Positions 1-43,640 of a DNA stretch of 43,640 nucleotides are shown here, one piece after another. Source of the stretch: Minisyncoccota bacterium (GTDB lineage Bacteria > Patescibacteriota > Minisyncoccia > Phycocordibacterales > UBA9973). The stretch is taken from contig JAGOOZ010000001.1 of assembly GCA_017992215.1 (NCBI GenBank), positions 1 to 43,640 of the forward strand, given 5' to 3'. The stretch's first letter is position 1, and every line of letters starts with the position of its first letter. Both the position numbers and the translations under genes were made by a program. The notes below the pieces were generated by a model that had not been told where the DNA came from, made no database searches, and was given only the letters and a program-made list of their open reading frames with translations.

Positions 1-1
1 A

Positions 2-78
2 GAGCGTTTCTCCGCACTTCTGCTTCAGCAGAAGCTCTGTGCTTCAAACAGAGGCGCTTCAGCGCGCGGGGAACGCTC
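2..78 (+). ncRNA. Unclassified GC-rich structured element: a long closing stem plus three abutting hairpins (four-way junction). It may be the 3' part of a larger RNA cut by the window edge
   Basis: Closing stem 2-15/66-78 has 11 contiguous pairs including 2 G-U when read on +; these become C-A mismatches on -. Hairpins: 17-34 (7 bp, UUCA loop), 35-53 (6 bp, GCUUCAA loop), 54-65 (4 bp, UUCA loop). GCTTCA recurs in all three loops. Visibly more G+C-rich than its surroundings. Followed by the terminator at 128-168. Confidence 0.35.
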
Positions 79-127
79 GTATTCATTTCTTTCGGAAAAA
101 TGTTCGAGTGTGGTAATATAAACGCAC

Positions 128-168
128 AAAAAAAAACCTGTGCAAGAATTTCTTGCACAGGTTTTTTA
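128..168. terminator. Bidirectional rho-independent terminator
   Basis: A-run 128-136, stem cctgtgcaag 137-146 / cttgcacagg 152-161, T-run 162-167. It abuts the stop of the minus ORF 166-492. Confidence 0.8.
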
Positions 169-492
169 ATAACGATCTGTATTATTTACATCAATTTTTG
201 ACAAAACTGGATTTTCTAAATATCCCAAACCTTCTACTGGTTTTCTAGTGATATTATTACCAAATTTTTCATCAAGAAAAGATGATATTTTTTTATAACG
301 AATCATTGATTCATTATCATTTGAAATGATAGCAAACCTAACACAGTTCTTTTTATCTGAAGCATTTTCAACTAAAAGATTTATGTTTTGTTCGATAGCA
401 AATTTCCTAAGAGTTCCTCTGAATTTTACTCCAATTAAGTTTATTGATTCTGAAGTAACTTCATGCAATTCCCATAAAAATAATATTTCCAT
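166..492 (-). CDS. Hypothetical small protein (weak acylphosphatase-like pattern GVKFRG...A...N..LVEN)
   Basis: 108-aa ORF with a terminator at its 3' end. Only a loose motif resemblance, so no firm family call. Confidence 0.45.
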   Translation of the reverse strand: MEILFLWELHEVTSESINLIGVKFRGTLRKFAIEQNINLLVENASDKKNCVRFAIISNDNESMIRYKKISSFLDEKFGNNITRKPVEGLGYLENPVLSKIDVNNTDRY

Positions 493-558
493 AACTATTT
501 ATGATTTATTTTAATAAATAACATTTAAAATGCTTAATGTCAAATTTAACAATCTTTT

Positions 559-1524
559 CTATTTCAACAACTTCGCCAATTCTTTCATGAACGCTTTCAC
601 AGACGCATCGTCATAGAGCGAAAGTGTGAGAATGGGATTACCCAGTTTTTCAAATTCTTTCTTTCGTTTCTCAATTATTTTTGGGTCCTCAACTACATCA
701 GTTTTTGTCAGCACAATAATCTCCTCTTTTTCAAGAAGTGATTTATCGTATGCGCCGAGTTCTTTGCGAATTTTCTTGTACACATCGAGAGGTTTTTCGT
801 TCTCGAGAGATACTAAGTGCATGAGTGTTTTGGTACGTTTAATATGACGAAGGAATTTGATACCAAGACCCTTGCCTTCTGATGCACCTTCAATAAGTCC
901 CGGGATATCCGCAATGATGTGCCCATAGAAATCACCGAGGTTTGGGTCAAGTGTCGTGAACTGATAACTTCCGATTTTTGCCTGTGCATTTGTGACAGCA
1001 TTCAAAAGTGATGACTTCCCTGCATTTGGTAATCCAATCAATCCAATTTCCGCAAAAAGTTGTAATTCGATTTTAAAATGACCATCTTCACCAAGTTTAC
1101 CCTTTGTTGCTTTTGTCGGAGTTGTATTGATAGATGTTTTAAATTGCTCATTACCGAAACCACCAAAACCACCCTTCAAGAGGAGTTCTTTTTGTCCTAC
1201 AGTATCGAGCGATACTGATGCACCACTTTCAGCATTCGTAATCACAGAACCAACTGGCAATTCGATAATCAAATCCTTACCATCTTTGCCGTGACGACTA
1301 CCACCAGCACCATCATCTCCACGATCTGCCTTAAATGACTTCTTGTGTTTGTATTTTGAGAGAAGATGAATATCTTGGACAGCAATAGCAAATACACTTC
1401 CACCTCGTCCGCCATCACCACCATTTGGACCACCCTTGTCGATGAATTTTTCTCGACGCCAACGAACAACACCGTCTCCACCACGGCCTGCCTGCGCAAA
1501 AAATTGTATTTCGTCGATAAACAT
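559..1524 (-). CDS. obg: GTPase Obg/CgtA
   Basis: N-terminal Obg fold with glycine-rich repeats (AGRGGDG, GGPNGGDGGRGG). G1 GLPNAGKSS, G3 DIPG, G4 TKTD. Confidence 0.95.
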   Translation of the reverse strand: MFIDEIQFFAQAGRGGDGVVRWRREKFIDKGGPNGGDGGRGGSVFAIAVQDIHLLSKYKHKKSFKADRGDDGAGGSRHGKDGKDLIIELPVGSVITNAESGASVSLDTVGQKELLLKGGFGGFGNEQFKTSINTTPTKATKGKLGEDGHFKIELQLFAEIGLIGLPNAGKSSLLNAVTNAQAKIGSYQFTTLDPNLGDFYGHIIADIPGLIEGASEGKGLGIKFLRHIKRTKTLMHLVSLENEKPLDVYKKIRKELGAYDKSLLEKEEIIVLTKTDVVEDPKIIEKRKKEFEKLGNPILTLSLYDDASVKAFMKELAKLLK

Positions 1525-1595
1525 AGTATTACAGTAACGTTTTTATAAAAAGACGTTAGAGATAGAACCTTTATACCCTATTTTGTCAATATAAC

Positions 1596-2483
1596 CTAAT
1601 CACCAAGTGTCATTTTGACTAACGCTAAAACATCTTCTTTTGTTTTAGCAGTAACCATAAAACGCCCTAGATGACAAAATACAGAACCCTGGATGCCTGT
1701 TACGTCCGCTAATTCTTGGTGGTATTTCCCCGCCCATGTTTCAGGAAAATATATCTTACACTCCATTGATCCCTTTTTAACACGCACACCTTCTGCCTTC
1801 CATTGACCATCATTCATCCGAGGGGCAATTACGAATAACGCCTCAGGAAATGTGAGCGCGACTTCTTCCCACGGATATCGATCATCAAGAATAAGTACAC
1901 GTTTATCCTCTGCTTTATTGTATGCATCAATAACAGCACGTTCACCTTCTACCCTGTCACGTGCTTGAATAATCGCACGAGCAAGTATTTTCTCAGCAAT
2001 AGCAACTGCTTCAAAAAATCCTTCATCAACATAGTTTGAATCTTCTTTCCATGTTGGTCGAAATGTATACAATCCAGCTGAAAATAAATACGGAACAATA
2101 TCACGTGTAAGAGTAAACAAATCAACACCGTTATCTGGTGCATCGATTGCTTGTACGAGATACGCATCGAGAGCGTCGGCTACTTCAAGTGAGCCACAAA
2201 TATCAGGTCCGTACTTTTTCCACACAAGACCAAAAGAGGCATACGGTATGCTATTGGGACGATTGCCGGCACGTTCTGGTTGATGATGATCAAAACGGTC
2301 TTTCTCGGGGTCGTAGATTCCTCCAACGTCATAGACAACATCTGCTTTCTCAATAGTACTCGCATCACGACTACGAATAATAGTCACGTTATTACCAAAA
2401 CGAAGTTTTAATATTGCTGTTGCAAATACATCATCAGCATGAAATGTACTATTGTGAGTGACGAGTATCTTTTTTGCCTCCAT
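1596..2483 (-). CDS. MYG1/UPF0160-family metal-dependent hydrolase
   Basis: Start chosen at MEAKKILVTHNSTFHADDVFATAIL, the family N-terminal signature (THxGxFHxDxxxA). The 21 upstream codons of the ORF track overlap the neighbouring gene. Confidence 0.8.
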   Translation of the reverse strand: MEAKKILVTHNSTFHADDVFATAILKLRFGNNVTIIRSRDASTIEKADVVYDVGGIYDPEKDRFDHHQPERAGNRPNSIPYASFGLVWKKYGPDICGSLEVADALDAYLVQAIDAPDNGVDLFTLTRDIVPYLFSAGLYTFRPTWKEDSNYVDEGFFEAVAIAEKILARAIIQARDRVEGERAVIDAYNKAEDKRVLILDDRYPWEEVALTFPEALFVIAPRMNDGQWKAEGVRVKKGSMECKIYFPETWAGKYHQELADVTGIQGSVFCHLGRFMVTAKTKEDVLALVKMTLGD

Positions 2484-2487
2484 AGAA

Positions 2488-2832
2488 TTAAATACGCAAC
2501 AATTTTGTGATAAGCCAGTTAAGCACAGAGACAACAAGTGCACCAATAAATGCCGCAGTAAATGTTGTCACTGAGAATCCATTGATAACCCCAGAACCGA
2601 GATACCAAAAGATTGCACCATTGATAAAGAGAGAGAAGAATCCGAGTGTGAGCACATTGAGTGGAAGCGTGAGGAGATTGATGATTGGTCGGAGGAACAT
2701 ATTGATAAGCGTAAGACATGCACCAACAATAAGCACCATCCACACAGGGTCAATACGAATACCATCTTTAATAACAAATGTTGTCGCCCAAATTGCAATA
2801 GATAATGCAAGCCAATGTAAAAGTATTCTCAT
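2488..2832 (-). CDS. Small integral membrane protein, DUF360 / phage-holin-4-like family (YvlD-like)
   Basis: 114 aa, 3-4 TM helices, pattern LINMFLRPIINLLTLPLNVLTLGFFSLFINGAIFW typical of PF04020-type proteins. Confidence 0.65.
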   Translation of the reverse strand: MRILLHWLALSIAIWATTFVIKDGIRIDPVWMVLIVGACLTLINMFLRPIINLLTLPLNVLTLGFFSLFINGAIFWYLGSGVINGFSVTTFTAAFIGALVVSVLNWLITKLLRI

Positions 2833-2948
2833 CCCGTTAGAAGCAGGTCGCGGTCGTTATAAACGAAGCGCTTTCTGCATAATTAAAAATAAATTTTATT
2901 ATAAAATTCCCGTTTCTTTGAAACCGTGACCGCGGCTTTGAGCGGGGA

Positions 2949-3401
2949 TTAAAACAAACTATCAACGACTTCTTTGACTACAGTCCCATCTGCTTTACCC
3001 TTCAAATCTTTCATAAGCGCGGACATGAGCATTCCCTTTTTTGTTGCATCAGTAATACCGAGTTCAGTTTGTTTTGCACGAGCGATTGTTTCGACTTCGC
3101 TTTTTTCCATCAGTGTTGGAAGATATGCTTCAAGAATGGCGAGTTGAGGCTTCTCTTCTTCGACGAGATCCATGCGTCCACCTTTGGTAAACTGTTCGAT
3201 AGAATCTTTGCGCTGTTTTGCGCTTCGAGTAATAACCGCGAGTGCTTGCTCATCGGAAAGCATATCTTGAGGTGTTTTACCTGAGGCAACTAATTCATTT
3301 GTAAATGCAGTAACAAGCCCACGCATAACTTCAAGTCGAACGGAATCTTTCGCCATCATAGCCTTCTTTATTTCTCCTTTTATTTCTTCGTGTAATGACA
3401 T
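2949..3401 (-). CDS. GatB/YqeY domain protein
   Basis: 150 aa. N-terminal IKxxIKxAMkakDxxrLxxxR pattern and the C-terminal GKADG...V motif of the YqeY family. Confidence 0.85.
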   Translation of the reverse strand: MSLHEEIKGEIKKAMMAKDSVRLEVMRGLVTAFTNELVASGKTPQDMLSDEQALAVITRSAKQRKDSIEQFTKGGRMDLVEEEKPQLAILEAYLPTLMEKSEVETIARAKQTELGITDATKKGMLMSALMKDLKGKADGTVVKEVVDSLF

Positions 3402-3408
3402 GGGTCTA

Positions 3409-4005
3409 TTATACCATGTGAACTTTAATTACTCCCATATTATCTTGACCTGATAGATATCCAGTCCATTTTTCGAGAATCGGCACTTCTATGGGTAACG
3501 ATATTTCTGGTTTTGTAAAAACAACGATGCTTTTAAATGATTTCTTGAGTATTTGCTCTTTTGCAATACAAATATCAATATTACCAGACAAGACAACGTT
3601 CTTTAAATCAAGACAATTATTAAAAATATCCTGGCTGAATGCTTCTATATTTTTTACAAGGACTACTCTCTCATTTAAATCTTGCAAAATACTAATTGCT
3701 TCAATAAATAAATTTTCATTTCCACTTTCAAGAATAAGTACCTGATTATCTTTATAATTCTTTATATCTTCGACTGAATTAATGAACACAACTTTGGAGT
3801 GGTCTGATCCAATTTGTTCTAAAAAATTATCTTTCGCCATTGGAAAAGCAGTAAAAAATAATATTTTAGAACCAGACAAAAAAAGATCGACAACGAGTGT
3901 AATAGTAAAATGAGAGCCGCCGGATTTTTCTCCGTAGATAATCAAAAACGGCAAATCTTTTTCTTTTACTTGATATAATTCATTATTTAATATGATTTTA
4001 TTCAT
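3409..4005 (-). CDS. Hypothetical protein (degenerate P-loop-like GEKSGGSH near the N-terminus)
   Basis: 198-aa ORF tightly packed behind yqeY. No confident family. Confidence 0.55.
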   Translation of the reverse strand: MNKIILNNELYQVKEKDLPFLIIYGEKSGGSHFTITLVVDLFLSGSKILFFTAFPMAKDNFLEQIGSDHSKVVFINSVEDIKNYKDNQVLILESGNENLFIEAISILQDLNERVVLVKNIEAFSQDIFNNCLDLKNVVLSGNIDICIAKEQILKKSFKSIVVFTKPEISLPIEVPILEKWTGYLSGQDNMGVIKVHMV

Positions 4006-4047
4006 GATTTTATGGCTTTATTATACTAAATATATTAAAATATCACC

Positions 4048-4776
4048 ATGTCAAATAATATTATTTTCCTCGATACCGAAACAACAGGCAATGAGCCAGT
4101 AAAAGATTTTGTGTGTCAGCTTGCATTTAAAACCTCTGACGAAACGTTCTGTGAACTCTTCAAACCACCAATTCCTATCCCACCTGAAGCAAGTGCTGTG
4201 ACACATATCACCAACAAAATGGTCGCGGACAAAAAGGCATTCAGTGAGAGCGATAACTACGGTACTATCAAGCTCATGCTCGAAGCCTCTAATGCAGTCA
4301 TGGTCGCCCATAATGCAAAGTTTGACTTGGCGATAATTTCCAAAGAAGGAATTGTTCCGACAAATTTTATCTGTACTCTTCGTGTTGCTCGCGCACTCGA
4401 TAAAGATAATGTAATTCCACAATACAAACTCCAATACCTTCGTTATTACCTCGATATTGATATCGAAGCCGACGCACATGACGCACTCGGTGATGTACTC
4501 GTGCTTGAGAAACTATTTGAGCGACTCCTTGCAAAGACAATGAAGGAATACAGTCTTGATGAAGATGGTGCGATAGAAAAAATGATAGAAATATCTTCAA
4601 AGCCATCACTTATGAATCTCTTTTCGTTTGGAAAACACAATGGCAAAACTGTGGCTGAGGTGAAAAATATCGACCCAGGATATCTCGACTGGATGCTCAC
4701 TCAAAAAGAGCAAAACCCCGACAACGAAGAAGATTGGATTTATACGCTCAGGTATTATTTAGGAAGATTGCAATAA
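4048..4776 (+). CDS. DEDDh 3'-5' exonuclease (DnaQ/ExoX-like) with a C-terminal ExoX-type tail
   Basis: ExoI FLDTETTG, ExoII AHNAKFDL, ExoIII HDALGD. C-terminal FGKHNGKTVAEV...GYLDWM module. Confidence 0.85.
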   Translation: MSNNIIFLDTETTGNEPVKDFVCQLAFKTSDETFCELFKPPIPIPPEASAVTHITNKMVADKKAFSESDNYGTIKLMLEASNAVMVAHNAKFDLAIISKEGIVPTNFICTLRVARALDKDNVIPQYKLQYLRYYLDIDIEADAHDALGDVLVLEKLFERLLAKTMKEYSLDEDGAIEKMIEISSKPSLMNLFSFGKHNGKTVAEVKNIDPGYLDWMLTQKEQNPDNEEDWIYTLRYYLGRLQ

Positions 4777-4809
4777 TAAAATCCTGCTTAAATTTTTAAG
4801 CAGGATTTT
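4777..4809 (+). terminator. Rho-independent terminator of the exonuclease gene
   Basis: aaaatcctgcttaaa / tttaagcaggatttt perfect stem followed by a T-run. Confidence 0.85.
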
Positions 4810-4910
4810 CCGCGCCTCACGTTGGAATTGTTTACTTGGCATTGGTGCACAATACACTACATTAAGAGGACCAATTGCCATTCAAAATAACAAAAAATTA
4901 AAAAGATGTC

Positions 4911-4947
4911 AAATAAAAAAATAAGGCCATTTTCTCAAATGACCTTA
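4911..4947 (-). terminator. Rho-independent terminator closing the minus-strand RAMP-helicase-RNA locus
   Basis: Minus-strand reading: UAAGGUCAU-loop-AUGGCCUUA. It is fully paired only on the minus strand (one G-U; C-A on plus). Followed by a U7-rich tract (plus A-run 4911-4921). Confidence 0.7.
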
Positions 4948-5004
4948 TCATTAGCGTAACATACGCGTACTTGACCTAGGCTAACCACTCGGTACTGTAC
5001 GATA

Positions 5005-5203
5005 ATATTTTATATTTTTAAAAAGAACGAATTTTAATTTGTCCGGCTCATTATATGAGCCGGACCCTTACACTAGAAAACAGTAGTTCAGACTGCGGTG
5101 GGACACCATACTAAAACCAACCTGACGATAACTTCTACCAAAACACAAACGAATTTATGATTTGGATAAAAGTGCCGACCCAATAAAACGGGTCGGCAAC
5201 TCC
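5005..5203 (-). ncRNA. Structured RNA module, copy 0 (downstream of the helicase)
   Basis: Contains box B (cttctacca..caaacgaattta..gataaaag, 5132-5172), variable hairpin H1 (5173-5198), box A (aaaaagaacgaattttaattt, 5020-5040) and 10-bp hairpin H3 (5041-5065). Same order and spacing as the copies at 7.1-8.0 kb. Confidence 0.55.
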
Positions 5204-5255
5204 GCACATTACAGCAACGGAGAATGATTCACCGAAGCAAACACAGCATTATTTT

Positions 5256-7076
5256 TTATTTTAATAACCTTAACGCATCACTCACACACTCATCAAATTT
5301 CTTTGAAGATTGATATGCTGGTTGCAACCACGCAGGTAATGCACGAAGTGCAATCCTTTGATATTGCTGTGAAATCAAAAATGTCACACCATAATCATCA
5401 ACACTTCGTACATTGCGACCAGAACCATTCAATATCTTTACCATCTCTCTTCCATCCCAGATACCCCATTTCCCCCCAATACCGAAGCGCCTTTCTTCAA
5501 AAAGAGCTTTTGGGTCATTAGGTGGAGAGTATGATGGGCGAAGCATAAAGATAACAGGTGCAATTCCATTCGGCAAATCAATTCCTGCTCCATATTGAGC
5601 CATGGTACCAAGCAATGCATCACCTTGTCCTTTTTTAAAAAGGGCTACAGCTTGCTTTGGCAAAATACCGTCACAATATGTAGTTATTGGTAAATCAAGA
5701 GATGCCGCAATTGCTTTAAACTTCTCTCTTTCACTTTCAGATACAACAAGCACCAAGCTACGAATACCCTTTTTAGCGAATAGTTTACAAGTCTCAGCAA
5801 TTCTCTTCAGAACTTTTCCCTTCGTTCCCTTGTTCAGATAATTCATAGAAAGGTTTGGCATATCAATTGGTCTGTAGATTCTCCGTTTTTCAGCAGAGAA
5901 ACCAGATTTGAATGAATAAAAAGGTAAAGAACCTTTCTCTCTCCATCCTGTCTCGATACGAAAAACATTTGCATTTTCTTCAAACATTGCTGACACAGGC
6001 CAAACAAGTTTTGGGAAAATTTTCTGAACAATTGGCACCACATAATAACAACAAATGTTTAATGAATAATTTGCATTACCACTAACATTGTCTATGTGTG
6101 AGTACACATAATTCAAAGGCCTCCTTTGCTCAGTCTCGAGTGAAAATTCAAATGATTTAATATATCGATATAAATCGCGAGTAATCATTTCAAGTTTCTT
6201 TATCACTTCAATACTGTCAGCATCGGTTGGATGTTTCTTTTTCAAAACTGCGGCAACTTGTTTTTCAATGGAACTTGGTTTAATTGTTGAAAGAATTTTC
6301 ACCAACTCTGCAAGTTCTTTGTCTTCAAGAAGATTCGTTTTATTCTTGCGACTTTTTACAATCTTTATCATTGTATTTAAAAAATCGCGAAAAATATAAG
6401 ATTCTTTTATGCCATGTTCCTTTAAAAATGCTTCAATTTGCAACAAATGCCAATCTGTCACTTCATAAGAAAGTGATCTGCGTATAATGTCTGGCATCTC
6501 GTGAGCTTCATCGATAACAACTGCTTTTACATCATCCCATTCACGAGCAAATAATTTCGTAAATAAATAGAATGATATAGTACAAACAATTAAGTTACCT
6601 TGTTTGGCTTGATACTTGACATCTAGATACGGACAACGTTTTACATCTTTCTCGTTTGTATCACCAGTAGTTTGATCTACACGATGAGCACAATCTTTAA
6701 GAAGAGAACATGGCACCTGATCAGCTTTATACTTTTCAGTATAATAAAGACAATCGTACTCATTCCTGCCGTAAACAGCATGGAATTGTGGATACATCTT
6801 TTTAACTTGATCTACTTGAGCCTTATTCGGAACCAAGAGAAAATAATCACCCTTACCTTTGTGTGCGTCACGTGCGGCAAGAAGCATTGTGTACTCAGCC
6901 GCTGTTTTACCAGTGCCAGTCGGAGCGCCTAAAATAGCGCCAGATTGAATGTTGTCAAGCATAGTTAGCATTGCATGCTGACCATCTCTAATCTCCGAAT
7001 GAATACCATACGGAAAGTGCGACAGGAATTCCATGCGAGGAATCACATCTGTCTGATGTTCATGATGTTTCATCAT
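5256..7076 (-). CDS. Fe-S cluster DinG/XPD/Rad3-family ATP-dependent DNA helicase
   Basis: Walker A GAPTGTGKT and DEAH box VIDEAH. Four Cys between them (YDC, VPC, KDC, KRC) as in the 4Fe-4S domain. C-terminal helicase motifs GAGIDLPNG and RPSYSPPNDP. Confidence 0.85.
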   Translation of the reverse strand: MMKHHEHQTDVIPRMEFLSHFPYGIHSEIRDGQHAMLTMLDNIQSGAILGAPTGTGKTAAEYTMLLAARDAHKGKGDYFLLVPNKAQVDQVKKMYPQFHAVYGRNEYDCLYYTEKYKADQVPCSLLKDCAHRVDQTTGDTNEKDVKRCPYLDVKYQAKQGNLIVCTISFYLFTKLFAREWDDVKAVVIDEAHEMPDIIRRSLSYEVTDWHLLQIEAFLKEHGIKESYIFRDFLNTMIKIVKSRKNKTNLLEDKELAELVKILSTIKPSSIEKQVAAVLKKKHPTDADSIEVIKKLEMITRDLYRYIKSFEFSLETEQRRPLNYVYSHIDNVSGNANYSLNICCYYVVPIVQKIFPKLVWPVSAMFEENANVFRIETGWREKGSLPFYSFKSGFSAEKRRIYRPIDMPNLSMNYLNKGTKGKVLKRIAETCKLFAKKGIRSLVLVVSESEREKFKAIAASLDLPITTYCDGILPKQAVALFKKGQGDALLGTMAQYGAGIDLPNGIAPVIFMLRPSYSPPNDPKALFEERRFGIGGKWGIWDGREMVKILNGSGRNVRSVDDYGVTFLISQQYQRIALRALPAWLQPAYQSSKKFDECVSDALRLLK

Positions 7077-7095
7077 TTTTTCGTTATTAAAATTT

Positions 7096-7185
7096 GTGAA
7101 AGAACTAAAAATTTACTTCTACAGAACTTCAATTAAAAATTAAAATCCTGATAAAAGCAGGGATCTATTACAGATCCCCAGCTCC
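7096..7185 (-). ncRNA. Structured RNA module, copy I (truncated/degenerate, forms the helicase 5' leader)
   Basis: Box B at 7116-7185 has a diverged P2. P2 still folds as 13 bp on the minus strand with 3 G-U pairs. H1 is GGGGAUCU/AGAUCCCU. A degenerate box A (aaagaactaaaaattta) follows directly, without H3. Confidence 0.45.
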
Positions 7186-7250
7186 GGAGACTACTCTAGG
7201 GAAGCAAGCGTTACCCAGCAAGAGGATAGCGTACAGAAATAAGTAAGATT

Positions 7251-7432
7251 TATATTTTAAAAAGAACGAATTTTAGTTCGTCCTCCAGCCGAAACCGGAG
7301 GACCCGAAGAAGGGACTAGAAAAGTGAAGATTACGCAAGCACACAGCACCTCACAACACCTTAACTTCTACCAGATCACAAACGAGTTTATGATCTGGAT
7401 AAAAGCAGGGATATATCTCAATCCCCAGCTCC
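7251..7432 (-). ncRNA. Structured RNA module, copy II
   Basis: Box B 7365-7432, with P2 CCAGAUCA/UGAUCUGG compensatory relative to the other copies. Box A 7251-7280. H3 is 10 bp with a UUCG loop only when read on the minus strand. Confidence 0.55.
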
Positions 7433-7488
7433 TTACCGCTCAAGAGAGGACCGTAGTGGAGAATACGACACCACACAGCGCAACAATT

Positions 7489-7698
7489 AATATTTTATAC
7501 TTTAAAAAGAACGAATTTTAGTTTATTCAGCTCATCAGTTAGATGAGCTGAATCCAAAGATCACCCAAGATCACTTTAGTTGAGCGTGCACAACCCTGGC
7601 CGAGATCGCCACAAGTAAACGTAATCACTTCTACCAAACCACAAACGAATTTATGATTTGGATAAAAGTGCCGACCCGTTAAATAGGTCGGCAACTCC
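7489..7698 (-). ncRNA. Structured RNA module, copy III
   Basis: Box B 7628-7698, with P2 CCAAAUCA/UGGUUUGG (G-U on minus). Box A 7489-7524. H3 is 12 bp (attcagctcatc / gatgagctgaat). Confidence 0.55.
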
Positions 7699-7760
7699 GG
7701 ACACCAGATTAGAGGAGATAACAAAAGATGACGATACTGAATATAACGCTACCAAACACT

Positions 7761-7972
7761 AATATTTTTTAATTATTATAAACCACAAAGAACGAATTTT
7801 AATTTGTCAGGCTCGTATACGAGCCTGACCCAAAGAGAACACTACTTATCTCTAGCTTACTTCACAATGGGGCACCCTGCGCAAGAACGCCCTAGAGGAT
7901 TCCTACAGCACCTCAAATAAAAACTTGAGAGGCTGATAAGAATGCTCACCCGTACAAACAGGTGAGCAACTT
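7761..7972 (-). ncRNA. Structured RNA module, copy IV (box B diverged in sequence, structure retained)
   Basis: Box A 7761-7806 plus H3 gtcaggctcg/cgagcctgac. The diverged box B at 7901-7972 keeps P2 (13 positions, 1 mismatch on minus versus 3 on plus) and H1 tgctcacc/ggtgagca. Confidence 0.5.
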
Positions 7973-7997
7973 AAAACATCAATTAAAAGAACTTTGA

Positions 7998-8675
7998 TTA
8001 CTTTGCACTTTCTGGTGCATCTGTAATGTTTACCACTTCAAAACGACCGAAGCGACCTTTTTTCCAGGGTCTGAAATCTCCTACTCCAACTTTTGATCCG
8101 GAACAGGTAAATAACTCCATCAATAATTTATTATCAATTTTTGATGTATCATTAATTTTCACTGTTACCTTAAATGCCCATTCATTAAACTTCGGACGAA
8201 TAATAGCAACAGCTACGGGTGTTTTCCCTGCAGATCCTACGCCTCTCCGGGTGTCAACTTCCCATTTTTCTTCTGCGCTTTTCTGGTCTAAAAAAGGAAG
8301 GAAGGACTCCTTCACATCAATCAGATCATACAGCTCAGTACTGGTTGCAGTGGAAATTGCCTTTTTGCCGTTAATTTTAATTTGACGACCACCATTGATG
8401 AGACACCCTAAAAGATATTCGATAGGTAAACCAATTTTACCATCAGGTTTCGAATCTTCACGAATAATCTTATCAGCAGCACGATCCTTTAATGGTCTTT
8501 CTTTTTGAGAAGCCATTGAGGTTTTCGCCTTAATTCCGGCCAATTCTTCCAACGTTTCTTTTGTCATTGGATTCATAAGAATAGGAGTAATTCCTGTGCA
8601 CTCGATAACAACTGTGCGAGTCGCTGAATTGGTACTTTTACCGGTACCATTGTCAGAAGCATTAGAGCCTGCCAT
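7998..8675 (-). CDS. Hypothetical 225-aa protein with RAMP (Cas7/Csm3/Csf2-like) sequence patterns
   Basis: N-terminal strand VVIECTGITPILMN. Then DKIIRED..GKIGLPIEYLLGCLINGGR, resembling D-x-P-h-h-R-D...hPhhPGSShKGxhR. Near the C-terminus, a glycine-rich loop GVGDFRPWKKGRFGRFEV. This is pattern recall, not an alignment. Confidence 0.4.
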   Translation of the reverse strand: MAGSNASDNGTGKSTNSATRTVVIECTGITPILMNPMTKETLEELAGIKAKTSMASQKERPLKDRAADKIIREDSKPDGKIGLPIEYLLGCLINGGRQIKINGKKAISTATSTELYDLIDVKESFLPFLDQKSAEEKWEVDTRRGVGSAGKTPVAVAIIRPKFNEWAFKVTVKINDTSKIDNKLLMELFTCSGSKVGVGDFRPWKKGRFGRFEVVNITDAPESAK

Positions 8676-8729
8676 ACTTTATTTTTGTTTTTTTGATTTA
8701 AAATAATTTAGACATAAACTATCATTTAT

Positions 8730-8744
8730 TTGACTATATGTCAA
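8730..8744. promoter_or_regulatory. 15-bp palindrome TTGAC-TATAT-GTCAA in the divergent promoter region
   Basis: Perfect inverted repeat between the divergent genes 7998-8675(-) and rmuC(+). Each arm is a -35-like hexamer (TTGACT / TTGACA). Confidence 0.4.
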
Positions 8745-8826
8745 GTAGATGTGGTAATTAAATAAACCTAGATAAGGTGACTCATCGCAACACATAAAAA
8801 TAAGTTGTTTATGCTAAAATAGCACT

Positions 8827-9879
8827 ATGTCTACCGTACTTATGATTGTGCTTGGGATTCTTGTTGGCCTTACTATTGGCTTCTTTTTTATGCGTCAAAA
8901 TCGGAAACCCGAAAGCGCAAAAGATGATACAGGATTCCAACTACTCCTCTCTCATATCAATGAACTTGGTCGAACGATTGACCAGAAACTTTCTGATTCA
9001 CAGAAAGATATGAATCAATCAATGCGATATCAATCTACCGAGACATCACGCATTATTGCCGATATTACCGAGAAAATCACTCGTCTCGATGAGACTAATA
9101 AACAAGTCGTTTCATTTGCTGACCAATTAAAGAATTTGCAAGATATATTGAAGAATCCAAAACAGCGTGGAATCCTCGGAGAATACTATCTCGAAACACT
9201 TCTTAAAAATGTGATGCCTCCCGGTAGTTACCAAATGCAATACGCATTCCCTGATAGTACGATTGTCGATGCGGCGGTATTTGTGAAAGACAAAATCATT
9301 CCAATTGATTCAAAATTCTCACTTGAAAATTACAATCGTATTTCAGAAACAAATGACCCAGCTGAGAAAGAACGCTTTGAGAAAATATTTGTAAATGATT
9401 TGAAGAATCGAATTGTCGAAACATCAAAATACATCCAACCCGAAGAAGGTACGATGGACTTCGCATTTATGTTTATCCCTCACGAAGCTATCTATTATGA
9501 TTTACTCATCAACAAAATCGGCGCAGTAACCGAAGACACAGAGAATCTGATTCAGCGTGCGGCAAGTAAATATAAAGTTATCATTGTGTCCCCTACATCA
9601 TTCCTCGCATATTTACAGACAGTGCTTCAGGGATTGAAAGCACTTCAAATCGAAGAGTCCGCCAAAGATATCATCAAACGTGTCGGAGAACTAGGAACGC
9701 ACCTGCGTACGTACGAAGAAGCACACCAGAAGCTCGGTAATGCCCTCGCAACAACCGTAAACCATTTCAACAAATCAAATCATGAATTTAGAAAAATAGA
9801 CAAAGATGTGATGCGCATCACGGGTGATGCGATAAGCATTGAAGCACTCACTCTCGACAAACCACAAGATGATGAATAA
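8827..9879 (+). CDS. rmuC: DNA recombination protein RmuC
   Basis: N-terminal TM helix, coiled-coil region, KQRGILGE motif and a C-terminal nuclease-like core (FMFIPHEAIY). An extended -10 TGcTAAAAT lies 6 nt upstream of the ATG. Confidence 0.85.
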   Translation: MSTVLMIVLGILVGLTIGFFFMRQNRKPESAKDDTGFQLLLSHINELGRTIDQKLSDSQKDMNQSMRYQSTETSRIIADITEKITRLDETNKQVVSFADQLKNLQDILKNPKQRGILGEYYLETLLKNVMPPGSYQMQYAFPDSTIVDAAVFVKDKIIPIDSKFSLENYNRISETNDPAEKERFEKIFVNDLKNRIVETSKYIQPEEGTMDFAFMFIPHEAIYYDLLINKIGAVTEDTENLIQRAASKYKVIIVSPTSFLAYLQTVLQGLKALQIEESAKDIIKRVGELGTHLRTYEEAHQKLGNALATTVNHFNKSNHEFRKIDKDVMRITGDAISIEALTLDKPQDDE

Positions 9880-9880
9880 T

Positions 9881-9910
9881 AAAACACCACACAGTACTGT
9901 GTGGTGTTTT
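9881..9910. terminator. Bidirectional terminator hairpin
   Basis: Perfect palindrome aaaacaccacacagt/actgtgtggtgtttt with flanking A/T runs, between convergent genes. Confidence 0.8.
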
Positions 9911-9919
9911 ATTATTTTC

Positions 9920-10351
9920 TTAGTAAAAACATGGAGGCTGGAAACATGATCGCCCAGCATAATTATTTCCATACATTCCATAACTAGGATAATAGTATGA
10001 TGAATTCATTGGTGAATGATACGATGATTGATTGTATGATGGGTACACATAATCAGTCATTGTAATAGGAGTCTGATAGTAATATGACGGAAACTGATTT
10101 TGTACTTGTGGTAGATATGGAGCCTGTGAATACAGAGGATTCATCATATTATAGTTTGTATTGTAATAATTAGTATTATTATAATACTGCTGTTGTGGAT
10201 ATCCACCATAATACGGCTGATTAAAGCCCATTCCACCAATACCGAGACCGATAGAAAAATTCCAACCAGCCAATGCTTGAGACGGGGCGACAAAAAGACC
10301 GAGGGCAATAAACATAAACGTCACTGACGTAATACTGTATACTTTTTTCAT
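9920..10351 (-). CDS. Secreted low-complexity Tyr/Asn/Gln/Pro-rich protein
   Basis: Start taken at MKKVYSITSVTFMFIALGLFVAPSQALA (signal peptide). The mature part is dominated by Y, N, Q, P and S and ends in CFQPPCFY. Confidence 0.65.
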   Translation of the reverse strand: MKKVYSITSVTFMFIALGLFVAPSQALAGWNFSIGLGIGGMGFNQPYYGGYPQQQYYNNTNYYNTNYNMMNPLYSQAPYLPQVQNQFPSYYYQTPITMTDYVYPSYNQSSYHSPMNSSYYYPSYGMYGNNYAGRSCFQPPCFY

Positions 10352-10418
10352 AATATACGTATTGTAACGCAATTTATCTTTTTGTCAATATACTTAACGC
10401 TAACACGACAAGCCCCTA

Positions 10419-10865
10419 TTACTGGGTCTTCCCTTGTTCAGAGAGAATCTTTTTAATATTAAATCGCATTGAAAGTAATCGTCCAATCATTGCACCCTCG
10501 ATAAAACTGAATGTAAATGACGTAAGAATGAGACCCTTGAACCAATGTGCAAATATCCAACTTCGAGCAATTGAAACCGTAATATAAATTGCAAGCACAA
10601 TTCCACCAAGGAGATCAATATTGCTGATGATTTTACTATCTTCTTCGCGCCATTTAATAAGAAACATTCTTCCTGCAAGAAATCCAACAATACAACCAAG
10701 CACCACACCAAAAAATACCAAAAGAAAACCAATATGACTGATGTACATATTGTAGACAAGTACACCTGTCATTACACAGAGAATAATAGTAAGAATACGC
10801 ATTCTCCGTGCAAGTTTTTTATCAAGATGTTTTTTGAACTCAGGTTCGATATTTATACTAAGCAT
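10419..10865 (-). CDS. Hypothetical integral membrane protein (4 predicted TM helices)
   Basis: 148-aa hydrophobic ORF overlapping the upstream PspC-domain gene by 8 nt (operon-like). Confidence 0.6.
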   Translation of the reverse strand: MLSINIEPEFKKHLDKKLARRMRILTIILCVMTGVLVYNMYISHIGFLLVFFGVVLGCIVGFLAGRMFLIKWREEDSKIISNIDLLGGIVLAIYITVSIARSWIFAHWFKGLILTSFTFSFIEGAMIGRLLSMRFNIKKILSEQGKTQ

Positions 10866-11115
10866 TTACTTCGTTTTTTTCTTCTTTTACTTCTTCTGCT
10901 TTTTCGTAAATCACGCGAGGAGGTAGAGGCATCATCATTGCCATTAAAATATATGCAATGACACCTGGAAAAAAGCCAGTAAAAATAGCGAATGCCGTAA
11001 ACGATACACGAAAGATAACTGGATCAATATCAAAATATTCTCCAAGCCCACCCATCACACCAAAGATAACTTTATTTTCTCTGCTTCGATATAGTAATTT
11101 TTTATATGTTTTCAT
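10858..11115 (-). CDS. PspC-domain membrane protein
   Basis: LYRSRENKVIFGVMGGLGEYFDIDPVIFRV followed by a TM helix, the canonical PspC domain pattern. Confidence 0.8.
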   Translation of the reverse strand: MKTYKKLLYRSRENKVIFGVMGGLGEYFDIDPVIFRVSFTAFAIFTGFFPGVIAYILMAMMMPLPPRVIYEKAEEVKEEKNEVNA

Positions 11116-11351
11116 ACGAGAGAGTATATCATATTAAATAATTTCTTTTAAAAAACTGAAGTCAATTTGATATTTTTAGATAGAATGTGTTACTTGCAAA
11201 ACATAAATAATCATCGTCAAAATGTGCTCATTTCGACGCAATTTTTACGTTCATTAAATTCAAGTACCTTCTTGTGTTTCTTTCCGAAACACCCGCGAAG
11301 CAAATTCGAGCTTTTTTGTATTGAACGCTTCGCTTGCAAAAAACACGAATT

Positions 11352-11425
11352 TGGCTTGGGGACAGGGATTCGAACCCCAATTAACGGCTTCAAAGGCCGC
11401 TGTCCTACCATTAGACGATCCCCAA
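11352..11425 (-). tRNA. tRNA-Gln (anticodon UUG), CCA encoded
   Basis: Minus strand: UUGGGGA acceptor, D arm GUCU/GGAC, anticodon stem GCGGC/GCCGU with loop CUUUGAA, T arm UGGGG-UUCGAAU-CCCUG, UCCCCAA-G-CCA. Confidence 0.9.
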
Positions 11426-11583
11426 ATAGTATATTCAATTTTACTTATATTTTAGTTCTGTCCTGACCCACCACCCATGTAATCTATGTTACGTGTGGTC
11501 CATTACGATCCTAAAATGAAACAGTTACAGAATACATTAAATAGGGCACTTTTTCAACCCTACCCTATGCTATAATCAAATAC

Positions 11584-12600
11584 ATGAATACAAATACTAT
11601 TGAAAGAAATTTTTTCTTTGCATTACTTGGGGTCGTTATTATACTTGCTATTACGATATTTTTCCCATTCCTCTCGGTGATTATCTTGGGTATGGCGTTT
11701 TCTATTGTCCTCCGCCCAATATATGTATGGATTAAAAAATATATTACCAAAAGATTTGATTGGCTCGCATCACTTTTAACTGTTCTTTTTTTTCTTATCA
11801 TCCTCTTTGTTCCCCTCTTTACTCTCAGTACCGCAGTGATACATCAATCACAAAATATTTATCATTCTGTTGTCGACGGAGGAAGTGCAACTCCATTCCT
11901 AGAATCAATCAACAATACCATCAATGGTATTGCCCCAAAATACATTACAACGAATACAACAAGTGTTATCGGTAATATGGCATCATTTGTTTCAGATAAT
12001 GTCGCAGGGCTCTTTGCTTCGACACTCAAAACAATATTGATGTTTATACTCTTCATACTAACCTTGTTTTATGCAATCAAAGATGGAGCAGTTCTCAAAA
12101 AAGGATTTCTCTTACTGAGTCCACTCAAAAATGATACGAATGAAAAAATATTAAATAAACTTTCTCTAACGATTAATGGAATCATTAAAGGGTATTTTAT
12201 TATCGCTATTGCCCAGGGAATACTCATGGGTGTCGGACTCGCAATATTCGACGTTCCAAATCCGGTACTCTGGGGTGTCGTCGCTGGTGTTGCGTCACTC
12301 GTACCGACAATAGGCACTGCATTTATCTCTGTACCAGTTATTATTTTCTTGTGGTTTAGTGGCATGCAAACACAAGCAATCGGTATGCTCATCTGGGCAG
12401 GTGCTCTCGTCGGAATGGTAGACAATGTCCTCTCTCCATTTATTATCGGTAAAAAGACAGATATTCCCCCACTCCTTATACTCTTCTCAGTTCTCGGTGG
12501 TGTGTCTCTCATGGGAGCTATCGGAATTCTTGTTGGTCCACTCGTCATCAGTCTCCTCTACACACTTATCTCAATCTACCGAGCAGAAGCAAATCTGTAA
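11584..12600 (+). CDS. AI-2E family transporter (PerM/UPF0118)
   Basis: 338 aa, 7-8 TM helices, conserved central and C-terminal patterns (GVVAGVASLVPTIG, GPLV). Extended -10 TGcTATAAT lies 7 nt upstream of the ATG. Confidence 0.8.
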   Translation: MNTNTIERNFFFALLGVVIILAITIFFPFLSVIILGMAFSIVLRPIYVWIKKYITKRFDWLASLLTVLFFLIILFVPLFTLSTAVIHQSQNIYHSVVDGGSATPFLESINNTINGIAPKYITTNTTSVIGNMASFVSDNVAGLFASTLKTILMFILFILTLFYAIKDGAVLKKGFLLLSPLKNDTNEKILNKLSLTINGIIKGYFIIAIAQGILMGVGLAIFDVPNPVLWGVVAGVASLVPTIGTAFISVPVIIFLWFSGMQTQAIGMLIWAGALVGMVDNVLSPFIIGKKTDIPPLLILFSVLGGVSLMGAIGILVGPLVISLLYTLISIYRAEANL

Positions 12601-12607
12601 TCAAGAC

Positions 12608-12646
12608 GTAACATAAAATCCTCTCTATGAGAGGATTTTATGTTAC
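12608..12646. terminator. Bidirectional terminator hairpin (18-bp stem)
   Basis: gtaacataaaatcctctc / gagaggattttatgttac between convergent genes. Confidence 0.75.
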
Positions 12647-13890
12647 GCATTATTCCCCGCTACAAATCCTGTTGTCCAACAGAGTTGCAAACTATATCCA
12701 CCAGACGGTCTCTGTACATGAAGCAAATCACCCGTCACATATACATTTGATATGATTTTTGATCGCATTGTTTTTGTATCAATATAAGAAATATCAACAC
12801 CCCCATCAGCAACCACCGCCCTGTCATACCCCATAAGATTCGTAATTGTAACAGGTAGTGCTTTCAACATATGCACGATTTTCTTTCGTTGTTCTTTTGT
12901 CACACTATGAACTTTTGTTTCAAAATCAATCTCAGGAAGAAGTGTTTGAATTGCAGTATGCATCCCCTCTGGGGTTATTTCTTTACATACATTTTTTAAT
13001 GCCTTATTTTTATTCGCATCAAAAACTTTTATGATTTGCTGTTCAAGTGAACCCAAGTTTGTATCTGGATAGGCGTCAATATATGCTCGTACCACACCAG
13101 ATTGCAACAACTCCGAAACTTTCGAAGCACTATTGAGAATAAGTGGACCTGACAGTCCGAAGTGTGTAAATAAAATTTTCCCTGTTTTTGAAAATTGTTT
13201 TTTGTCGTCAAGAAAGAATGTAATCTTCATAAATGAAAGTGACACACCAGCAAGTGCGTGTATCCACGAATCAGAAACCTCGAGGGGTACGATAGAAGGA
13301 GTAGGTTCTTTTATGGTATGACCAAGATATTTCAAAAAACCAAATCCATCCCCTGTTGAGCCAGTTTCTGGATGCGACATTCCACCAGTCGCAAAGATAA
13401 ATGATTGTGCATAAAAAATACCACTTTTTGTTTCGACTGATACAACAGTAGTATTTTCGTGATTGATTGTATGTACAGGTGAGTTTGTCTTCACTGTAAC
13501 ATGGTGTTTATCTAATTCTTTTTGCAATACAAGAAACACATCTTTTGCATTTTCTGTATGTGGAAACGCACGCTTACGTGCTTGTACAACCAGAGGAAGT
13601 CCTCGTGATTCAAAATATGTAAATGTATCCTTCATACCAAACTGAGAAAAAGGCGAATAGAGAAATGGTTCAGCATCCCCATAATGAGCAAGTAGTGTGC
13701 GGATATTTTCTTCAGCGTTTGTAATATTACACCTTCCACCACCAGTGATTTTCAATTTCTCACCGAGTGATTTATTCTTTTCGAGAATGAGGACAGATTT
13801 CCCTCGAGAACCTGCAACAGCCGCGGCCATCATACCACTTGCACCACCACCTATGACAATCACATCCCATATTTTTTTACTTTTCTCCAT
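12643..13890 (-). CDS. NAD(P)/FAD-dependent oxidoreductase, HI0933/YhiN (BaiN-like) family
   Basis: Start at MEKSKKIWDVIVIGGGASGMMAA (dinucleotide-binding GxGxxG). TGGGRCNITN motif. The longer ORF-track start lies inside dnaX. Confidence 0.85.
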   Translation of the reverse strand: MEKSKKIWDVIVIGGGASGMMAAAVAGSRGKSVLILEKNKSLGEKLKITGGGRCNITNAEENIRTLLAHYGDAEPFLYSPFSQFGMKDTFTYFESRGLPLVVQARKRAFPHTENAKDVFLVLQKELDKHHVTVKTNSPVHTINHENTTVVSVETKSGIFYAQSFIFATGGMSHPETGSTGDGFGFLKYLGHTIKEPTPSIVPLEVSDSWIHALAGVSLSFMKITFFLDDKKQFSKTGKILFTHFGLSGPLILNSASKVSELLQSGVVRAYIDAYPDTNLGSLEQQIIKVFDANKNKALKNVCKEITPEGMHTAIQTLLPEIDFETKVHSVTKEQRKKIVHMLKALPVTITNLMGYDRAVVADGGVDISYIDTKTMRSKIISNVYVTGDLLHVQRPSGGYSLQLCWTTGFVAGNNA

Positions 13891-14935
13891 TCTGTATTTG
13901 CACAAGTGCGAGTTCAAGTGGAAGTTCTGAGACGACAGCAGTACGAGTACGCTGATATGCTTCAAGTAGCACCGTCAAAGCATGTGAGGATAATGTACTT
14001 GGTTTTGAAGCAACAAGATTCGTCAAAAAAGAAAGTTCTTGTGCAGAGAGACTTTTCTCGAGATGTGAAGATTGTTGTGGAGCATACCTGAGCATTAATG
14101 CATATCGTAATTTTACAATAATCATTTTCGTAAAGAGTGACATATCGATATTTTGTTCTGATGCAGTTCGAATCGCAGTATATCCTTTCTCAATATCATT
14201 CGAAGCAAGTGCATCGAGAAATGAATGAACGAGAGATGCCTCAGGTGCTCCTGTGACTGATTCGATTTCTTTTAGAGTAATCTTCTTGTCTTTTGAATAT
14301 GAAATAACTTTCTGAAGCGTACCAAGTGCATCTCGAAAGGCACCTGATGCAAGGAGTGCAATAAGCTCTGCTCCACCCTCAGCAAGTGTGTAACCCTCTT
14401 TCTTTGCGACACGAGTAATAACTTCAGCCAAGATAGCATCAGTTGGTTTCTTGAAAATAAATGTCTGACAGCGTGAGACGATTGTCTCTGGGACTTTCTC
14501 GAGTTCTGTGGTCGCAAGAATAAAGATGACGTGTGCTGGTGGTTCTTCGATAGTTTTCAAAAGTGCATTCCATGCCTCCTTTGTGAGCATGTGGACTTCA
14601 TCGAGAATATACACTTTGTATTTTGAATCAAACGGCATCGTACGGACACTTTCGCGAATATCACGAGCATCCTCAATCTTGCGATTTGAAGCTGCGTCCA
14701 TTTCATAAATATCATTGACCGATGAACCAAGTGTACGAGCGATAATACGAGCAATTGTTGTCTTACCTGTACCGCGAGGACCAGAGAGAAGGTATGCGTG
14801 AGCAACCTTACCTGATTCAAATGCCCCCTCAATTGCTTTAACGATATGATCCTGCCCGATAACATCTTCAAATGTTTCTGGACGATATTTCCGATAGAGA
14901 GCGATATTCTGTTCTGTTTTTTCAGTCTTTGGCAT
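13877..14935 (-). CDS. dnaX: DNA polymerase III subunit gamma/tau (short, gamma-length form)
   Basis: YRPETFEDVIGQ, Walker A GPRGTGKTT, ILDEVHML, SRC sensor (IVSRCQTF). Only 352 aa, with no tau C-terminal domains. Confidence 0.9.
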   Translation of the reverse strand: MPKTEKTEQNIALYRKYRPETFEDVIGQDHIVKAIEGAFESGKVAHAYLLSGPRGTGKTTIARIIARTLGSSVNDIYEMDAASNRKIEDARDIRESVRTMPFDSKYKVYILDEVHMLTKEAWNALLKTIEEPPAHVIFILATTELEKVPETIVSRCQTFIFKKPTDAILAEVITRVAKKEGYTLAEGGAELIALLASGAFRDALGTLQKVISYSKDKKITLKEIESVTGAPEASLVHSFLDALASNDIEKGYTAIRTASEQNIDMSLFTKMIIVKLRYALMLRYAPQQSSHLEKSLSAQELSFLTNLVASKPSTLSSHALTVLLEAYQRTRTAVVSELPLELALVQIQNGEK

Positions 14936-14994
14936 AGGTGTAGTATAGCAGAACAGTAAATTATTTGGTATGATACTAAAAAATATAATTTGTT

Positions 14995-15456
14995 ATGTAT
15001 ACCTACAATGAGCTTTTAAAAATCTGCAAAAATGCAGGTATTGACCCTCTCAACAAGGGTACTTGTGAACACCACAAACTTCTAATTGTATACTGGGAAA
15101 AATCCCCAGTGAATATTGAAACATTAAACTTTCCCAAACAAACCACAAAACAACTCTCAAAAATTAAAGAGTTACTAGACATTGTTTTAAGTCAAAAAGA
15201 AGGTTGTAATGTATTTAATCCCCTGATGGACCTTGGACCTCGAGGAGATGTTCTTAATACAACTGCAGATACCTTAAAATACTGGTTCAAAAGGGGGTGT
15301 AAATCAGCAAAAATCAATTCTAATCATTACGGATTTTGCCTTGGTGATTTTCATAAAATTGATTTTAAGGAAGAAAAAAGCATGAGAGAAGAACGCATGC
15401 AATACAACCAGGAATTGCAAGAAAGTTTACTTTTTGGAGGAGTAAGGATGAAATAA
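14995..15456 (+). CDS. Hypothetical protein
   Basis: 153-aa ORF followed by two terminator hairpins (15488-15520, 15538-15562). No recognisable family. Confidence 0.5.
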   Translation: MYTYNELLKICKNAGIDPLNKGTCEHHKLLIVYWEKSPVNIETLNFPKQTTKQLSKIKELLDIVLSQKEGCNVFNPLMDLGPRGDVLNTTADTLKYWFKRGCKSAKINSNHYGFCLGDFHKIDFKEEKSMREERMQYNQELQESLLFGGVRMK

Positions 15457-15569
15457 GTTCGTATTTTAAACAAAAGTAATTAAGACCATAAAACACTGTA
15501 AATTCTGCAGTGTTTTATTATTTTTATAAAAATAATAAACCCCACAACATGTGGGGTTTAAGGTATGTG

Positions 15570-16016
15570 TTATAAAAAAAGTTTTAAAGAAATCTGCACA
15601 CCAAATGAATGAGACTTATCAATTTCAATGATAGCTGAACCAGTCCATGCATCATTAATACTATTAATCATCTCAATAATTTTAGATGGAAATGAAGTAA
15701 TAATACTCATCTTTCCATCGCTAGCATCATTTCTTCCAAAACTCATCTCTTCTTTTTCTGCTGGAAATAATGCTTCTCTAACGAGACATTTTATCCGCGG
15801 AAAAGAACATTGAACATCACGACATTCTTCTCCTAGAAAAGATATTTGTTTTGGATCAGGGAGTAATTTAAGCAAGAATGCAATAACTGTTTTTTCAATT
15901 TCAGAATCTTTCATTGTTAAATCATTTTTTACACTTTTCAATGTGTCTGTAATGCGCACCTTGTCTTCAAGCAAAGATGCAAGTGACTGCTTTAAATTCA
16001 AATCTGTTGTTCCCAT
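15570..16016 (-). CDS. Hypothetical protein
   Basis: 148-aa ORF convergent with 14995-15456. No recognisable family. Its start codon is embedded in a 17-bp hairpin. Confidence 0.5.
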   Translation of the reverse strand: MGTTDLNLKQSLASLLEDKVRITDTLKSVKNDLTMKDSEIEKTVIAFLLKLLPDPKQISFLGEECRDVQCSFPRIKCLVREALFPAEKEEMSFGRNDASDGKMSIITSFPSKIIEMINSINDAWTGSAIIEIDKSHSFGVQISLKLFL

Positions 16017-16057
16017 AATTAAAGAGTATTTTTGATAAAGTACTCTTTAATTATGGG
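16012..16057 (-). promoter_or_regulatory. 17-bp perfect inverted repeat sequestering the start codon of 15570-16016
   Basis: cccataattaaagagta (16012-16028) / tactctttaattatggg (16041-16057), 12-nt loop. On the minus-strand mRNA the 3' arm contains UAAUUAUGGG, i.e. the AUG. Confidence 0.5.
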
Positions 16058-16143
16058 AAAGTCAAATATATAAACACATATTCTTTGCCTGTTGACCTCA
16101 CCTATACAATACGGTAATCTAAATAAAAATAAATCTTTCTTAT

Positions 16144-16758
16144 ATGAAAACAGTACTTTTAACTGGATTTGAGCCTTTTGGTAATTACACAAAAAATCCA
16201 AGTCAAGATATGGCTGTACATTACAACAATAAAACTCTTGGAACAAAACAAATTATTGGTATTGTATTACCGTGTAGTTACTTTGGTGCTTTTAGTATCC
16301 TTAAGAAAAAAATCAATGAACACAGGCCTCACATGATACTCAGTATTGGACTCGCATCACAAGTCAAAGGAATTCGCTTTGAAACAAAATTTCAAAATCG
16401 AATGTATAGCAAATACCCTGATGCTACTGGATACGCACCAGTAAACAAAGAAATACTACCTGGTTCAAAATCTTTTTTGTATTCACATCCAATAGTAAGC
16501 ACACCACTATTAAATGCACTACGGAAAGAAGATATTCCTGTTGAAATTTCAAATGATGCAGAAAGTTTTGTTTGTAATGCACTTGGATACTTAACAGCAA
16601 GAACAATCACAGAAAATAAACTGTTAATACAACATATATTTATTCATATTCCATGGACAGATATATATGCGTCACAAATTTTGCAAGAACCAGAAAAAGT
16701 GTGTCTTCCAGAAAAAATGGTACAAAAAGCAATTGAATTAATTATTCAACGTGTGTAA
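16144..16758 (+). CDS. pcp: Pyroglutamyl-peptidase I (peptidase C15)
   Basis: MKTVLLTGFEPFG N-terminus, catalytic Cys context ESFVCNALGY, His context IFIHIP. Confidence 0.9.
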   Translation: MKTVLLTGFEPFGNYTKNPSQDMAVHYNNKTLGTKQIIGIVLPCSYFGAFSILKKKINEHRPHMILSIGLASQVKGIRFETKFQNRMYSKYPDATGYAPVNKEILPGSKSFLYSHPIVSTPLLNALRKEDIPVEISNDAESFVCNALGYLTARTITENKLLIQHIFIHIPWTDIYASQILQEPEKVCLPEKMVQKAIELIIQRV

Positions 16759-16778
16759 AAATGAGTCTGTATACAGAC

Positions 16779-17963
16779 TCATTTTTTTATTTCAAATCTT
16801 TTTATTATGTCCTCCACTTCTCTCGCATTTTCTGCCTCCATTAATTTGATTCGGAGTTCTTTCGCACCATTAAAACCATGCACGTAGGCCTTGTAGTGTT
16901 TTTTCATGATTGAAAAACTTTTTATATCACCGAGGAGCTCTTCATATAATTTTGTATGTTCTACAAGTACACGCAATCGCTCTTCGAGTGGAATCGTAGT
17001 TTCAGCATGGAGCCAATATTTATGAGCGTCTTCCACAGCAGCCCCAGTATCATTTTTTCGAATTATAATATCGGCAACACACTCGCTTCGCTCGGCACTA
17101 TCCCGGCTCTGTGTTGTAGAAGAAAGAGAAAGTTTTGTTTTTCTGTAACGAAATATATTTATAAATTTCTGAAAAAATGAAACGGGGTGCTCAATTTTAC
17201 AGTCACGCGAAGCGTGAGTAAAATTGGCAAAAAGCCAGGGGTTTCCAAACAATGCTCTTCCAATCATTACACCATCACATCCGGTCTCTTCGGCAAGTGC
17301 TCTTGCATGTTCGATGTTTTTTACATCACCATTGCCGATAATCTTCGTCGCTACACCCATCTGGTCACGAAGTGCGACCACCTCTCTCACGTGTTCCCAG
17401 CGTGCAGGAACAAGCGACATCTCTTTGCGTGTTCGAGCATGTACCGTAAGTGCAGAAATATTTTGTGCGAGCAACAACGGAATCCATTCATCGATTTGTA
17501 TTTTATTGTAGCCAACACGAGTCTTCACTGATACAGGAATATCGCACCCCGCATCAGCAATACCATCTTTCACTGCTTGAATTATCGCTACTGCAACATC
17601 AGGTGTTTTTATCATTGCCGCACCTGCACCCTGTTTCTCTATCGAGCGGTCAGGACACCCCATATTGATATCAATACCATCAAAACCAAGTGAAGCGACA
17701 AATTTCGAAGCTTCACGCATCTTGTCAGGGTGAGCAGAAAAAAGCTGAGCCACAATCGGTCGCTCACCTTCTGTGTATTCCAAATCTCTTTGCAATACTT
17801 CACGCCCTTTACTTGCAAGTCCATCAGCCGAAACGAATTCAGTCCACGTTACATCTGGCTTGCCGTATTTCGCAATAATACGACGAAAAGCGGGATCCGT
17901 GACGTCAGCCATCGGCGCCAGTGCGAAAAAGGGTTTCGGTAATTGTTCCCAAAAATTACTCAT
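16779..17963 (-). CDS. tRNA-dihydrouridine synthase
   Basis: Start at MSNFWEQLPKPFFALAPMADVTDPAFR (Dus N-terminal signature). FMN-binding TIM barrel motifs (DINMGCP, VKTR, HART). About 60 aa longer than typical DusB. Confidence 0.85.
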   Translation of the reverse strand: MSNFWEQLPKPFFALAPMADVTDPAFRRIIAKYGKPDVTWTEFVSADGLASKGREVLQRDLEYTEGERPIVAQLFSAHPDKMREASKFVASLGFDGIDINMGCPDRSIEKQGAGAAMIKTPDVAVAIIQAVKDGIADAGCDIPVSVKTRVGYNKIQIDEWIPLLLAQNISALTVHARTRKEMSLVPARWEHVREVVALRDQMGVATKIIGNGDVKNIEHARALAEETGCDGVMIGRALFGNPWLFANFTHASRDCKIEHPVSFFQKFINIFRYRKTKLSLSSTTQSRDSAERSECVADIIIRKNDTGAAVEDAHKYWLHAETTIPLEERLRVLVEHTKLYEELLGDIKSFSIMKKHYKAYVHGFNGAKELRIKLMEAENAREVEDIIKRFEIKK

Positions 17964-18837
17964 CACTAAATTTATATAAAACCTTATTCTTAAATCGTAA
18001 ATCAATATAAAGAAGCGTACTGTATCGTGTTTTTACCTCTGTTGCAAATTCTGTTTTTCCTATTGCGAGAGTGAGGTTTTCTAATATTGAATCAAGGTCA
18101 GTATCATCACGGAATAACATACGTGGTACTGTCGCACCCGAGAGGTGTGCGAGTACGAGTGCATACGTACCATCTGCCTCAACAACAAGATATCGTGGCT
18201 CAAGTCCGTTTGTTCGTACCCCATCAATAAATCGAATCATCCGGTGGAATACGTCAGGTGAAAATACATACATACCTTGCGGTGGGACAAAAAGAGAAGA
18301 AGCTTCCTCTTTCATTTCACGATAAAATTTAAAATATACATCACCAGAAAAATATGGTGCTCTATCAAAAATATACCCATCACTATTTACAAAATAACAT
18401 ACCTCTTCATTCTCTGTATCCAAGATGGGCTGTGTACCACAATAGAGATACACACCTTCACGTTCAGTAATCGTAATACGAAGCGATGTTGTCGAAGTAC
18501 GTTCAATCGCAAGTGTCTCGATACGAGGAAATGAATCAATCAATCGTGCATAGAGAGTGTCATGCGGATAGATAAATGCATTTGCTCGTGAAAAAAGATA
18601 TCCGTACCTCCCCGAAAGCGTCTCCTGCACTACCGCTTCAATATCAGGAATATCAATAATCTCTGCACCTGATACTTCAATAGTAGAGAGAGTCACCCGA
18701 GGGTGCGCAGAAAAATATGCCAATGCACCGACACAGGTAAGTATCAACAATGAAAATAAAACAGAACGTCGTATTCGTTCTGTTTTACGTTTACGCTTGA
18801 GATCGATATTTCGTGGTGATGTGATGACTTCTCTCAT
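17956..18837 (-). CDS. ftsQ: Cell division protein FtsQ/DivIB-like (POTRA domain)
   Basis: Basic N-terminus and a single TM helix. POTRA-like VTLSTIEVSGAEIIDIPDIEAVVQE...LAIERTSTTSLRITITER. Confidence 0.65.
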   Translation of the reverse strand: MREVITSPRNIDLKRKRKTERIRRSVLFSLLILTCVGALAYFSAHPRVTLSTIEVSGAEIIDIPDIEAVVQETLSGRYGYLFSRANAFIYPHDTLYARLIDSFPRIETLAIERTSTTSLRITITEREGVYLYCGTQPILDTENEEVCYFVNSDGYIFDRAPYFSGDVYFKFYREMKEEASSLFVPPQGMYVFSPDVFHRMIRFIDGVRTNGLEPRYLVVEADGTYALVLAHLSGATVPRMLFRDDTDLDSILENLTLAIGKTEFATEVKTRYSTLLYIDLRFKNKVLYKFSDE

Positions 18838-18855
18838 AGGGATAGTCGTATCATA

Positions 18856-20118
18856 TTACGCAATAACATCTTTACCAAGATATGTACGGAGTGCTTCAGG
18901 GACACGAATAGACCCATCTGCTTGTTGGAAATTTTCAATAAGTGAAACAAGGATTCGTGGAGTTGGGATTGCAGTACAGTTGAGAGAGTGAGCATAATGC
19001 ATCTTGCCTTCTTGGTCACGATATCGAATATTAAATCTGCGTGTCTGGAAGTCATGGAAATATGATGCAGAAGAAATCTCACGATACGTACCTTCTTTGG
19101 GAACCCACAACTCAATATCATATTTCTTCACCTGACCTTGCCCCAAATCACCACCGCAATTAATCACGGTATGATATGGAATACCAAGTGATTCTATAAA
19201 TTCTTCGGTATTACGATTTAATTCTTCGTGAAGTGTCACTGATGTTTGGTGTGAGGCCTCACAGAGAATAACTTGTTCAAATTTATAAAATTCATGCACA
19301 CGAATAAGACCTTTTGTATCTTTACTGTGACTTCCTGCCTCACGACGGAAACACGGAGAGAAACCGAGGTACTTGAGAGGAAATGTCTGTGCATCAAGAA
19401 TCTCATCAGCATACATACCCATCAATGGAACTTCTGCAGTACCAGCGAGTGCATCACCGTCTTGCGTCATATAATAATCCTCTGTATCGCCCGGTAGATG
19501 TCCTGTGCCATAGAGATTTTGCTTGCGAACAATCACTGGAGGAATCACCGGAACAAATCCACGTGATCCAAAAAATTCAAGTGCATAATTCCAAATCGCA
19601 AAACAAAGTCGAGCTCCATCGCCAGTTAGGAAATACCCACGGAAGCCATGAACCTTTGTACCACGTTCAACATCTACCATACGGAGTGCAGTCATGAGTT
19701 CAATATGATCTTTTGCTTCAAAATCAAATGATGGTTTCGTCCCCCATTGTTTTACCTCTTGATTCTCGGCGTCACTTTCTCCACCAGGAACAGTCATATC
19801 AGGAACATTAGGAACAGCGAGCATTAATGCCTGCCATTCGACCATTGTATCTCGAAGCTCATCTTCTTTTTCTTTTAACTCATCTTTTACGATTCGCATT
19901 TCTTCGATCATCTGAGCGCGATGATTTTCTTCGATGCGACCACCGAGGGTGACACTTACTTTGTTTTGTTCTCCTCGAAGAAATTCAACACGCGAGAGGA
20001 GTGAGAGTCTTTTTTCATCAGCAACAAGAAGAGCCTCAACATCAAAAGAACTATGCTTCTTTCGGGCTGCTTCTTTAATAAGGTCTTTATTTTCTCGTAT
20101 AAATTTAATATCCAACAT
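18856..20118 (-). CDS. serS: Serine--tRNA ligase
   Basis: Start at MLDIKFIRENKDLI. N-terminal coiled-coil arm. Class II motif 2 SPCFRREAGS. TAEVPL. C-terminal GSIRVPEALRTY. Confidence 0.95.
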   Translation of the reverse strand: MLDIKFIRENKDLIKEAARKKHSSFDVEALLVADEKRLSLLSRVEFLRGEQNKVSVTLGGRIEENHRAQMIEEMRIVKDELKEKEDELRDTMVEWQALMLAVPNVPDMTVPGGESDAENQEVKQWGTKPSFDFEAKDHIELMTALRMVDVERGTKVHGFRGYFLTGDGARLCFAIWNYALEFFGSRGFVPVIPPVIVRKQNLYGTGHLPGDTEDYYMTQDGDALAGTAEVPLMGMYADEILDAQTFPLKYLGFSPCFRREAGSHSKDTKGLIRVHEFYKFEQVILCEASHQTSVTLHEELNRNTEEFIESLGIPYHTVINCGGDLGQGQVKKYDIELWVPKEGTYREISSASYFHDFQTRRFNIRYRDQEGKMHYAHSLNCTAIPTPRILVSLIENFQQADGSIRVPEALRTYLGKDVIA

Positions 20119-20189
20119 ATAGTTATGAGTATACCCCGAAGTATGATTTTTTACAAAAAGTGACTTTATCCATGATATACTTTTTATAC

Positions 20190-21050
20190 ATGGAAGATAT
20201 TCGAATACTTTCAATAAAAGAAATCCCTCCTCAACTTCTTGAAATCCCCCAGCCACCTAAAAAACTCTTTATACGAGGCACATTACCTGATGCATCATAT
20301 ACGTATCTCGCAGTAATTGGATCTCGAAAACATACCTCATACGGAAGAGATATGTGTGAACGTTTAATACGAGGACTCAAAGGATACCCTATCGCTATCG
20401 TCTCGGGACTTGCACTCGGAATCGATACGATTGCACACACAACAGCACTCGATGTTGGGCTCCCTACTGTTGCATTCCCTGGATCAGGACTCGACAGAAA
20501 TGTCCTCTATCCTCGTACGAATATTCTTCTCGCAGAAAAAATTATTGCACAGGGTGGTTGTTGCATTTCAGAAATGGAACCCCACGAGAAAGCAATGGTG
20601 TATTCTTTTCCTCAGCGAAACAGACTCATGGCAGGTATTGCAAGGGCGGTTCTTGTTATTGAAGCAGAAGAAAAATCAGGTACACGGATTACTGCACGTA
20701 TGGCTATCGACTACAACAGAGATGTTCTTGCAGTTCCTGGGTCTGCACTTTCATCAAATTCAAAAGGTACACACGCACTCATCCGACAAGGAGCGACACC
20801 TGTTACAACAAGTGAAGAAATCCTAGAAGCACTTGGATACACACCAACAGAACACCACGATGATAGATTGCGATACAAAGATTGTGGACCAGATGAATTA
20901 CGTGTACTTGAATTCCTGCGTGAACCACAAGAAAGAGATGTTTTGATTCGCTTGTGTGGTTTTGATATTGCACGAGCAAATGCACTTCTCTCAATCATGG
21001 AAATAAAAGATTTAATTCGAGAAGAACTTGGGGAAATACATAAGATTTGA
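20190..21050 (+). CDS. dprA: DNA processing protein DprA (Smf)
   Basis: GSRKHTSYG, SGLALGIDTIAH, FPQRNRLMAG motifs. Start set at ATG 20190, 8 nt after the extended -10 TGaTATACT. The ORF-track GTG 20160 is less likely. Confidence 0.85.
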   Translation: MEDIRILSIKEIPPQLLEIPQPPKKLFIRGTLPDASYTYLAVIGSRKHTSYGRDMCERLIRGLKGYPIAIVSGLALGIDTIAHTTALDVGLPTVAFPGSGLDRNVLYPRTNILLAEKIIAQGGCCISEMEPHEKAMVYSFPQRNRLMAGIARAVLVIEAEEKSGTRITARMAIDYNRDVLAVPGSALSSNSKGTHALIRQGATPVTTSEEILEALGYTPTEHHDDRLRYKDCGPDELRVLEFLREPQERDVLIRLCGFDIARANALLSIMEIKDLIREELGEIHKI

Positions 21051-21098
21051 CGATTATTCTATTTGTGCTATAATACAAATAACTTAATCCATAAATTT

Positions 21099-21350
21099 AT
21101 GAAAAAGATAGTTTTTGCTCTTTTGCTCTTTTTTTGTTCTCTAACATTCACCTTCGCCCAAAATGATCCACTCACCAAAGGGTCAATTCCCTCAGTCCAA
21201 GGTGAAGGAGGAGGACCCGACCCCGATCGAAACGTACCTGTTGATCAAGGAGATATCTTTCTTCTTATCGCTGGAATTGGATTTGCAGTGTGGTGCCTAA
21301 AGAAAGCCAAAGAAAGAACAACTCTGTTCAAAGAGCCACTCAAAGAATAA
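21099..21350 (+). CDS. Small secreted/membrane-anchored protein
   Basis: MKKIVFALLLFFCSLTFTFA signal peptide, short G/P/D-rich segment, C-terminal TM helix plus a KKAKER anchor. Terminator at 21378-21410. Confidence 0.55.
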   Translation: MKKIVFALLLFFCSLTFTFAQNDPLTKGSIPSVQGEGGGPDPDRNVPVDQGDIFLLIAGIGFAVWCLKKAKERTTLFKEPLKE

Positions 21351-21509
21351 CTTTAGTAAGCGAACAGCAATTATTTATAAAGCGTCACACATGTGGCGCT
21401 TTATTTTTTTATATATACAAAACACAATTATTTGCTAAAAAAACTTCTTTCGTGTAATACTCTAGAATAGCTTATGGCAATTAGCATCTCGCTACTAGCA
21501 AAAATAAAA

Positions 21510-23732
21510 ATGAAATTACTTATCGTAGAATCACCATCAAAAGCAAAAACAATTGAGAAATATCTCGATGGTGCTTTTACTGTGCGTGCATCTGTGGGGC
21601 ATATTCGTGATCTCCCAAAATCAAACAAGCAAGCAATCGACATCCCTGCGGGATTTGTTCCTCATTACGAAATCTCAAAAGGAAAAGAAAAAGTTGTCAG
21701 TGAACTTCAAACACTTGGACACAAAGCAACAGAAATCATGCTCGCAACTGACCCGGACCGAGAAGGAGAAGCAATTGCATGGCACATCGAAGAAATACTT
21801 CGTAATGACAAAAAAATAAAAGCACCTATCAAACGTGTCACCTTTCACGAAATCACAAAAGAAGCAGTAGAAGAAGCACTCAAGAATCCTCGAGATATTG
21901 ATACTAATCTGCGTCGCGCCCAGGAGGCGCGACGCGTACTCGACCGTCTCGTTGGATATGATCTCTCTGGTGTTATCTGGAAAAAGGTTCGCTATGGACT
22001 CTCTGCAGGGCGTGTACAATCCCCTGCACTCCGCATCATCATGGAACGTGAGCGAGAAATTCGTGCATTCGTACCTGAGCAATACTGGGTACTCGAAGGA
22101 TTGTTCCAAACGACAAAAAAGGAAGACCTCACACTCTCGTGCGTCGAAGAACCGCGTGATCGAAAAATTGTAGATACTATTCTTTCACTTGGTAAAAAAG
22201 AAGTCTGGGAAGTTAAAGATGTTAAAGCATCTGAACAAAAACGTTCACCTCGTGCGCCATTCACTACATCAACACTCCAGCAAACAGCCTCAACTCGCCT
22301 TGGCTTCTCGCCATCACGCACGATGCAAGTCGCACAAAAACTCTACGAGCAAGGATTTATTACCTATATGCGTACAGATAGTACCAACCTCGGAGCACAA
22401 GCACAGGCGCAGATTCTCGCTCTTGTTGAAAAGAAATATGGAAAAGAATACGCCGAAGCTCATACCTATAAAACAAAATCAAAGAATGCTCAAGAGGCCC
22501 ACGAAGCAATTCGCCCAACACATGTCGAATCAATGAATGAAGGAGCAAATGAAGAGCAAAAACGTCTCTATCGACTCATCTGGGAGCGAGCAGTGTCTTC
22601 ACAGATGACCGACGCAAAACTCATGAAGACAAAAATCATCGCTAATATCACGAGTGGCGAAATTCCTGACTTTACTGCCAATGGTTCACGAGTACTCTTC
22701 CCTGGATGGCTCTCTGTTGATACAGAAGCACGAGGTGAAGACGTAGAGCTTCCACTTGTAGAAGTGGGACAAAAATTAAAATTACTCGAACTCAAAGATA
22801 CAGAGAAAGCAACTGAACCACCAAACAGATACACCGAAGCAGGACTCGTCAAAGAACTCGAAGCACGTGGAATCGGAAGACCTTCAACGTATGCATCTAT
22901 TATGAAGACTATTGAAGAACGTGGATACGTCACAAAAGAAGGACGCACACTCTTCCCGACTGATACTGGAGATGTTGTTTCGAGTTTCCTTGAAAATAAT
23001 TTCGCAGAATATATCAGTGATACTTTCACTGCTGAAATGGAAGATGAACTCGATGAAATAGCCGAAGGTAAACGCGAATACGTAAAGACGTTGAAAGATT
23101 TTTATATTCCATTCCAAAAAGACGTCAAAGAAAAAGACAAACTCGCTAAAGCGACAAACATGGGTGAAGCACCTGAAGATATGAAGTGCCCAAAATGTGG
23201 GGCTTCGATGATCATCAAACTCGCCCGCAATGGTAAATTCTATTCATGTTCAAAATACCCCGACTGTGATGGTGCCCGAACACTTGAAGGCAATGAACTC
23301 GAAGGACCAAAAGAAACTGGTGAAATGTGCCCACTCTGTGGCGAGAAAAAAGGTAAATCAGGTGGCGGTAAGCTCGTCATACGTCAAGGGAAATTCGGAG
23401 CATTCATTTCATGCTCACGATATCCAAAATGTAAATTCATCAAAGAAGATGAAGAAGAAAAGAAAAAGAAATTGACTGGCGTACAATGCCCTACCTGTAA
23501 AAAAGGTGAAATGATGGAACGACGCGGACGATTTGGGATTTTCTACTCATGTTCAAATTATCCAGATTGTAAAAATGCAATCAAAGCAAAACCAACGGGT
23601 AATATCTGCGACCTCTGCGGAAGCCTCATGATGGAAGGCACAAAAACTATCCCTGAGCGATGTAGCAATAAGATGTGTAAAATGCATAATCCTCATAAAC
23701 TAGGAGAGGATATCAAGAATAATAAGAAATAA
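21510..23732 (+). CDS. topA: DNA topoisomerase I
   Basis: Toprim start MKLLIVESPSKAKTIEKYL, DPDREGE, active-site Tyr region FITYMRTDS, and four C-terminal CxxC...CxxC zinc ribbons. The alternative start ATG 21474 lies 5 nt after a TAGAAT box. Confidence 0.95.
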   Translation: MKLLIVESPSKAKTIEKYLDGAFTVRASVGHIRDLPKSNKQAIDIPAGFVPHYEISKGKEKVVSELQTLGHKATEIMLATDPDREGEAIAWHIEEILRNDKKIKAPIKRVTFHEITKEAVEEALKNPRDIDTNLRRAQEARRVLDRLVGYDLSGVIWKKVRYGLSAGRVQSPALRIIMEREREIRAFVPEQYWVLEGLFQTTKKEDLTLSCVEEPRDRKIVDTILSLGKKEVWEVKDVKASEQKRSPRAPFTTSTLQQTASTRLGFSPSRTMQVAQKLYEQGFITYMRTDSTNLGAQAQAQILALVEKKYGKEYAEAHTYKTKSKNAQEAHEAIRPTHVESMNEGANEEQKRLYRLIWERAVSSQMTDAKLMKTKIIANITSGEIPDFTANGSRVLFPGWLSVDTEARGEDVELPLVEVGQKLKLLELKDTEKATEPPNRYTEAGLVKELEARGIGRPSTYASIMKTIEERGYVTKEGRTLFPTDTGDVVSSFLENNFAEYISDTFTAEMEDELDEIAEGKREYVKTLKDFYIPFQKDVKEKDKLAKATNMGEAPEDMKCPKCGASMIIKLARNGKFYSCSKYPDCDGARTLEGNELEGPKETGEMCPLCGEKKGKSGGGKLVIRQGKFGAFISCSRYPKCKFIKEDEEEKKKKLTGVQCPTCKKGEMMERRGRFGIFYSCSNYPDCKNAIKAKPTGNICDLCGSLMMEGTKTIPERCSNKMCKMHNPHKLGEDIKNNKK

Positions 23733-23785
23733 AACATCTCGGCTACACCCTTAATTTTTAACCTTGTATAGACCCTTGCACGTAC

Positions 23786-23814
23786 TTGACTTTTTGTGTG
23801 TTATGTGATATGAT
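23786..23814 (+). promoter_or_regulatory. Near-consensus sigma70-type promoter TTGACT-17-TATGAT
   Basis: -35 at 23786-23791 and -10 at 23809-23814, exactly 17-nt spacer, upstream of the 79-aa ORF cassette. Confidence 0.6.
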
Positions 23815-23839
23815 ATACCTTATAATGTTCTTTTAGAGT

Positions 23840-23893
23840 ATTTAGTGAATTATCTTTGTTTATAAAGCAGTAAATAAAGATAATTCACTAAAT
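23840..23893 (+). promoter_or_regulatory. 23-bp leader hairpin between the promoter and the 79-aa ORF
   Basis: Arms 23840-23862 / 23871-23893 with a single G-U (G23858-U23875) on the plus strand, which is C-A on minus. 8-nt loop. Followed by cuucauuuuu. Confidence 0.6.
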
Positions 23894-23915
23894 CTTCATT
23901 TTTAAATAAAAAATC

Positions 23916-24155
23916 ATGACAGACACGACAACAGAAGTACCCCACGCCATTGAAGGCACACCTCTTTCTCGCTACACAGCAGCGGACATCCTCAGGACAA
24001 TTGCTGATGATGGACAAGATGGAAACTCCCCTTTTCCTAATGGCGGATGTACACCCTACGATTTAGGTAGAGCACTGGCACGGCTTTGTCCCAATGCCTA
24101 CATGCCCTATGAAGAGTTCATGGAACAATTCAATAAGGGTTTCTCTAAGTGGTAG
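23916..24155 (+). CDS. Hypothetical 79-aa protein (orphan, G+C-richer than flanks)
   Basis: ORF bracketed by its own promoter, leader hairpin and terminator. No family recognised. Confidence 0.55.
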   Translation: MTDTTTEVPHAIEGTPLSRYTAADILRTIADDGQDGNSPFPNGGCTPYDLGRALARLCPNAYMPYEEFMEQFNKGFSKW

Positions 24156-24167
24156 TAAAAATACTTA

Positions 24168-24205
24168 AAGTCATTAAAGTTTCGAAACTTTAATGACTTT
24201 TTTTA
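24168..24205 (+). terminator. Rho-independent terminator
   Basis: aaagtcattaaagtttc / gaaactttaatgacttt palindrome followed by T7. Confidence 0.85.
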
Positions 24206-24257
24206 TATTTCCTAAAAATTTATTATCTTTTATTTTTTATGGTATATAATTAAAGAT

Positions 24258-25724
24258 ATGATTCCCCCAACACAAGATATCTTTAATTTCATGACCAATG
24301 TGACTGAAGAAGAAAAAGCTTTAATCACAAAAGCTTATGATTTTGCACGTAACGCACATGATGGACAAGTCAGAAAAAGTGGCGAACCATATTTTATTCA
24401 CGTATTTGCAACAGCAAAAAACCTTGCAGAGCTTGGTATGGGCCCGACTGTAATCGCGGCAGGTTTCCTCCATGATGTACTTGAAGACACAGAAACAACA
24501 GAAGAAGAATTAGAAAAAGAATTTGGCGCAGAGATTGTAGGACTGGTCAAAGGTGTCACTAAACTTGGTACGGTAAAATACAAAGGTATTGAACGAAACG
24601 TAGAAAATCTTCGTAAATTTTTTGTATCAATGACCGAAGACTTGCGTGTGCTTGTCATCAAACTTGCAGACAGACTACACAATATCCAGACACTCGAACA
24701 CGTTCGACCAGATAAACAAAAACGTATTGCACTTGAAACACTCGAAGTATACGCACCACTCGCAAATAGACTCTCTATGGGTCGACTCAAAGGTAAACTC
24801 GAAGACAGTGCATTTCGTTTTGCCTATCCAAAAGAATACGAGGAAGTACGTACTCTTCTCGCTGAAAAATCAGATGCTGAAGAAAAATACCTTCATGAGG
24901 TACATGACATACTCCAACAAAAACTCCAAGAACACAAGATTGAAGCTCGTGTTGATTACAGACAAAAGCATCTCTACTCGCTGTGGTGTAAATTAAAAAA
25001 ATACGATATGGATATTGGTAAAATCTACGATATTATCGCGATTCGTGTTGTTGTTAAAAATATCGAAGATTGTTATCACACACTCGGTATTATTCACGGT
25101 ACATGGAAACCGCTCCCCGAGAGAATCAAAGACTACATTGCAACCCCAAAACCAAACGGATACAAATCACTTCACACGACAATCTTCTCTGGTACTGGTG
25201 GTATCGTTGAAATACAAATCAGAACAGAATCAATGCATGACGAAGCAGAAAACGGTGTTGCTGCACACTTTGCATACAAAGAAAAAGGAGCTCACCAAAA
25301 AGAAGTTGATACAAAAAAATTTGAATGGATAAACCAACTTCGTGATATCAACCAAGAAATAACTTCTCCAGAGAAATTCCTGAAAGAAATCAAAATGGAC
25401 TTTTTTAAGGACCGCGTGTTTGTATTCACACCTAAAGGTGAAATCATTGATCTACCTGAGGATTCGAGTGCGATTGATTTTGCGTATGCAATCCATACCG
25501 ACATCGGCAATCATGCCCAGAATGCAAAAATAAACGGCAAAATGGTAGCGCTTCACACCAAACTCAAGAATAAAGATATCATCGAGATTCATACAAATAA
25601 AAATACAAATCCTTCTTCGAAATGGCTCGCACATGCAAAAACGGGTCTCGCTCGAAAACATATCAATGCACACCTCAAAGAAAATAGTCTTCTCTCAAAA
25701 TTCCGCTCGTTTGCAAAATTCTAA
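24258..25724 (+). CDS. rel: Bifunctional (p)ppGpp synthetase/hydrolase, RelA/SpoT homolog truncated after the TGS domain
   Basis: HD hydrolase motif HDVLEDT. Synthetase core (GYKSLHTT, EIQIRT). TGS VFVFTPKGEIIDLPEDSSAIDFAYAIH. 488 aa, with no ACT/zinc-finger C-terminal domains. Confidence 0.9.
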   Translation: MIPPTQDIFNFMTNVTEEEKALITKAYDFARNAHDGQVRKSGEPYFIHVFATAKNLAELGMGPTVIAAGFLHDVLEDTETTEEELEKEFGAEIVGLVKGVTKLGTVKYKGIERNVENLRKFFVSMTEDLRVLVIKLADRLHNIQTLEHVRPDKQKRIALETLEVYAPLANRLSMGRLKGKLEDSAFRFAYPKEYEEVRTLLAEKSDAEEKYLHEVHDILQQKLQEHKIEARVDYRQKHLYSLWCKLKKYDMDIGKIYDIIAIRVVVKNIEDCYHTLGIIHGTWKPLPERIKDYIATPKPNGYKSLHTTIFSGTGGIVEIQIRTESMHDEAENGVAAHFAYKEKGAHQKEVDTKKFEWINQLRDINQEITSPEKFLKEIKMDFFKDRVFVFTPKGEIIDLPEDSSAIDFAYAIHTDIGNHAQNAKINGKMVALHTKLKNKDIIEIHTNKNTNPSSKWLAHAKTGLARKHINAHLKENSLLSKFRSFAKF

Positions 25725-25726
25725 TA

Positions 25727-25758
25727 TAAAACACCCGTACAGAATGTACAGGTGTTTT
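25727..25758. terminator. Bidirectional terminator hairpin
   Basis: aaaacacccgtac / gtacaggtgtttt between convergent rel and parB. The single mismatch is a G-U on the minus strand. Confidence 0.75.
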
Positions 25759-25763
25759 ATATT

Positions 25764-26777
25764 TTAGAGTGAAAAATTCTTGATATTATAGAGATCAATA
25801 TCTTCTTCTGTTTGCTTGATTTCATCTTCGTCGCGGTCATCAATCAAATGCATTTCATCTGATTCCATATCGGGGGTATTTGTCACCACGATTGGTGTAT
25901 CTATTTTCTGAGATGCAATGAAATTTTCGAGCATTTCACTTGGATTCTTGTTTTGATTTGATTTGATTAAATCAAGTATCGTCCGAAGATCATCATGGGT
26001 AAAGAAATCGATTGTAATATACCCCCCATTTTCTTTTCGTTCGATATGTACACGAGTACCAAGACTCTCTTGAAGTTTTTCTTCCATTTCAGCAATCTCA
26101 GGATCAGGCATATATTCCTTTTTACGAACACGATCGAAAGCGATTTTTCGAGCAGCTTTTTCTGCGTCACGAACAGTCATTTTCTTAAAAACAATTTCTT
26201 TAAAGAGAACCATTTGTTCTTCTGGTCTGTCTGCAAGCATGAGAATCGGTCGTGTGTGACCCTCGCTTATCTTTCCGGCAGATAATGCATCGAGAATCTC
26301 TTGTGGAAGTGCAAGAAGGCGAAGTGTATTTGAAACATATTCACGACTCTTGCCAACTTTCATACCAACCTGCCCATGTGTGAATTTAAATTCCTCAACA
26401 AGACGGAAAAAAGCACGGGCTCGCTCAACAGCATTTAAATCTTCACGTTGGAGATTTTCAATAATCGCAAGTTCGAGTTTTGCCATACTGTCATCACCGA
26501 CACGGATAATAACAGGCACTTGATCAAGCCCTGCGAGTTTAGATGCACGAAGACGACGTTCACCGGCAATGAGTTCATACTCAACACTAATACCCTCATC
26601 TTCTCTTTGGACTTCAATACGAGACACAACGAGCGGTTGGAGCACACCATATTGACGAATAGAATCAGAGAGGTCACGTAAACGAGCCTCATCGAACTCA
26701 CGACGTGGTTGAAATGGGTTTGGTTTGATTTTAGAAGTTTCTACCCAGAAAATTGAATTACTATATAACTGTGACAT
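25764..26777 (-). CDS. parB: Chromosome partitioning protein ParB with an acidic C-terminal extension
   Basis: Start at MSQLYSNSIFWVETSKIKPNPFQPRREF. GVLQPLVV. ParB box ELIAGERRLRA. HTH GQVGMKVGKSREYVSNTLRLL. The ORF-track N-terminal extension runs through tRNA-Tyr. Confidence 0.9.
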   Translation of the reverse strand: MSQLYSNSIFWVETSKIKPNPFQPRREFDEARLRDLSDSIRQYGVLQPLVVSRIEVQREDEGISVEYELIAGERRLRASKLAGLDQVPVIIRVGDDSMAKLELAIIENLQREDLNAVERARAFFRLVEEFKFTHGQVGMKVGKSREYVSNTLRLLALPQEILDALSAGKISEGHTRPILMLADRPEEQMVLFKEIVFKKMTVRDAEKAARKIAFDRVRKKEYMPDPEIAEMEEKLQESLGTRVHIERKENGGYITIDFFTHDDLRTILDLIKSNQNKNPSEMLENFIASQKIDTPIVVTNTPDMESDEMHLIDDRDEDEIKQTEEDIDLYNIKNFSL

Positions 26778-26825
26778 GTTGTGTATTTTAGCATAGATTA
26801 CGAAGAGAGAAAAATTATGTGTATA

Positions 26826-26854
26826 TTGAAAAAAAACACAAAAGCGTGTATACT
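26826..26854 (+). promoter_or_regulatory. Promoter of tRNA-Tyr: TTGAAA-17-TATACT
   Basis: -35 at 26826-26831 and -10 at 26849-26854. The tRNA 5' end lies 12 nt downstream of the -10. Confidence 0.6.
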
Positions 26855-26865
26855 CCCCTTTGTAT

Positions 26866-26948
26866 GCGTCGGTGGTGGAGTGGTCTATCACATCAGACTG
26901 TAAATCTGACGGCCTTGGCCTTCGTTGGTTCGAATCCAACCCGGCGCA
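26866..26948 (+). tRNA. tRNA-Tyr (anticodon GUA), long variable arm, CCA not encoded
   Basis: Acceptor GCGUCGG/CCGGCGC (one G-U). Anticodon stem UCAGA/UCUGA with loop CUGUAAA. Variable arm CGGCCUUGGCCUUCG. T arm GUUGG-UUCGAAU-CCAAC. Discriminator A. Confidence 0.9.
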
Positions 26949-26993
26949 CAAAAGTAAAAAATCAAGCTCTGGCTTGGTTTTTTACTTTTGTGC
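26946..26993 (+). terminator. 22-bp hairpin immediately 3' of tRNA-Tyr (terminator-like)
   Basis: gcacaaaagtaaaaaa / ttttttacttttgtgc plus inner caagc/gcttg. The U-rich 3' arm overlaps the last 3 nt of the tRNA. Confidence 0.55.
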
Positions 26994-27042
26994 GAACCAT
27001 AAAAACATTCCCTTATTTCATATTTAATGATATAAATTCTTT

Positions 27043-28284
27043 ATGTCTTCTAAAAATATCATTATCGTGCTTCTTGTCATCGCATGTATTGGAATCGTAG
27101 CGATTTTTTCTGGTACAAATATGGATAAAAATTTTGGAACAACACCTATTCCATTTTCACAAAACATATTCAATCAAAACACTTCATCAAAAACAATCGA
27201 GGAAACAATTATTACCACAACAGAAAATACCTCAGATGCTCAAAATCCATACATACGCCAACCATTCTCTGTGTATACAAATCAATCACCTGTATTCACC
27301 TATTCCCCACAGGCAAATCCGCAAGCACCACAAACACCTGCACAAAACACACAATGTCCATCGGTACAAACGCGCGCGCTGTGGGTCTGGGATTCTGATA
27401 TCATCACAAATACCAGTGAGCGTTCTATGTTACTCTCCTTTTCATCATCACGAAATATCAATACACTCTACATAGAAAGTTACAGTATTATTACCGGTAA
27501 TTCGACAACAGACAAAAATAACCTCGCCGACCTTATCCGTATTGCATATGACCAATGTATTTCTATTGAACTTCTTGCCGGTGAAAGTGAGTGGTATCTA
27601 CCAAGTAATCATTCATCTGCTGTTAACTTCGCCCAAAAAGCAGTTGATTTCACCCGAGGTCTATCTATCAAGCCAAAGGCAATTCACCTCGATGTAGAGC
27701 CATACGGATACTCGAGTGGTTCACTCTGGGATGCAAACAACGGTACAAACCGAGGTGCAATTCTCTCTGACTATATTTCAATGCTTACAAAAGTAAAATC
27801 AACCCTTGGAAACACCCTACTTCTCAATGTCGACGTACCATTCTGGTATGACAGTGCAAGTGGGCTTCAAGGTTCTGGGGCAGCATATTTCTCAAAACAA
27901 ATTATGGATACTGTTGATATCATGACAATCATGGATTATCGAGATACTGCATTTGGAGTAAAATCATCAGGAGAAATTATTTCATCAAAAAATGAAAGTT
28001 CGAATGGTATTTACGATCTCGGATATGATGAAGTCGCCTACGCAAATAGTATTGGTAAAAAAGTCATCATTGGAGTAGAAACAAAATGTTTCTCTGATTC
28101 AGCATCTGCACAAATCACCTTCTGTGGAACACGCACTGTCGGAAATCAAACAATCAAAAAGGGTGTCTCATTCCTCGCACATGAACTCGAGAAAGTCCGT
28201 ACTGCTTTTAGCTCTCTTGCAAGTTTCGGTGGTACCGCAATTCATCACTACGACTCATATCAAACTCTTCCACAATCATATTAA
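27043..28284 (+). CDS. Hypothetical membrane-anchored extracytoplasmic protein (possible glycoside-hydrolase-like TIM barrel)
   Basis: N-terminal TM helix and a Q/P/T-rich linker. C-terminal ~300 aa with ALWVWD...LYIESY...IHLDVEPY...IMDY strand-end pattern. The fold call is tentative. Confidence 0.5.
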   Translation: MSSKNIIIVLLVIACIGIVAIFSGTNMDKNFGTTPIPFSQNIFNQNTSSKTIEETIITTTENTSDAQNPYIRQPFSVYTNQSPVFTYSPQANPQAPQTPAQNTQCPSVQTRALWVWDSDIITNTSERSMLLSFSSSRNINTLYIESYSIITGNSTTDKNNLADLIRIAYDQCISIELLAGESEWYLPSNHSSAVNFAQKAVDFTRGLSIKPKAIHLDVEPYGYSSGSLWDANNGTNRGAILSDYISMLTKVKSTLGNTLLLNVDVPFWYDSASGLQGSGAAYFSKQIMDTVDIMTIMDYRDTAFGVKSSGEIISSKNESSNGIYDLGYDEVAYANSIGKKVIIGVETKCFSDSASAQITFCGTRTVGNQTIKKGVSFLAHELEKVRTAFSSLASFGGTAIHHYDSYQTLPQSY

Positions 28285-28316
28285 ACAAAACCCTCACACG
28301 TGTGAGGGTTTTGTTT
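28283..28316. terminator. Bidirectional terminator hairpin
   Basis: aaacaaaaccctcacac / gtgtgagggttttgttt perfect palindrome between convergent genes. Confidence 0.85.
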
Positions 28317-28321
28317 AATAT

Positions 28322-31036
28322 TTACATATTTCGAATTGTTGATTTTGTCATCTTTACAGGAGATTCAATTTTCTTCCCACCAGATGATCGGGCAAGCTTT
28401 TTCATTTCAATCACGAGCTCACCATCTTTGAATGAAACGACAACAACATCTCCTTTCTTTACGCCTTTCCCAATAATGAATGATGCCACAGGATTGAGAA
28501 TTTTATTCTGAATAAGACGATTGAGTGGTCGAGCACCATACTCTGGAGTGTATCCTTCTTTTGCTAAATACGAGAGTGCCTCAGATGATATCTCAAGTGT
28601 AATATCTTTTGAAAGCAAACGCTCTCGAACAATAGAAATCTTGAGATCAACAATCGTACGAATAACACTTTCAGGTAAAATATCAAAGACAATAATATCA
28701 TCAAGTCGATTGAGAAATTCTGGACGGAAATGATCCTTTAGAGACGCAAGAACTTTGTCCTTTGTTGCCTGGTACTCGTCTTTCTTTGAATTGTTTGTAA
28801 AACCAAGTGATTCCATTTTCTCAATCAAATGTGAACCAATATTTGACGTAAGGATAATCACTGTATTTTTGAAGTTTACAACTCGGCCCTTAGCATCAGT
28901 GAGGCGTCCTTCATCAAGCACTTGAAGTAAAATATTAAACACTTCAGGGTGTGCCTTTTCTATTTCATCAAAAAGAATTACAGAATATGGGCGATGACGT
29001 ACAGCCTCAGTAAGATTCCCTGCTTCATCATAACCAACATAGCCTGGAGGTGAACCAATAAGTTTTGAAACACTATGACGTTCCATGTACTCACTCATAT
29101 CTACACGAATAAGTGCCTTGTCGTCATTAAATAAAAACTGTGCAAGGGCTTTTGTAAGCTCTGTCTTACCAACACCCGTAGGACCCAAGAACATAAATGA
29201 ACCAATTGGTTTATTGGGATCAGAAATCCCTGCACGGCTGAGACGGATCACGTTTGCAATCTTTGCTAGCGCTTCATCTTGACCTACAACACGATTCTTG
29301 AGTTCTTCTTCCATGTGTGCGAGTTTCTGTCTTTCTTCTTCGAGCATTTTTGAAAGAGGGACACCTGTCCATCGAGACACCACTTCTGCGATATCTTCAG
29401 CAGTAATTTCTTCTTTGAGAATACGTCGTGACTTTTGCAACTTTTTTAATCGTGCGAGTTTTGTCTCAAGTTTCTTCTCAAGATCAGGAATACGGCCATA
29501 GCGTATCTCAGCAGCACGAGCAAGGTCAGCACGCATTTCAGCATTTTCACCTTCAAGGCGAAGCGTATCAAGTTCTTTTTTGATTGAACGAATCTCTGAA
29601 ACTGTTTCTTTTTCGTTTTTCCATTTTAATTCAAGTTCTCGAGTTTTCTCTTTGAGATTACTAATCTCTTTATCGATATCTTTAATACGAGCTTGTGTAT
29701 TTCGTTTCTCTGATGATTTTTCATGAGCAGAAATATCTGAAAGAAGTGCTTCCTTTTCAATTTCAAAACGCATAATTTTACGATCAGTATCTTCGAGGAC
29801 TTGTGGTTTGTTTTCAAGTGCAAGACGAAGTGACGACGCAGCTTCATCGATCAAGTCAACGGCCTTGTCTGGCAAATAACGATTGGTGATGTATCGAGTC
29901 GAGAGTTGGACTGCAGCAATAATTGCATCATCGGTGATTCGAATACCGTGGAATAATTCATATTTTTCTTTAAGTCCACGAAGAATCGCAATTGCATCAT
30001 CAGTATTTGGTTCATCTACGTAAATAGGCTGGAAACGACGTGCGAGCGCAGGATCCTTTTCGATATGTTTTTGATATTCTTTAAGCGTTGTTGCGCCGAT
30101 TACATGCATTTCACCTCGTGCAAGGGCGGGCTTTATCATATTTGAAGCATCGAGTGACCCTTCTGCACCACCAGCACCTACGATAGTATGGAGTTCATCG
30201 ATAAAAAGAATTATTTTACCCTCTGACTTTTTAATTTCTTTCATGATGCCACTGAGACGTTCCTCGAATTCTCCACGATATTTGGTACCAGAAAGAAGAA
30301 GTCCTAAATCAAGTGCGATTAATTCTTTGTCTTTGAGTGATTCAGGGACATCGTTACGTGCAATACGAATCGCAAGTGCTTCAGCGACAGCGGTTTTTCC
30401 TGTACCTGCCTCACCAATAAGAATTGGATTATTTTTTGTACGACGAGAAAGAATCTGCATCATCCGCATGATTTCTGTATCGCGACCAATCACAGGGTCG
30501 AGCTTATCTGCCCGTGCAAGGTCTGTCAGATTGCGAGTAAACTTTGTAAGCATCTTTGGCTTCTTTGCCGTTGATGTATCAACACCACCTTCACTCTGAA
30601 GCAAGGAGAGTACAGAAATAACAGCATCTTTTGTAATTTTGAAACGAGAAAGGAGGTGCTGTGCTTCACCTGGTGTTTCAATAAGAGAAAGGAATAGATG
30701 TTCTGTTGAAACAAATTCATTCTTCATATCGTGTGCAACCTTTGTCGAGTGTTCAATAGCCTGTGCAAGATCAGGAGTGAGGTAGATTTGATACGATTGT
30801 GTCATTGTATTTTTATTCTCTGGCGATTCAATCATTTCAAGGAGATTGTCGGTCAGGAGAATCGAATCAATATCCATACGGTCAAGAATTGACGCAACCA
30901 AAGAATCCTCTTGTGTCATAAGAGCAGTTAAAAGATGGAGTCCGTTTACATGATTCTGACCACGCTCAATCGCAATCTCATGAGCCTTTCGAATCACCTC
31001 CTTTGCTTTTGTTGTAAAGTGGTTAAATGGTGGCAT
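28322..31036 (-). CDS. clpB: ATP-dependent chaperone ClpB
   Basis: Clp_N repeats. AAA+ module 1 GEAGTGKTA. Long coiled-coil M domain. AAA+ module 2 GPTGVGKTE. Sensor GARPLNR. About 40-aa C-terminal extension. Start taken at MPPFNHF. Confidence 0.95.
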   Translation of the reverse strand: MPPFNHFTTKAKEVIRKAHEIAIERGQNHVNGLHLLTALMTQEDSLVASILDRMDIDSILLTDNLLEMIESPENKNTMTQSYQIYLTPDLAQAIEHSTKVAHDMKNEFVSTEHLFLSLIETPGEAQHLLSRFKITKDAVISVLSLLQSEGGVDTSTAKKPKMLTKFTRNLTDLARADKLDPVIGRDTEIMRMMQILSRRTKNNPILIGEAGTGKTAVAEALAIRIARNDVPESLKDKELIALDLGLLLSGTKYRGEFEERLSGIMKEIKKSEGKIILFIDELHTIVGAGGAEGSLDASNMIKPALARGEMHVIGATTLKEYQKHIEKDPALARRFQPIYVDEPNTDDAIAILRGLKEKYELFHGIRITDDAIIAAVQLSTRYITNRYLPDKAVDLIDEAASSLRLALENKPQVLEDTDRKIMRFEIEKEALLSDISAHEKSSEKRNTQARIKDIDKEISNLKEKTRELELKWKNEKETVSEIRSIKKELDTLRLEGENAEMRADLARAAEIRYGRIPDLEKKLETKLARLKKLQKSRRILKEEITAEDIAEVVSRWTGVPLSKMLEEERQKLAHMEEELKNRVVGQDEALAKIANVIRLSRAGISDPNKPIGSFMFLGPTGVGKTELTKALAQFLFNDDKALIRVDMSEYMERHSVSKLIGSPPGYVGYDEAGNLTEAVRHRPYSVILFDEIEKAHPEVFNILLQVLDEGRLTDAKGRVVNFKNTVIILTSNIGSHLIEKMESLGFTNNSKKDEYQATKDKVLASLKDHFRPEFLNRLDDIIVFDILPESVIRTIVDLKISIVRERLLSKDITLEISSEALSYLAKEGYTPEYGARPLNRLIQNKILNPVASFIIGKGVKKGDVVVVSFKDGELVIEMKKLARSSGGKKIESPVKMTKSTIRNM

Positions 31037-31057
31037 AGTGTTTATTTTATACAATAA

Positions 31058-31579
31058 TTAATTTGTAGTGTCAACTTTTGTATCGTTTACTTCAACGGGT
31101 ACTTTGAGTTTTGTTTTTGAAACAACCATGAGCATACTTAATCCATTATCAAATTTCTTTAAAAGTTTTGCCTTGTAAAATGTATCTCCAAGTGCAACTG
31201 TGTGCTCTTCCCCTCGAGAGACTACTGTCCCATCAATCAAAATAAGACCAGTATCAGAAATCACCACACCTTGACCGAGAACAAAGAATGCATCAGGCAC
31301 AACATCAGGATTTACATTTTCGCCTGCTGGGAGTGGAGGATAGATATCAACGAGTGTTGTACCATTGCTTGGGATAATCCCCTTTTGTTCAACGGGAACT
31401 GGTACTGTTGTCACTTTTTCAATAGTTCTTTGAATCACATTATTAATAGTCTGAGGAACACTTTGAGGCATTTGTTGCATAAGAGATACTGTGACAATAC
31501 CCGTCGCGAGTGAGACGACAAAGGAGATAAGGAGTGCGAGCAATATAAGTTGTGGTTTGTTTAAATCTTTAATATCCAT
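31058..31579 (-). CDS. Hypothetical membrane-anchored protein
   Basis: 173 aa with a single N-terminal TM helix. Extended -10 TGgTATACT lies 7 nt upstream of the ATG. Confidence 0.55.
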   Translation of the reverse strand: MDIKDLNKPQLILLALLISFVVSLATGIVTVSLMQQMPQSVPQTINNVIQRTIEKVTTVPVPVEQKGIIPSNGTTLVDIYPPLPAGENVNPDVVPDAFFVLGQGVVISDTGLILIDGTVVSRGEEHTVALGDTFYKAKLLKKFDNGLSMLMVVSKTKLKVPVEVNDTKVDTTN

Positions 31580-31650
31580 ATAAGGTAGTATACCATAGCT
31601 GTCAAACCTATTTCCACCCTATCACCATTCAAAAATATCTTCATGAAATA

Positions 31651-31687
31651 CAAAAAGTACCCTTTCGGAAAAAATCCAAAAGGGTAC
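31651..31687 (-). terminator. Rho-independent terminator of 31707-32468
   Basis: Minus-strand hairpin GUACCCUUU/AAAGGGUAC followed by U5 (plus A-run 31652-31656). Confidence 0.75.
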
Positions 31688-31706
31688 AAGATAATAGTTA
31701 ATAGAG

Positions 31707-32468
31707 TTAGAAACGAATCTGACGAGGACCATAGAAAGAATTACGATCGCCACGAGAGTCGAAACCCACCTCGAACCGACCGCCGCCATTACGGCGCATG
31801 TCCATCGTACAATCACCAAAATCCAATGCATGAAAGCGGGTTAATCCCTTAATATCAAGCATGTTGCCAGACTCAAATCTTTCCCGAAAAGCCACAATGA
31901 TACCTTCTTTGGGAATCATGTACTGATTACCATCAGAACAGAAATCATTGTAACTTTTATTCAGGTGTTCCTGGTCTGGCTCTATTGTGCCCTTCCATGC
32001 AAAACAATAATTGCCCTTAGGGTGATCTTGCTCTGTTTTAACGGCACTGTCGGGAGTTTGAGAATACGGATTGGGACCCACTGAACTATCACCAAACTTT
32101 TTCTTGTATCCATCGATGTATTCTCTGCGGTGAAAGGCACCATGCACATACTCAAGGCGTGGGTACTTTTCATCGTAGGCAGGGAGCGATACCTTTGACC
32201 AGTCAATCGTCAGATTGAAAATACTTTTATAGAAGCGTTCAATCTTTTTCTTTTGCCCAGCCCATGGATCAATTGGGATGTTGAGTAATTCGGCAGTAAT
32301 CTTTTCTGATGCCTTACGAATGAAATCCTCATTTCGAAGAATTTCCTGCATTTCATCAGTGTTCAACTTTCCACGGATAGCATCAATAACACCATTCGTA
32401 ATAATAAGACCCAAACGGGCATGTTGCCAGCCAGAAGCTGACTCAATTGTTTCTTTTGCGTTGTTCAT
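31707..32468 (-). CDS. Hypothetical 253-aa protein (orphan)
   Basis: Monocistronic: TGTATAAT box about 75 nt upstream and its own terminator. No family recognised. C-terminal glycine-rich RRNGGGRFEVGF. Confidence 0.55.
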   Translation of the reverse strand: MNNAKETIESASGWQHARLGLIITNGVIDAIRGKLNTDEMQEILRNEDFIRKASEKITAELLNIPIDPWAGQKKKIERFYKSIFNLTIDWSKVSLPAYDEKYPRLEYVHGAFHRREYIDGYKKKFGDSSVGPNPYSQTPDSAVKTEQDHPKGNYCFAWKGTIEPDQEHLNKSYNDFCSDGNQYMIPKEGIIVAFRERFESGNMLDIKGLTRFHALDFGDCTMDMRRNGGGRFEVGFDSRGDRNSFYGPRQIRF

Positions 32469-32637
32469 AACTCTGCGTATTTATTTTTGTGTAAGAACTA
32501 GTGGGTAAAGGAAAAAGTCCGTTACCATAGCTTTTTTATATTATACACCTAAAAAAGTATTATGTCAACTTAACAAAGTATCCTTATTTAAAAGCCCTTT
32601 CCCATCTCCCTAGGTTTAACCTAAGGAGAAACTATAA

Positions 32638-33858
32638 CTATTTCCACTTCTTGTATTTTTGAAGAATAGATGCCAAGGCTTTGATACATGCGTCAATATC
32701 ATTCTTTTTTGTTCCGCGTCCCATTGAGATACGAATAGAATCATTTGAGTGTTTTGTATCGTTCGAACTACGACGAAGCATTGCAATCACATGTGAACCA
32801 GTATCATTGTCACTGGCACACGCACTTCGCTCAGAAACAAGTATCCCCTTCGCATCAAGCTCAATCACAAGAAGCTCACTTGAAATTCCAGCAATAGAAA
32901 TATTTATGTTATTAGGAAGACGATTTTTCTCATCACCATTCACGATAATTTCATATCCAGATTCTTGAGAGAGTGTACGTAATTTTTCAATTCCATATTC
33001 ACGAAGTAGAACAAGCCGAGCAGATTCTTTCTCTTTTATCTTTGTCGTTTTAAGAAGTACGTACCCAATGCCTACAATAGCAGAGACATTTTCTGTACCA
33101 GAACGCAAACCAAATTCCTGACCACCACCAGCATAGAGTGGTGCGAGAGTAACACTTCTTTTTTTAAATAATACACCAACACCTTTTGGTCCGTATATTT
33201 TTGATCCATTAAAAGAAAGTAAATCAACACCGAGCTTTTCAATATTTTCAGTAAAGAGATAATTCATCGCCTGACAGGCATCCGTATGAAAGAGCGGATA
33301 GGAAAACGAATGTATTTTTTTAAAATGTCGAATCTCTTTTGCAATTTCTTCTATTGGTTGAATTGTACCTATTTCATTGTTGGCATACATTACAGAGACA
33401 AGAACAGTCTCAGGACGAAGTGCATCACGAACATCCTTTGGGTTTACGATTCCCTTCTCATTGATTGATATATACGTAACCATAGCTTTCCCTTCTTTTT
33501 CTAACAGTCGACAGTTTTCAAGTACAGCACTATGTTCAATACTTGTTGTTATGATATGAGGAAGATGGGTGCCCACATAATTCTTTACAGCTCCGTGTAT
33601 CGCAAGAGCAACACTCTCCGTACCACTTCCGGTAAAGATAATTTCATCACTATGCGCTGATAAAGATTTCGCTACAGATTCTCGTGCGTGCTCTACATAT
33701 CTGCGAGCAACAATACCGAGTGTGTGTACCGCACTCGGATTTGCACCTTTTATCTGGTCCTCACAATCAGACATTACCTGACGACAAATAGGGTCAAGTG
33801 AAGTAGATGAAGCGTGGTCGAGATATATTTTTTTTGTATTACGCAGAGGATTCCACAT
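32638..33858 (-). CDS. Cysteine desulfurase (class V aminotransferase, NifS/IscS family)
   Basis: IYLDHASST N-terminus, HTDACQ, PLP-lysine context SFNGSKIYGPKG, RSGTEN, catalytic Cys loop SERSACAS. Confidence 0.9.
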   Translation of the reverse strand: MWNPLRNTKKIYLDHASSTSLDPICRQVMSDCEDQIKGANPSAVHTLGIVARRYVEHARESVAKSLSAHSDEIIFTGSGTESVALAIHGAVKNYVGTHLPHIITTSIEHSAVLENCRLLEKEGKAMVTYISINEKGIVNPKDVRDALRPETVLVSVMYANNEIGTIQPIEEIAKEIRHFKKIHSFSYPLFHTDACQAMNYLFTENIEKLGVDLLSFNGSKIYGPKGVGVLFKKRSVTLAPLYAGGGQEFGLRSGTENVSAIVGIGYVLLKTTKIKEKESARLVLLREYGIEKLRTLSQESGYEIIVNGDEKNRLPNNINISIAGISSELLVIELDAKGILVSERSACASDNDTGSHVIAMLRRSSNDTKHSNDSIRISMGRGTKKNDIDACIKALASILQKYKKWK

Positions 33859-33918
33859 GTAGACCACTATATCACAGCATTGTAAAAAATGCTTTTGTAG
33901 TATATACTCTTTGTCAGT

Positions 33919-34365
33919 ATGAGTACTCTACTTCTTTTTTACATACTTGCAGGAATAATCGTTATTCTCTTGGTCTGGATACTCTTGATCGAGCGTCGGT
34001 TGCGAATCTTTTTTTCTGGAACACAAGCAAAAAATCTTGAAGATATTTTTACTGCACTTATCACCAATATTCGAGAGCTTCAAGAGAAAAACGACGCCAC
34101 AGATGCTCGTCTTACTATCGTCGACAAACGACTCAACACTTCAATCAGAAGTATTCAAACGCGACGATTTAATCCCTTTGAAGACGCAGGAAGCAATCAA
34201 AGTTTTGCTATCTCATTTTTAAATGACGAAGGAGATGGTGTTATTATTTCAAGTCTCTACGCACGAGACAGAATGAGCATTTTTGCAAAACCAATTTCAA
34301 AAGGAACATCAGAATTTGATCTTTCAGATGAAGAGCGTGATGTGCTCAAAAAATCACAACAATAA
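33919..34365 (+). CDS. DUF4446 family protein
   Basis: N-terminal TM helix, coiled segment and the conserved core RFNPFEDAGSNQSFAISFLNDEGDGVIISSLYARD. Confidence 0.75.
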   Translation: MSTLLLFYILAGIIVILLVWILLIERRLRIFFSGTQAKNLEDIFTALITNIRELQEKNDATDARLTIVDKRLNTSIRSIQTRRFNPFEDAGSNQSFAISFLNDEGDGVIISSLYARDRMSIFAKPISKGTSEFDLSDEERDVLKKSQQ

Positions 34366-34374
34366 TTATTATAT

Positions 34375-35886
34375 ATGCCCACACCACACACACAACAAAA
34401 TACAATCACACGACCACCTGTTGTCGTTATTATGGGGCATGTTGACCACGGCAAATCAACACTTCTTGACTATATCCGCAAGTCAAATATCGTAAGCGGT
34501 GAAGCTGGTGGTATCACCCAGCATATTTCAGCTTATGAAGTAGCACACAAGAGCGAAGCTGGTGAAAACAGACTCATTACATTCCTCGATACTCCCGGAC
34601 ACGAAGCATTTTCAAAAATGCGTGCTCGTGGTGCAACAACAGCAGATATTGCAATCCTTGTCGTATCAGCAGAAGATAGCGTCAAGACACAAACACTTGA
34701 AGCCTACCAAACAATCATTGACAGCAAGATTCCCTATATTGTTGCGATCAATAAAATAGACCGCCCAAATGCAAATGTAGAGAAGGTAAAAATGGACCTT
34801 GTAGAAAAAGGAATTTACCTTGAAGGATTTGGTGGTGATATCCCTTTTGTACCCATTTCGGCAAAAGAAGGAACTGGTATTCCTGAATTATTGGATATGA
34901 TTATCCTTGTTGCAGATATGCAGGCACTCACCGGTGACCAAAATGCCACCGCACGTGGTGTGATTATCGAAGCACACAGAGACCCAAAACGAGGTATCTC
35001 AGCAACTGGTATTATTAAAAATGGCACACTTTCTGCTGGTATGTTTGTTGTAGCAGGAACAAGTATGGTCAATACTCGCATCATGGAAAATTTCCTAGGA
35101 AAAGCAATCAAAAGTGTTTCTTTTTCATCCCCTGTTTCTCTTGTTGGGTTTGATAGTATGCCTGATGTTGGAAGTACATTTGAATCATTTGCAACAAAAA
35201 AGGAAGCTGAAGCATATATCACTGAATGGAAAAGTATCGAACACGAATCATCATCTCTTTCACCAGAAAAAATTACATCCAAGAAAACAATTCCCCTTAT
35301 TATCAAAACAGATGTTATGGGAACGATTGAAGCACTTGAAAAAGAAATCTCAAAAATGAACACTGACGATATTTCATTTAAAATTATCGGCAAAGGTGTT
35401 GGTGCTATCAATGAAAACGACCTCAAGATGGCACATGTGAACAAAGAAAGTATCATTGTTGGATTCAATACAAAACTCGACACAGGGGCACGTGACCTCA
35501 ACGAATCATTCAAGGTAACCGTTCAAACATTTGATATTATCTACAAACTCACTGACTGGCTCAAAGAGATTGTAGAAGAACGACGTCCACGAATCGAAAG
35601 TATGGAAACAATCGGAACACTTAAAGTTCTCAAGACATTTAGTGCAACAAAAGACAAGCAAGTTATCGGTGGAAAAGTAACCCTTGGGCACATTACCGAA
35701 GGAGGTACGGTTCGAGTAATGCGTCGTGACTTTGAAATTGGTCGCGGTAAAATCGTTGGGATGCAAATCAATAAAACAAAAGTAAAACATGTCGAAGAAG
35801 GGACTGATTGTGGACTCCTCGTAGAAGCAAAAATCGACATTGCACCAGGTGATGTACTCGAAGTATTTACAATAACCATCATATAA
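34375..35886 (+). CDS. infB: Translation initiation factor IF-2 (no N-terminal domains)
   Basis: RPPVVVIMGHVDHGKSTLLD, DTPGHEAF, NKID. C-terminal beta-barrel domains. 503 aa. Confidence 0.95.
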   Translation: MPTPHTQQNTITRPPVVVIMGHVDHGKSTLLDYIRKSNIVSGEAGGITQHISAYEVAHKSEAGENRLITFLDTPGHEAFSKMRARGATTADIAILVVSAEDSVKTQTLEAYQTIIDSKIPYIVAINKIDRPNANVEKVKMDLVEKGIYLEGFGGDIPFVPISAKEGTGIPELLDMIILVADMQALTGDQNATARGVIIEAHRDPKRGISATGIIKNGTLSAGMFVVAGTSMVNTRIMENFLGKAIKSVSFSSPVSLVGFDSMPDVGSTFESFATKKEAEAYITEWKSIEHESSSLSPEKITSKKTIPLIIKTDVMGTIEALEKEISKMNTDDISFKIIGKGVGAINENDLKMAHVNKESIIVGFNTKLDTGARDLNESFKVTVQTFDIIYKLTDWLKEIVEERRPRIESMETIGTLKVLKTFSATKDKQVIGGKVTLGHITEGGTVRVMRRDFEIGRGKIVGMQINKTKVKHVEEGTDCGLLVEAKIDIAPGDVLEVFTITII

Positions 35887-35887
35887 T

Positions 35888-36214
35888 ATGGCTGAACATA
35901 GAGAAGAAAAAATCGCACAAAATATCAAAGAAATCGCGGCACTTTGGATTGAAAAAGAAGGTGGACCATCATCGCTTATTACGGTTACGCGTGTATTACT
36001 CTCTCCTGACCGTCGGAATGCAAAAATACTCCTCACAACAATCCCTCGAGAAAAAGAACAGGCTGCCTATGGTTTTGTACGACGAAACCTTGGTGAAATA
36101 CGAGCAGAACTAACACGAAGACTTCGAATCCACCCAATTCCATTCCTTGATGTAGCGATCGATGAAGGAGAAAAGAATCGCCAGAAAATTGACGATTTAC
36201 TCTTAAATGGGTAG
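35888..36214 (+). CDS. rbfA: Ribosome-binding factor A
   Basis: Conserved position directly after infB. 108 aa. RbfA-like pattern (ITVTRVLLSPDRRNAKI, VRRNLGEIRAELTRRL..HPIP). Confidence 0.75.
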   Translation: MAEHREEKIAQNIKEIAALWIEKEGGPSSLITVTRVLLSPDRRNAKILLTTIPREKEQAAYGFVRRNLGEIRAELTRRLRIHPIPFLDVAIDEGEKNRQKIDDLLLNG

Positions 36215-36226
36215 TATAAAAAATAC

Positions 36227-36298
36227 GGCCTAGTCGCCAAGTGGTAAGGCAAAGATCTGCAAAATCTTTATACGGCGGTTCGATTCCGCCCTAGGCCT
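36227..36298 (+). tRNA. tRNA-Cys (anticodon GCA)
   Basis: Acceptor GGCCUAG/CUAGGCC. Anticodon stem AAGAU/AUCUU with loop CUGCAAA. T arm GGCGG-UUCGAUU-CCGCC. Discriminator U. Confidence 0.9.
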
Positions 36299-36323
36299 CA
36301 CGTTTCTAGAAACGATAATACAT

Positions 36324-36408
36324 GCCCGGGTGGCGGAATTGGTATACGCGCTAGTCTTAGGAACTAGTGGAGCAATCCTTGGAGGTTCAAGTCCTCTCCC
36401 GGGCACCA
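36324..36408 (+). tRNA. tRNA-Leu (anticodon UAG), long variable arm, CCA encoded
   Basis: Acceptor GCCCGGG/CCCGGGC. Anticodon stem CUAGU/ACUAG with loop CUUAGGA. Variable arm UGGAGCAAUCCUU. T arm GGAGG-UUCAAGU-CCUCU. A-CCA. Confidence 0.9.
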
Positions 36409-36453
36409 TTTAAAAATCCGTACTTTAGTACGGATTTTTAAATGGTGCCCGGG
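36398..36453. terminator. 27-bp perfect palindrome incorporating the tRNA-Leu 3' end (terminator-like)
   Basis: cccgggcaccatttaaaaatccgtact (36398-36424) / agtacggatttttaaatggtgcccggg (36427-36453). The inner part ccgtac/gtacgg with flanking A5/T5 resembles a bidirectional terminator. Confidence 0.6.
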
Positions 36454-36508
36454 ACAAAGTGTACAAACACTTTGTGTGAGAGGACTTGAAAACCTTGAGT
36501 ATATTTTC
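36445..36508. repeat. 64-bp direct repeat, copy 1 (contains an inverted tRNA-Leu 3'-end fragment)
   Basis: 62/64 identical to 36632-36695. The reverse complement reads ..UUCAAGUCCUCUC-[24-nt hairpin insert]-CCCGGGCAC, matching the T-loop and acceptor 3' strand of the adjacent tRNA-Leu. Confidence 0.8.
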
Positions 36509-36631
36509 GAGAATGTAATCATTTGAGAAAATACGAAAGGTATACAGAATCTGTAAGATTCAAGATTCCTCTCTTTTGTAGTAAAAATATATGTCTTGCC
36601 CGTGTGTTTACTATGTACGGTCTTTATATTT

Positions 36632-36695
36632 GTGCCCGGAACAAAGTGTATAAACACTTTGTGTGAGAGGACTTGAAAACCTTGAGTATATTTTC
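36632..36695. repeat. 64-bp direct repeat, copy 2
   Basis: Same as copy 1 with 2 substitutions (g/a at 36640, c/t at 36652). Period 187 bp. Confidence 0.8.
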
Positions 36696-36720
36696 CAAAA
36701 ACACAGGAAATCTTCTACTA

Positions 36721-36748
36721 TTGACAAATATCATGTATTTGCTATAAT
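36721..36748 (+). promoter_or_regulatory. Consensus promoter TTGACA-16-TATAAT
   Basis: -35 at 36721-36726 and -10 at 36743-36748. It drives a ~270-nt plus-strand transcript ending at the terminator 36993-37022. Confidence 0.65.
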
Positions 36749-36943
36749 ATGAGTCAGTTCTTAAATATATTGTTTAACCTTTAAAAAATTAAAACGTATG
36801 AGAAAAACGTTTGAAAATGATGTGGGGGGTTCAACCTTCAATTATCGCCTGATGGGCACAAAAAATATTGCTGTAAAAGAAACCGGTGCCGGTACCGCCC
36901 CCAATTCTGGAGGCTGCTGCTAACCACAAAAAAAGGAGGGTCA

Positions 36944-36988
36944 ATGAACCCAAAACAAAAAGACGGTAGGCGTTATAGGCCACCATAA
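36944..36988 (+). CDS. Candidate 14-codon small ORF (MNPKQKDGRRYRPP) with a strong Shine-Dalgarno
   Basis: AAGGAGGG at 36933-36940, 3-4 nt before the ATG. The stop TAA lies 4 nt before the terminator stem. Too short to judge coding by composition. Confidence 0.3.
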   Translation: MNPKQKDGRRYRPP

Positions 36989-36992
36989 CAAG

Positions 36993-37022
36993 ATCCTCGT
37001 GAGTATTCACGAGGATTTTTTG
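36993..37022 (+). terminator. Rho-independent terminator (plus-strand specific)
   Basis: atcctcgtga / tcacgaggat, GUAU loop, followed by T6. There is no U-tract in the minus orientation. Confidence 0.85.
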
Positions 37023-37044
37023 CATCACTCCAAGATAAAAATAA

Positions 37045-37072
37045 TTGACATTTATGAAAAATACTATATAAT
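37045..37072 (+). promoter_or_regulatory. Consensus promoter TTGACA-16-TATAAT for 37097-37465
   Basis: -35 at 37045-37050 and -10 at 37067-37072. The ATG lies 24 nt downstream of the -10. Confidence 0.6.
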
Positions 37073-37096
37073 ACAGAAAAATACACACACGCAAAT

Positions 37097-37465
37097 ATGG
37101 CAGAAACCCAACCAGACCGCAAAATTCTTAAAACACAAAAAGACATTTTGTGTCACCTACAAAAAGAGGGAGTATCCCCTGCAACAAAAGAGTTCTTTCT
37201 CTCGTCAGATTTTCCAAATGGAATGATTAAAAGTGAAAACGTGCAAACATATGCTGAATATATTGCACTCAGAGCTTCCACCCTTGGTAGTTCAAGTATT
37301 CCACCATTTGTTGAATTACCAAAAAAATTCGACAAAAAATCAAACCCTAGCAAATGCATGCTTGATGAACTTGAAAAAGTTCTCTCTGAAATAGGCATAC
37401 GGTCGCATTTCCTGGAAAATTCACCCCATTCCTTTATTATGCTTTCATTCATAGAAATTGAGTGA
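37097..37465 (+). CDS. Hypothetical protein
   Basis: 122-aa ORF with its own promoter and terminator. No family recognised. Confidence 0.55.
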   Translation: MAETQPDRKILKTQKDILCHLQKEGVSPATKEFFLSSDFPNGMIKSENVQTYAEYIALRASTLGSSSIPPFVELPKKFDKKSNPSKCMLDELEKVLSEIGIRSHFLENSPHSFIMLSFIEIE

Positions 37466-37476
37466 GAGTACCTCGA

Positions 37477-37502
37477 AAAGCACGCCTACAAGCGTGCTTT
37501 TT
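37477..37502 (+). terminator. Rho-independent terminator
   Basis: aagcacgc / gcgtgctt stem followed by T5. Confidence 0.8.
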
Positions 37503-37544
37503 ATGTATATTGCAATTTGGTCATAATTATAGTAGTATTATTGC

Positions 37545-37778
37545 ATGACGATTATTGCTACTGTGTTACCGTATATACAGATTATTCTTTCTGTAATCCT
37601 TATTGGCGCAATCTTACTCCAACAAACAGGAGCTGGCGCAGGAGGTGTACTAGGAGGAGGCGATGGAGGTGGACTTCATCATACTCGCCGAGGTTTTGAA
37701 AAGTTCCTCTTTACCACTACAATTGTAGTTGGTATCCTTTTTGTACTCTCTGCACTTGCGGCAATACTCGTTAAGTAA
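37545..37778 (+). CDS. secG: Preprotein translocase subunit SecG
   Basis: 77 aa. Two TM helices flanking a glycine-rich loop (LLQQTGAGAGGVLGGGDGGG). Confidence 0.8.
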   Translation: MTIIATVLPYIQIILSVILIGAILLQQTGAGAGGVLGGGDGGGLHHTRRGFEKFLFTTTIVVGILFVLSALAAILVK

Positions 37779-37840
37779 CAAAGATTTTTAGTTATCGAGA
37801 TTACCAATACTAATTTTTACATCCCGTATACAATACGGTG

Positions 37841-39658
37841 ATGTCTCCTATGCACACTCTTATATCATTCTTCAAAGAATTTAAAGTTCCCAAAAAACGA
37901 GAACTTATTTCTGCATTTTCTTCTTTTTCACAAAAACAATTTTTTATATTTCTTGGAACTGTTGTTGTTGCTTGTATCGCAACGATCCTTCTTGTGTCTC
38001 GAATCAATTCCCTTTTTCTCGTAGAAATTCCTGCTGACGGAGGAAAAATACGCGAGGGTATTATTGGAATACCAAGCCTCGTCAACCCAGTTCTTGCACT
38101 TTCTGATGCAGACAAGGACCTTACTTCAATAGTCTATTCAGGCCTCATGCGTAAAATGCCTGATGGTCGATTTATTCCAGACCTCGCAGAATCATATGAC
38201 ATCTCAGCAGATGGAACACTCTATACGTTTACACTCAAAAAAGACATTGTATTCCACGACAATACACCTGTTACTGTCGATGACATCATCTTTACTATAG
38301 AAAAAATCCAAGACCCACTTATCAAAAGTCCTCGAAAAATTGCATGGGATGGTATTACTGTTGAGAAAATAGACGAATCAACTGTCGCATTCCGACTCAA
38401 GAAGCCATACATTTCATTCATGAACAATACAACAACAGGAATTCTTCCTTCTCATCTCTGGAAAAATGTTACCCCTTCAGAATTTGGAGTATTCCCTCTC
38501 AATATCAAAGCAATTGGTTCTGGTTCATTCAAAATCACTTCTGTTGTTCGAACAAAAGATGGTGTACCAGAATCCTACACACTCACACGTTTCAATAAAT
38601 TCGCACTTGGTATTCCTCATATAAAAGAAATTACATTTATTTCGTACGCAAATGAAAATACTCTTCTTAAGGCACTTCTCAATGGTTCAATAGACCAAGC
38701 GAGTGGTATTAGCCCTGATGAAGCAACAGCAATTGAAAAAGCTCACTCGGCAATCCATACATCAACACTACCCCGAACATTTGGTATCTTTTTTAATACA
38801 CAACAAAATAAAATATTTACAGACACTGCAGTCGTAAAAGCATTTGATAAGGCACTCGACCGAGAAGATATTATCAATCAAGTACTCTATGGGTATGGTA
38901 AACCAATCAATTCTCCAATTCCAGATTCATTTATCGCAGGTGATACACATACCTACAATTCATCATTTTCATCAATTGAAGAAGCAGAATCAATCCTACA
39001 AAAAGCAGGTTGGATACGTGGCGATGACGGTATTAGACGAAAAGGTGGAACAAAAGTTGTCACCCAAACAAAAAAAGTAAATGGTAAAACAGTCACACAA
39101 AAAACAACAGTCAAAACACCTGAGGCACCAATGATCCTCTCGTTCTCTCTTACGACAGGAGATACTCCTGAATTAAAAGAGACTGCATTACTTATCAAAA
39201 CTCAACTCGAAAAAATAGGTGCAGTAGTTGATATCGAAAAAGTATACGAAACAGGAAAGCTCAACCAAGTAATCCGAGCTCGAGACTATGAAGCACTCTT
39301 CTTTGGTCAGGTGGTCAACAACGAATCAGACCTCTTCTCATTCTGGCATTCATCACAGCGAACAGACCCTGGTCTCAATATCGCATTGTATAGCAACCAA
39401 ACCATCGATGGACTACTCGAAAAAGTACTCCAAACACGAGATACAAAACAACGAGCAACTCTCTACCAAAGCATGATTCGTGAATTCCAAGAAAGAACAC
39501 CTGCACTCCTCCTCTATTCGCCAACATATATTTACGCAACATCAAAAAATCTTAAAAATATTTCAATCGAAACACTAACAATTCCATCCGATCGCTTTGC
39601 GTCAATACATACATGGTATGCAAACACAGACAACGTCTGGAAAATATTTACTAAATAA
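37841..39658 (+). CDS. ABC transporter substrate-binding protein, family 5 (peptide/nickel type), membrane-anchored
   Basis: N-terminal TM anchor and about 550-aa SBP_bac_5-like body (GLMRKMPDGRFIPDLAESYDISADGTLYTFTLKKDIVFHDN). ATG 37841 lies 6 nt after a TACAAT box; GTG 37838 is the ORF-track alternative. Confidence 0.8.
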   Translation: MSPMHTLISFFKEFKVPKKRELISAFSSFSQKQFFIFLGTVVVACIATILLVSRINSLFLVEIPADGGKIREGIIGIPSLVNPVLALSDADKDLTSIVYSGLMRKMPDGRFIPDLAESYDISADGTLYTFTLKKDIVFHDNTPVTVDDIIFTIEKIQDPLIKSPRKIAWDGITVEKIDESTVAFRLKKPYISFMNNTTTGILPSHLWKNVTPSEFGVFPLNIKAIGSGSFKITSVVRTKDGVPESYTLTRFNKFALGIPHIKEITFISYANENTLLKALLNGSIDQASGISPDEATAIEKAHSAIHTSTLPRTFGIFFNTQQNKIFTDTAVVKAFDKALDREDIINQVLYGYGKPINSPIPDSFIAGDTHTYNSSFSSIEEAESILQKAGWIRGDDGIRRKGGTKVVTQTKKVNGKTVTQKTTVKTPEAPMILSFSLTTGDTPELKETALLIKTQLEKIGAVVDIEKVYETGKLNQVIRARDYEALFFGQVVNNESDLFSFWHSSQRTDPGLNIALYSNQTIDGLLEKVLQTRDTKQRATLYQSMIREFQERTPALLLYSPTYIYATSKNLKNISIETLTIPSDRFASIHTWYANTDNVWKIFTK

Positions 39659-39669
39659 ATTATTACACT

Positions 39670-41616
39670 ATGAACGAATTACCTAAACCACAAACAGCAT
39701 CACAGAGACCAAAACACACTCGCCCGTTTAATGCACGAAAAAACCAGAACCCTACACCTTCACAAGGAAAACCAAAACACGGAGAAGGTCACCAATCTCG
39801 CACTGACAACAAACAAAGTCGTGGAAGTTACCAATACGGCTCAAACAAAGGAGGCCGAAGACCAAAAGCAGTCGCCCCTACAGAACAAAACAAACCAACT
39901 CCTCAAAAGAGACGGACACCATCTATCCCTGCACCAGAGAAGGGTGTTATTCGAGTTATTCCACTTGGTGGCGTAGAAGAAATCGGAAAAAACATGACAG
40001 CTATCGAAATCGGTAATGATATCATCGTCATCGATGCTGGTATGCAATTCAAAACAGAAGATACTCCTGGTATTGACTATATTATTCCAAATACAACATA
40101 CCTCGAAGAACGTAAGGACAAGATTCGTGCAATGATTGTCACACATGGACACTTAGACCACATTGGTGGTATTCCGCTTGTGATGAGTCGCATTGGAAAT
40201 CCCCCACTCTATTCTCGAAATCTTTCTATCTTGATGATGAAAAAACGACAAGAAGAATTCCCTCATCTTCCTGCCCTCAACTGTCAGATTGTTGAGAAAG
40301 ATTCTGTTATCTATGCAGGTGAAATGCGTATCAGATTCTTTGGAGTGACCCACACAGTACCAGATTCTATGGGTATCGTTATTGAAACACCGTACGGTTC
40401 AATCGTTAACCCTGGAGACTACAAACTCGACCATATCGATGGTATTGTTTCTGATCAAGAACAAAAAGAATACGCATTCTTTGATAAAGAAAAAGTACTT
40501 CTTTTACTTACTGATTCGACAAACGTAGACAATGAAGGATTCTCTCTTCCTGAAATAAAAGCACATCAAGGACTTGAGAATCTCATCAAACAAGGAACTG
40601 GTCGTATTATTATCGCAGCATTTGCATCACACCTTACTCGACTTATCAAAGTAGTAGAGGTTGCTGAAGCACTCGGTAAAAAAGTTGTCTTTGATGGTCG
40701 CTCAATGAAAACAAACATCGAAATCTGTGAACAAGCAGGACTTTTCCACCCAAAGAAAGGTACTGTTATTCCTATCGAAGATGTCGATAAATACCCTCCA
40801 AATAAAATCATTATCATGATGACTGGTGCTCAAGGAGAAGAATTCGCTTCTCTCGGCCGTGTTGCAAACAAAACACACAAGAAATTCACAATCAAACCAG
40901 GTGATACTATTATTCTCTCTGCTTCAGTTGTCCCAGGAAATGAAATCGCTGTAGAACGCATGAAAGATAATCTTGCACGAAGTGGTGTAAAGATTATTAG
41001 TTACCGTACAAGTGAAGAAACAATTCACGCTACAGGACACGGAAACCAAGAAGATATCAAGTGGCTTCACCGAAAAACTCATCCAAAATTCTTTATTCCA
41101 ATTCACGGAAACCACTACCGTCTCAAGCTCCACAAAGAACTTGCAATGTCTCTTGGTATGTCCGAAGAAAATATTGTTGTTCCTGATAATGGTTCGATTG
41201 TTGAAATCGTTGATAATGGTGAGAAAATCACCGTAAGAAAAGAAAAAGCACCAGCCTCACCAATGATGGTTGATGGATTCTCTGTCGGAGACGAACAAGA
41301 AGTTGTTATTCGTGATCGTCAAATGCTTGCAGAAGATGGTATGTTTGTCCTTATTGCTACCATAGACTCTGTCACAGGAAAACTCCGAAAATCTCCAGAT
41401 ATCATCTCACGTGGCTTTATCTACCTCAAGGAAAATCAAGATCTTCTTCATCAGGTTCGTCTTATTATCAAAAAGACAATCGAAGATGAAACTCGAGGCT
41501 CAAATCCAATCAATTTTGATATGGTAAAAACAACACTGGGAGATAATATTTCAAAATTCCTCTTCCAGAAAACAGCCAAGCGTCCACTTGTCATCCCTGT
41601 GCTTCTCAATATCTAA
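39670..41616 (+). CDS. rnj: Ribonuclease J with a ~95-aa basic low-complexity N-terminal extension
   Basis: Metallo-beta-lactamase motif THGHLDHIGG, beta-CASP region, C-terminal domain. N-terminal K/R/Q/P-rich segment before IRVIPLGGVEEIGKN. Confidence 0.9.
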   Translation: MNELPKPQTASQRPKHTRPFNARKNQNPTPSQGKPKHGEGHQSRTDNKQSRGSYQYGSNKGGRRPKAVAPTEQNKPTPQKRRTPSIPAPEKGVIRVIPLGGVEEIGKNMTAIEIGNDIIVIDAGMQFKTEDTPGIDYIIPNTTYLEERKDKIRAMIVTHGHLDHIGGIPLVMSRIGNPPLYSRNLSILMMKKRQEEFPHLPALNCQIVEKDSVIYAGEMRIRFFGVTHTVPDSMGIVIETPYGSIVNPGDYKLDHIDGIVSDQEQKEYAFFDKEKVLLLLTDSTNVDNEGFSLPEIKAHQGLENLIKQGTGRIIIAAFASHLTRLIKVVEVAEALGKKVVFDGRSMKTNIEICEQAGLFHPKKGTVIPIEDVDKYPPNKIIIMMTGAQGEEFASLGRVANKTHKKFTIKPGDTIILSASVVPGNEIAVERMKDNLARSGVKIISYRTSEETIHATGHGNQEDIKWLHRKTHPKFFIPIHGNHYRLKLHKELAMSLGMSEENIVVPDNGSIVEIVDNGEKITVRKEKAPASPMMVDGFSVGDEQEVVIRDRQMLAEDGMFVLIATIDSVTGKLRKSPDIISRGFIYLKENQDLLHQVRLIIKKTIEDETRGSNPINFDMVKTTLGDNISKFLFQKTAKRPLVIPVLLNI

Positions 41617-41621
41617 TCCCT

Positions 41622-42806
41622 ATGACACTACCAAAAATATACAGAATGTACGTACTATCGTTCTTCTTTACGCTCCACGTTGCACTTTCTGCATACGCAA
41701 ACTCAACATTCCTCACTACAGTTATGCCAGAGAAGTATGTTGGTATGGTGTACACTGTTGCCTCGTTGATTGCGCTTATACTCCTGACACGAAGTGCACA
41801 CCTTCTTCAATATTTTGGTAATAAAAAACTCATCCTTTGGCTTCTCCTTGTAAATATGCTCGCACTCGTTGGGCTTATTACTATCAAATCACCCCTTGCT
41901 ATTGTTGCATCACTCATATCATTCCTTGCGACAAATACATTGATATCACTCTGTCTTGATATCTTTATTGAACATTTTGGAGACAAAGCAACTGTTGGCA
42001 AAACAAGAGGATTCTACCTGACTGTTACAAATAGTGCGTGGATGCTCTCACCTCTTATTACTGCATTTCTTATTACGCGAGAGGGTGGATACCAAACAAT
42101 ATACCTTGTTGCTTTTATGGCGACAATCATTATGACTTTTGGACTCCTCTTGTCAGTAAAAACTTTTACTGATGCAGCGTACAAGAAAACACCATTCATT
42201 GAAACATATCAATATCTGAAGACAAACTCACACATGTTTTCGATCTCAATGATGAATTTTATTTTACAATTCTTTTTTTCATGGATGGTTGTCTATACAC
42301 CAATCTATCTGATTCAACACATGGGATTTAATTGGTCAGCACTTGGTGTTATTTTTACAGTTATGCTTGCTCCATTTGTACTCTTTGGATTCCCTGTTGG
42401 TGTCTTGATTGATAAATACCACATCAAAAAACGCACACTTTTATATATTGGTATTAGTATTATGGCTCTCTCGACGGCATCTATTACCTTTATTACATCT
42501 CACGAGGTTATAGTATGGTCTCTTGTACTCTTCCTGACACGCATGGGAGCAAGTATTGTAGAATCAGCAACTGAAATATATTTCTTTACCCATATCACAG
42601 AAGAAGAAGCATATGTGCTTGGATTCTTTCGAGATATGACGCCGGTTGCATATATTGTTGCTCCACTCATCGCAACAACACTCTTCCTTTTCTTTCCATT
42701 TAAATACCTCTTTATCGCACTTGCTGGTATCGTTTTTTTTGGTGGATTTTATTATATTAAAAAACTCAAACATAACCATGAATACTATCTACCCAATCAG
42801 AATTAA
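41622..42806 (+). CDS. MFS transporter
   Basis: 394 aa, about 12 hydrophobic helices in a 6+6 layout with a central loop. Confidence 0.75.
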   Translation: MTLPKIYRMYVLSFFFTLHVALSAYANSTFLTTVMPEKYVGMVYTVASLIALILLTRSAHLLQYFGNKKLILWLLLVNMLALVGLITIKSPLAIVASLISFLATNTLISLCLDIFIEHFGDKATVGKTRGFYLTVTNSAWMLSPLITAFLITREGGYQTIYLVAFMATIIMTFGLLLSVKTFTDAAYKKTPFIETYQYLKTNSHMFSISMMNFILQFFFSWMVVYTPIYLIQHMGFNWSALGVIFTVMLAPFVLFGFPVGVLIDKYHIKKRTLLYIGISIMALSTASITFITSHEVIVWSLVLFLTRMGASIVESATEIYFFTHITEEEAYVLGFFRDMTPVAYIVAPLIATTLFLFFPFKYLFIALAGIVFFGGFYYIKKLKHNHEYYLPNQN

Positions 42807-43482
42807 TAAATACCTCGCATCTCACAATTACGCTACTCGTACGGGTGCTGATGAACTCATCAAAAAGGGTCTCGTAACAATCAACGGGAAAAAAGCCGTC
42901 CTCGGGGACAAGGTGCTCGAAGGTGATACTGTTGTTGTTCAAACAAAAGGAAGTAAACCAACATATGCATATTACGCATATAACAAAGCCCCTGGAATCT
43001 CTACAAACCCAGAGCCAGGTGTACCTGATATTCTAAAGAAGACCAAATTCCCTACACGAGTATTTCCCGTTGGAAGACTCGACAAAGACTCACATGGGCT
43101 TATCATCATGACAAACGATGGTCGTGTGACAGACAGACTTCTCTCTCCTAAATATGTTCACGAAAAAGAATATGTCGTAAAAACAGAAAAAGAATTTACT
43201 GACCGTTTCATTGAATCAATGAGTACCGGTGTTGCATTTGATGAATACAAAAGTAAGCCATGTAAAGTCTGGCGTAAAACCAAAAATACATTTCATATTA
43301 TCCTCACCGAAGGAAAGAAGCGTCAAATCAGACGTATGTGTGAAGCACTCTACCACAAAGTAATTGACCTCAAGCGTATTCGAGTCATGAATATCGAACT
43401 CGAAAAAATACCCCTTGGTAGTTATCGAGAAATTACAGGAAAAGAATTAGAAACATTCCTTACCTCTCTTAATCTTCTCTAG
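42778..43482 (+). CDS. Pseudouridine synthase, RsuA/RluB/RluF family
   Basis: Start at MNTIYPIRINKYLASHNYATRTGADELIKKGLVTINGK (S4 domain). Catalytic Asp motif GRLDKDSHGLIIMTNDG. Overlaps the MFS gene end by 29 nt. Confidence 0.9.
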   Translation: MNTIYPIRINKYLASHNYATRTGADELIKKGLVTINGKKAVLGDKVLEGDTVVVQTKGSKPTYAYYAYNKAPGISTNPEPGVPDILKKTKFPTRVFPVGRLDKDSHGLIIMTNDGRVTDRLLSPKYVHEKEYVVKTEKEFTDRFIESMSTGVAFDEYKSKPCKVWRKTKNTFHIILTEGKKRQIRRMCEALYHKVIDLKRIRVMNIELEKIPLGSYREITGKELETFLTSLNLL

Positions 43483-43486
43483 AATA

Positions 43487-43520
43487 CAAAAACACCTCGA
43501 CTAAAGTCGAGGTGTTTTTG
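43487..43520. terminator. Bidirectional terminator hairpin
   Basis: caaaaacacctcgac / gtcgaggtgtttttg between convergent genes. Confidence 0.85.
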
Positions 43521-43529
43521 TATGTTATG

Positions 43530-43640
43530 CTATTTCGCAATATACGGGAGAAGACCCATAAATCGAGCACGTTTGATAGCTTCTGCGAGTTTACGCTGGT
43601 TCTTTGCAGTCACATCTGTACGACGACGAGCAAGCATACG
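43530..43640 (-). CDS. rpsR: 30S ribosomal protein S18 (C-terminal part; gene continues beyond the window)
   Basis: Minus-frame translation [36 protein letters not shown]-stop matches the conserved S18 C-terminus. Confidence 0.85.

Follow-up and report, generated by a model that had tools for sequence, protein, structure and literature searches.

VIPR (Viral Interference Programmable Repeat) systems, first described in 2026, are CRISPR-like machines that recognize DNA with RNA guides; those of Escherichia phage SUSP1 and of a prophage in Pseudomonas fulva, both of type II, have been characterized (bioRxiv 10.64898/2026.04.26.720920,.720927). The first report describes them as working via transcriptional repression and inter-phage conflict, puts the viral or proviral share of VIPRs at 71%, assigns nuclease or helicase accessory genes to types III-V, and gives viruses as the targets of the chromosomal, enzyme-bearing types III and V. 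It presents sRNA-seq and targets for types II, III and V only and reports no experiment on a helicase-type VIPR; YNNNG is given as an alternative consensus of the guide RNA (vrRNA), a candidate having at least four units, and A0A1F4YLN4 is named among the five founding structure hits (bioRxiv 10.64898/2026.04.26.720920).

On the minus strand of a 43.6-kb window (the whole stretch of DNA analysed), we found a locus containing vipr, an accessory helicase gene and nine vrRNA genes, which lie on both sides of the helicase gene, six between vipr and helicase and three after it (Table 1). We read this locus, with a probability of roughly 0.88, as a chromosomal VIPR system of the helicase-associated kind in Candidatus Paceibacterota (Patescibacteria/CPR), a true representative of a kind that had been published some months before. 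Its type is probably the uncharacterized helicase-associated one, which would be type IV by elimination among types III-V. An earlier, sequence-only reading had proposed a minimal RNA-guided system, which is still the best description, but had stated that the locus matched no system it could name, whereas it matches VIPR (bioRxiv 10.64898/2026.04.26.720920). All the elements were present where that reading had placed them; its terminator at 4911-4947 corresponds to the hairpin and T-run that end Xm, and its ~1.3 kb of non-coding DNA is made up of two parts, 921 nt (7077-7997) and 356 nt (4900-5255), with a total of about 1.28 kb.

Table 1. Predicted features of the locus, in the order of the minus strand.
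Feature	Position	Strand	Evidence
vipr gene, 225-aa single-RRM RAMP (Vipr homolog)	7998..8675	-	profile, AF2 model, Foldseek
Hairpin directly 3' of the vipr stop codon; terminator-like, X-type tail without tract	7943..7968	-	terminator scan
vrRNA Y4: 14 pentamers (7899-7830) and GUCA..UGAC hairpin (7829-7806)	7806..7899	-	period-5 z 4.9, register, fold
Promoter-like site TTAAAA-16-TATAAT ahead of X3	7775..7802	-	promoter scan, repeat family D2
vrRNA X3: 13 pentamers (7761-7697) and tail (hairpin 7693-7669, then long UUCG-loop hairpin ending GUAGAAGU)	7624..7761	-	period-5 z 5.5
vrRNA Y3: 14 pentamers (7623-7554) and hairpin (7553-7525)	7525..7623	-	period-5 z 5.2
vrRNA X2: 11 pentamers (7485-7431) and tail (hairpin 7427-7406, then UUCG hairpin with compensatory changes)	7364..7485	-	period-5 z 5.0
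vrRNA Y2: 12 pentamers (7363-7304) and hairpin (7303-7280)	7280..7363	-	period-5 z 4.4
vrRNA X1: 11 pentamers (7238-7184) and two-hairpin tail (7183-7115)	7115..7238	-	period-5 z 3.0
Helicase leader, where a Y-type tract would stand	7077..7114	-	sequence
vap-type accessory gene, 606-aa XPD/DinG-fold SF2 helicase, 4-Cys Fe-S domain	5256..7076	-	Pfam, PADLOC, AF2, Foldseek
vrRNA X0: 10 pentamers (5251-5202) and tail (hairpin 5198-5173, then UUCG hairpin)	5131..5251	-	register, fold, terminator scan
vrRNA Y0: 13 pentamers (5130-5066) and GUCC..GGAC hairpin (5065-5041)	5041..5130	-	period-5 z 3.5
vrRNA Xm: 10 pentamers (5004-4955) and final intrinsic terminator (hairpin 4949-4920 and T-run)	4911..5004	-	period-5 z 2.9

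When the single 225-aa sequence was compared with the PDB, 'SUSP1 Vipr protein' was the sole match (E 0.006, G-loop region), and a profile of 12 family sequences matched SUSP1 Vipr (36pp_D) at E 2.5e-15, with profile positions 1-191 aligned to chain positions 1-190. The protein is also matched over its full length by phrog_4652 (E 2.5e-15), and the family comprises 7290 cluster representatives at E<=1e-3. Conserved within it are the G-loop GVGD200-F-R202-P and the thumb residue R160; the RNA-binding residues D177, W178, R179 and R138 of SUSP1 Vipr (10.64898/2026.04.26.720927) correspond to D200, F201, R202 and R160, respectively. The AF2 model (pLDDT 80, pTM 0.76) has a RAMP fold: among the 50 PDB matches listed by Foldseek, all were CRISPR RAMP effector complexes (best E 1.6e-6), with Cas7-type subunits in the lead, type VII Cas7 first and type III Csm and Cmr complexes after it, and the BFVD matches include a 'Cas system-associated RAMP superfamily protein'. 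These profile and model comparisons identify the 225-aa protein as homologous to Vipr, which is the single-domain RAMP of VIPR systems, and they bear out the earlier call of a Cas7/Csm3-like RAMP.

Tandem 5-nt repeats in the variable parts of the RNA modules were the key feature that the sequence-only reading had overlooked. Its paralogous RNA array is real insofar as the modules are repeated, but each ~260-nt 'module' comprises two guide units, and the array consists of nine pentamer guides with hairpin tails, not of five structured RNAs. A vrRNA consists of a tract of 10-14 tandem pentamers (consensus Y-N-N-K-S) and, after it, a 3' tail that contains a hairpin. Of the 108 units, 104 begin with a pyrimidine and 102 end in G or C (C in 37); the fourth base is G or T in 78, and the second and third are hypervariable, with a near-uniform base composition. 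This period-5 compositional signal (z about 3-5.5) is confined to the variable tracts, with none in the helicase coding sequence; Xm is the weakest of the nine units. The helicase leader, earlier called a truncated module I, does occupy the position of a Y-type tract but shows no period-5 signal.

The tails fall into classes X and Y, which alternate along the array and have an AAAYTCGTT box in common. They fold into hairpins in which several unrelated stem sequences all pair, and the G.U pairs in their stems fit the minus strand only. Boxes of 60 nt (5128-5187, 7361-7420 and 7624-7683; 73-100% identity) and of 35 nt (5017-5051, 7256-7290, 7501-7535 and 7782-7816; 77-100% identity) are repeated, and the terminator scan returned 10 terminator-like hairpins, all on the minus strand, against 3.1 +/- 1.7 in shuffles. 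A promoter-like box, yTAAAA-TTCGTTCTTTTT..-TATAAA, also stands ahead of X2, X1 and Xm; all such sites are consensus matches whose regional total is not above shuffle expectation. The covariance-model search that had been suggested recovered the hairpins of Y4 (7802-7833, 37.7 bits) and Y0 (5037-5069, 44.7 bits), each itself a member of the model's training set, but retrieved only a few related loci.

With promoter-like and terminator-like elements in each unit and a box common to both tail classes, the modules might be duplicated promoter-terminator cassettes or REP-like repeats without guide function, the period of 5 being incidental. We consider this very improbable, as all nine tracts, otherwise unrelated in sequence, keep the period with a Y in first and an S in fifth place, and the tracts fit the published vrRNA definition. 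The signal also recurs beside Vipr in 18 related loci with diverged tails, where the space between vipr and helicase and the sequence past the helicase are taken up by period-5 tracts; one of these loci (L012) has a clean array of 12 YNNNG units.

The 606-aa protein carries the Pfam domains DEAD, DEAD_2 and Helicase_C_2, and Foldseek matched its AF2 model (pLDDT 88.8) to 8rev_A (titled XPD; also called CHL1; TM 0.71), E. coli DinG (6fwr, TM 0.70) and CasDinG structures (TM 0.58-0.62). In a 30-sequence alignment, Walker A (G54/G56/K57/T58), D189-E190 and the cysteines C109, C129 and C148 do not vary, and at least 90% of the sequences have C123; all four Fe-S cysteines are kept in 17/17 CPR homologs covering those columns (18-row alignment, one row being a truncated ORF), as expected of the DinG/XPD helicase with a four-Cys Fe-S motif that had been claimed. 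In PADLOC, the whole of the helicase is matched by model PDLC01439 ('typeIV_DinG, CAS-IV-A associated'; E 9.5e-33), whereas the canonical Csf4 model reaches E 1e-3 only. Scores against the NCBIfam equivalogs YoaA (41.7 bits, cut-off 680) and DinG (34.3 bits, cut-off 789) are low. Sources name the homologs 'Rad3-related DNA helicase'.

The full-length PADLOC match, the CasDinG structures among the fold matches and the Cas7-like fold of the RAMP are what one would see in a type IV CRISPR-Cas system that is minimal or has degenerated, in which a Csf2-like Cas7 and CasDinG persist and the array and other subunits have been lost. However, no CRISPR-type array of 25-40-nt period was detected in the window (Tandem Repeats Finder), and the 14 nearest proteins on either side gave no PADLOC match to Cas1, 2, 5, 6, 7 or 8 models, in agreement with the earlier observation that a canonical array and Cas5, Cas6, Cas8-like and Cas1/2 genes are absent; the sole Cas-labelled match there is a generic DEDDh 'associated' model on an ExoX-like exonuclease (4048-4776). 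The RAMP matches no Cas model in PADLOC, Pfam or NCBIfam, yet aligns with SUSP1 Vipr over its full length, and the helicase keeps the four Fe-S cysteines, three of which CasDinG lacks, and fits the Csf4 model poorly. Moreover, the layout of two genes and pentamer arrays is intact in more than 20 loci, which argues against decay. A type IV remnant is thus highly unlikely, and the resemblance noted earlier is one of analogy only, the defining type IV features being absent.

The pairing of the two genes was consistent across related genomes. A helicase homolog (37-43% identity) lies 0.7-2.3 kb from vipr in 21/21 CPR loci with enough flank, and Vipr was present in 3/3 loci chosen via the helicase (E 1e-66 to 4e-27); the two are therefore linked in both directions, over 24 loci whose chromosomal context varies from one to the next. 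None of the 30 Vipr loci outside the CPR clade (29 bacterial, one archaeal) had a helicase homolog, and among 80 viral Vipr loci a single one showed a match, which was weak and partial (23% identity, E 5e-8). In 11/14 related loci a tract begins 0-9 nt past the helicase stop codon, and X0 starts 5 nt past it. The close Vipr clade (>40% identity) was seen only in CPR genome and metagenome contigs; its IMG/VR relatives have <=38% identity, and no GenBank phage was matched. The accession series of A0A1F4YLN4 presumably holds CPR metagenome-assembled genomes.

This two-way synteny contradicts the other possibility raised by the sequence-only reading, a housekeeping DinG/XPD repair enzyme standing by chance among unrelated small-RNA genes and an unrelated small protein. 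Although the flanking genes are of the housekeeping sort (Obg, YqeY, ExoX-like exonuclease, RmuC, DnaX) and the names given to the homologs would suit such an enzyme, the YoaA and DinG scores and the guide tract just past the helicase stop codon in most loci also speak against it, and we reject it as extremely improbable. The three points that the sequence-only reading had named as able to refute its RNA-guided proposal, the fold of the 225-aa protein, RNA arrays beside homologs and the synteny of the helicase, all turned out as that proposal required.

The guides had no self-target within the window under skip 0, 1 or 2; seeding 7/9 of them against IMG/VR gave hits at chance level only, and two exact-match metagenome scans found nothing. 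One possible, though unlikely, alternative is a VIPR that does not act in host antiviral defence, but silences host genes or serves as a mobile element's weapon against competing elements, with the helicase perhaps used in loading or turnover and not in interference. The lack of a viral target in these searches would agree with this, as would the modes of action and the viral or proviral share given in the VIPR report, the position of the locus among housekeeping genes and not in a defence island, and the differing chromosomal sites of the system across genomes, which suggest mobility. Against it stand the absence of a self-target in the window, flanks without integrase or phage genes, a GC content not distinct from the remainder of the window, the restriction of the close clade to CPR contigs, and the targeting of viruses by the chromosomal, enzyme-bearing types III and V stated in the same report.

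Transcript ends and processing predicted from sequence would place vipr with Y4, X3 with Y3, X2 with Y2, and X1, helicase, X0 and Y0 each in one transcript and Xm in a transcript by itself, so that the protein genes would be co-transcribed with guides. By homology to the SUSP1 system, each pentamer would be bound by one Vipr protomer, whose thumb and G-loop would sequester the conserved end bases and present the hypervariable dinucleotide. The resulting filament may read double-stranded DNA by a gapped code of two paired bases and one skipped, specifying 20-28 bases across 30-42 bp; because the consensus is looser than YNNGG, with C at position 5 in 37/108 units, the 1-nt-skip rule may not apply here in the same form. 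The opened target would then recruit the Fe-S XPD/DinG-type helicase, which would translocate 5'-3' and disrupt replication or transcription of the invading element, a role that by analogy may resemble that of CasDinG in type IV-A CRISPR. As no natural target was found, we infer both DNA targeting and this role of the helicase.

Like the VIPRs of SUSP1 and P. fulva, the locus has a homologous Vipr RAMP in which the G-loop (GVGD-aromatic-RP) and the thumb arginine are conserved, guides of tandem pentamers (10-14) with a hypervariable dinucleotide and a conserved structured tail, two protein genes with long intergenic guide arrays on both sides, and no CRISPR array. It differs in sharing only ~15-20% identity with SUSP1 Vipr, such that full-length detection needs a profile, in having N35 for H17 of SUSP1 Vipr and a relaxed Y-N-N-K-S for YNNGG, and in its accessory protein, a 606-aa Fe-S helicase in place of a small DNA-binding protein. 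It also lies on the chromosome of a CPR bacterium and not in a phage like the SUSP1 system, has two alternating, hairpin-based tail classes, and has one guide fused to the helicase 3' UTR. With types III-V it shares an enzyme accessory gene, a prokaryotic chromosomal location and an alternative repeat consensus (YNNNG in Methods).

Compared with type IV-A (Csf2/Cas7 filament and CasDinG), whose interference is nuclease-independent, the working logic is likely similar: a putative RAMP filament on guide RNA and an XPD/DinG-family 5'-3' helicase, without a nuclease. Yet the guide is a pentamer-repeat RNA in place of repeat-spacer, the array, Cas6, Cas5 and Cas8-like subunit are missing, and the helicase departs from its type IV-A counterpart in the Fe-S cysteines and weak Csf4 fit described above. 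Cas7-family subunits (Csm, Cmr, type VII Cas7) share the RRM core, thumb hairpin and glycine-rich loop and are the best structural matches of Vipr (E 1.6e-6 to 1e-4, TM 0.45-0.56), but identity is 8-15% among the top 20 matches, and Vipr is smaller and simpler, matches no Cas model by sequence and has no neighbouring Cas10, Cas5 or Cas6 genes. Finally, XPD/Rad3/DinG helicases (E. coli DinG 6fwr; Thermoplasma XPD 4a15/5h8w) have the same fold (TM 0.63-0.71), Walker A, DEAH box, four Fe-S cysteines, arch-type insertion and Helicase_C_2 domain; at 13-17% identity and far under the equivalog cut-offs, the CPR helicase differs from these enzymes of repair contexts in standing always beside Vipr and guide arrays.

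By sequence homology, the 225-aa protein of the locus is a homolog of Vipr, the protein component of the Viral Interference Programmable Repeat (VIPR) system. VIPR was reported in April-June 2026 in two preprints (bioRxiv 10.64898/2026.04.26.720920,.720927) and has been proposed to be a form of RNA-guided DNA recognition older than CRISPR, with a non-contiguous code, whose Vipr protein is a single-RRM RAMP and the proposed ancestor of Cas5, Cas6 and Cas7 (bioRxiv 10.64898/2026.04.26.720920). Its guide RNAs (vrRNAs) are built of YNNGG units, 9-16 in tandem, with a conserved tail at the 3' end; they are expressed at ~100 nt and co-purify with Vipr, and the accessory gene of the system is termed vap (bioRxiv 10.64898/2026.04.26.720920). 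Each vrRNA repeat is bound by one Vipr protomer, with the GGY bases sequestered, and NN pairs with DNA such that every third target base is skipped (bioRxiv 10.64898/2026.04.26.720920,.720927).

Pfam, NCBIfam and PADLOC contained no match to the 225-aa protein, Cas models included; in PHROGs it matched phrog_4652 (function unassigned) over its full length (E 2.5e-15). As a single sequence, its sole credible match among PDB sequences was 36pp_D, the 'SUSP1 Vipr protein' of an Escherichia phage with a characterised type II VIPR (E 0.006), which spans the C-terminal GVGD-W/F-RP...RFGRF loop, and a profile of the protein plus 11 homologs matched 36pp_D end to end (E 2.5e-15). When an AF2 model (pLDDT 80, pTM 0.76) was compared with the PDB, only CRISPR RAMP effector complexes were found among the 50 matches listed (best E 1.6e-6), the top ones being Cas7-type subunits, with type VII Cas7 first and then type III Csm/Cmr complexes; in BFVD, three viral proteins matched, one of them annotated as a RAMP. 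The window protein has the RAMP architecture of a single RRM core, a glycine-rich loop (C-terminal G-loop GVGDFRPWKKGRFGRF) and a thumb; a long beta-hairpin (139-163) bears the invariant R160, and the thumb was assigned by alignment to SUSP1 R138. It has been reported that the GG bases are held in SUSP1 Vipr by D177, W178, R179 and R138 (bioRxiv 10.64898/2026.04.26.720927). These residues correspond to D200, F201, R202 and R160 in the window Vipr and are conserved across the clade, whereas H17 of SUSP1 Vipr is N35 here. The Vipr family comprises 7290 cluster representatives at E<=1e-3.

Between vipr and the helicase gene lie 921 nt without a long ORF, and another 356 nt follow the helicase, with the array ending in a hairpin and T-run (4949-4911, minus strand). 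The repeated modules described in the sequence-only reading were recovered by a repeat search as a 60-nt box in three copies (5128-5187, 7361-7420, 7624-7683) and a 35-nt box in four (5017-5051, 7256-7290, 7501-7535, 7782-7816), with variable sequence between the two. That reading had counted five structured RNA modules; the layout of period-5 tracts and tails in register instead resolves them into nine guide units, X0-X3, Xm, Y0 and Y2-Y4. A sliding phase-composition test gave a period-5 signal (z 3.0-5.5) restricted to the variable tracts of the modules, and in the helicase coding sequence this signal was absent and period 3 dominated. A plain Y1/S5 run score separated poorly from shuffles over the whole window, whereas the period-5 z-score does separate. 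Terminator-like hairpins numbered 10, all on the minus strand, against 3.1 +/- 1.7 in shuffles, and Rfam at gathering thresholds found four tRNAs in the window and no match within the locus.

Coordinates of the protein genes and guide units of the locus
Feature	Position	Strand	Units	Basis
225-aa Vipr ORF	7998-8675	minus		ORF call
vrRNA Y4	7899-7830	minus	14	
vrRNA X3	7761-7697	minus	13	
vrRNA Y3	7623-7554	minus	14	
vrRNA X2	7485-7431	minus	11	
vrRNA Y2	7363-7304	minus	12	
vrRNA X1	7238-7184	minus	11	
606-aa helicase ORF	5256-7076	minus		ORF call
vrRNA X0	5251-5202	minus	10	
vrRNA Y0	5130-5066	minus	13	
vrRNA Xm	5004-4955	minus	10	

Against a background composition of T 0.37, C 0.17, G 0.22 and A 0.24, position 1 of the pentamers was T or C in 104 of 108 units (T in 89), position 5 was G or C in 102 (65 G, 37 C) and position 4 was G or T in 78, with positions 2 and 3 near uniform; the variant repeat consensus in the window is Y-N-N-K-S. 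The VIPR preprint defines a vrRNA candidate by at least four units, gives YNNNG in its Methods as an alternative to YNNGG, and lists NNNGG, YNNNG and NNNNG as related consensus forms, all with a hypervariable NN (bioRxiv 10.64898/2026.04.26.720920). Y-N-N-K-S is a consensus of this 'YNNNG' kind, and all nine tracts are tandem pentanucleotide arrays (10-14 units) with a hypervariable NN.

Each tract is followed by a stable hairpin, and the two tail classes, X and Y, alternate. The X tail consists of AGYUG, a GC-rich hairpin and then a long hairpin, CUUUUAU.CCAAAUCAUAAA-UUCG-UUUGUGGUUUGG.UAGAAG, whose G.U pairs are compatible with the minus strand only; its inner stem carries compensatory changes in X2 and is swapped in X1 for a different sequence that still pairs. 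The Y tail is a hairpin of the GUCC...GGAC type, whose stem occurs in four different sequences, followed by AAAUUAAAAUUCGUUCUUUUU and then by a TATAAA(AT) box. The distance from this box to the following X tract is ~5-8 nt, reaching up to ~15 nt in the case of X1; one instance scored as promoter-like (TTAAAA-16-TATAAT, 7802-7775). The locus thus has the structured 3' tail of VIPR, in which stem sequences vary and pairing is kept. MAFFT misaligned mixed X and Y tails, and with a covariance model built on the Y-type hairpin, nothing but the window and three related contigs (L010, L011 and L012) was recovered; a single tail model finds few loci because the tails diverge too fast. Both tail classes also share the motif AAAYTCGTT(C/T), located in box A (e.g. 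5131-5171, 7624-7667) and in box B, whose sites are the four copies of the 35-nt box. It recurs as ATAATTCGTTCTTTCATAA within the arrays of a related contig (L001, 8596-8628) whose proteins are only ~40-44% identical to those of the window, and may act as a spacer in a promoter, as an RNA element or as a site where a protein binds.

The vrRNA loci have promoter-like and terminator-like sites, and vrRNA transcripts are predicted from them. Downstream of the vipr stop codon come an X-like tail and Y4, in that order. A promoter-like box precedes each of X3, X2, X1 and Xm, and the X1 tail continues into the helicase leader, which takes the place expected for a Y tract. X0 starts 5 nt past the helicase stop codon, so there is no room for a promoter of its own. 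The simplest reading would be five transcription units: vipr with Y4; X3 with Y3; X2 with Y2; X1 with the helicase, X0 and Y0; and Xm with the final terminator. Alternatively, box A (CATAAA-16-TAGAAG) may be a weak promoter homologous to box B.

The helicase, which occupies the accessory (vap) position, has the Pfam domains DEAD, DEAD_2 and Helicase_C_2. Across its family, Walker A residues G54, G56, K57 and T58, DEAH residues D189 and E190, and Fe-S cysteines C109, C129 and C148 are invariant, and H192 of the DEAH motif and the fourth cysteine, C123, each occur in 90% or more of the sequences. Its AF2 model (pLDDT 88.8) was closest to E. coli DinG (6fwr, TM 0.70) and 8rev_A (TM 0.71; titled XPD in one record and CHL1 in another), with CasDinG folds matching somewhat lower (TM 0.58-0.62). 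The protein therefore shows the marks of the XPD/DinG Fe-S superfamily, namely SF2 motifs (Walker A, DEAH), a four-Cys Fe-S domain, Helicase_C_2 and an XPD fold. A housekeeping DinG, YoaA or XPD ortholog, which the sequence-only reading had entertained, is contradicted by scores far under the NCBIfam equivalog cut-offs (YoaA, 41.7 bits vs 680; DinG, 34.3 vs 789; rad3, 40.4 vs 247). In PHROGs the helicase matched phrog_2488 (3.7e-32). It has been reported that the Fe-S domain of type IV CasDinG is vestigial and without the cysteines (PMC10450177), whereas the window helicase conserves all four and matches the canonical Csf4 model of PADLOC at E 1e-3 only; because the cysteines are conserved, it is not a CasDinG in that sense. 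Another PADLOC model, PDLC01439 ('typeIV_DinG, CAS-IV-A associated'), matches it over its full length (9.5e-33). The canonical Csf4 model fits the VIPR helicase much less well than PDLC01439, which may lead annotation pipelines to mislabel VIPR helicases as type IV CRISPR parts.

We found a full-length helicase homolog (37-43% identity) 0.7-2.3 kb from vipr in 21 of 21 CPR loci, counting those with a Vipr homolog at 31-53% identity and enough flank. Usually vipr comes first and the helicase follows after a gap, both on one strand; L001, L003 and L015 have them in divergent orientation. In all 18 loci tested, windows with a period-5 signal are concentrated between vipr and the helicase and immediately past the helicase, a Y...S tract starts 0-9 nt past the helicase stop codon in 11 of 14, and the vipr-array-helicase-array layout is conserved in relatives. 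A clean five-unit array in L012 reads, for example, CACTG CACCG TGCTG TCGGG CAAAG CCCTG TCCTG TATAG TGAGG CGTAG CTATG TATGG, then GGGUCC-hairpin-GGAC AUUUUCC. The window comes from a Candidatus Paceibacterota bacterium; another contig, L016 (JBAYUP010000020.1), is 99% identical across the first 67 Vipr residues and also has the RmuC neighbour of the window. In the three divergent relatives, guide arrays of up to ~2.1 kb lie on both outer sides (in L001, 4533-5698 and 8334-10471), with period-5 tract calls on both strands. On a Candidatus Uhrbacteria contig (L230, 2417-3397), the Vipr homolog has 303 aa, with an insertion that splits the match in two, and its gene is downstream of the helicase, not upstream.

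The linkage was also examined from the helicase side and outside the clade. Helicase homologs numbered 86, at 36-99% identity; for four loci picked by helicase only (36-56% identity), Vipr adjoins in all three with DNA (hmmsearch E 1e-66, 5e-44 and 4e-27). In every locus examined where both could be checked, the helicase is linked to Vipr. Outside the CPR clade, the helicase was absent from 30 of 30 Vipr loci (29 bacterial and one archaeal; Vipr matches at 27-40% identity, several partial). Among 80 IMG/VR Vipr loci (<=38% identity), a helicase match occurred in L195 only, weak and partial (23% identity over 277 residues, E 5e-8), and tblastn of GenBank phage records with Vipr and with the helicase gave no match. 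Flanking genes vary by locus (RuvC/PBP/DnaN; EF-P/S18/SSB; RecJ/PGK; an ECF sigma factor), and the VIPR module travels as one piece. The system occurs widely among Patescibacteria, whose genomes are tiny and in which CRISPR systems are generally reported to be few. The proposal of an RNA-guided system had been staked on a RAMP fold, on RNAs beside homologs and on helicase synteny; all three were examined, and the proposal withstood them.

Other genes near the locus were also considered. An ExoX/DnaQ-like DEDDh 3'-5' exonuclease (4048-4776, plus strand) is convergent with the end of the guide array and matches the PADLOC 'Cas-associated DEDDh' model (E 1.4e-29); it is probably housekeeping, since no homolog adjoins VIPR in other loci. 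A 198-aa orphan ORF (3409-4005, minus strand) had no Pfam, NCBIfam, PADLOC or PHROGs match and no homolog in related VIPR loci. The exonuclease, this ORF and YqeY were rejected as parts of the system, as they are not conserved beside VIPR elsewhere. RmuC (8827-9879, plus strand) is divergent from vipr and matches the PADLOC DRT-associated RTasRmuC model (E 5e-14). Copies occur in L008 (11963-12592; 76% identical, ~3 kb from the helicase) and in L016 (4801-5787; 99% identical), and the association with VIPR is probably a coincidence. A 150-aa ORF (9920-10372, minus strand) carries a hydrophobic segment at its N terminus, the body being of low complexity and rich in Tyr, Asn, Gln and Pro, and had no family match.

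Targets were sought with pentamer positions 2-3, the published NN-x rule and exact seeds only. A self-target scan of the window with skips of 0, 1 and 2 stayed at the null level, and rules with three guide bases per unit gave nothing above seed bias. Exact 8-unit seeds of guides Y4, X3, Y3, X2, Y2, X1 and Y0 had 10-56 matches each in IMG/VR, the best extensions being 22/26 for X3, 22/24 for Y2 and 20/22 for X1; match counts and extensions of the seven guides were at chance level, and the best extensions (p ~0.07 or worse after multiplicity) stem from identical or heterogeneous sequences and are mostly not wobble-phased. A 'conserved peptide' behind the 56 X1 matches dissolved, as the wobble-phased frame was usually not the real ORF. 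Metagenome contigs were also scanned for exact matches to X3 (12 units) and Y2 (10 units), with 0 hits. The X3 match, over 10 consecutive units (L082 664-701 and L084, IMG/VR; chance level), sits in a 278-aa glycine/threonine-rich ORF of unassigned function and is not wobble-phased; the Y2 match, at chance level after multiplicity, lies in a 196-aa ORF of L123, L136 and L148.

Taken together, the locus has each sequence-testable defining feature of VIPR, including a minimal composition of vipr, one vap-type gene and long intergenic arrays with no CRISPR array or cas operon, and it lacks those that define type IV CRISPR-Cas. Tandem Repeats Finder detected no CRISPR-like array in the window, PADLOC gave no Cas6/Csf5-like match among neighbouring proteins, and Csf1 (Cas8-like), Csf2 (Cas7) and Csf3 (Cas5) were not found, the RAMP having no Cas-model match and the neighbours being housekeeping. 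For these reasons we assign the locus to VIPR, a known, very recently described system. This assignment draws on Vipr homology and fold, the repeat code with its tails, helicase synteny in both directions and a locus devoid of CRISPR/cas components. According to the preprint, accessory genes for a nuclease or a helicase occur in types III-V, and types III and V are the sole nuclease-bearing types (bioRxiv 10.64898/2026.04.26.720920); by elimination, the window locus is probably type IV of that scheme.

By homology, one Vipr protomer would bind each pentamer, the resulting filament would be capped by the tail, and double-stranded DNA would be read in a gapped manner, with 20-28 bases specified per guide. 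By analogy with CasDinG of type IV-A and Cas3 of type I, the Fe-S helicase may be recruited to the opened target and provide interference. It is also conceivable, though in our estimation unlikely, that the helicase-linked CPR clade is a mechanistically distinct VIPR, in which Y-N-N-K-S would be read by a modified rule (e.g. a third guide base or another skip), guides would be matured out of the mRNAs of the system's own protein genes, and the Fe-S XPD/DinG helicase would be the effector on a triplex or R-loop. If true, the transition by which VIPR-like ancestors gave rise to helicase-dependent class 1 systems such as type IV CRISPR-Cas would have a living analogue, or even a relative, in this clade.

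Published VIPR experiments concern phage-borne type II, with sRNA-seq for types III and V, and helicase-associated VIPR is described as a locus class only (bioRxiv 10.64898/2026.04.26.720920). The window offers a complete annotation of one helicase-linked VIPR from Patescibacteria, a form untouched by experiment, with exact coordinates for its nine guides, two classes of tail and a relaxed consensus, as well as guides that appear to be co-transcribed with protein genes and a Vipr-linked helicase that retains its Fe-S cysteines. It does not overturn current knowledge; its worth is as a well-defined substrate for experiments. If the helicase is the effector, the locus would permit a direct comparison with type IV-A CRISPR, with its Cas7 filament and CasDinG, and would test the proposed origin of class 1 CRISPR effectors from VIPR-like modules.

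What the first reader, a model, noticed from the sequence alone, without database searches (positions are those of the whole stretch)
7096..7972. Tandem structured RNA modules: compensatory stem changes and G-U pairs assign them to the minus strand
Each module, read 5' to 3' on the minus strand, has: variable hairpin H1, CUUUUAUC, stem-loop P2 with conserved loop UAAAYUCGUUUG, UAGAAG, about 60-70 nt of diverged sequence, GG(G), 10-12 bp hairpin H3, then AAAYUAAAAUUCGUUCUUUUUAAA(A/G)UAUAAAAUAUU. The stems differ in sequence but keep pairing. P2 is CCAGAUCA/UGAUCUGG (II), CCAAAUCA/UGGUUUGG (III, G-U) and CCAAAUCA/UGUUUUGG (0, one U-U). In I it is 13 bp, CAGGAUUUUAAUU/AAUUGAAGUUCUG, with 3 G-U. 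In IV it covers 13 positions, CAGCCUCUCAAGU/AUUUGAGGUGCUG, with 1 mismatch on minus versus 3 on plus. H3 is GUCCGGCUCA (0), GUCCUCCGGU with a UUCG loop (II, 10 bp on minus but 7 bp on plus), AUUCAGCUCAUC (III) and GUCAGGCUCG (IV). H1 falls into three unrelated sequence families: GCCGACC (0, III), GGGGAUC (I, II; extra G-U pairs only on minus) and GCUCACC (IV). This pattern indicates selection on RNA secondary structure rather than on DNA sequence or coding.
Basis: seen in the sequence. Interest (0 to 1): 0.8.

Follow-up and report, generated by a model that had tools for sequence, protein, structure and literature searches.

The report
Guide-RNA array of a VIPR system
The tandem "structured RNA modules" are an array of about ten guide-RNA genes (vrRNAs) belonging to a VIPR system, a CRISPR-like RNA-guided DNA-recognition system first described in 2026. 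Here it sits in the chromosome of an uncultured Patescibacteria (CPR) bacterium, next to a Cas7-like Vipr protein and an XPD/DinG-type helicase.

Summary

The interpretation misses the main feature. The "60-70 nt of diverged sequence" in each module, and the stretch before each H1, are tracts of 9-14 pentanucleotide repeats (N-S-Y-N-N). Each tract ends in GGR plus a stable hairpin.

The upstream ORF (7998-8675, minus) is a homolog of the SUSP1 Vipr protein (profile E=2.5e-15, Cas7-like fold). The downstream gene is an XPD/DinG-family helicase.

The order Vipr, array, helicase, array recurs in at least 15 CPR genomes; four further loci from three more genomes have the two genes divergent. Their gene-free gaps are packed with the same period-5 tracts.

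This matches a VIPR system (bioRxiv 10.64898/2026.04.26.720920). Each reader module is two vrRNAs; I count ten in the locus.

H1 and H3 are 3' cap hairpins. P2 is really a roughly 19-bp hairpin, because CUUUUA pairs with UAGAAG. It separates consecutive guides and covaries strongly in 19 copies from 6 loci (5 genomes).

No targets were found. Verdict: a new member of a very recently described kind.

The parts
7998..8675 (-). vipr gene (225 aa): Cas7-like RAMP protein, homolog of the SUSP1 Vipr protein
   Evidence: Profile of 12 homologs against PDB 36pp_D 'SUSP1 Vipr protein': E=2.5e-15, full length. AF2 model has pLDDT 80; its best structural matches are Cas7/Csm3. G-loop GVGDFRP aligns to SUSP1 GVGDWRP (D177/W178/R179), and R160 aligns to R138.
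7900..7969 (-). H1-IV hairpin (7943-7969) plus P2ext-IV hairpin (7900-7942). This junction element lies between the vipr stop codon and the first guide; no tract precedes it.
   Evidence: R1 model hit of 77.7 bits. Outer stem UUCUUA/UAGGAA is compensatory relative to CUUUUA/UAGAAG.
7806..7901 (-). vrRNA IVb: 14-pentad tract 7832-7901, then GGG plus 10-bp hairpin H3 at 7806-7831
7761..7805 (-). AT-rich junction AAAUUAAAAUUCGUUCUUU...UAUAAU, promoter-like (TTAAAA-16-TATAAT)
7669..7758 (-). vrRNA IIIa: 12-pentad tract 7699-7758, then GGAGU plus hairpin H1 at 7669-7698
7628..7668 (-). P2ext-III: about 19-bp hairpin with a UUCG loop, lying between guides IIIa and IIIb
7525..7625 (-). vrRNA IIIb: 14-pentad tract 7556-7625 (pyrimidine at position 3 in 14 of 14), then GGA plus 12-bp hairpin H3 at 7525-7555
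7489..7524 (-). Junction AAACUAAAAUUCGUUCUUUUUAAAGUAUAAAAUAUU, promoter-like
7406..7487 (-). vrRNA IIa: 11-pentad tract 7433-7487, then GGAGC plus H1 at 7406-7432 (its G-U pairs form only on the minus strand)
7365..7405 (-). P2ext-II hairpin (CUCG loop)
7280..7365 (-). vrRNA IIb: 12-pentad tract 7306-7365, then GGG plus H3 at 7280-7305 (UUCG loop, two G-U pairs)
7245..7279 (-). Junction GAACUAAAAUUCGUUCUUUUUAAAAUAUAAAUCUU, promoter-like
7158..7240 (-). vrRNA Ia: 11-pentad tract 7186-7240, then GGAGC plus H1 at 7158-7185
7116..7157 (-). P2ext-I hairpin (13 + 6 bp), directly upstream of the helicase start codon
5256..7076 (-). Accessory (vap-like) gene: XPD/Rad3/DinG-family SF2 helicase, 606 aa
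   Evidence: Pfam DEAD, DEAD_2 and Helicase_C_2. PADLOC typeIV_DinG, E=9.5e-33. PDB XPD, about 1e-6. A homolog lies next to the vipr homolog in 19 CPR loci.
5173..5248 (-). vrRNA 0a: 9-pentad tract 5204-5248, then GGAGU plus H1 at 5173-5203
5132..5172 (-). P2ext-0 hairpin
5041..5132 (-). vrRNA 0b: 13-pentad tract 5068-5132, then GGG plus H3 at 5041-5067
5004..5040 (-). Junction AAAUUAAAAUUCGUUCUUUUUAAAAAUAUAAAAUAUU, promoter-like
4915..5001 (-). vrRNA 0c: 11-pentad tract 4947-5001 (two off-consensus pentads), then a 13-bp hairpin with a U7 tail (intrinsic terminator)
4775..4912 (-). Sigma-70-like promoter TTGACA-17-TATTTT (4884-4912), then vrRNA 0d: 10-pentad tract 4812-4861 and GGAAA plus 14-bp hairpin 4775-4811. 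The hairpin is shared as a terminator with the convergent exoX-like gene.

Best explanation
The locus 4775-8675 (minus strand) is a chromosomal VIPR (Viral Interference Programmable Repeat) system of a Candidatus Paceibacterota (CPR) bacterium. Its order is vipr, six vrRNA genes, an XPD/DinG-family helicase, then four more vrRNA genes.

Anatomy of one vrRNA:
- A tract of 9-14 pentanucleotides, N-S-Y-N-N. This is a relaxed form of the canonical GGY-NN.
- The tract ends in GGR.

Mechanism inferred from the SUSP1 and P. fulva systems:
1. One Vipr protomer binds each pentad.
2. The protomers sequester the S-Y scaffold bases.
3. The variable bases are displayed as a non-contiguous guide that reads double-stranded DNA.
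4. The 3' hairpin caps the filament.
5. The helicase would be recruited to the bound target to unwind or displace it, much as DinG acts with the Cas7 filament in type IV-A CRISPR.

The roughly 19-bp P2ext hairpin between consecutive guides is most likely a processing or insulating element that separates a guide from the RNA downstream of it. The AT-rich AAAYUAAAAUUCGUUC...UAUAAAAU junctions are probable promoters.

Shown here by computation: protein homology, the period-5 tracts and their strand, the hairpins and their covariation, and the conserved synteny.

Inferred only: transcription, RNP formation, the targeting code, the helicase role and the role of P2ext.
For: **Protein**
- The profile of ORF225 homologs matches PDB 36pp_D 'SUSP1 Vipr protein' over its full length, E=2.5e-15.
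- R138, D177 and R179 are conserved. W178 is replaced by F.
- The AF2 model's best structural matches are Cas7/Csm3 RAMPs.

**Period-5 tracts**
- S-Y at period 5 in at least 8 of 10 pentads occurs at 9 places in the 43.6-kb window. All 9 are on the minus strand and inside this locus.
- The plus strand has none. Shuffles of the array give a mean of 0.06 against 6 observed.
- Pentad logo: position 2 is G/C in 82%, position 3 is U/C in 100% (the tracts were picked as pyrimidine runs at this position), and positions 1, 4 and 5 are variable.

**Synteny**
- 19 CPR loci carry a vipr homolog next to the same helicase.
- In 15 of them a gene-free gap of 0.7-2.3 kb lies between the two genes.
- The gaps and the regions after the helicase are packed with the same tracts on the gene strand, 3-17 tracts between the genes in most loci.
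- Across 14 loci the logo is N-S-Y-N-N.

**Tails**
- 74% of 106 tracts are followed at once by GGG or GGA.
- The next 50 nt fold at -18.2 kcal/mol, against -7.8 for controls (p=4e-44).

**Link between the protein family and pentad RNAs**
- Non-CPR homologs at about 30% identity have canonical GGC-NN tracts next to the gene.

**Hairpins**
- H1 and P2ext: 95.7% of cells paired and 21 of 23 pairs with changes on both sides, in 19 copies from 6 loci.

**Published description**
- A VIPR system is a Vipr protein, a vap gene, and vrRNAs of 9-16 pentads followed by a structured 3' tail.
- Seven types are described. Some have helicase vaps and some have related repeat consensus sequences.
Against: - There are no expression data for this organism.
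- The pentad consensus is N-S-Y-N-N, not GGY-NN. Position 2 is C in about a third of pentads, whereas in SUSP1 changing either G abolished function (legend of Fig. S12).
- No target was found under the published 1-nt-skip rule or three alternative rules. I searched the window and 52 related loci, IMG/VR and JGI metagenomes.
- The tail is a simple hairpin, not the pseudoknot of the SUSP1 clade.
- I could not see the paper's figures or tables, so I cannot say which VIPR type this is, or whether the CPR clade is already included.
Confidence: 0.88

Rival explanations
1. A family of tandem 'sibling' structured small RNAs or cis-regulatory leaders. Their function lies in the conserved hairpins, and they have no guide function or Vipr binding.
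For: The hairpins H1, P2ext and H3 covary strongly. The junctions carry promoter-like and terminator-like signals.
Against: - It does not explain the strict period-5 N-S-Y-N-N tracts, which are confined to this locus and strand.
- It does not explain their presence next to every Vipr homolog examined, including canonical GGY-NN next to distant homologs.
- Rfam has no matching family.
Confidence: 0.05
2. A decayed mobile or repetitive extragenic element (REP/BIME, MITE or PeSL-like promoter-terminator cassettes) that piled up between two genes.
For: The copies are tandem and diverged. Hairpins sit next to promoter-like sequence. Short-read assemblies break inside the array.
Against: - There are no copies elsewhere in the 43.6-kb window or in the 10-kb contig L020 from the same species. 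AAAYTCGTT, the R1 model and the period-5 tracts occur only in the locus.
- Position and strand relative to vipr and the helicase are conserved across CPR phyla, although the sequence has turned over completely.
Confidence: 0.02
3. A CRISPR array variant, or a TIGR-Tas-like array, served by the DinG-like helicase as in type IV-A CRISPR.
For: The neighbours are a Cas7-like protein and a DinG-family helicase. The array alternates conserved and variable segments.
Against: - There are no identical direct repeats of 25-40 nt, and Tandem Repeats Finder reports no array.
- The variable segments are internally periodic (5 nt) rather than free spacers.
- No Csf1, Cas5, Cas6 or adaptation genes lie nearby.
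- The protein groups with Vipr by sequence, not with Csf2 or other Cas7.
Confidence: 0.03

Closest known systems
VIPR systems, type II (Escherichia phage SUSP1, P. fulva prophage); bioRxiv 10.64898/2026.04.26.720920 and 10.64898/2026.04.26.720927
   Same: - A minimal locus: a Vipr RAMP protein plus one accessory gene plus vrRNA genes in the flanking intergenic regions, both before and after the accessory gene.
- vrRNAs are about 100 nt: 9-16 pentanucleotide repeats followed by a structured 3' tail.
- The G-loop D-aromatic-R and the thumb R are conserved.
   Different: - The host is a CPR bacterial chromosome among housekeeping genes, not a phage or prophage.
- The repeat consensus is N-S-Y-N-N rather than GGY-NN.
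- The tail is a simple variable hairpin rather than a conserved pseudoknot.
- The accessory gene is a helicase, not a DNA-binding protein.
- A covarying hairpin of about 19 bp separates consecutive guides.
- No targets have been identified.
VIPR types III-V, with nuclease or helicase vap genes (same preprint)
   Same: An accessory enzyme acts on DNA, and the location is cellular. The paper also reports 'related consensus' repeats (NNNGG, YNNNG, NNNNG). The CPR pattern is closest to YNNNG.
   Different: Only the text is available to me. The figures and tables that define the types, their taxa and their vrRNA logos were not. Assignment to a type is therefore untested. Position 2 here is G or C, not G alone.
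Type IV-A CRISPR-Cas (Csf2/Cas7 filament plus the DinG helicase Csf4); from my own knowledge of the literature
   Same: A Cas7-like RNA-guided filament is paired with an XPD/DinG-family helicase and no nuclease. The helicase's best PADLOC match is typeIV_DinG.
   Different: - There is no CRISPR array, Cas5, Cas6 or Csf1.
- The guide is non-contiguous.
- The protein is related to Vipr by sequence, not to Csf2.

Membership tests
VIPR system | A Vipr protein: a single-RRM RAMP with a G-loop and a thumb, homologous to characterised Viprs | tested here: met
   - Profile against SUSP1 Vipr (PDB 36pp_D): E=2.5e-15 over residues 1-190.
- Foldseek's best matches are Cas7/Csm3.
- GVGDFRP aligns with GVGDWRP. 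R138, D177 and R179 are conserved; W178 is F.
VIPR system | vrRNAs with tandem pentanucleotide repeats (YNNGG/GGY-NN or a related consensus; at least 4 units, typically 9-16) | tested here: met
   - Ten tracts of 9-14 pentads on the gene strand.
- The signal is unique to the locus within the window.
- The consensus is N-S-Y-N-N, a relaxed variant.
VIPR system | Strict GGY scaffold (both guanines are required in SUSP1) | tested here: not met
   - Position 1 is unconserved.
- Position 2 is G in 46% and C in 36% of pentads in the window. The same holds in 14 CPR loci.
- The paper allows 'related consensus' types, so this does not exclude membership. It does mark a difference from type II.
VIPR system | A structured 3' tail capping the repeat tract | tested here: met
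   GGR plus a stable hairpin follows the tracts. H1 covaries. The tail is a simple hairpin, not a pseudoknot.
VIPR system | A minimal locus with an adjacent accessory (vap) gene that acts on DNA, and no CRISPR array or other cas genes | tested here: met
   - The XPD/DinG-family helicase is adjacent and syntenic in 19 CPR loci.
- There is no CRISPR-like repeat array.
- The neighbours are housekeeping genes.
VIPR system | vrRNAs are expressed and co-purify with Vipr as an RNP filament | not testable with these tools
   No transcriptome or biochemistry is available for this uncultured organism.
VIPR system | The NN dinucleotides specify DNA targets under the 1-nt-skip rule, and natural targets lie in competing mobile elements | tested here: inconclusive
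   No above-chance match was found in the window and related loci, in IMG/VR or in JGI metagenomes. The searches needed exact seeds, and CPR phages are poorly sampled.
Type IV-A CRISPR-Cas | A CRISPR array plus Csf1, Csf2, Csf3 and Cas6 together with DinG | tested here: not met
   Only a DinG-like helicase and one RAMP protein are present. There is no repeat-spacer array.
Rfam structured RNA families | A match to any curated covariance model | tested here: not met
   There are no matches at the gathering threshold apart from four tRNAs. In 4700-8100 only chance-level matches appear, at E of 0.38 or worse.

The most novel reading that the evidence does not exclude
The CPR helicase-associated clade may be a mechanistically distinct VIPR variant.

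- Its scaffold is only S-Y. Position 1 is free and the G-loop aromatic residue is F rather than W. Three bases per pentad could therefore be read, under a skip rule different from the published one.
- A covarying hairpin of about 19 bp between guides could act as a dedicated, RNase III-like processing signal.
- An XPD/DinG helicase effector would make this a VIPR counterpart of type IV-A CRISPR.
- Because the system is chromosomal and widespread in CPR bacteria, it might regulate host or host-partner DNA rather than phages alone.
Probability: 0.3. Interest if true: 0.7.

Novelty: new member of a known kind. Interest (0 to 1): 0.55.

Why it matters
VIPR systems were reported only in 2026, as a possible ancestor of CRISPR effectors with a new, non-contiguous guide code.

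This locus is a natural example with many guides (ten), in the chromosome of a CPR bacterium, paired with a DinG/XPD-type helicase.

- It shows the system is a conserved feature across several CPR lineages.
- It provides about a hundred related natural vrRNAs from 14 loci for studying a relaxed scaffold (N-S-Y).
- It identifies a conserved inter-guide hairpin that may explain how the arrays are processed.
- Short-read assemblies break inside these arrays, so such systems are probably under-counted in metagenome-assembled genomes.

Tried and rejected
- **Rfam.** The gathering scan of the window and a permissive scan of 4700-8100 found nothing beyond tRNAs and chance hits.
- **Phage DNA.** blastn of 6500-8600 against 50,697 phage genomes gave no match. 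My initial idea that the window was a phage was dropped once the flanking genes proved to be housekeeping genes.
- **Tandem Repeats Finder.** It does not report the array, because the copies are too diverged.
- **Dispersed mobile repeat.** Rejected because the motifs, the R1 model and the tracts occur only in the locus.
- **Replication origin.** Considered because dnaN is a neighbour in L005. Rejected because the window shows no GC-skew switch and the flanks differ between loci.
- **Small ORFs.** Those in the array are incompatible with a 5-nt periodicity.
- **Cas6-like nuclease.** Replaced as a reading of ORF225 by the direct sequence hit to Vipr.
- **Target prediction.** I tried NN with skips of 0-3 and NNN with skips of 0-1 against the window and 52 loci. 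I also ran four IMG/VR scans and one JGI metagenome scan, and extended every hit. Outside the seeded positions, all hits matched at chance level.
- **VIPR type.** The preprint's supplementary tables are not held, so the type could not be assigned.
- **AAAYTCGTT-N10-TAKAAR as a shared promoter.** It stays ambiguous. TAGAAG is also the 3' strand of a covarying stem.
Full report
**1. The observation**

There are four tandem modules between two minus-strand ORFs: IV 7761-7997, III 7489-7760, II 7245-7488, and a truncated I at 7077-7248. A fifth module, '0', lies at 5004-5256, after the downstream ORF and outside the stated coordinates (alignment A1).

Repeat finding recovers the conserved blocks. 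AAAYTCGTT occurs 7 times in the 43.6-kb window, and all 7 are in these modules.

I aligned the five H1-P2 segments and wrote the structure by hand. The counts are:
- 96.5% of cells paired;
- 11 of 23 pairs changed on both sides;
- 0 of 500 shuffles as good;
- 35-50% paired when the 3' partners are slid by 1-3 columns.

Folding favours the minus strand: -40.3 vs -23.1 kcal/mol for unit IIIa, and -37.2 vs -29.3 for IIIb.

Two corrections follow from the same data:
- The 'conserved' CUUUUA and UAGAAG pair with each other. Module IV has UUCUUA/UAGGAA, which is two compensatory changes.
- The 'loop' UAAAYUCGUUUG is itself paired (UAAA/UUUG) around a YUCG tetraloop.

P2 is therefore a hairpin of about 19 bp with one bulged U. 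I call it P2ext.

**2. Context**

The window is a bacterial chromosome, not a phage. It encodes Obg, DnaX, Dus, SerRS, TopA, RelA/SpoT, ClpB, RNase J, RmuC, YqeY, an ExoX-like exonuclease and an AI-2E transporter. Contig L020 is 99% identical over the ORF's N-terminus and names the organism as a Candidatus Paceibacterota MAG.

The gene after the array (5256-7076) is an XPD/Rad3/DinG-family helicase:
- Pfam DEAD_2 and Helicase_C_2;
- PADLOC typeIV_DinG, E=9.5e-33;
- PDB XPD, about 1e-6.

The gene before the array (7998-8675, 225 aa) has no Pfam, NCBIfam or PADLOC match. Its only hit is PHROG 4652, of unknown function.

**3. Identity of the upstream protein**

Only 11 homologs turned up in the 5.8-billion-protein collection. 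Their alignment shows a C-terminal G-V-G-D-F/W-R-P...G-x-F-G-x-F glycine-rich loop.

- A profile of that alignment matches one PDB entry over its full length: 36pp_D, 'SUSP1 Vipr protein', E=2.5e-15.
- The AF2 model has a mean pLDDT of 80. Its best structural matches are Cas7/Csm3 subunits of type VII and type III CRISPR complexes.
- In the pairwise alignment, R160, D200 and R202 of the window protein correspond to SUSP1 R138, D177 and R179. These residues contact the vrRNA scaffold in the cryo-EM study. W178 is replaced by F.

**4. What VIPR is**

This section summarises two preprints, 10.64898/2026.04.26.720920 and 10.64898/2026.04.26.720927.

- VIPR loci comprise a Vipr RAMP protein and usually one accessory gene (vap).
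- The flanking intergenic DNA encodes vrRNAs of about 100 nt. Each has 9-16 pentanucleotide repeats (GGY-NN) followed by a structured 3' tail.
- One Vipr protomer binds each repeat. The GGY bases are sequestered, and the NN bases read double-stranded DNA while skipping every third target base.
- Seven types are described. Some have nuclease or helicase vaps, and some use related repeat consensus sequences (NNNGG, YNNNG, NNNNG).
- About a quarter of the systems are in cellular chromosomes.

**5. Testing the vrRNA feature in the window**

I took the pentads in register with those pyrimidine runs; position 3 is therefore U or C by construction. The 95 pentads give this logo:

| Position | Composition |
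|---|---|
| 1 | variable |
| 2 | G 46%, C 36% |
| 3 | U 84%, C 16% |
| 4-5 | variable |

I then counted pentads with S-Y in register. A score of at least 8 of 10 occurs at only nine places in the whole window. All nine are on the minus strand and inside this locus: 7905-7826, 7762-7678, 7619-7545, 7491-7427, 7379-7295, 7244-7175, 5131-5057, 5000-4951 and 4865-4806. The plus strand has none. Shuffles of the array give a mean of 0.06 clusters against 6 observed.

Tract 0a (5204-5248) scores lower on this measure. Counting it, the locus holds ten candidate vrRNAs:
- IVb, IIIa, IIIb, IIa, IIb and Ia, between vipr and the helicase;
- 0a, 0b, 0c and 0d, after the helicase.

Each tract ends in GGR and is followed at once by a stable hairpin: H1 for the 'a' guides, H3 for the 'b' guides, and intrinsic-terminator hairpins for 0c and 0d.

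**6. Comparative evidence**

- A scan of one genome per species found 50 loci encoding relatives of the protein.
- Nineteen loci from CPR genomes or matching metagenome contigs carry the vipr homolog next to a 37-43%-identical copy of the same helicase. The named ones are Paceibacterota, Saccharibacteria, Doudnabacteria and Taylorbacteria. In 15 loci a gene-free gap of 0.7-2.3 kb separates the two genes. In 4 loci the genes are divergent and each is followed by its own array.
- Those gaps, and the DNA after the helicase, are filled with the same period-5 tracts on the gene strand. There are 3-17 tracts between the genes in most loci and 1-12 after the helicase.
- I picked tracts by pyrimidine periodicity alone. 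Position 2 is then G/C in 73-92% of pentads in 14 loci, and position 1 is unconserved.
- Of 106 tracts, 74% are followed by GGG or GGA. The next 50 nt fold at a mean of -18.2 kcal/mol, against -7.8 for control DNA from the same loci (p=4e-44).
- Distant non-CPR homologs, about 30% identical and without the helicase, have canonical GG(C/U)-NN tracts directly beside the gene. This ties the protein family to pentad RNAs independently of the preprint. It also shows that the CPR clade uses a relaxed scaffold.

**7. The hairpins**

A covariance model built from the five H1-P2ext copies finds 14 further copies. They lie in L008, L009, L013, L016 and L018, all on the gene strand and inside the arrays.

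In the 19-sequence alignment:
- 95.7% of cells pair;
- 21 of 23 pairs change on both sides;
- slid controls pair in 37-54% of cells.

The alignment was fitted to the model, so it leans towards the structure. Even so, the stem sequences are almost entirely different between loci.

P2ext also follows the vipr stop codon with no tract before it (module IV). It also precedes the helicase start with no tract after it (module I). It therefore behaves as a junction element between a guide and whatever RNA follows, rather than as part of one guide.

I infer a processing or insulating role; a 19-bp hairpin could serve as an RNase III-type substrate. An alternative is that the region doubles as a promoter. 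AAAYTCGTT-N10-TAGAAG has the same spacing as AAATTCGTT-N10-TATAAA in the AT-rich junctions. In L012 each guide clearly has its own TTGACA-17-TATAAT-like promoter and terminator. I could not decide between these readings.

**8. Targets**

I extracted the variable dinucleotides of all ten guides and searched with the published 1-nt-skip rule, and with skips of 0, 2 and 3.

- In the window and 52 loci the best scores equal those of shuffled guides. The only exceptions are the guides' own genes at skip 3.
- Reading three variable bases per pentad gave nothing either.
- Two exact 10-dinucleotide patterns found nothing in IMG/VR.
- Two 8-dinucleotide seeds in IMG/VR and one 9-dinucleotide seed in JGI metagenomes gave 17, 23 and 11 hits. 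Outside the seeded positions these match at chance level.

The targets, and the exact code for this clade, remain unknown.

**9. Verdict**

The feature is a vrRNA array of a VIPR system with an XPD/DinG-type helicase as its accessory gene, in a CPR bacterial chromosome. The kind has been known since 2026, and the preprint mentions helicase-associated types and variant repeat consensus sequences. I therefore rate it a new member of a known kind.

Three points may go beyond what is published, though I could not check them against the preprint's figures:
- the N-S-Y scaffold, with G or C at position 2;
- the covarying inter-guide hairpin;
- the breadth of the system across CPR lineages.

Noticed in passing
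L001-L004 (ends correspond to window 7640-7648); L020 (ends inside vipr): Independent short-read assemblies of the same species all break inside the array at the repeated P2 motif, or within vipr. VIPR arrays in CPR MAGs are therefore likely to be truncated and under-counted.
   Followed up: partly
L005 4535-5697 and 8335-10470; L007; L019: In some CPR genomes vipr and the helicase are divergent. Each is followed by its own long array on its own strand (in L005, 17 tracts after vipr and about 8 after the helicase). Some junctions carry a perfect extended -10 (TGTTATAAT).
   Followed up: partly
L027 6054-7016, L028 9524-9989, L037, L045 and others: Non-CPR homologs of the protein (Chloroflexota, Magnetococcales and others; about 30% identity, no helicase) have canonical GG(C/U)-NN pentad tracts immediately beside the gene.
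   Followed up: partly
window 4048-4776 (+): An ExoX-like DEDDh exonuclease gene converges on the last vrRNA and shares its terminator hairpin (4777-4809). PADLOC lists DEDDh as a Cas-associated domain. Its linkage to VIPR was not examined in the other loci.
   Followed up: no
window 8827-9879 (+): An RmuC-family gene lies divergently upstream of vipr. L001, from the same species, shows the same arrangement.
   Followed up: no
window 7323-7336 (minus strand, guide IIb) and L005 8656-8669: The word TTGCGTAATCTTCA is shared between a guide in the window and a guide in a distant CPR genome. It could be chance, given the constrained scaffold, or it could reflect a shared target.
   Followed up: no
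L023 5173-5733: A second, weak Vipr-like match (23.6% identity) lies after the second array. It may be a paralogous vipr gene.
   Followed up: no
window 11355-11425 (-), 26866-26948 (+), 36227-36298 (+), 36324-36405 (+): Four tRNA genes. These are the only Rfam gathering-threshold matches in the window.
   Followed up: no

What the first reader, a model, noticed from the sequence alone, without database searches (positions are those of the whole stretch)
7998..8675. 225-aa orphan with Cas7/Csm3-type RAMP hallmarks
The order and spacing of sequence patterns match what I recall for small type III/IV Cas7 proteins of about 210-250 aa. First, an N-terminal beta strand ending in T-G-h (VVIECTGITPILMN). 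Second, an acidic/basic segment followed by h-P-h-x-x-x-h-x-G-x-h (DKIIREDSKPDGKIGLPIEYLLGCLINGGR). This resembles DxPhhRD...hPhhPGSShKGxhR. Third, a strand pair, EVDTRRGVG...PVAVAIIRPKFNEWAFKVTVKI. Fourth, a helix, LLMELF. Fifth, a C-terminal glycine-rich loop ending in G-R-F-x-h (GVGDFRPWKKGRFGRFEV). The first 20 residues are S/N/G/T-rich and probably disordered. This is pattern recognition from memory, not a computed alignment.
Basis: inference. Interest (0 to 1): 0.65.

Follow-up and report, generated by a model that had tools for sequence, protein, structure and literature searches.

The report
Vipr RAMP protein with guide-RNA arrays
The 225-aa protein is a Cas7-like RAMP, but it is not an orphan or a CRISPR protein: it is a Vipr, the protein of the recently described VIPR RNA-guided DNA-binding systems, and it sits with about ten pentamer-repeat guide-RNA genes and an XPD/DinG-like helicase in a Patescibacteria chromosome.

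Summary
The ORF is real: minus strand, 8675..7998, 225 aa. An AlphaFold model (pLDDT 80) has a single-RRM RAMP fold. Its best solved-structure matches are type VII Cas7 and type III Csm3.

It is not an orphan, because a profile search finds 7,290 homologue clusters. It matches no Cas profile, and the window has no CRISPR array and no cas genes.

Its family profile matches the solved SUSP1 Vipr protein over the full length (E 2.5e-15). VIPR is the 'Viral Interference Programmable Repeat' system described in two 2026 bioRxiv preprints.

The flanking DNA carries the other VIPR parts:
- About ten mini-genes on the same strand, each with 8-14 pentamers of consensus NNN-G-Y followed by a 3' hairpin.
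- A 606-aa XPD/DinG-like helicase.

The order vipr, array, helicase, array recurs in most of the 16 other Patescibacteria loci that carry both genes. Sister strains differ by a clean 281-nt cassette holding two guide genes.

Predicted targets remain unresolved. I classify it as a new member of a known, very recent kind, probably the helicase-bearing VIPR type. The role of the helicase and the reading rule for NNN-GY repeats are open.

The parts
7998..8675 (-). vipr gene: a 225-aa single-RRM RAMP protein (Vipr)
   Evidence: ORF. The family profile matches PDB 36pp_D 'SUSP1 Vipr protein' over the full length, E 2.5e-15. AF2 model with pLDDT 80. Foldseek gives Cas7 and Csm3 folds. phrog_4652.
7943..7968 (-). 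GC-rich hairpin followed by TTCTTATCAG, just after the vipr stop codon (terminator-like)
   Evidence: and the sequence. It has the same hairpin + CTTTTATCMR design as the tails of units B1, C1, D1 and E1.
7806..7903 (-). Candidate vrRNA A2: about 13 NNNGY pentamers, then TTGG and a 12-bp hairpin
   Evidence: Period-5 score of 18-19 out of 24. Fold. Coordinates checked.
7775..7802 (-). Promoter-like site (TTAAAA-16-TATAAT) overlapping the conserved motif AAATTCGTTCTTT (7787-7799). Further copies of the motif lie at 7506-7518, 7261-7273 and 5022-5034.
   Evidence: The motif occurs 4 times exactly, all on the minus strand and all in this locus, against 0.32 expected matches at <=1 mismatch.
7669..7760 (-). 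Candidate vrRNA B1: 13 pentamers, 12 of 12 with Y at position 5 in the best window, then CCGGAGT, a 9-bp hairpin and CTTTTATCCA
7525..7632 (-). Candidate vrRNA B2: about 14 pentamers, then TTGG and a 12-bp hairpin. It is preceded by a weaker promoter-like element (ATCATAAATTCGTTTG..GGTAGAAGT).
   Evidence: 19 of 20 period-5 pyrimidines. Fold z-score -3.1.
7521..7801 (-). 281-nt cassette holding B1 and B2. It is present here and absent in sister strains, and it is bounded by direct copies of TAAAATTCGTTCTTT.
   Evidence: Alignment of same-species contigs. L067, L068, L070 and L071 lack exactly this stretch. L061, L062 and L069 have it.
7406..7484 (-). Candidate vrRNA C1: about 11 pentamers, then AAGGAGC, a hairpin and CTTTTATCCA
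7280..7367 (-). Candidate vrRNA C2: about 12 pentamers, then TCGG and a hairpin
   Evidence: 17 of 19 period-5 pyrimidines. Coordinates.
7158..7247 (-). Candidate vrRNA D1: about 12 pentamers, then CCGGAGC, a hairpin and CTTTTATCAG
   Evidence: 13 of 13 period-5 pyrimidines. Fold.
5256..7076 (-). Accessory gene: 606-aa XPD/Rad3/DinG-family SF2 helicase. It has Walker A GAPTGTGKT at residue 50, DEAH at residue 189, and Cys109/123/129/148 between them.
   Evidence: Pfam DEAD_2 and Helicase_C_2. NCBIfam YoaA, rad3 and DinG, all below cutoff. PADLOC 'typeIV_DinG, CAS-IV-A associated', E 9.5e-33, full length. PDB XPD. Motif positions. Synteny with vipr in 16 Patescibacteria loci.
5173..5250 (-). 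Candidate vrRNA E1, directly after the helicase stop: about 10 pentamers, then GCGGAGT, a hairpin and CTTTTATCCA
5041..5129 (-). Candidate vrRNA E2: about 13 pentamers (12 of 12 Y), then AAGG and an 11-bp hairpin
4923..5003 (-). Weaker candidate vrRNA F1, behind its own AAATTCGTTCTTT/TATAAAAT promoter: 12 pentamers (8 of 12 Y) and a hairpin
   Evidence: Its periodicity is weaker than in the other units.
4778..4873 (-). Weaker candidate vrRNA G1: about 13 pentamers, then GCGGA and a long hairpin that may also terminate the convergent exonuclease gene
   Evidence: Score 18. Sister strains carry a 1-nt insertion here that breaks the pentamer register, so the unit may be decaying.

Best explanation
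The ORF encodes a Vipr protein. Vipr is the minimal single-RRM RAMP of a VIPR (Viral Interference Programmable Repeat) system. The complete system spans about 4778-8675 on the minus strand: vipr, six small vrRNA genes, an XPD/DinG-like helicase gene (the accessory 'vap' gene), and up to four more vrRNA genes. It is a roughly 4-kb island among housekeeping genes in the chromosome of a Candidatus Paceibacterota (Patescibacteria/CPR) bacterium.

The mechanism below is taken from the characterised SUSP1 and P. fulva systems and is inferred here. Each vrRNA is transcribed from its own small promoter. One Vipr protomer binds each pentamer, so the protein forms a helical filament along the RNA. The G-loop (D200-F201-R202) and the thumb arginine (R160) hold the conserved G-Y of each repeat flipped out, and the variable bases are presented for gapped base pairing with double-stranded DNA. 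The bound filament blocks transcription of the target, most likely a phage or another mobile element.

The helicase step is also inferred, by analogy with type IV-A CRISPR. In that picture the helicase is loaded at the R-loop and unwinds or clears the target DNA, which extends or reinforces the interference.

Shown here: homology, fold, conserved RNA-contact residues, the repeat RNA genes, conserved synteny, and cassette-level array variation between strains. Not shown here: expression, RNP formation, the pairing rule for NNN-GY repeats, the targets, and any helicase function.
For: (1) Homology. A profile of the family matches PDB 36pp_D 'SUSP1 Vipr protein', profile positions 1-191 against chain residues 1-190, E 2.5e-15. 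Pairwise BLASTP aligns the C-terminal 59 aa at 37% identity.

(2) Fold. The AF2 model shows a single RRM with a helical insertion, a long beta-hairpin thumb and a G-loop. Foldseek returns Cas7 and Csm3. In BFVD the best matches are uncharacterised phage proteins and one 'Cas system-associated RAMP superfamily protein'.

(3) RNA- and DNA-contact residues. The residues defined by cryo-EM and mutagenesis in SUSP1 (10.64898/2026.04.26.720927) are kept here: R138=R160, D177=D200, W178=F201, R179=R202, K82=R97, K88=K104 and E71=E86. Most of them are invariant in the family.

(4) vrRNA genes.
- Of the 22 best-scoring 60-nt windows for period-5 'G then Y' in the whole 43.6 kb on both strands, 21 lie on the minus strand between 4804 and 7903.
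- Composition over 123 pentamers: positions 1-2 are close to uniform, position 4 is G 56% / C 33% / A 2%, and position 5 is pyrimidine 90%.
- Each tract ends in a stable hairpin whose sequence differs from unit to unit.
- Promoter-like boxes with the motif AAATTCGTTCTTT precede the units.
- This matches the published anatomy of 9-16 pentamer repeats plus a 3' tail, including the variant consensus YNNNG.

(5) Synteny. In 16 Patescibacteria loci a 37-43% identical, mostly full-length homologue of the helicase lies near vipr. In 15 of them it is 0.7-2.3 kb downstream on the same strand. In L012 it is divergent. In most of these loci period-5 arrays lie on the strand of the gene they follow, after vipr and after the helicase.

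(6) Not CRISPR. There are no CRISPR-like repeat arrays, no cas genes and no Cas profile hits.

(7) Maintained and evolving. The locus is identical in several assemblies. Other strains lack exactly one two-vrRNA cassette.

(8) The helicase keeps Walker A, DEAH and four Cys at the position of an XPD-type Fe-S domain.
Against: - There are no expression data, so the promoters, transcript ends and RNP formation are all inferred.
- The repeats are degenerate. A strict YNNGG scan finds nothing in the locus. The first G of GGY is not conserved and the second G is only 56% G.
- The published 1-nt-skip rule was established only for GGY/NN (type II) systems.
- Target prediction is unresolved (details under tried and rejected).
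- The 3' tail is a plain hairpin, not the pseudoknot described for the SUSP1 clade.
- The type number cannot be confirmed, because the paper's supplementary classification is not available.
Confidence: 0.88

Rival explanations
1. It is a bona fide CRISPR-Cas backbone subunit (Cas7 of type III or type IV, i.e. Csm3, Cmr4 or Csf2), left as a solo remnant or belonging to a degenerate type IV-like system that uses the neighbouring DinG-like helicase.
For: The fold matches Cas7 and Csm3. The neighbouring helicase's best defence-database hit is 'typeIV_DinG, CAS-IV-A associated' (E 9.5e-33). Type IV-A systems pair a Cas7 filament with DinG (established knowledge).
Against: No Cas7, Csf2 or Csm3 profile matches at E<=1. 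There are no CRISPR-like repeat arrays and no Cas5, Cas6, Csf1 or Cas10 genes in the window. The significant sequence match is to Vipr. The flanking RNA genes are pentamer repeats, not repeat-spacer units. The specific Csf4 model matches the helicase only at E 0.0012. The helicase has four Cys where CasDinG is described as having only a vestigial Fe-S domain (my recollection of the CasDinG literature, not checked here).
Confidence: 0.04
2. It is a Vipr homologue, but the locus is an inactive relic, and the periodic intergenic DNA is decaying repeat sequence that no longer makes functional guides.
For: The pentamers are degenerate: G at position 4 is only 56%. Unit G1 carries a register-breaking 1-nt indel in sister strains, and F1 is weakly periodic. 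No convincing targets were found.
Against: Both ORFs are intact. The key Vipr residues and the helicase motifs are conserved. The array sequences are identical across independent assemblies apart from a clean cassette indel. Every unit keeps its promoter-like box and tail hairpin. The same architecture is kept at 35-53% protein identity across Patescibacteria, which implies selection.
Confidence: 0.06
3. It is an RNA-binding RAMP used for something other than DNA targeting, for example RNA-guided RNA binding or cleavage as in type III Csm3, or processing of the neighbouring small RNAs as Cas6 does.
For: The fold is closest to the RNA-targeting Cas7 proteins of types III and VII. SUSP1 Vipr can also pair with ssRNA in vitro.
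Against: In the characterised systems, complete filament assembly and silencing require a DNA triplex. The DNA-contact residues K82 and K88 have basic equivalents here, R97 and K104. The conserved partner is a DNA helicase of the XPD/DinG family.
Confidence: 0.02

Closest known systems
VIPR systems, Vipr protein of Escherichia phage SUSP1 and the P. fulva prophage (type II VIPR; bioRxiv 10.64898/2026.04.26.720920 and .720927; PDB 36pp)
   Same: Homologous protein with a full-length profile match. Single-RRM RAMP with thumb and G-loop. The G-loop D-[W/F]-R-P, the thumb R-P and the basic helix-1 residues are conserved. Arrays of independent small RNA genes made of about 8-14 pentamer repeats with a conserved G-Y and a structured 3' tail flank the protein genes on the same strand. 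A two-gene locus with no CRISPR array.
   Different: About 24% overall identity to SUSP1 Vipr. There is a 4-residue insertion (WKKG) in the G-loop and a disordered N-terminal extension. The repeat consensus is NNN-G-Y, with the first G of GGY not conserved (G 12-34% in this clade against 53-99% in all but one of the other clades). The tail is a hairpin rather than a pseudoknot. The accessory gene is an XPD/DinG-like helicase rather than the type II vap, which the paper predicts to be a DNA-binding protein. The locus sits in a cellular chromosome among housekeeping genes, not in a phage.
Helicase-encoding VIPR type. Inferred to be type IV, because the paper says types III-V encode nucleases or helicases and that only types III and V encode nucleases.
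   Same: A Vipr gene plus a helicase vap gene, variant pentamer consensus (YNNNG is listed among the variants), and a cellular chromosome.
   Different: I could not confirm the type number or whether this Patescibacteria clade is among the paper's 667 representatives, because no supplementary files are held. No helicase-type VIPR has been tested functionally. The structural paper calls the role of these accessory genes unclear.
Type IV-A CRISPR-Cas (Csf2/Cas7 filament plus CasDinG/Csf4)
   Same: A RAMP filament on a guide RNA paired with a DinG-family 5'-3' helicase and no nuclease in the locus. PADLOC's 'typeIV_DinG, CAS-IV-A associated' model matches the helicase over its full length (E 9.5e-33).
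   Different: No CRISPR array, Cas6, Cas5 or Csf1. The guides are pentamer repeats, not spacers. No Csf2 profile hit. The Csf4-specific model matches the helicase only weakly (E 0.0012).
Type III Csm3/Cmr4 and type VII Cas7
   Same: These are the best structural matches: RRM core, thumb hairpin and G-rich loop (TM 0.45-0.52).
   Different: 9-15% identity in the listed Csm3 and type VII Cas7 structural alignments, no profile-level sequence match, and no Cas10, Csm or Cas14 partners.

Membership tests
VIPR system / Vipr protein | Sequence homology of the protein to an experimentally characterised Vipr | tested here: met
   The family profile (12 sequences) matches PDB 36pp_D 'SUSP1 Vipr protein': E 2.5e-15, profile positions 1-191 against chain residues 1-190. 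BLASTP of the C-terminal 59 aa gives 37% identity, E 2e-8.
VIPR system / Vipr protein | Minimal RAMP fold: a single RRM core, a thumb beta-hairpin and a glycine-rich loop, with no second RRM | tested here: met
   AF2 model with pLDDT 80.1: beta1 20-28, helical insertion 39-67, helix-1 85-96, hairpin 139-163, helix 182-196, G-loop 197-211, beta 212-219. Foldseek top hits are Cas7 and Csm3.
VIPR system / Vipr protein | Residues that hold the GGY motif and contact DNA in SUSP1 (H17, R138, D177, W178, R179, E71/M72, K82, K88) | tested here: met
   R160, D200, F201 (aromatic in place of W), R202, E86/Y87, R97 and K104 align to them. H17 corresponds to N35. N at the H17 position is also the rule in clades with canonical GGY repeats.
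VIPR system / Vipr protein | vrRNA genes in the flanking intergenic DNA on the vipr strand: tandem pentanucleotide repeats with conserved GGY (or a related consensus) alternating with variable bases, then a conserved or structured 3' tail | tested here: met
   21 of the 22 top period-5 windows in the window fall in this locus on the minus strand. Position 5 is Y in 90% and position 4 is G or C in 89% of 123 pentamers. There are about ten units, each with a hairpin tail. The consensus is the relaxed NNN-G-Y (YNNNG), not strict YNNGG: the strict scan found none in the locus.
VIPR system / Vipr protein | Minimal locus without a CRISPR array or cas genes, with one accessory (vap) gene | tested here: met
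   TRF finds no CRISPR-like repeat arrays. The neighbours are housekeeping genes. The helicase is conserved next to vipr in 16 Patescibacteria loci.
VIPR system / Vipr protein | vrRNAs are expressed, co-purify with Vipr, and direct sequence-specific dsDNA binding by the 1-nt-skip rule | not testable with these tools
   This needs sRNA-seq, pull-down and binding or repression assays. The in-silico target search was inconclusive.
CRISPR Cas7 (Csm3/Cmr4/Csf2) | Match to a curated Cas7, Csm3, Cmr4 or Csf2 sequence profile | tested here: not met
   0 families at E<=1 in Pfam, NCBIfam and PADLOC.
CRISPR Cas7 (Csm3/Cmr4/Csf2) | Genomic association with a CRISPR array and other effector-complex genes (Cas5, Cas6, Cas10 or Csf1) | tested here: not met
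   No CRISPR-like repeat arrays and no cas genes among the window's ORFs. Only a DinG-like helicase is adjacent.
CRISPR Cas7 (Csm3/Cmr4/Csf2) | RAMP/Cas7 fold | tested here: met
   Foldseek E 1.6e-6 to 1e-4, TM 0.45-0.52, to type VII Cas7 and Csm3. The fold is shared with Vipr, so it does not discriminate between the two families.

The most novel reading that the evidence does not exclude
The Patescibacteria helicase-VIPR clade may use a recognition code different from the published GGY/NN 1-nt-skip rule. Only G-Y is fixed in each pentamer and three bases vary, so the third variable base may take part in target reading, or the skip length may differ. The XPD/DinG-like helicase may turn filament binding into active unwinding or clearing of the target. 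That would make this a free-standing, array-less functional counterpart of type IV-A CRISPR, and possibly an evolutionary link to it. Guides would be exchanged as promoter-bounded cassettes rather than acquired by Cas1-Cas2.
Probability: 0.25. Interest if true: 0.65.

Novelty: new member of a known kind. Interest (0 to 1): 0.45.

Why it matters
VIPR was described only in 2026, as an RNA-guided DNA-binding system with a non-contiguous code and as a proposed ancestor of the CRISPR RAMPs. Only type II (phage) systems have been tested functionally, and the authors state that the role of the helicase and nuclease accessory genes is unknown.

This locus is a compact, intact example of the helicase type in a CPR bacterium with a reduced genome. 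It offers:
- about ten annotated guide genes;
- a clearly relaxed repeat consensus (NNN-GY);
- natural strain-to-strain cassette variation.

It therefore gives concrete material for two open questions: how degenerate repeats are read, and what a DinG/XPD helicase adds to a RAMP filament. The second question also bears on type IV-A CRISPR. For genome annotation, it shows that 'hypothetical' phrog_4652-like proteins next to long 'empty' intergenic DNA should be checked for VIPR.

Tried and rejected
- **Strict YNNGG scan.** A scan for at least 3 perfect units over both strands found nothing in the locus. The repeats only appear with the relaxed G-Y criterion.

- **Rfam.** Gathering thresholds and E<=10 over 4700-8900 found no hammerhead or other ribozyme and no known sRNA, only noise. 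This is therefore not the ribozyme-interspersed array type.

- **H17 to N35 as the cause of the lost first G.** I supposed that the change of SUSP1 H17, which contacts G1, to N35 explains loss of the first G. This is rejected. Clades with canonical GGY arrays (G at position 3 in 53-97% of pentamers) also have N at that position (GTTPLLCN).

- **RmuC (8827-9879) and the DEDDh/ExoX-like exonuclease (4048-4776) as accessory genes.** Neither is a conserved neighbour in the other Patescibacteria loci. They mark the insertion site only.

- **Self-targeting.** The best NN matches of all vrRNAs in the window and in 50 related loci are about 70%, the same for skip 0, 1 and 2. No self-target was found.

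- **Target search with the 1-nt-skip rule** (exact matches, 10 units = 20 fixed bases, IMG/VR):
  - B1 hit two near-identical contigs, counted as one event, in a 278-aa ORF with no family assigned.
  - D1 hit eight contigs that fall into two unrelated genes. From their motifs I read them as a ribonucleotide reductase and a primase; neither was checked against a family library.
  - E2, C2, A2 and B2 gave no hits.
  - Two order-reversed control patterns gave no hits.
  - Two 11-unit patterns gave no hits in metagenome contigs.
  - In the hits the skipped base is codon position 1, not the wobble base. The flanking units do not extend the match. Position 3 of the pentamer agrees with the skipped base only at chance level (3-5 of 10). 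No other vrRNA converges on the held parts of those contigs.
  - I treat the hits as possibly chance. I could not compute the expected number because the size of the collection is not given.

- **Prophage or phage origin of the window.** Rejected. Both flanks are housekeeping genes: Obg, YqeY, DnaX, Dus, SerRS, TopA, RelA/SpoT, ParB, ClpB and IF-2.
Full report
**1. The observation**

The ORF lies on the minus strand: ATG at 8675, stop at 7998, 225 aa. The plus-strand frame of the same interval is full of stops.

An AlphaFold2 model built on a 12-sequence alignment has mean pLDDT 80.1 and pTM 0.76.
- a first strand at residues 20-28;
- a helical insertion at 39-67;
- a short strand and then helix-1 at 85-96;
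- a long beta-hairpin at 139-163;
- a strand at 167-174;
- a helix at 182-196 that contains LLMELF;
- a glycine-rich loop at 197-211 and a last strand at 212-219;
- residues 1-15 with pLDDT below 50.

**2. Is it an orphan, and is it a Cas7?**

Pfam, NCBIfam and PADLOC return nothing for the protein even at E<=1. PHROGs family phrog_4652 (function unknown) matches over the full length at E 2.5e-15.

The word-seeded search found 11 relatives. An exhaustive profile search of 1.84 billion cluster representatives found 7,290 at E<=1e-3 and 2,948 at E<=1e-10. It is therefore a large family, not an orphan.

Foldseek against the PDB gives type VII Cas7 (8z4j_F, E 1.6e-6), Csm3 (6xn3_F, 6ifn_E) and Cmr subunits, with TM 0.45-0.52. 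Against viral models, the best hits are uncharacterised phage proteins and one annotated 'Cas system-associated RAMP superfamily protein'. The RAMP/Cas7-like fold is confirmed.

**3. What it is**

The family profile matches one solved structure strongly: 36pp_D, 'SUSP1 Vipr protein', at E 2.5e-15 over profile positions 1-191 and chain residues 1-190.

Two 2026 bioRxiv preprints describe VIPR, the Viral Interference Programmable Repeat systems (10.64898/2026.04.26.720920 and .720927). According to them:
- Vipr is a roughly 20-kDa single-RRM RAMP that branches outside Cas5, Cas6 and Cas7.
- It polymerises on vrRNAs made of 9-16 pentamers, with conserved GGY alternating with variable NN, followed by a 3' tail.
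- The NN dinucleotides pair with double-stranded DNA, skipping every third target base, and this silences transcription.
- Loci typically hold vipr, one accessory 'vap' gene and long intergenic stretches that encode the vrRNAs.
- Seven types exist. Types III-V carry nucleases or helicases.
- Variant repeat consensuses (NNNGG, YNNNG, NNNNG) exist.

The residues shown by cryo-EM and mutagenesis to hold the repeat and the DNA in SUSP1 have equivalents here:

| SUSP1 | This protein |
|---|---|
| R138 | R160 |
| D177 | D200 |
| W178 | F201 |
| R179 | R202 |
| E71 | E86 |
| K82 | R97 |
| K88 | K104 |
| H17 | N35 |

Most of these are invariant in the family. The G-loop carries a 4-residue insertion (WKKG) relative to SUSP1.

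**4. The rest of the system**

*Helicase.* Downstream on the same strand lies a 606-aa SF2 helicase of the XPD/Rad3/DinG family, at 7076..5256.
- Pfam gives DEAD_2 and Helicase_C_2.
- Its best PDB relatives are XPD proteins.
- PADLOC's 'typeIV_DinG, CAS-IV-A associated' model matches over the full length at E 9.5e-33.
- It keeps Walker A (GAPTGTGKT at residue 50), DEAH (residue 189) and four cysteines (109, 123, 129, 148) at the position of an XPD-type Fe-S domain.

*Intergenic repeats.* The 921 nt between the two genes and the 479 nt after the helicase are not empty.
- They hold repeated modules with hairpins and the motif AAATTCGTTCTTT. The motif occurs 4 times exactly, all on the minus strand and all in this locus, against 0.32 expected matches at <=1 mismatch. 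TATAAT-like boxes follow the motif.
- I scored every 60-nt window of the 43.6-kb sequence, on both strands, for G at position 4 and pyrimidine at position 5 of twelve consecutive pentamers. Of the 22 best windows, 21 lie on the minus strand between 4804 and 7903.
- Over 123 pentamers, positions 1-2 are close to uniform and position 3 is weakly G/T. Position 4 is G 56% / C 33% / A 2%. Position 5 is pyrimidine 90%.
- Each tract of about 8-14 pentamers ends in ..GG(A) followed by a stable hairpin. The hairpin sequence differs between units while the pairing is kept.

I count eight good units (A2, B1, B2, C1, C2, D1, E1, E2) and two weaker ones (F1, G1). Their coordinates are listed under parts. 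This is the vrRNA anatomy in its relaxed NNN-G-Y (= YNNNG) form. A strict YNNGG scan finds none in the locus. Rfam finds no ribozyme or known RNA there.

**5. Conservation elsewhere**

A scan of one genome per species found 50 loci.
- The closest relatives (35-53% identity) are all Patescibacteria: Paceibacterota, Saccharibacteria, Parcubacteria and Doudnabacteria.
- L013, 99% identical over the part it holds, names the host as Candidatus Paceibacterota.
- In 16 Patescibacteria loci a 37-43% identical, mostly full-length helicase homologue lies near vipr. In 15 it is 0.7-2.3 kb downstream on the same strand. In L012 it is divergent.
- The more distant Vipr loci (about 30% identity, other phyla) lack this helicase.
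- In most of the Patescibacteria loci, period-5 arrays lie after vipr and after the helicase, on the strand of the gene they follow.
- In this clade G at the first position of 'GGY' is at background level (12-34%, apart from two loci represented by a single window each). In all but one of the other clades it is 53-99%. The helicase clade therefore has a distinct consensus with three variable bases per repeat.

**6. Context and dynamics**

The window is chromosomal. Obg, YqeY, an ExoX-like exonuclease, RmuC, DnaX, Dus, SerRS, TopA, RelA/SpoT, ParB, ClpB and IF-2 surround the roughly 4-kb island. There is no CRISPR-like repeat array. RmuC and the exonuclease are not conserved neighbours in other loci.

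Contigs of the same species carry either an identical 921-nt spacer (L061, L062, L069) or a 640-nt one (L067, L068, L070, L071). The shorter version lacks exactly the 281-nt cassette with units B1 and B2. The cassette is bounded by direct copies of TAAAATTCGTTCTTT. The arrays therefore change by gain or loss of whole promoter-bounded cassettes.

The few point differences in the downstream array fall mostly on the variable positions. Unit G1 has a register-breaking indel in sister strains.

**7. Targets**

- Using the published 1-nt-skip rule with exact 10-unit patterns, two of six guides hit IMG/VR contigs.
  - B1 gave one event.
  - D1 gave two unrelated genes, which I read from their motifs as a ribonucleotide reductase and a primase.
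- Two order-reversed controls and two 11-unit metagenome scans gave nothing.
- The hits do not extend into flanking units and place the skipped base at codon position 1 rather than the wobble base.
- The other guides do not support them.
- No self-targets exist.
- I regard the targets as unresolved. The rule itself is untested for NNN-GY repeats.

**8. Mechanism**

*Shown here:* a Vipr homologue with the RNA-holding residues, about ten pentamer-repeat RNA genes, and a conserved helicase partner.

*Inferred from the SUSP1 and P. fulva work:* one protomer binds each pentamer. The G-Y is flipped into the pocket formed by the G-loop and the thumb. The variable bases pair with DNA in a gapped R-loop triplex, and transcription of a mobile element is blocked.

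*Inferred by analogy with type IV-A CRISPR:* the DinG/XPD-like helicase loads at the R-loop and unwinds or clears the target. The authors themselves state that the role of helicase and nuclease accessory genes is unclear.

**9. Verdict**

The locus is a new member of a known, very recent kind.

It is probably the helicase-bearing VIPR type. I infer type IV because the paper says types III-V encode nucleases or helicases and that only types III and V encode nucleases. I could not confirm this, because no supplementary files are held.

Confidence in the Vipr/VIPR assignment is about 0.88. The helicase step and the reading rule are open.

Noticed in passing
window 4048-4776 (+): A 242-aa DEDDh/ExoX-like 3'-5' exonuclease converges on the end of the vrRNA array. 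It matches PADLOC's generic 'DEDDh, CAS-associated' model (E 1.4e-29) and Pfam RNase_T and ExoX-like_C. It is not a conserved neighbour of vipr in other Patescibacteria loci, so it is probably just the insertion-site flank.
   Followed up: partly
window 8827-9879 (+): An RmuC-family protein is divergent from vipr. It weakly matches the PADLOC 'RTasRmuC' (DRT-associated) model (E 5e-14). It is conserved next to the locus only within the same species; L005 has an RmuC about 6 kb from vipr.
   Followed up: partly
window 3409-4005 (-): A 198-aa ORF with no hit in Pfam or PADLOC. It lies between the exonuclease and YqeY here and in L061 and L062. It is absent from sister-strain contigs L067-L070, where the exonuclease gene abuts YqeY. 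It is a strain-variable gene of unknown function next to the island.
   Followed up: partly
L053/L055/L060 and L054/L056-L059 (IMG/VR contigs): The 10-unit gapped pattern of vrRNA D1 matches two unrelated phage genes exactly...TTREVAQNGRR... in a 540-aa ORF and ...RTPAGEVAKDSG... in a 319-aa ORF. From their motifs I read them as a ribonucleotide reductase and a primase. The 20 read positions are identical and 7 of 10 skipped positions differ between the two genes. Whether this is real targeting or chance could not be decided.
   Followed up: partly
L020, L041, L047-L050 and other non-Patescibacteria loci: Distant Vipr loci (Chloroflexota, Deltaproteobacteria, Magnetococcales, Planctomycetes and others) carry canonical GGY arrays, some very large: 26 ten-pentamer windows in L041 and 14 in L020. 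They lack the helicase.
   Followed up: partly
L035 and L042 (the same Victivallales contig, about 26 kb apart): Two separate Vipr loci lie in one chromosome, CAXXKX010000003.1 at 3.33 Mb and 3.35 Mb.
   Followed up: no
window 9920-10372 (-): A 150-aa ORF with a signal-peptide-like N-terminus and an extremely Y/N/Q/P-rich low-complexity body (YYNNTNYYNTNYNMMNPLYSQ...). It overlaps a 15-nt tandem repeat.
   Followed up: no
window 25764-26951 (-) and 26866-26949 (+): The mechanically listed 395-aa ParB ORF (TTG start) overlaps tRNA-Tyr on the opposite strand. The true ParB start is probably further downstream.
   Followed up: no
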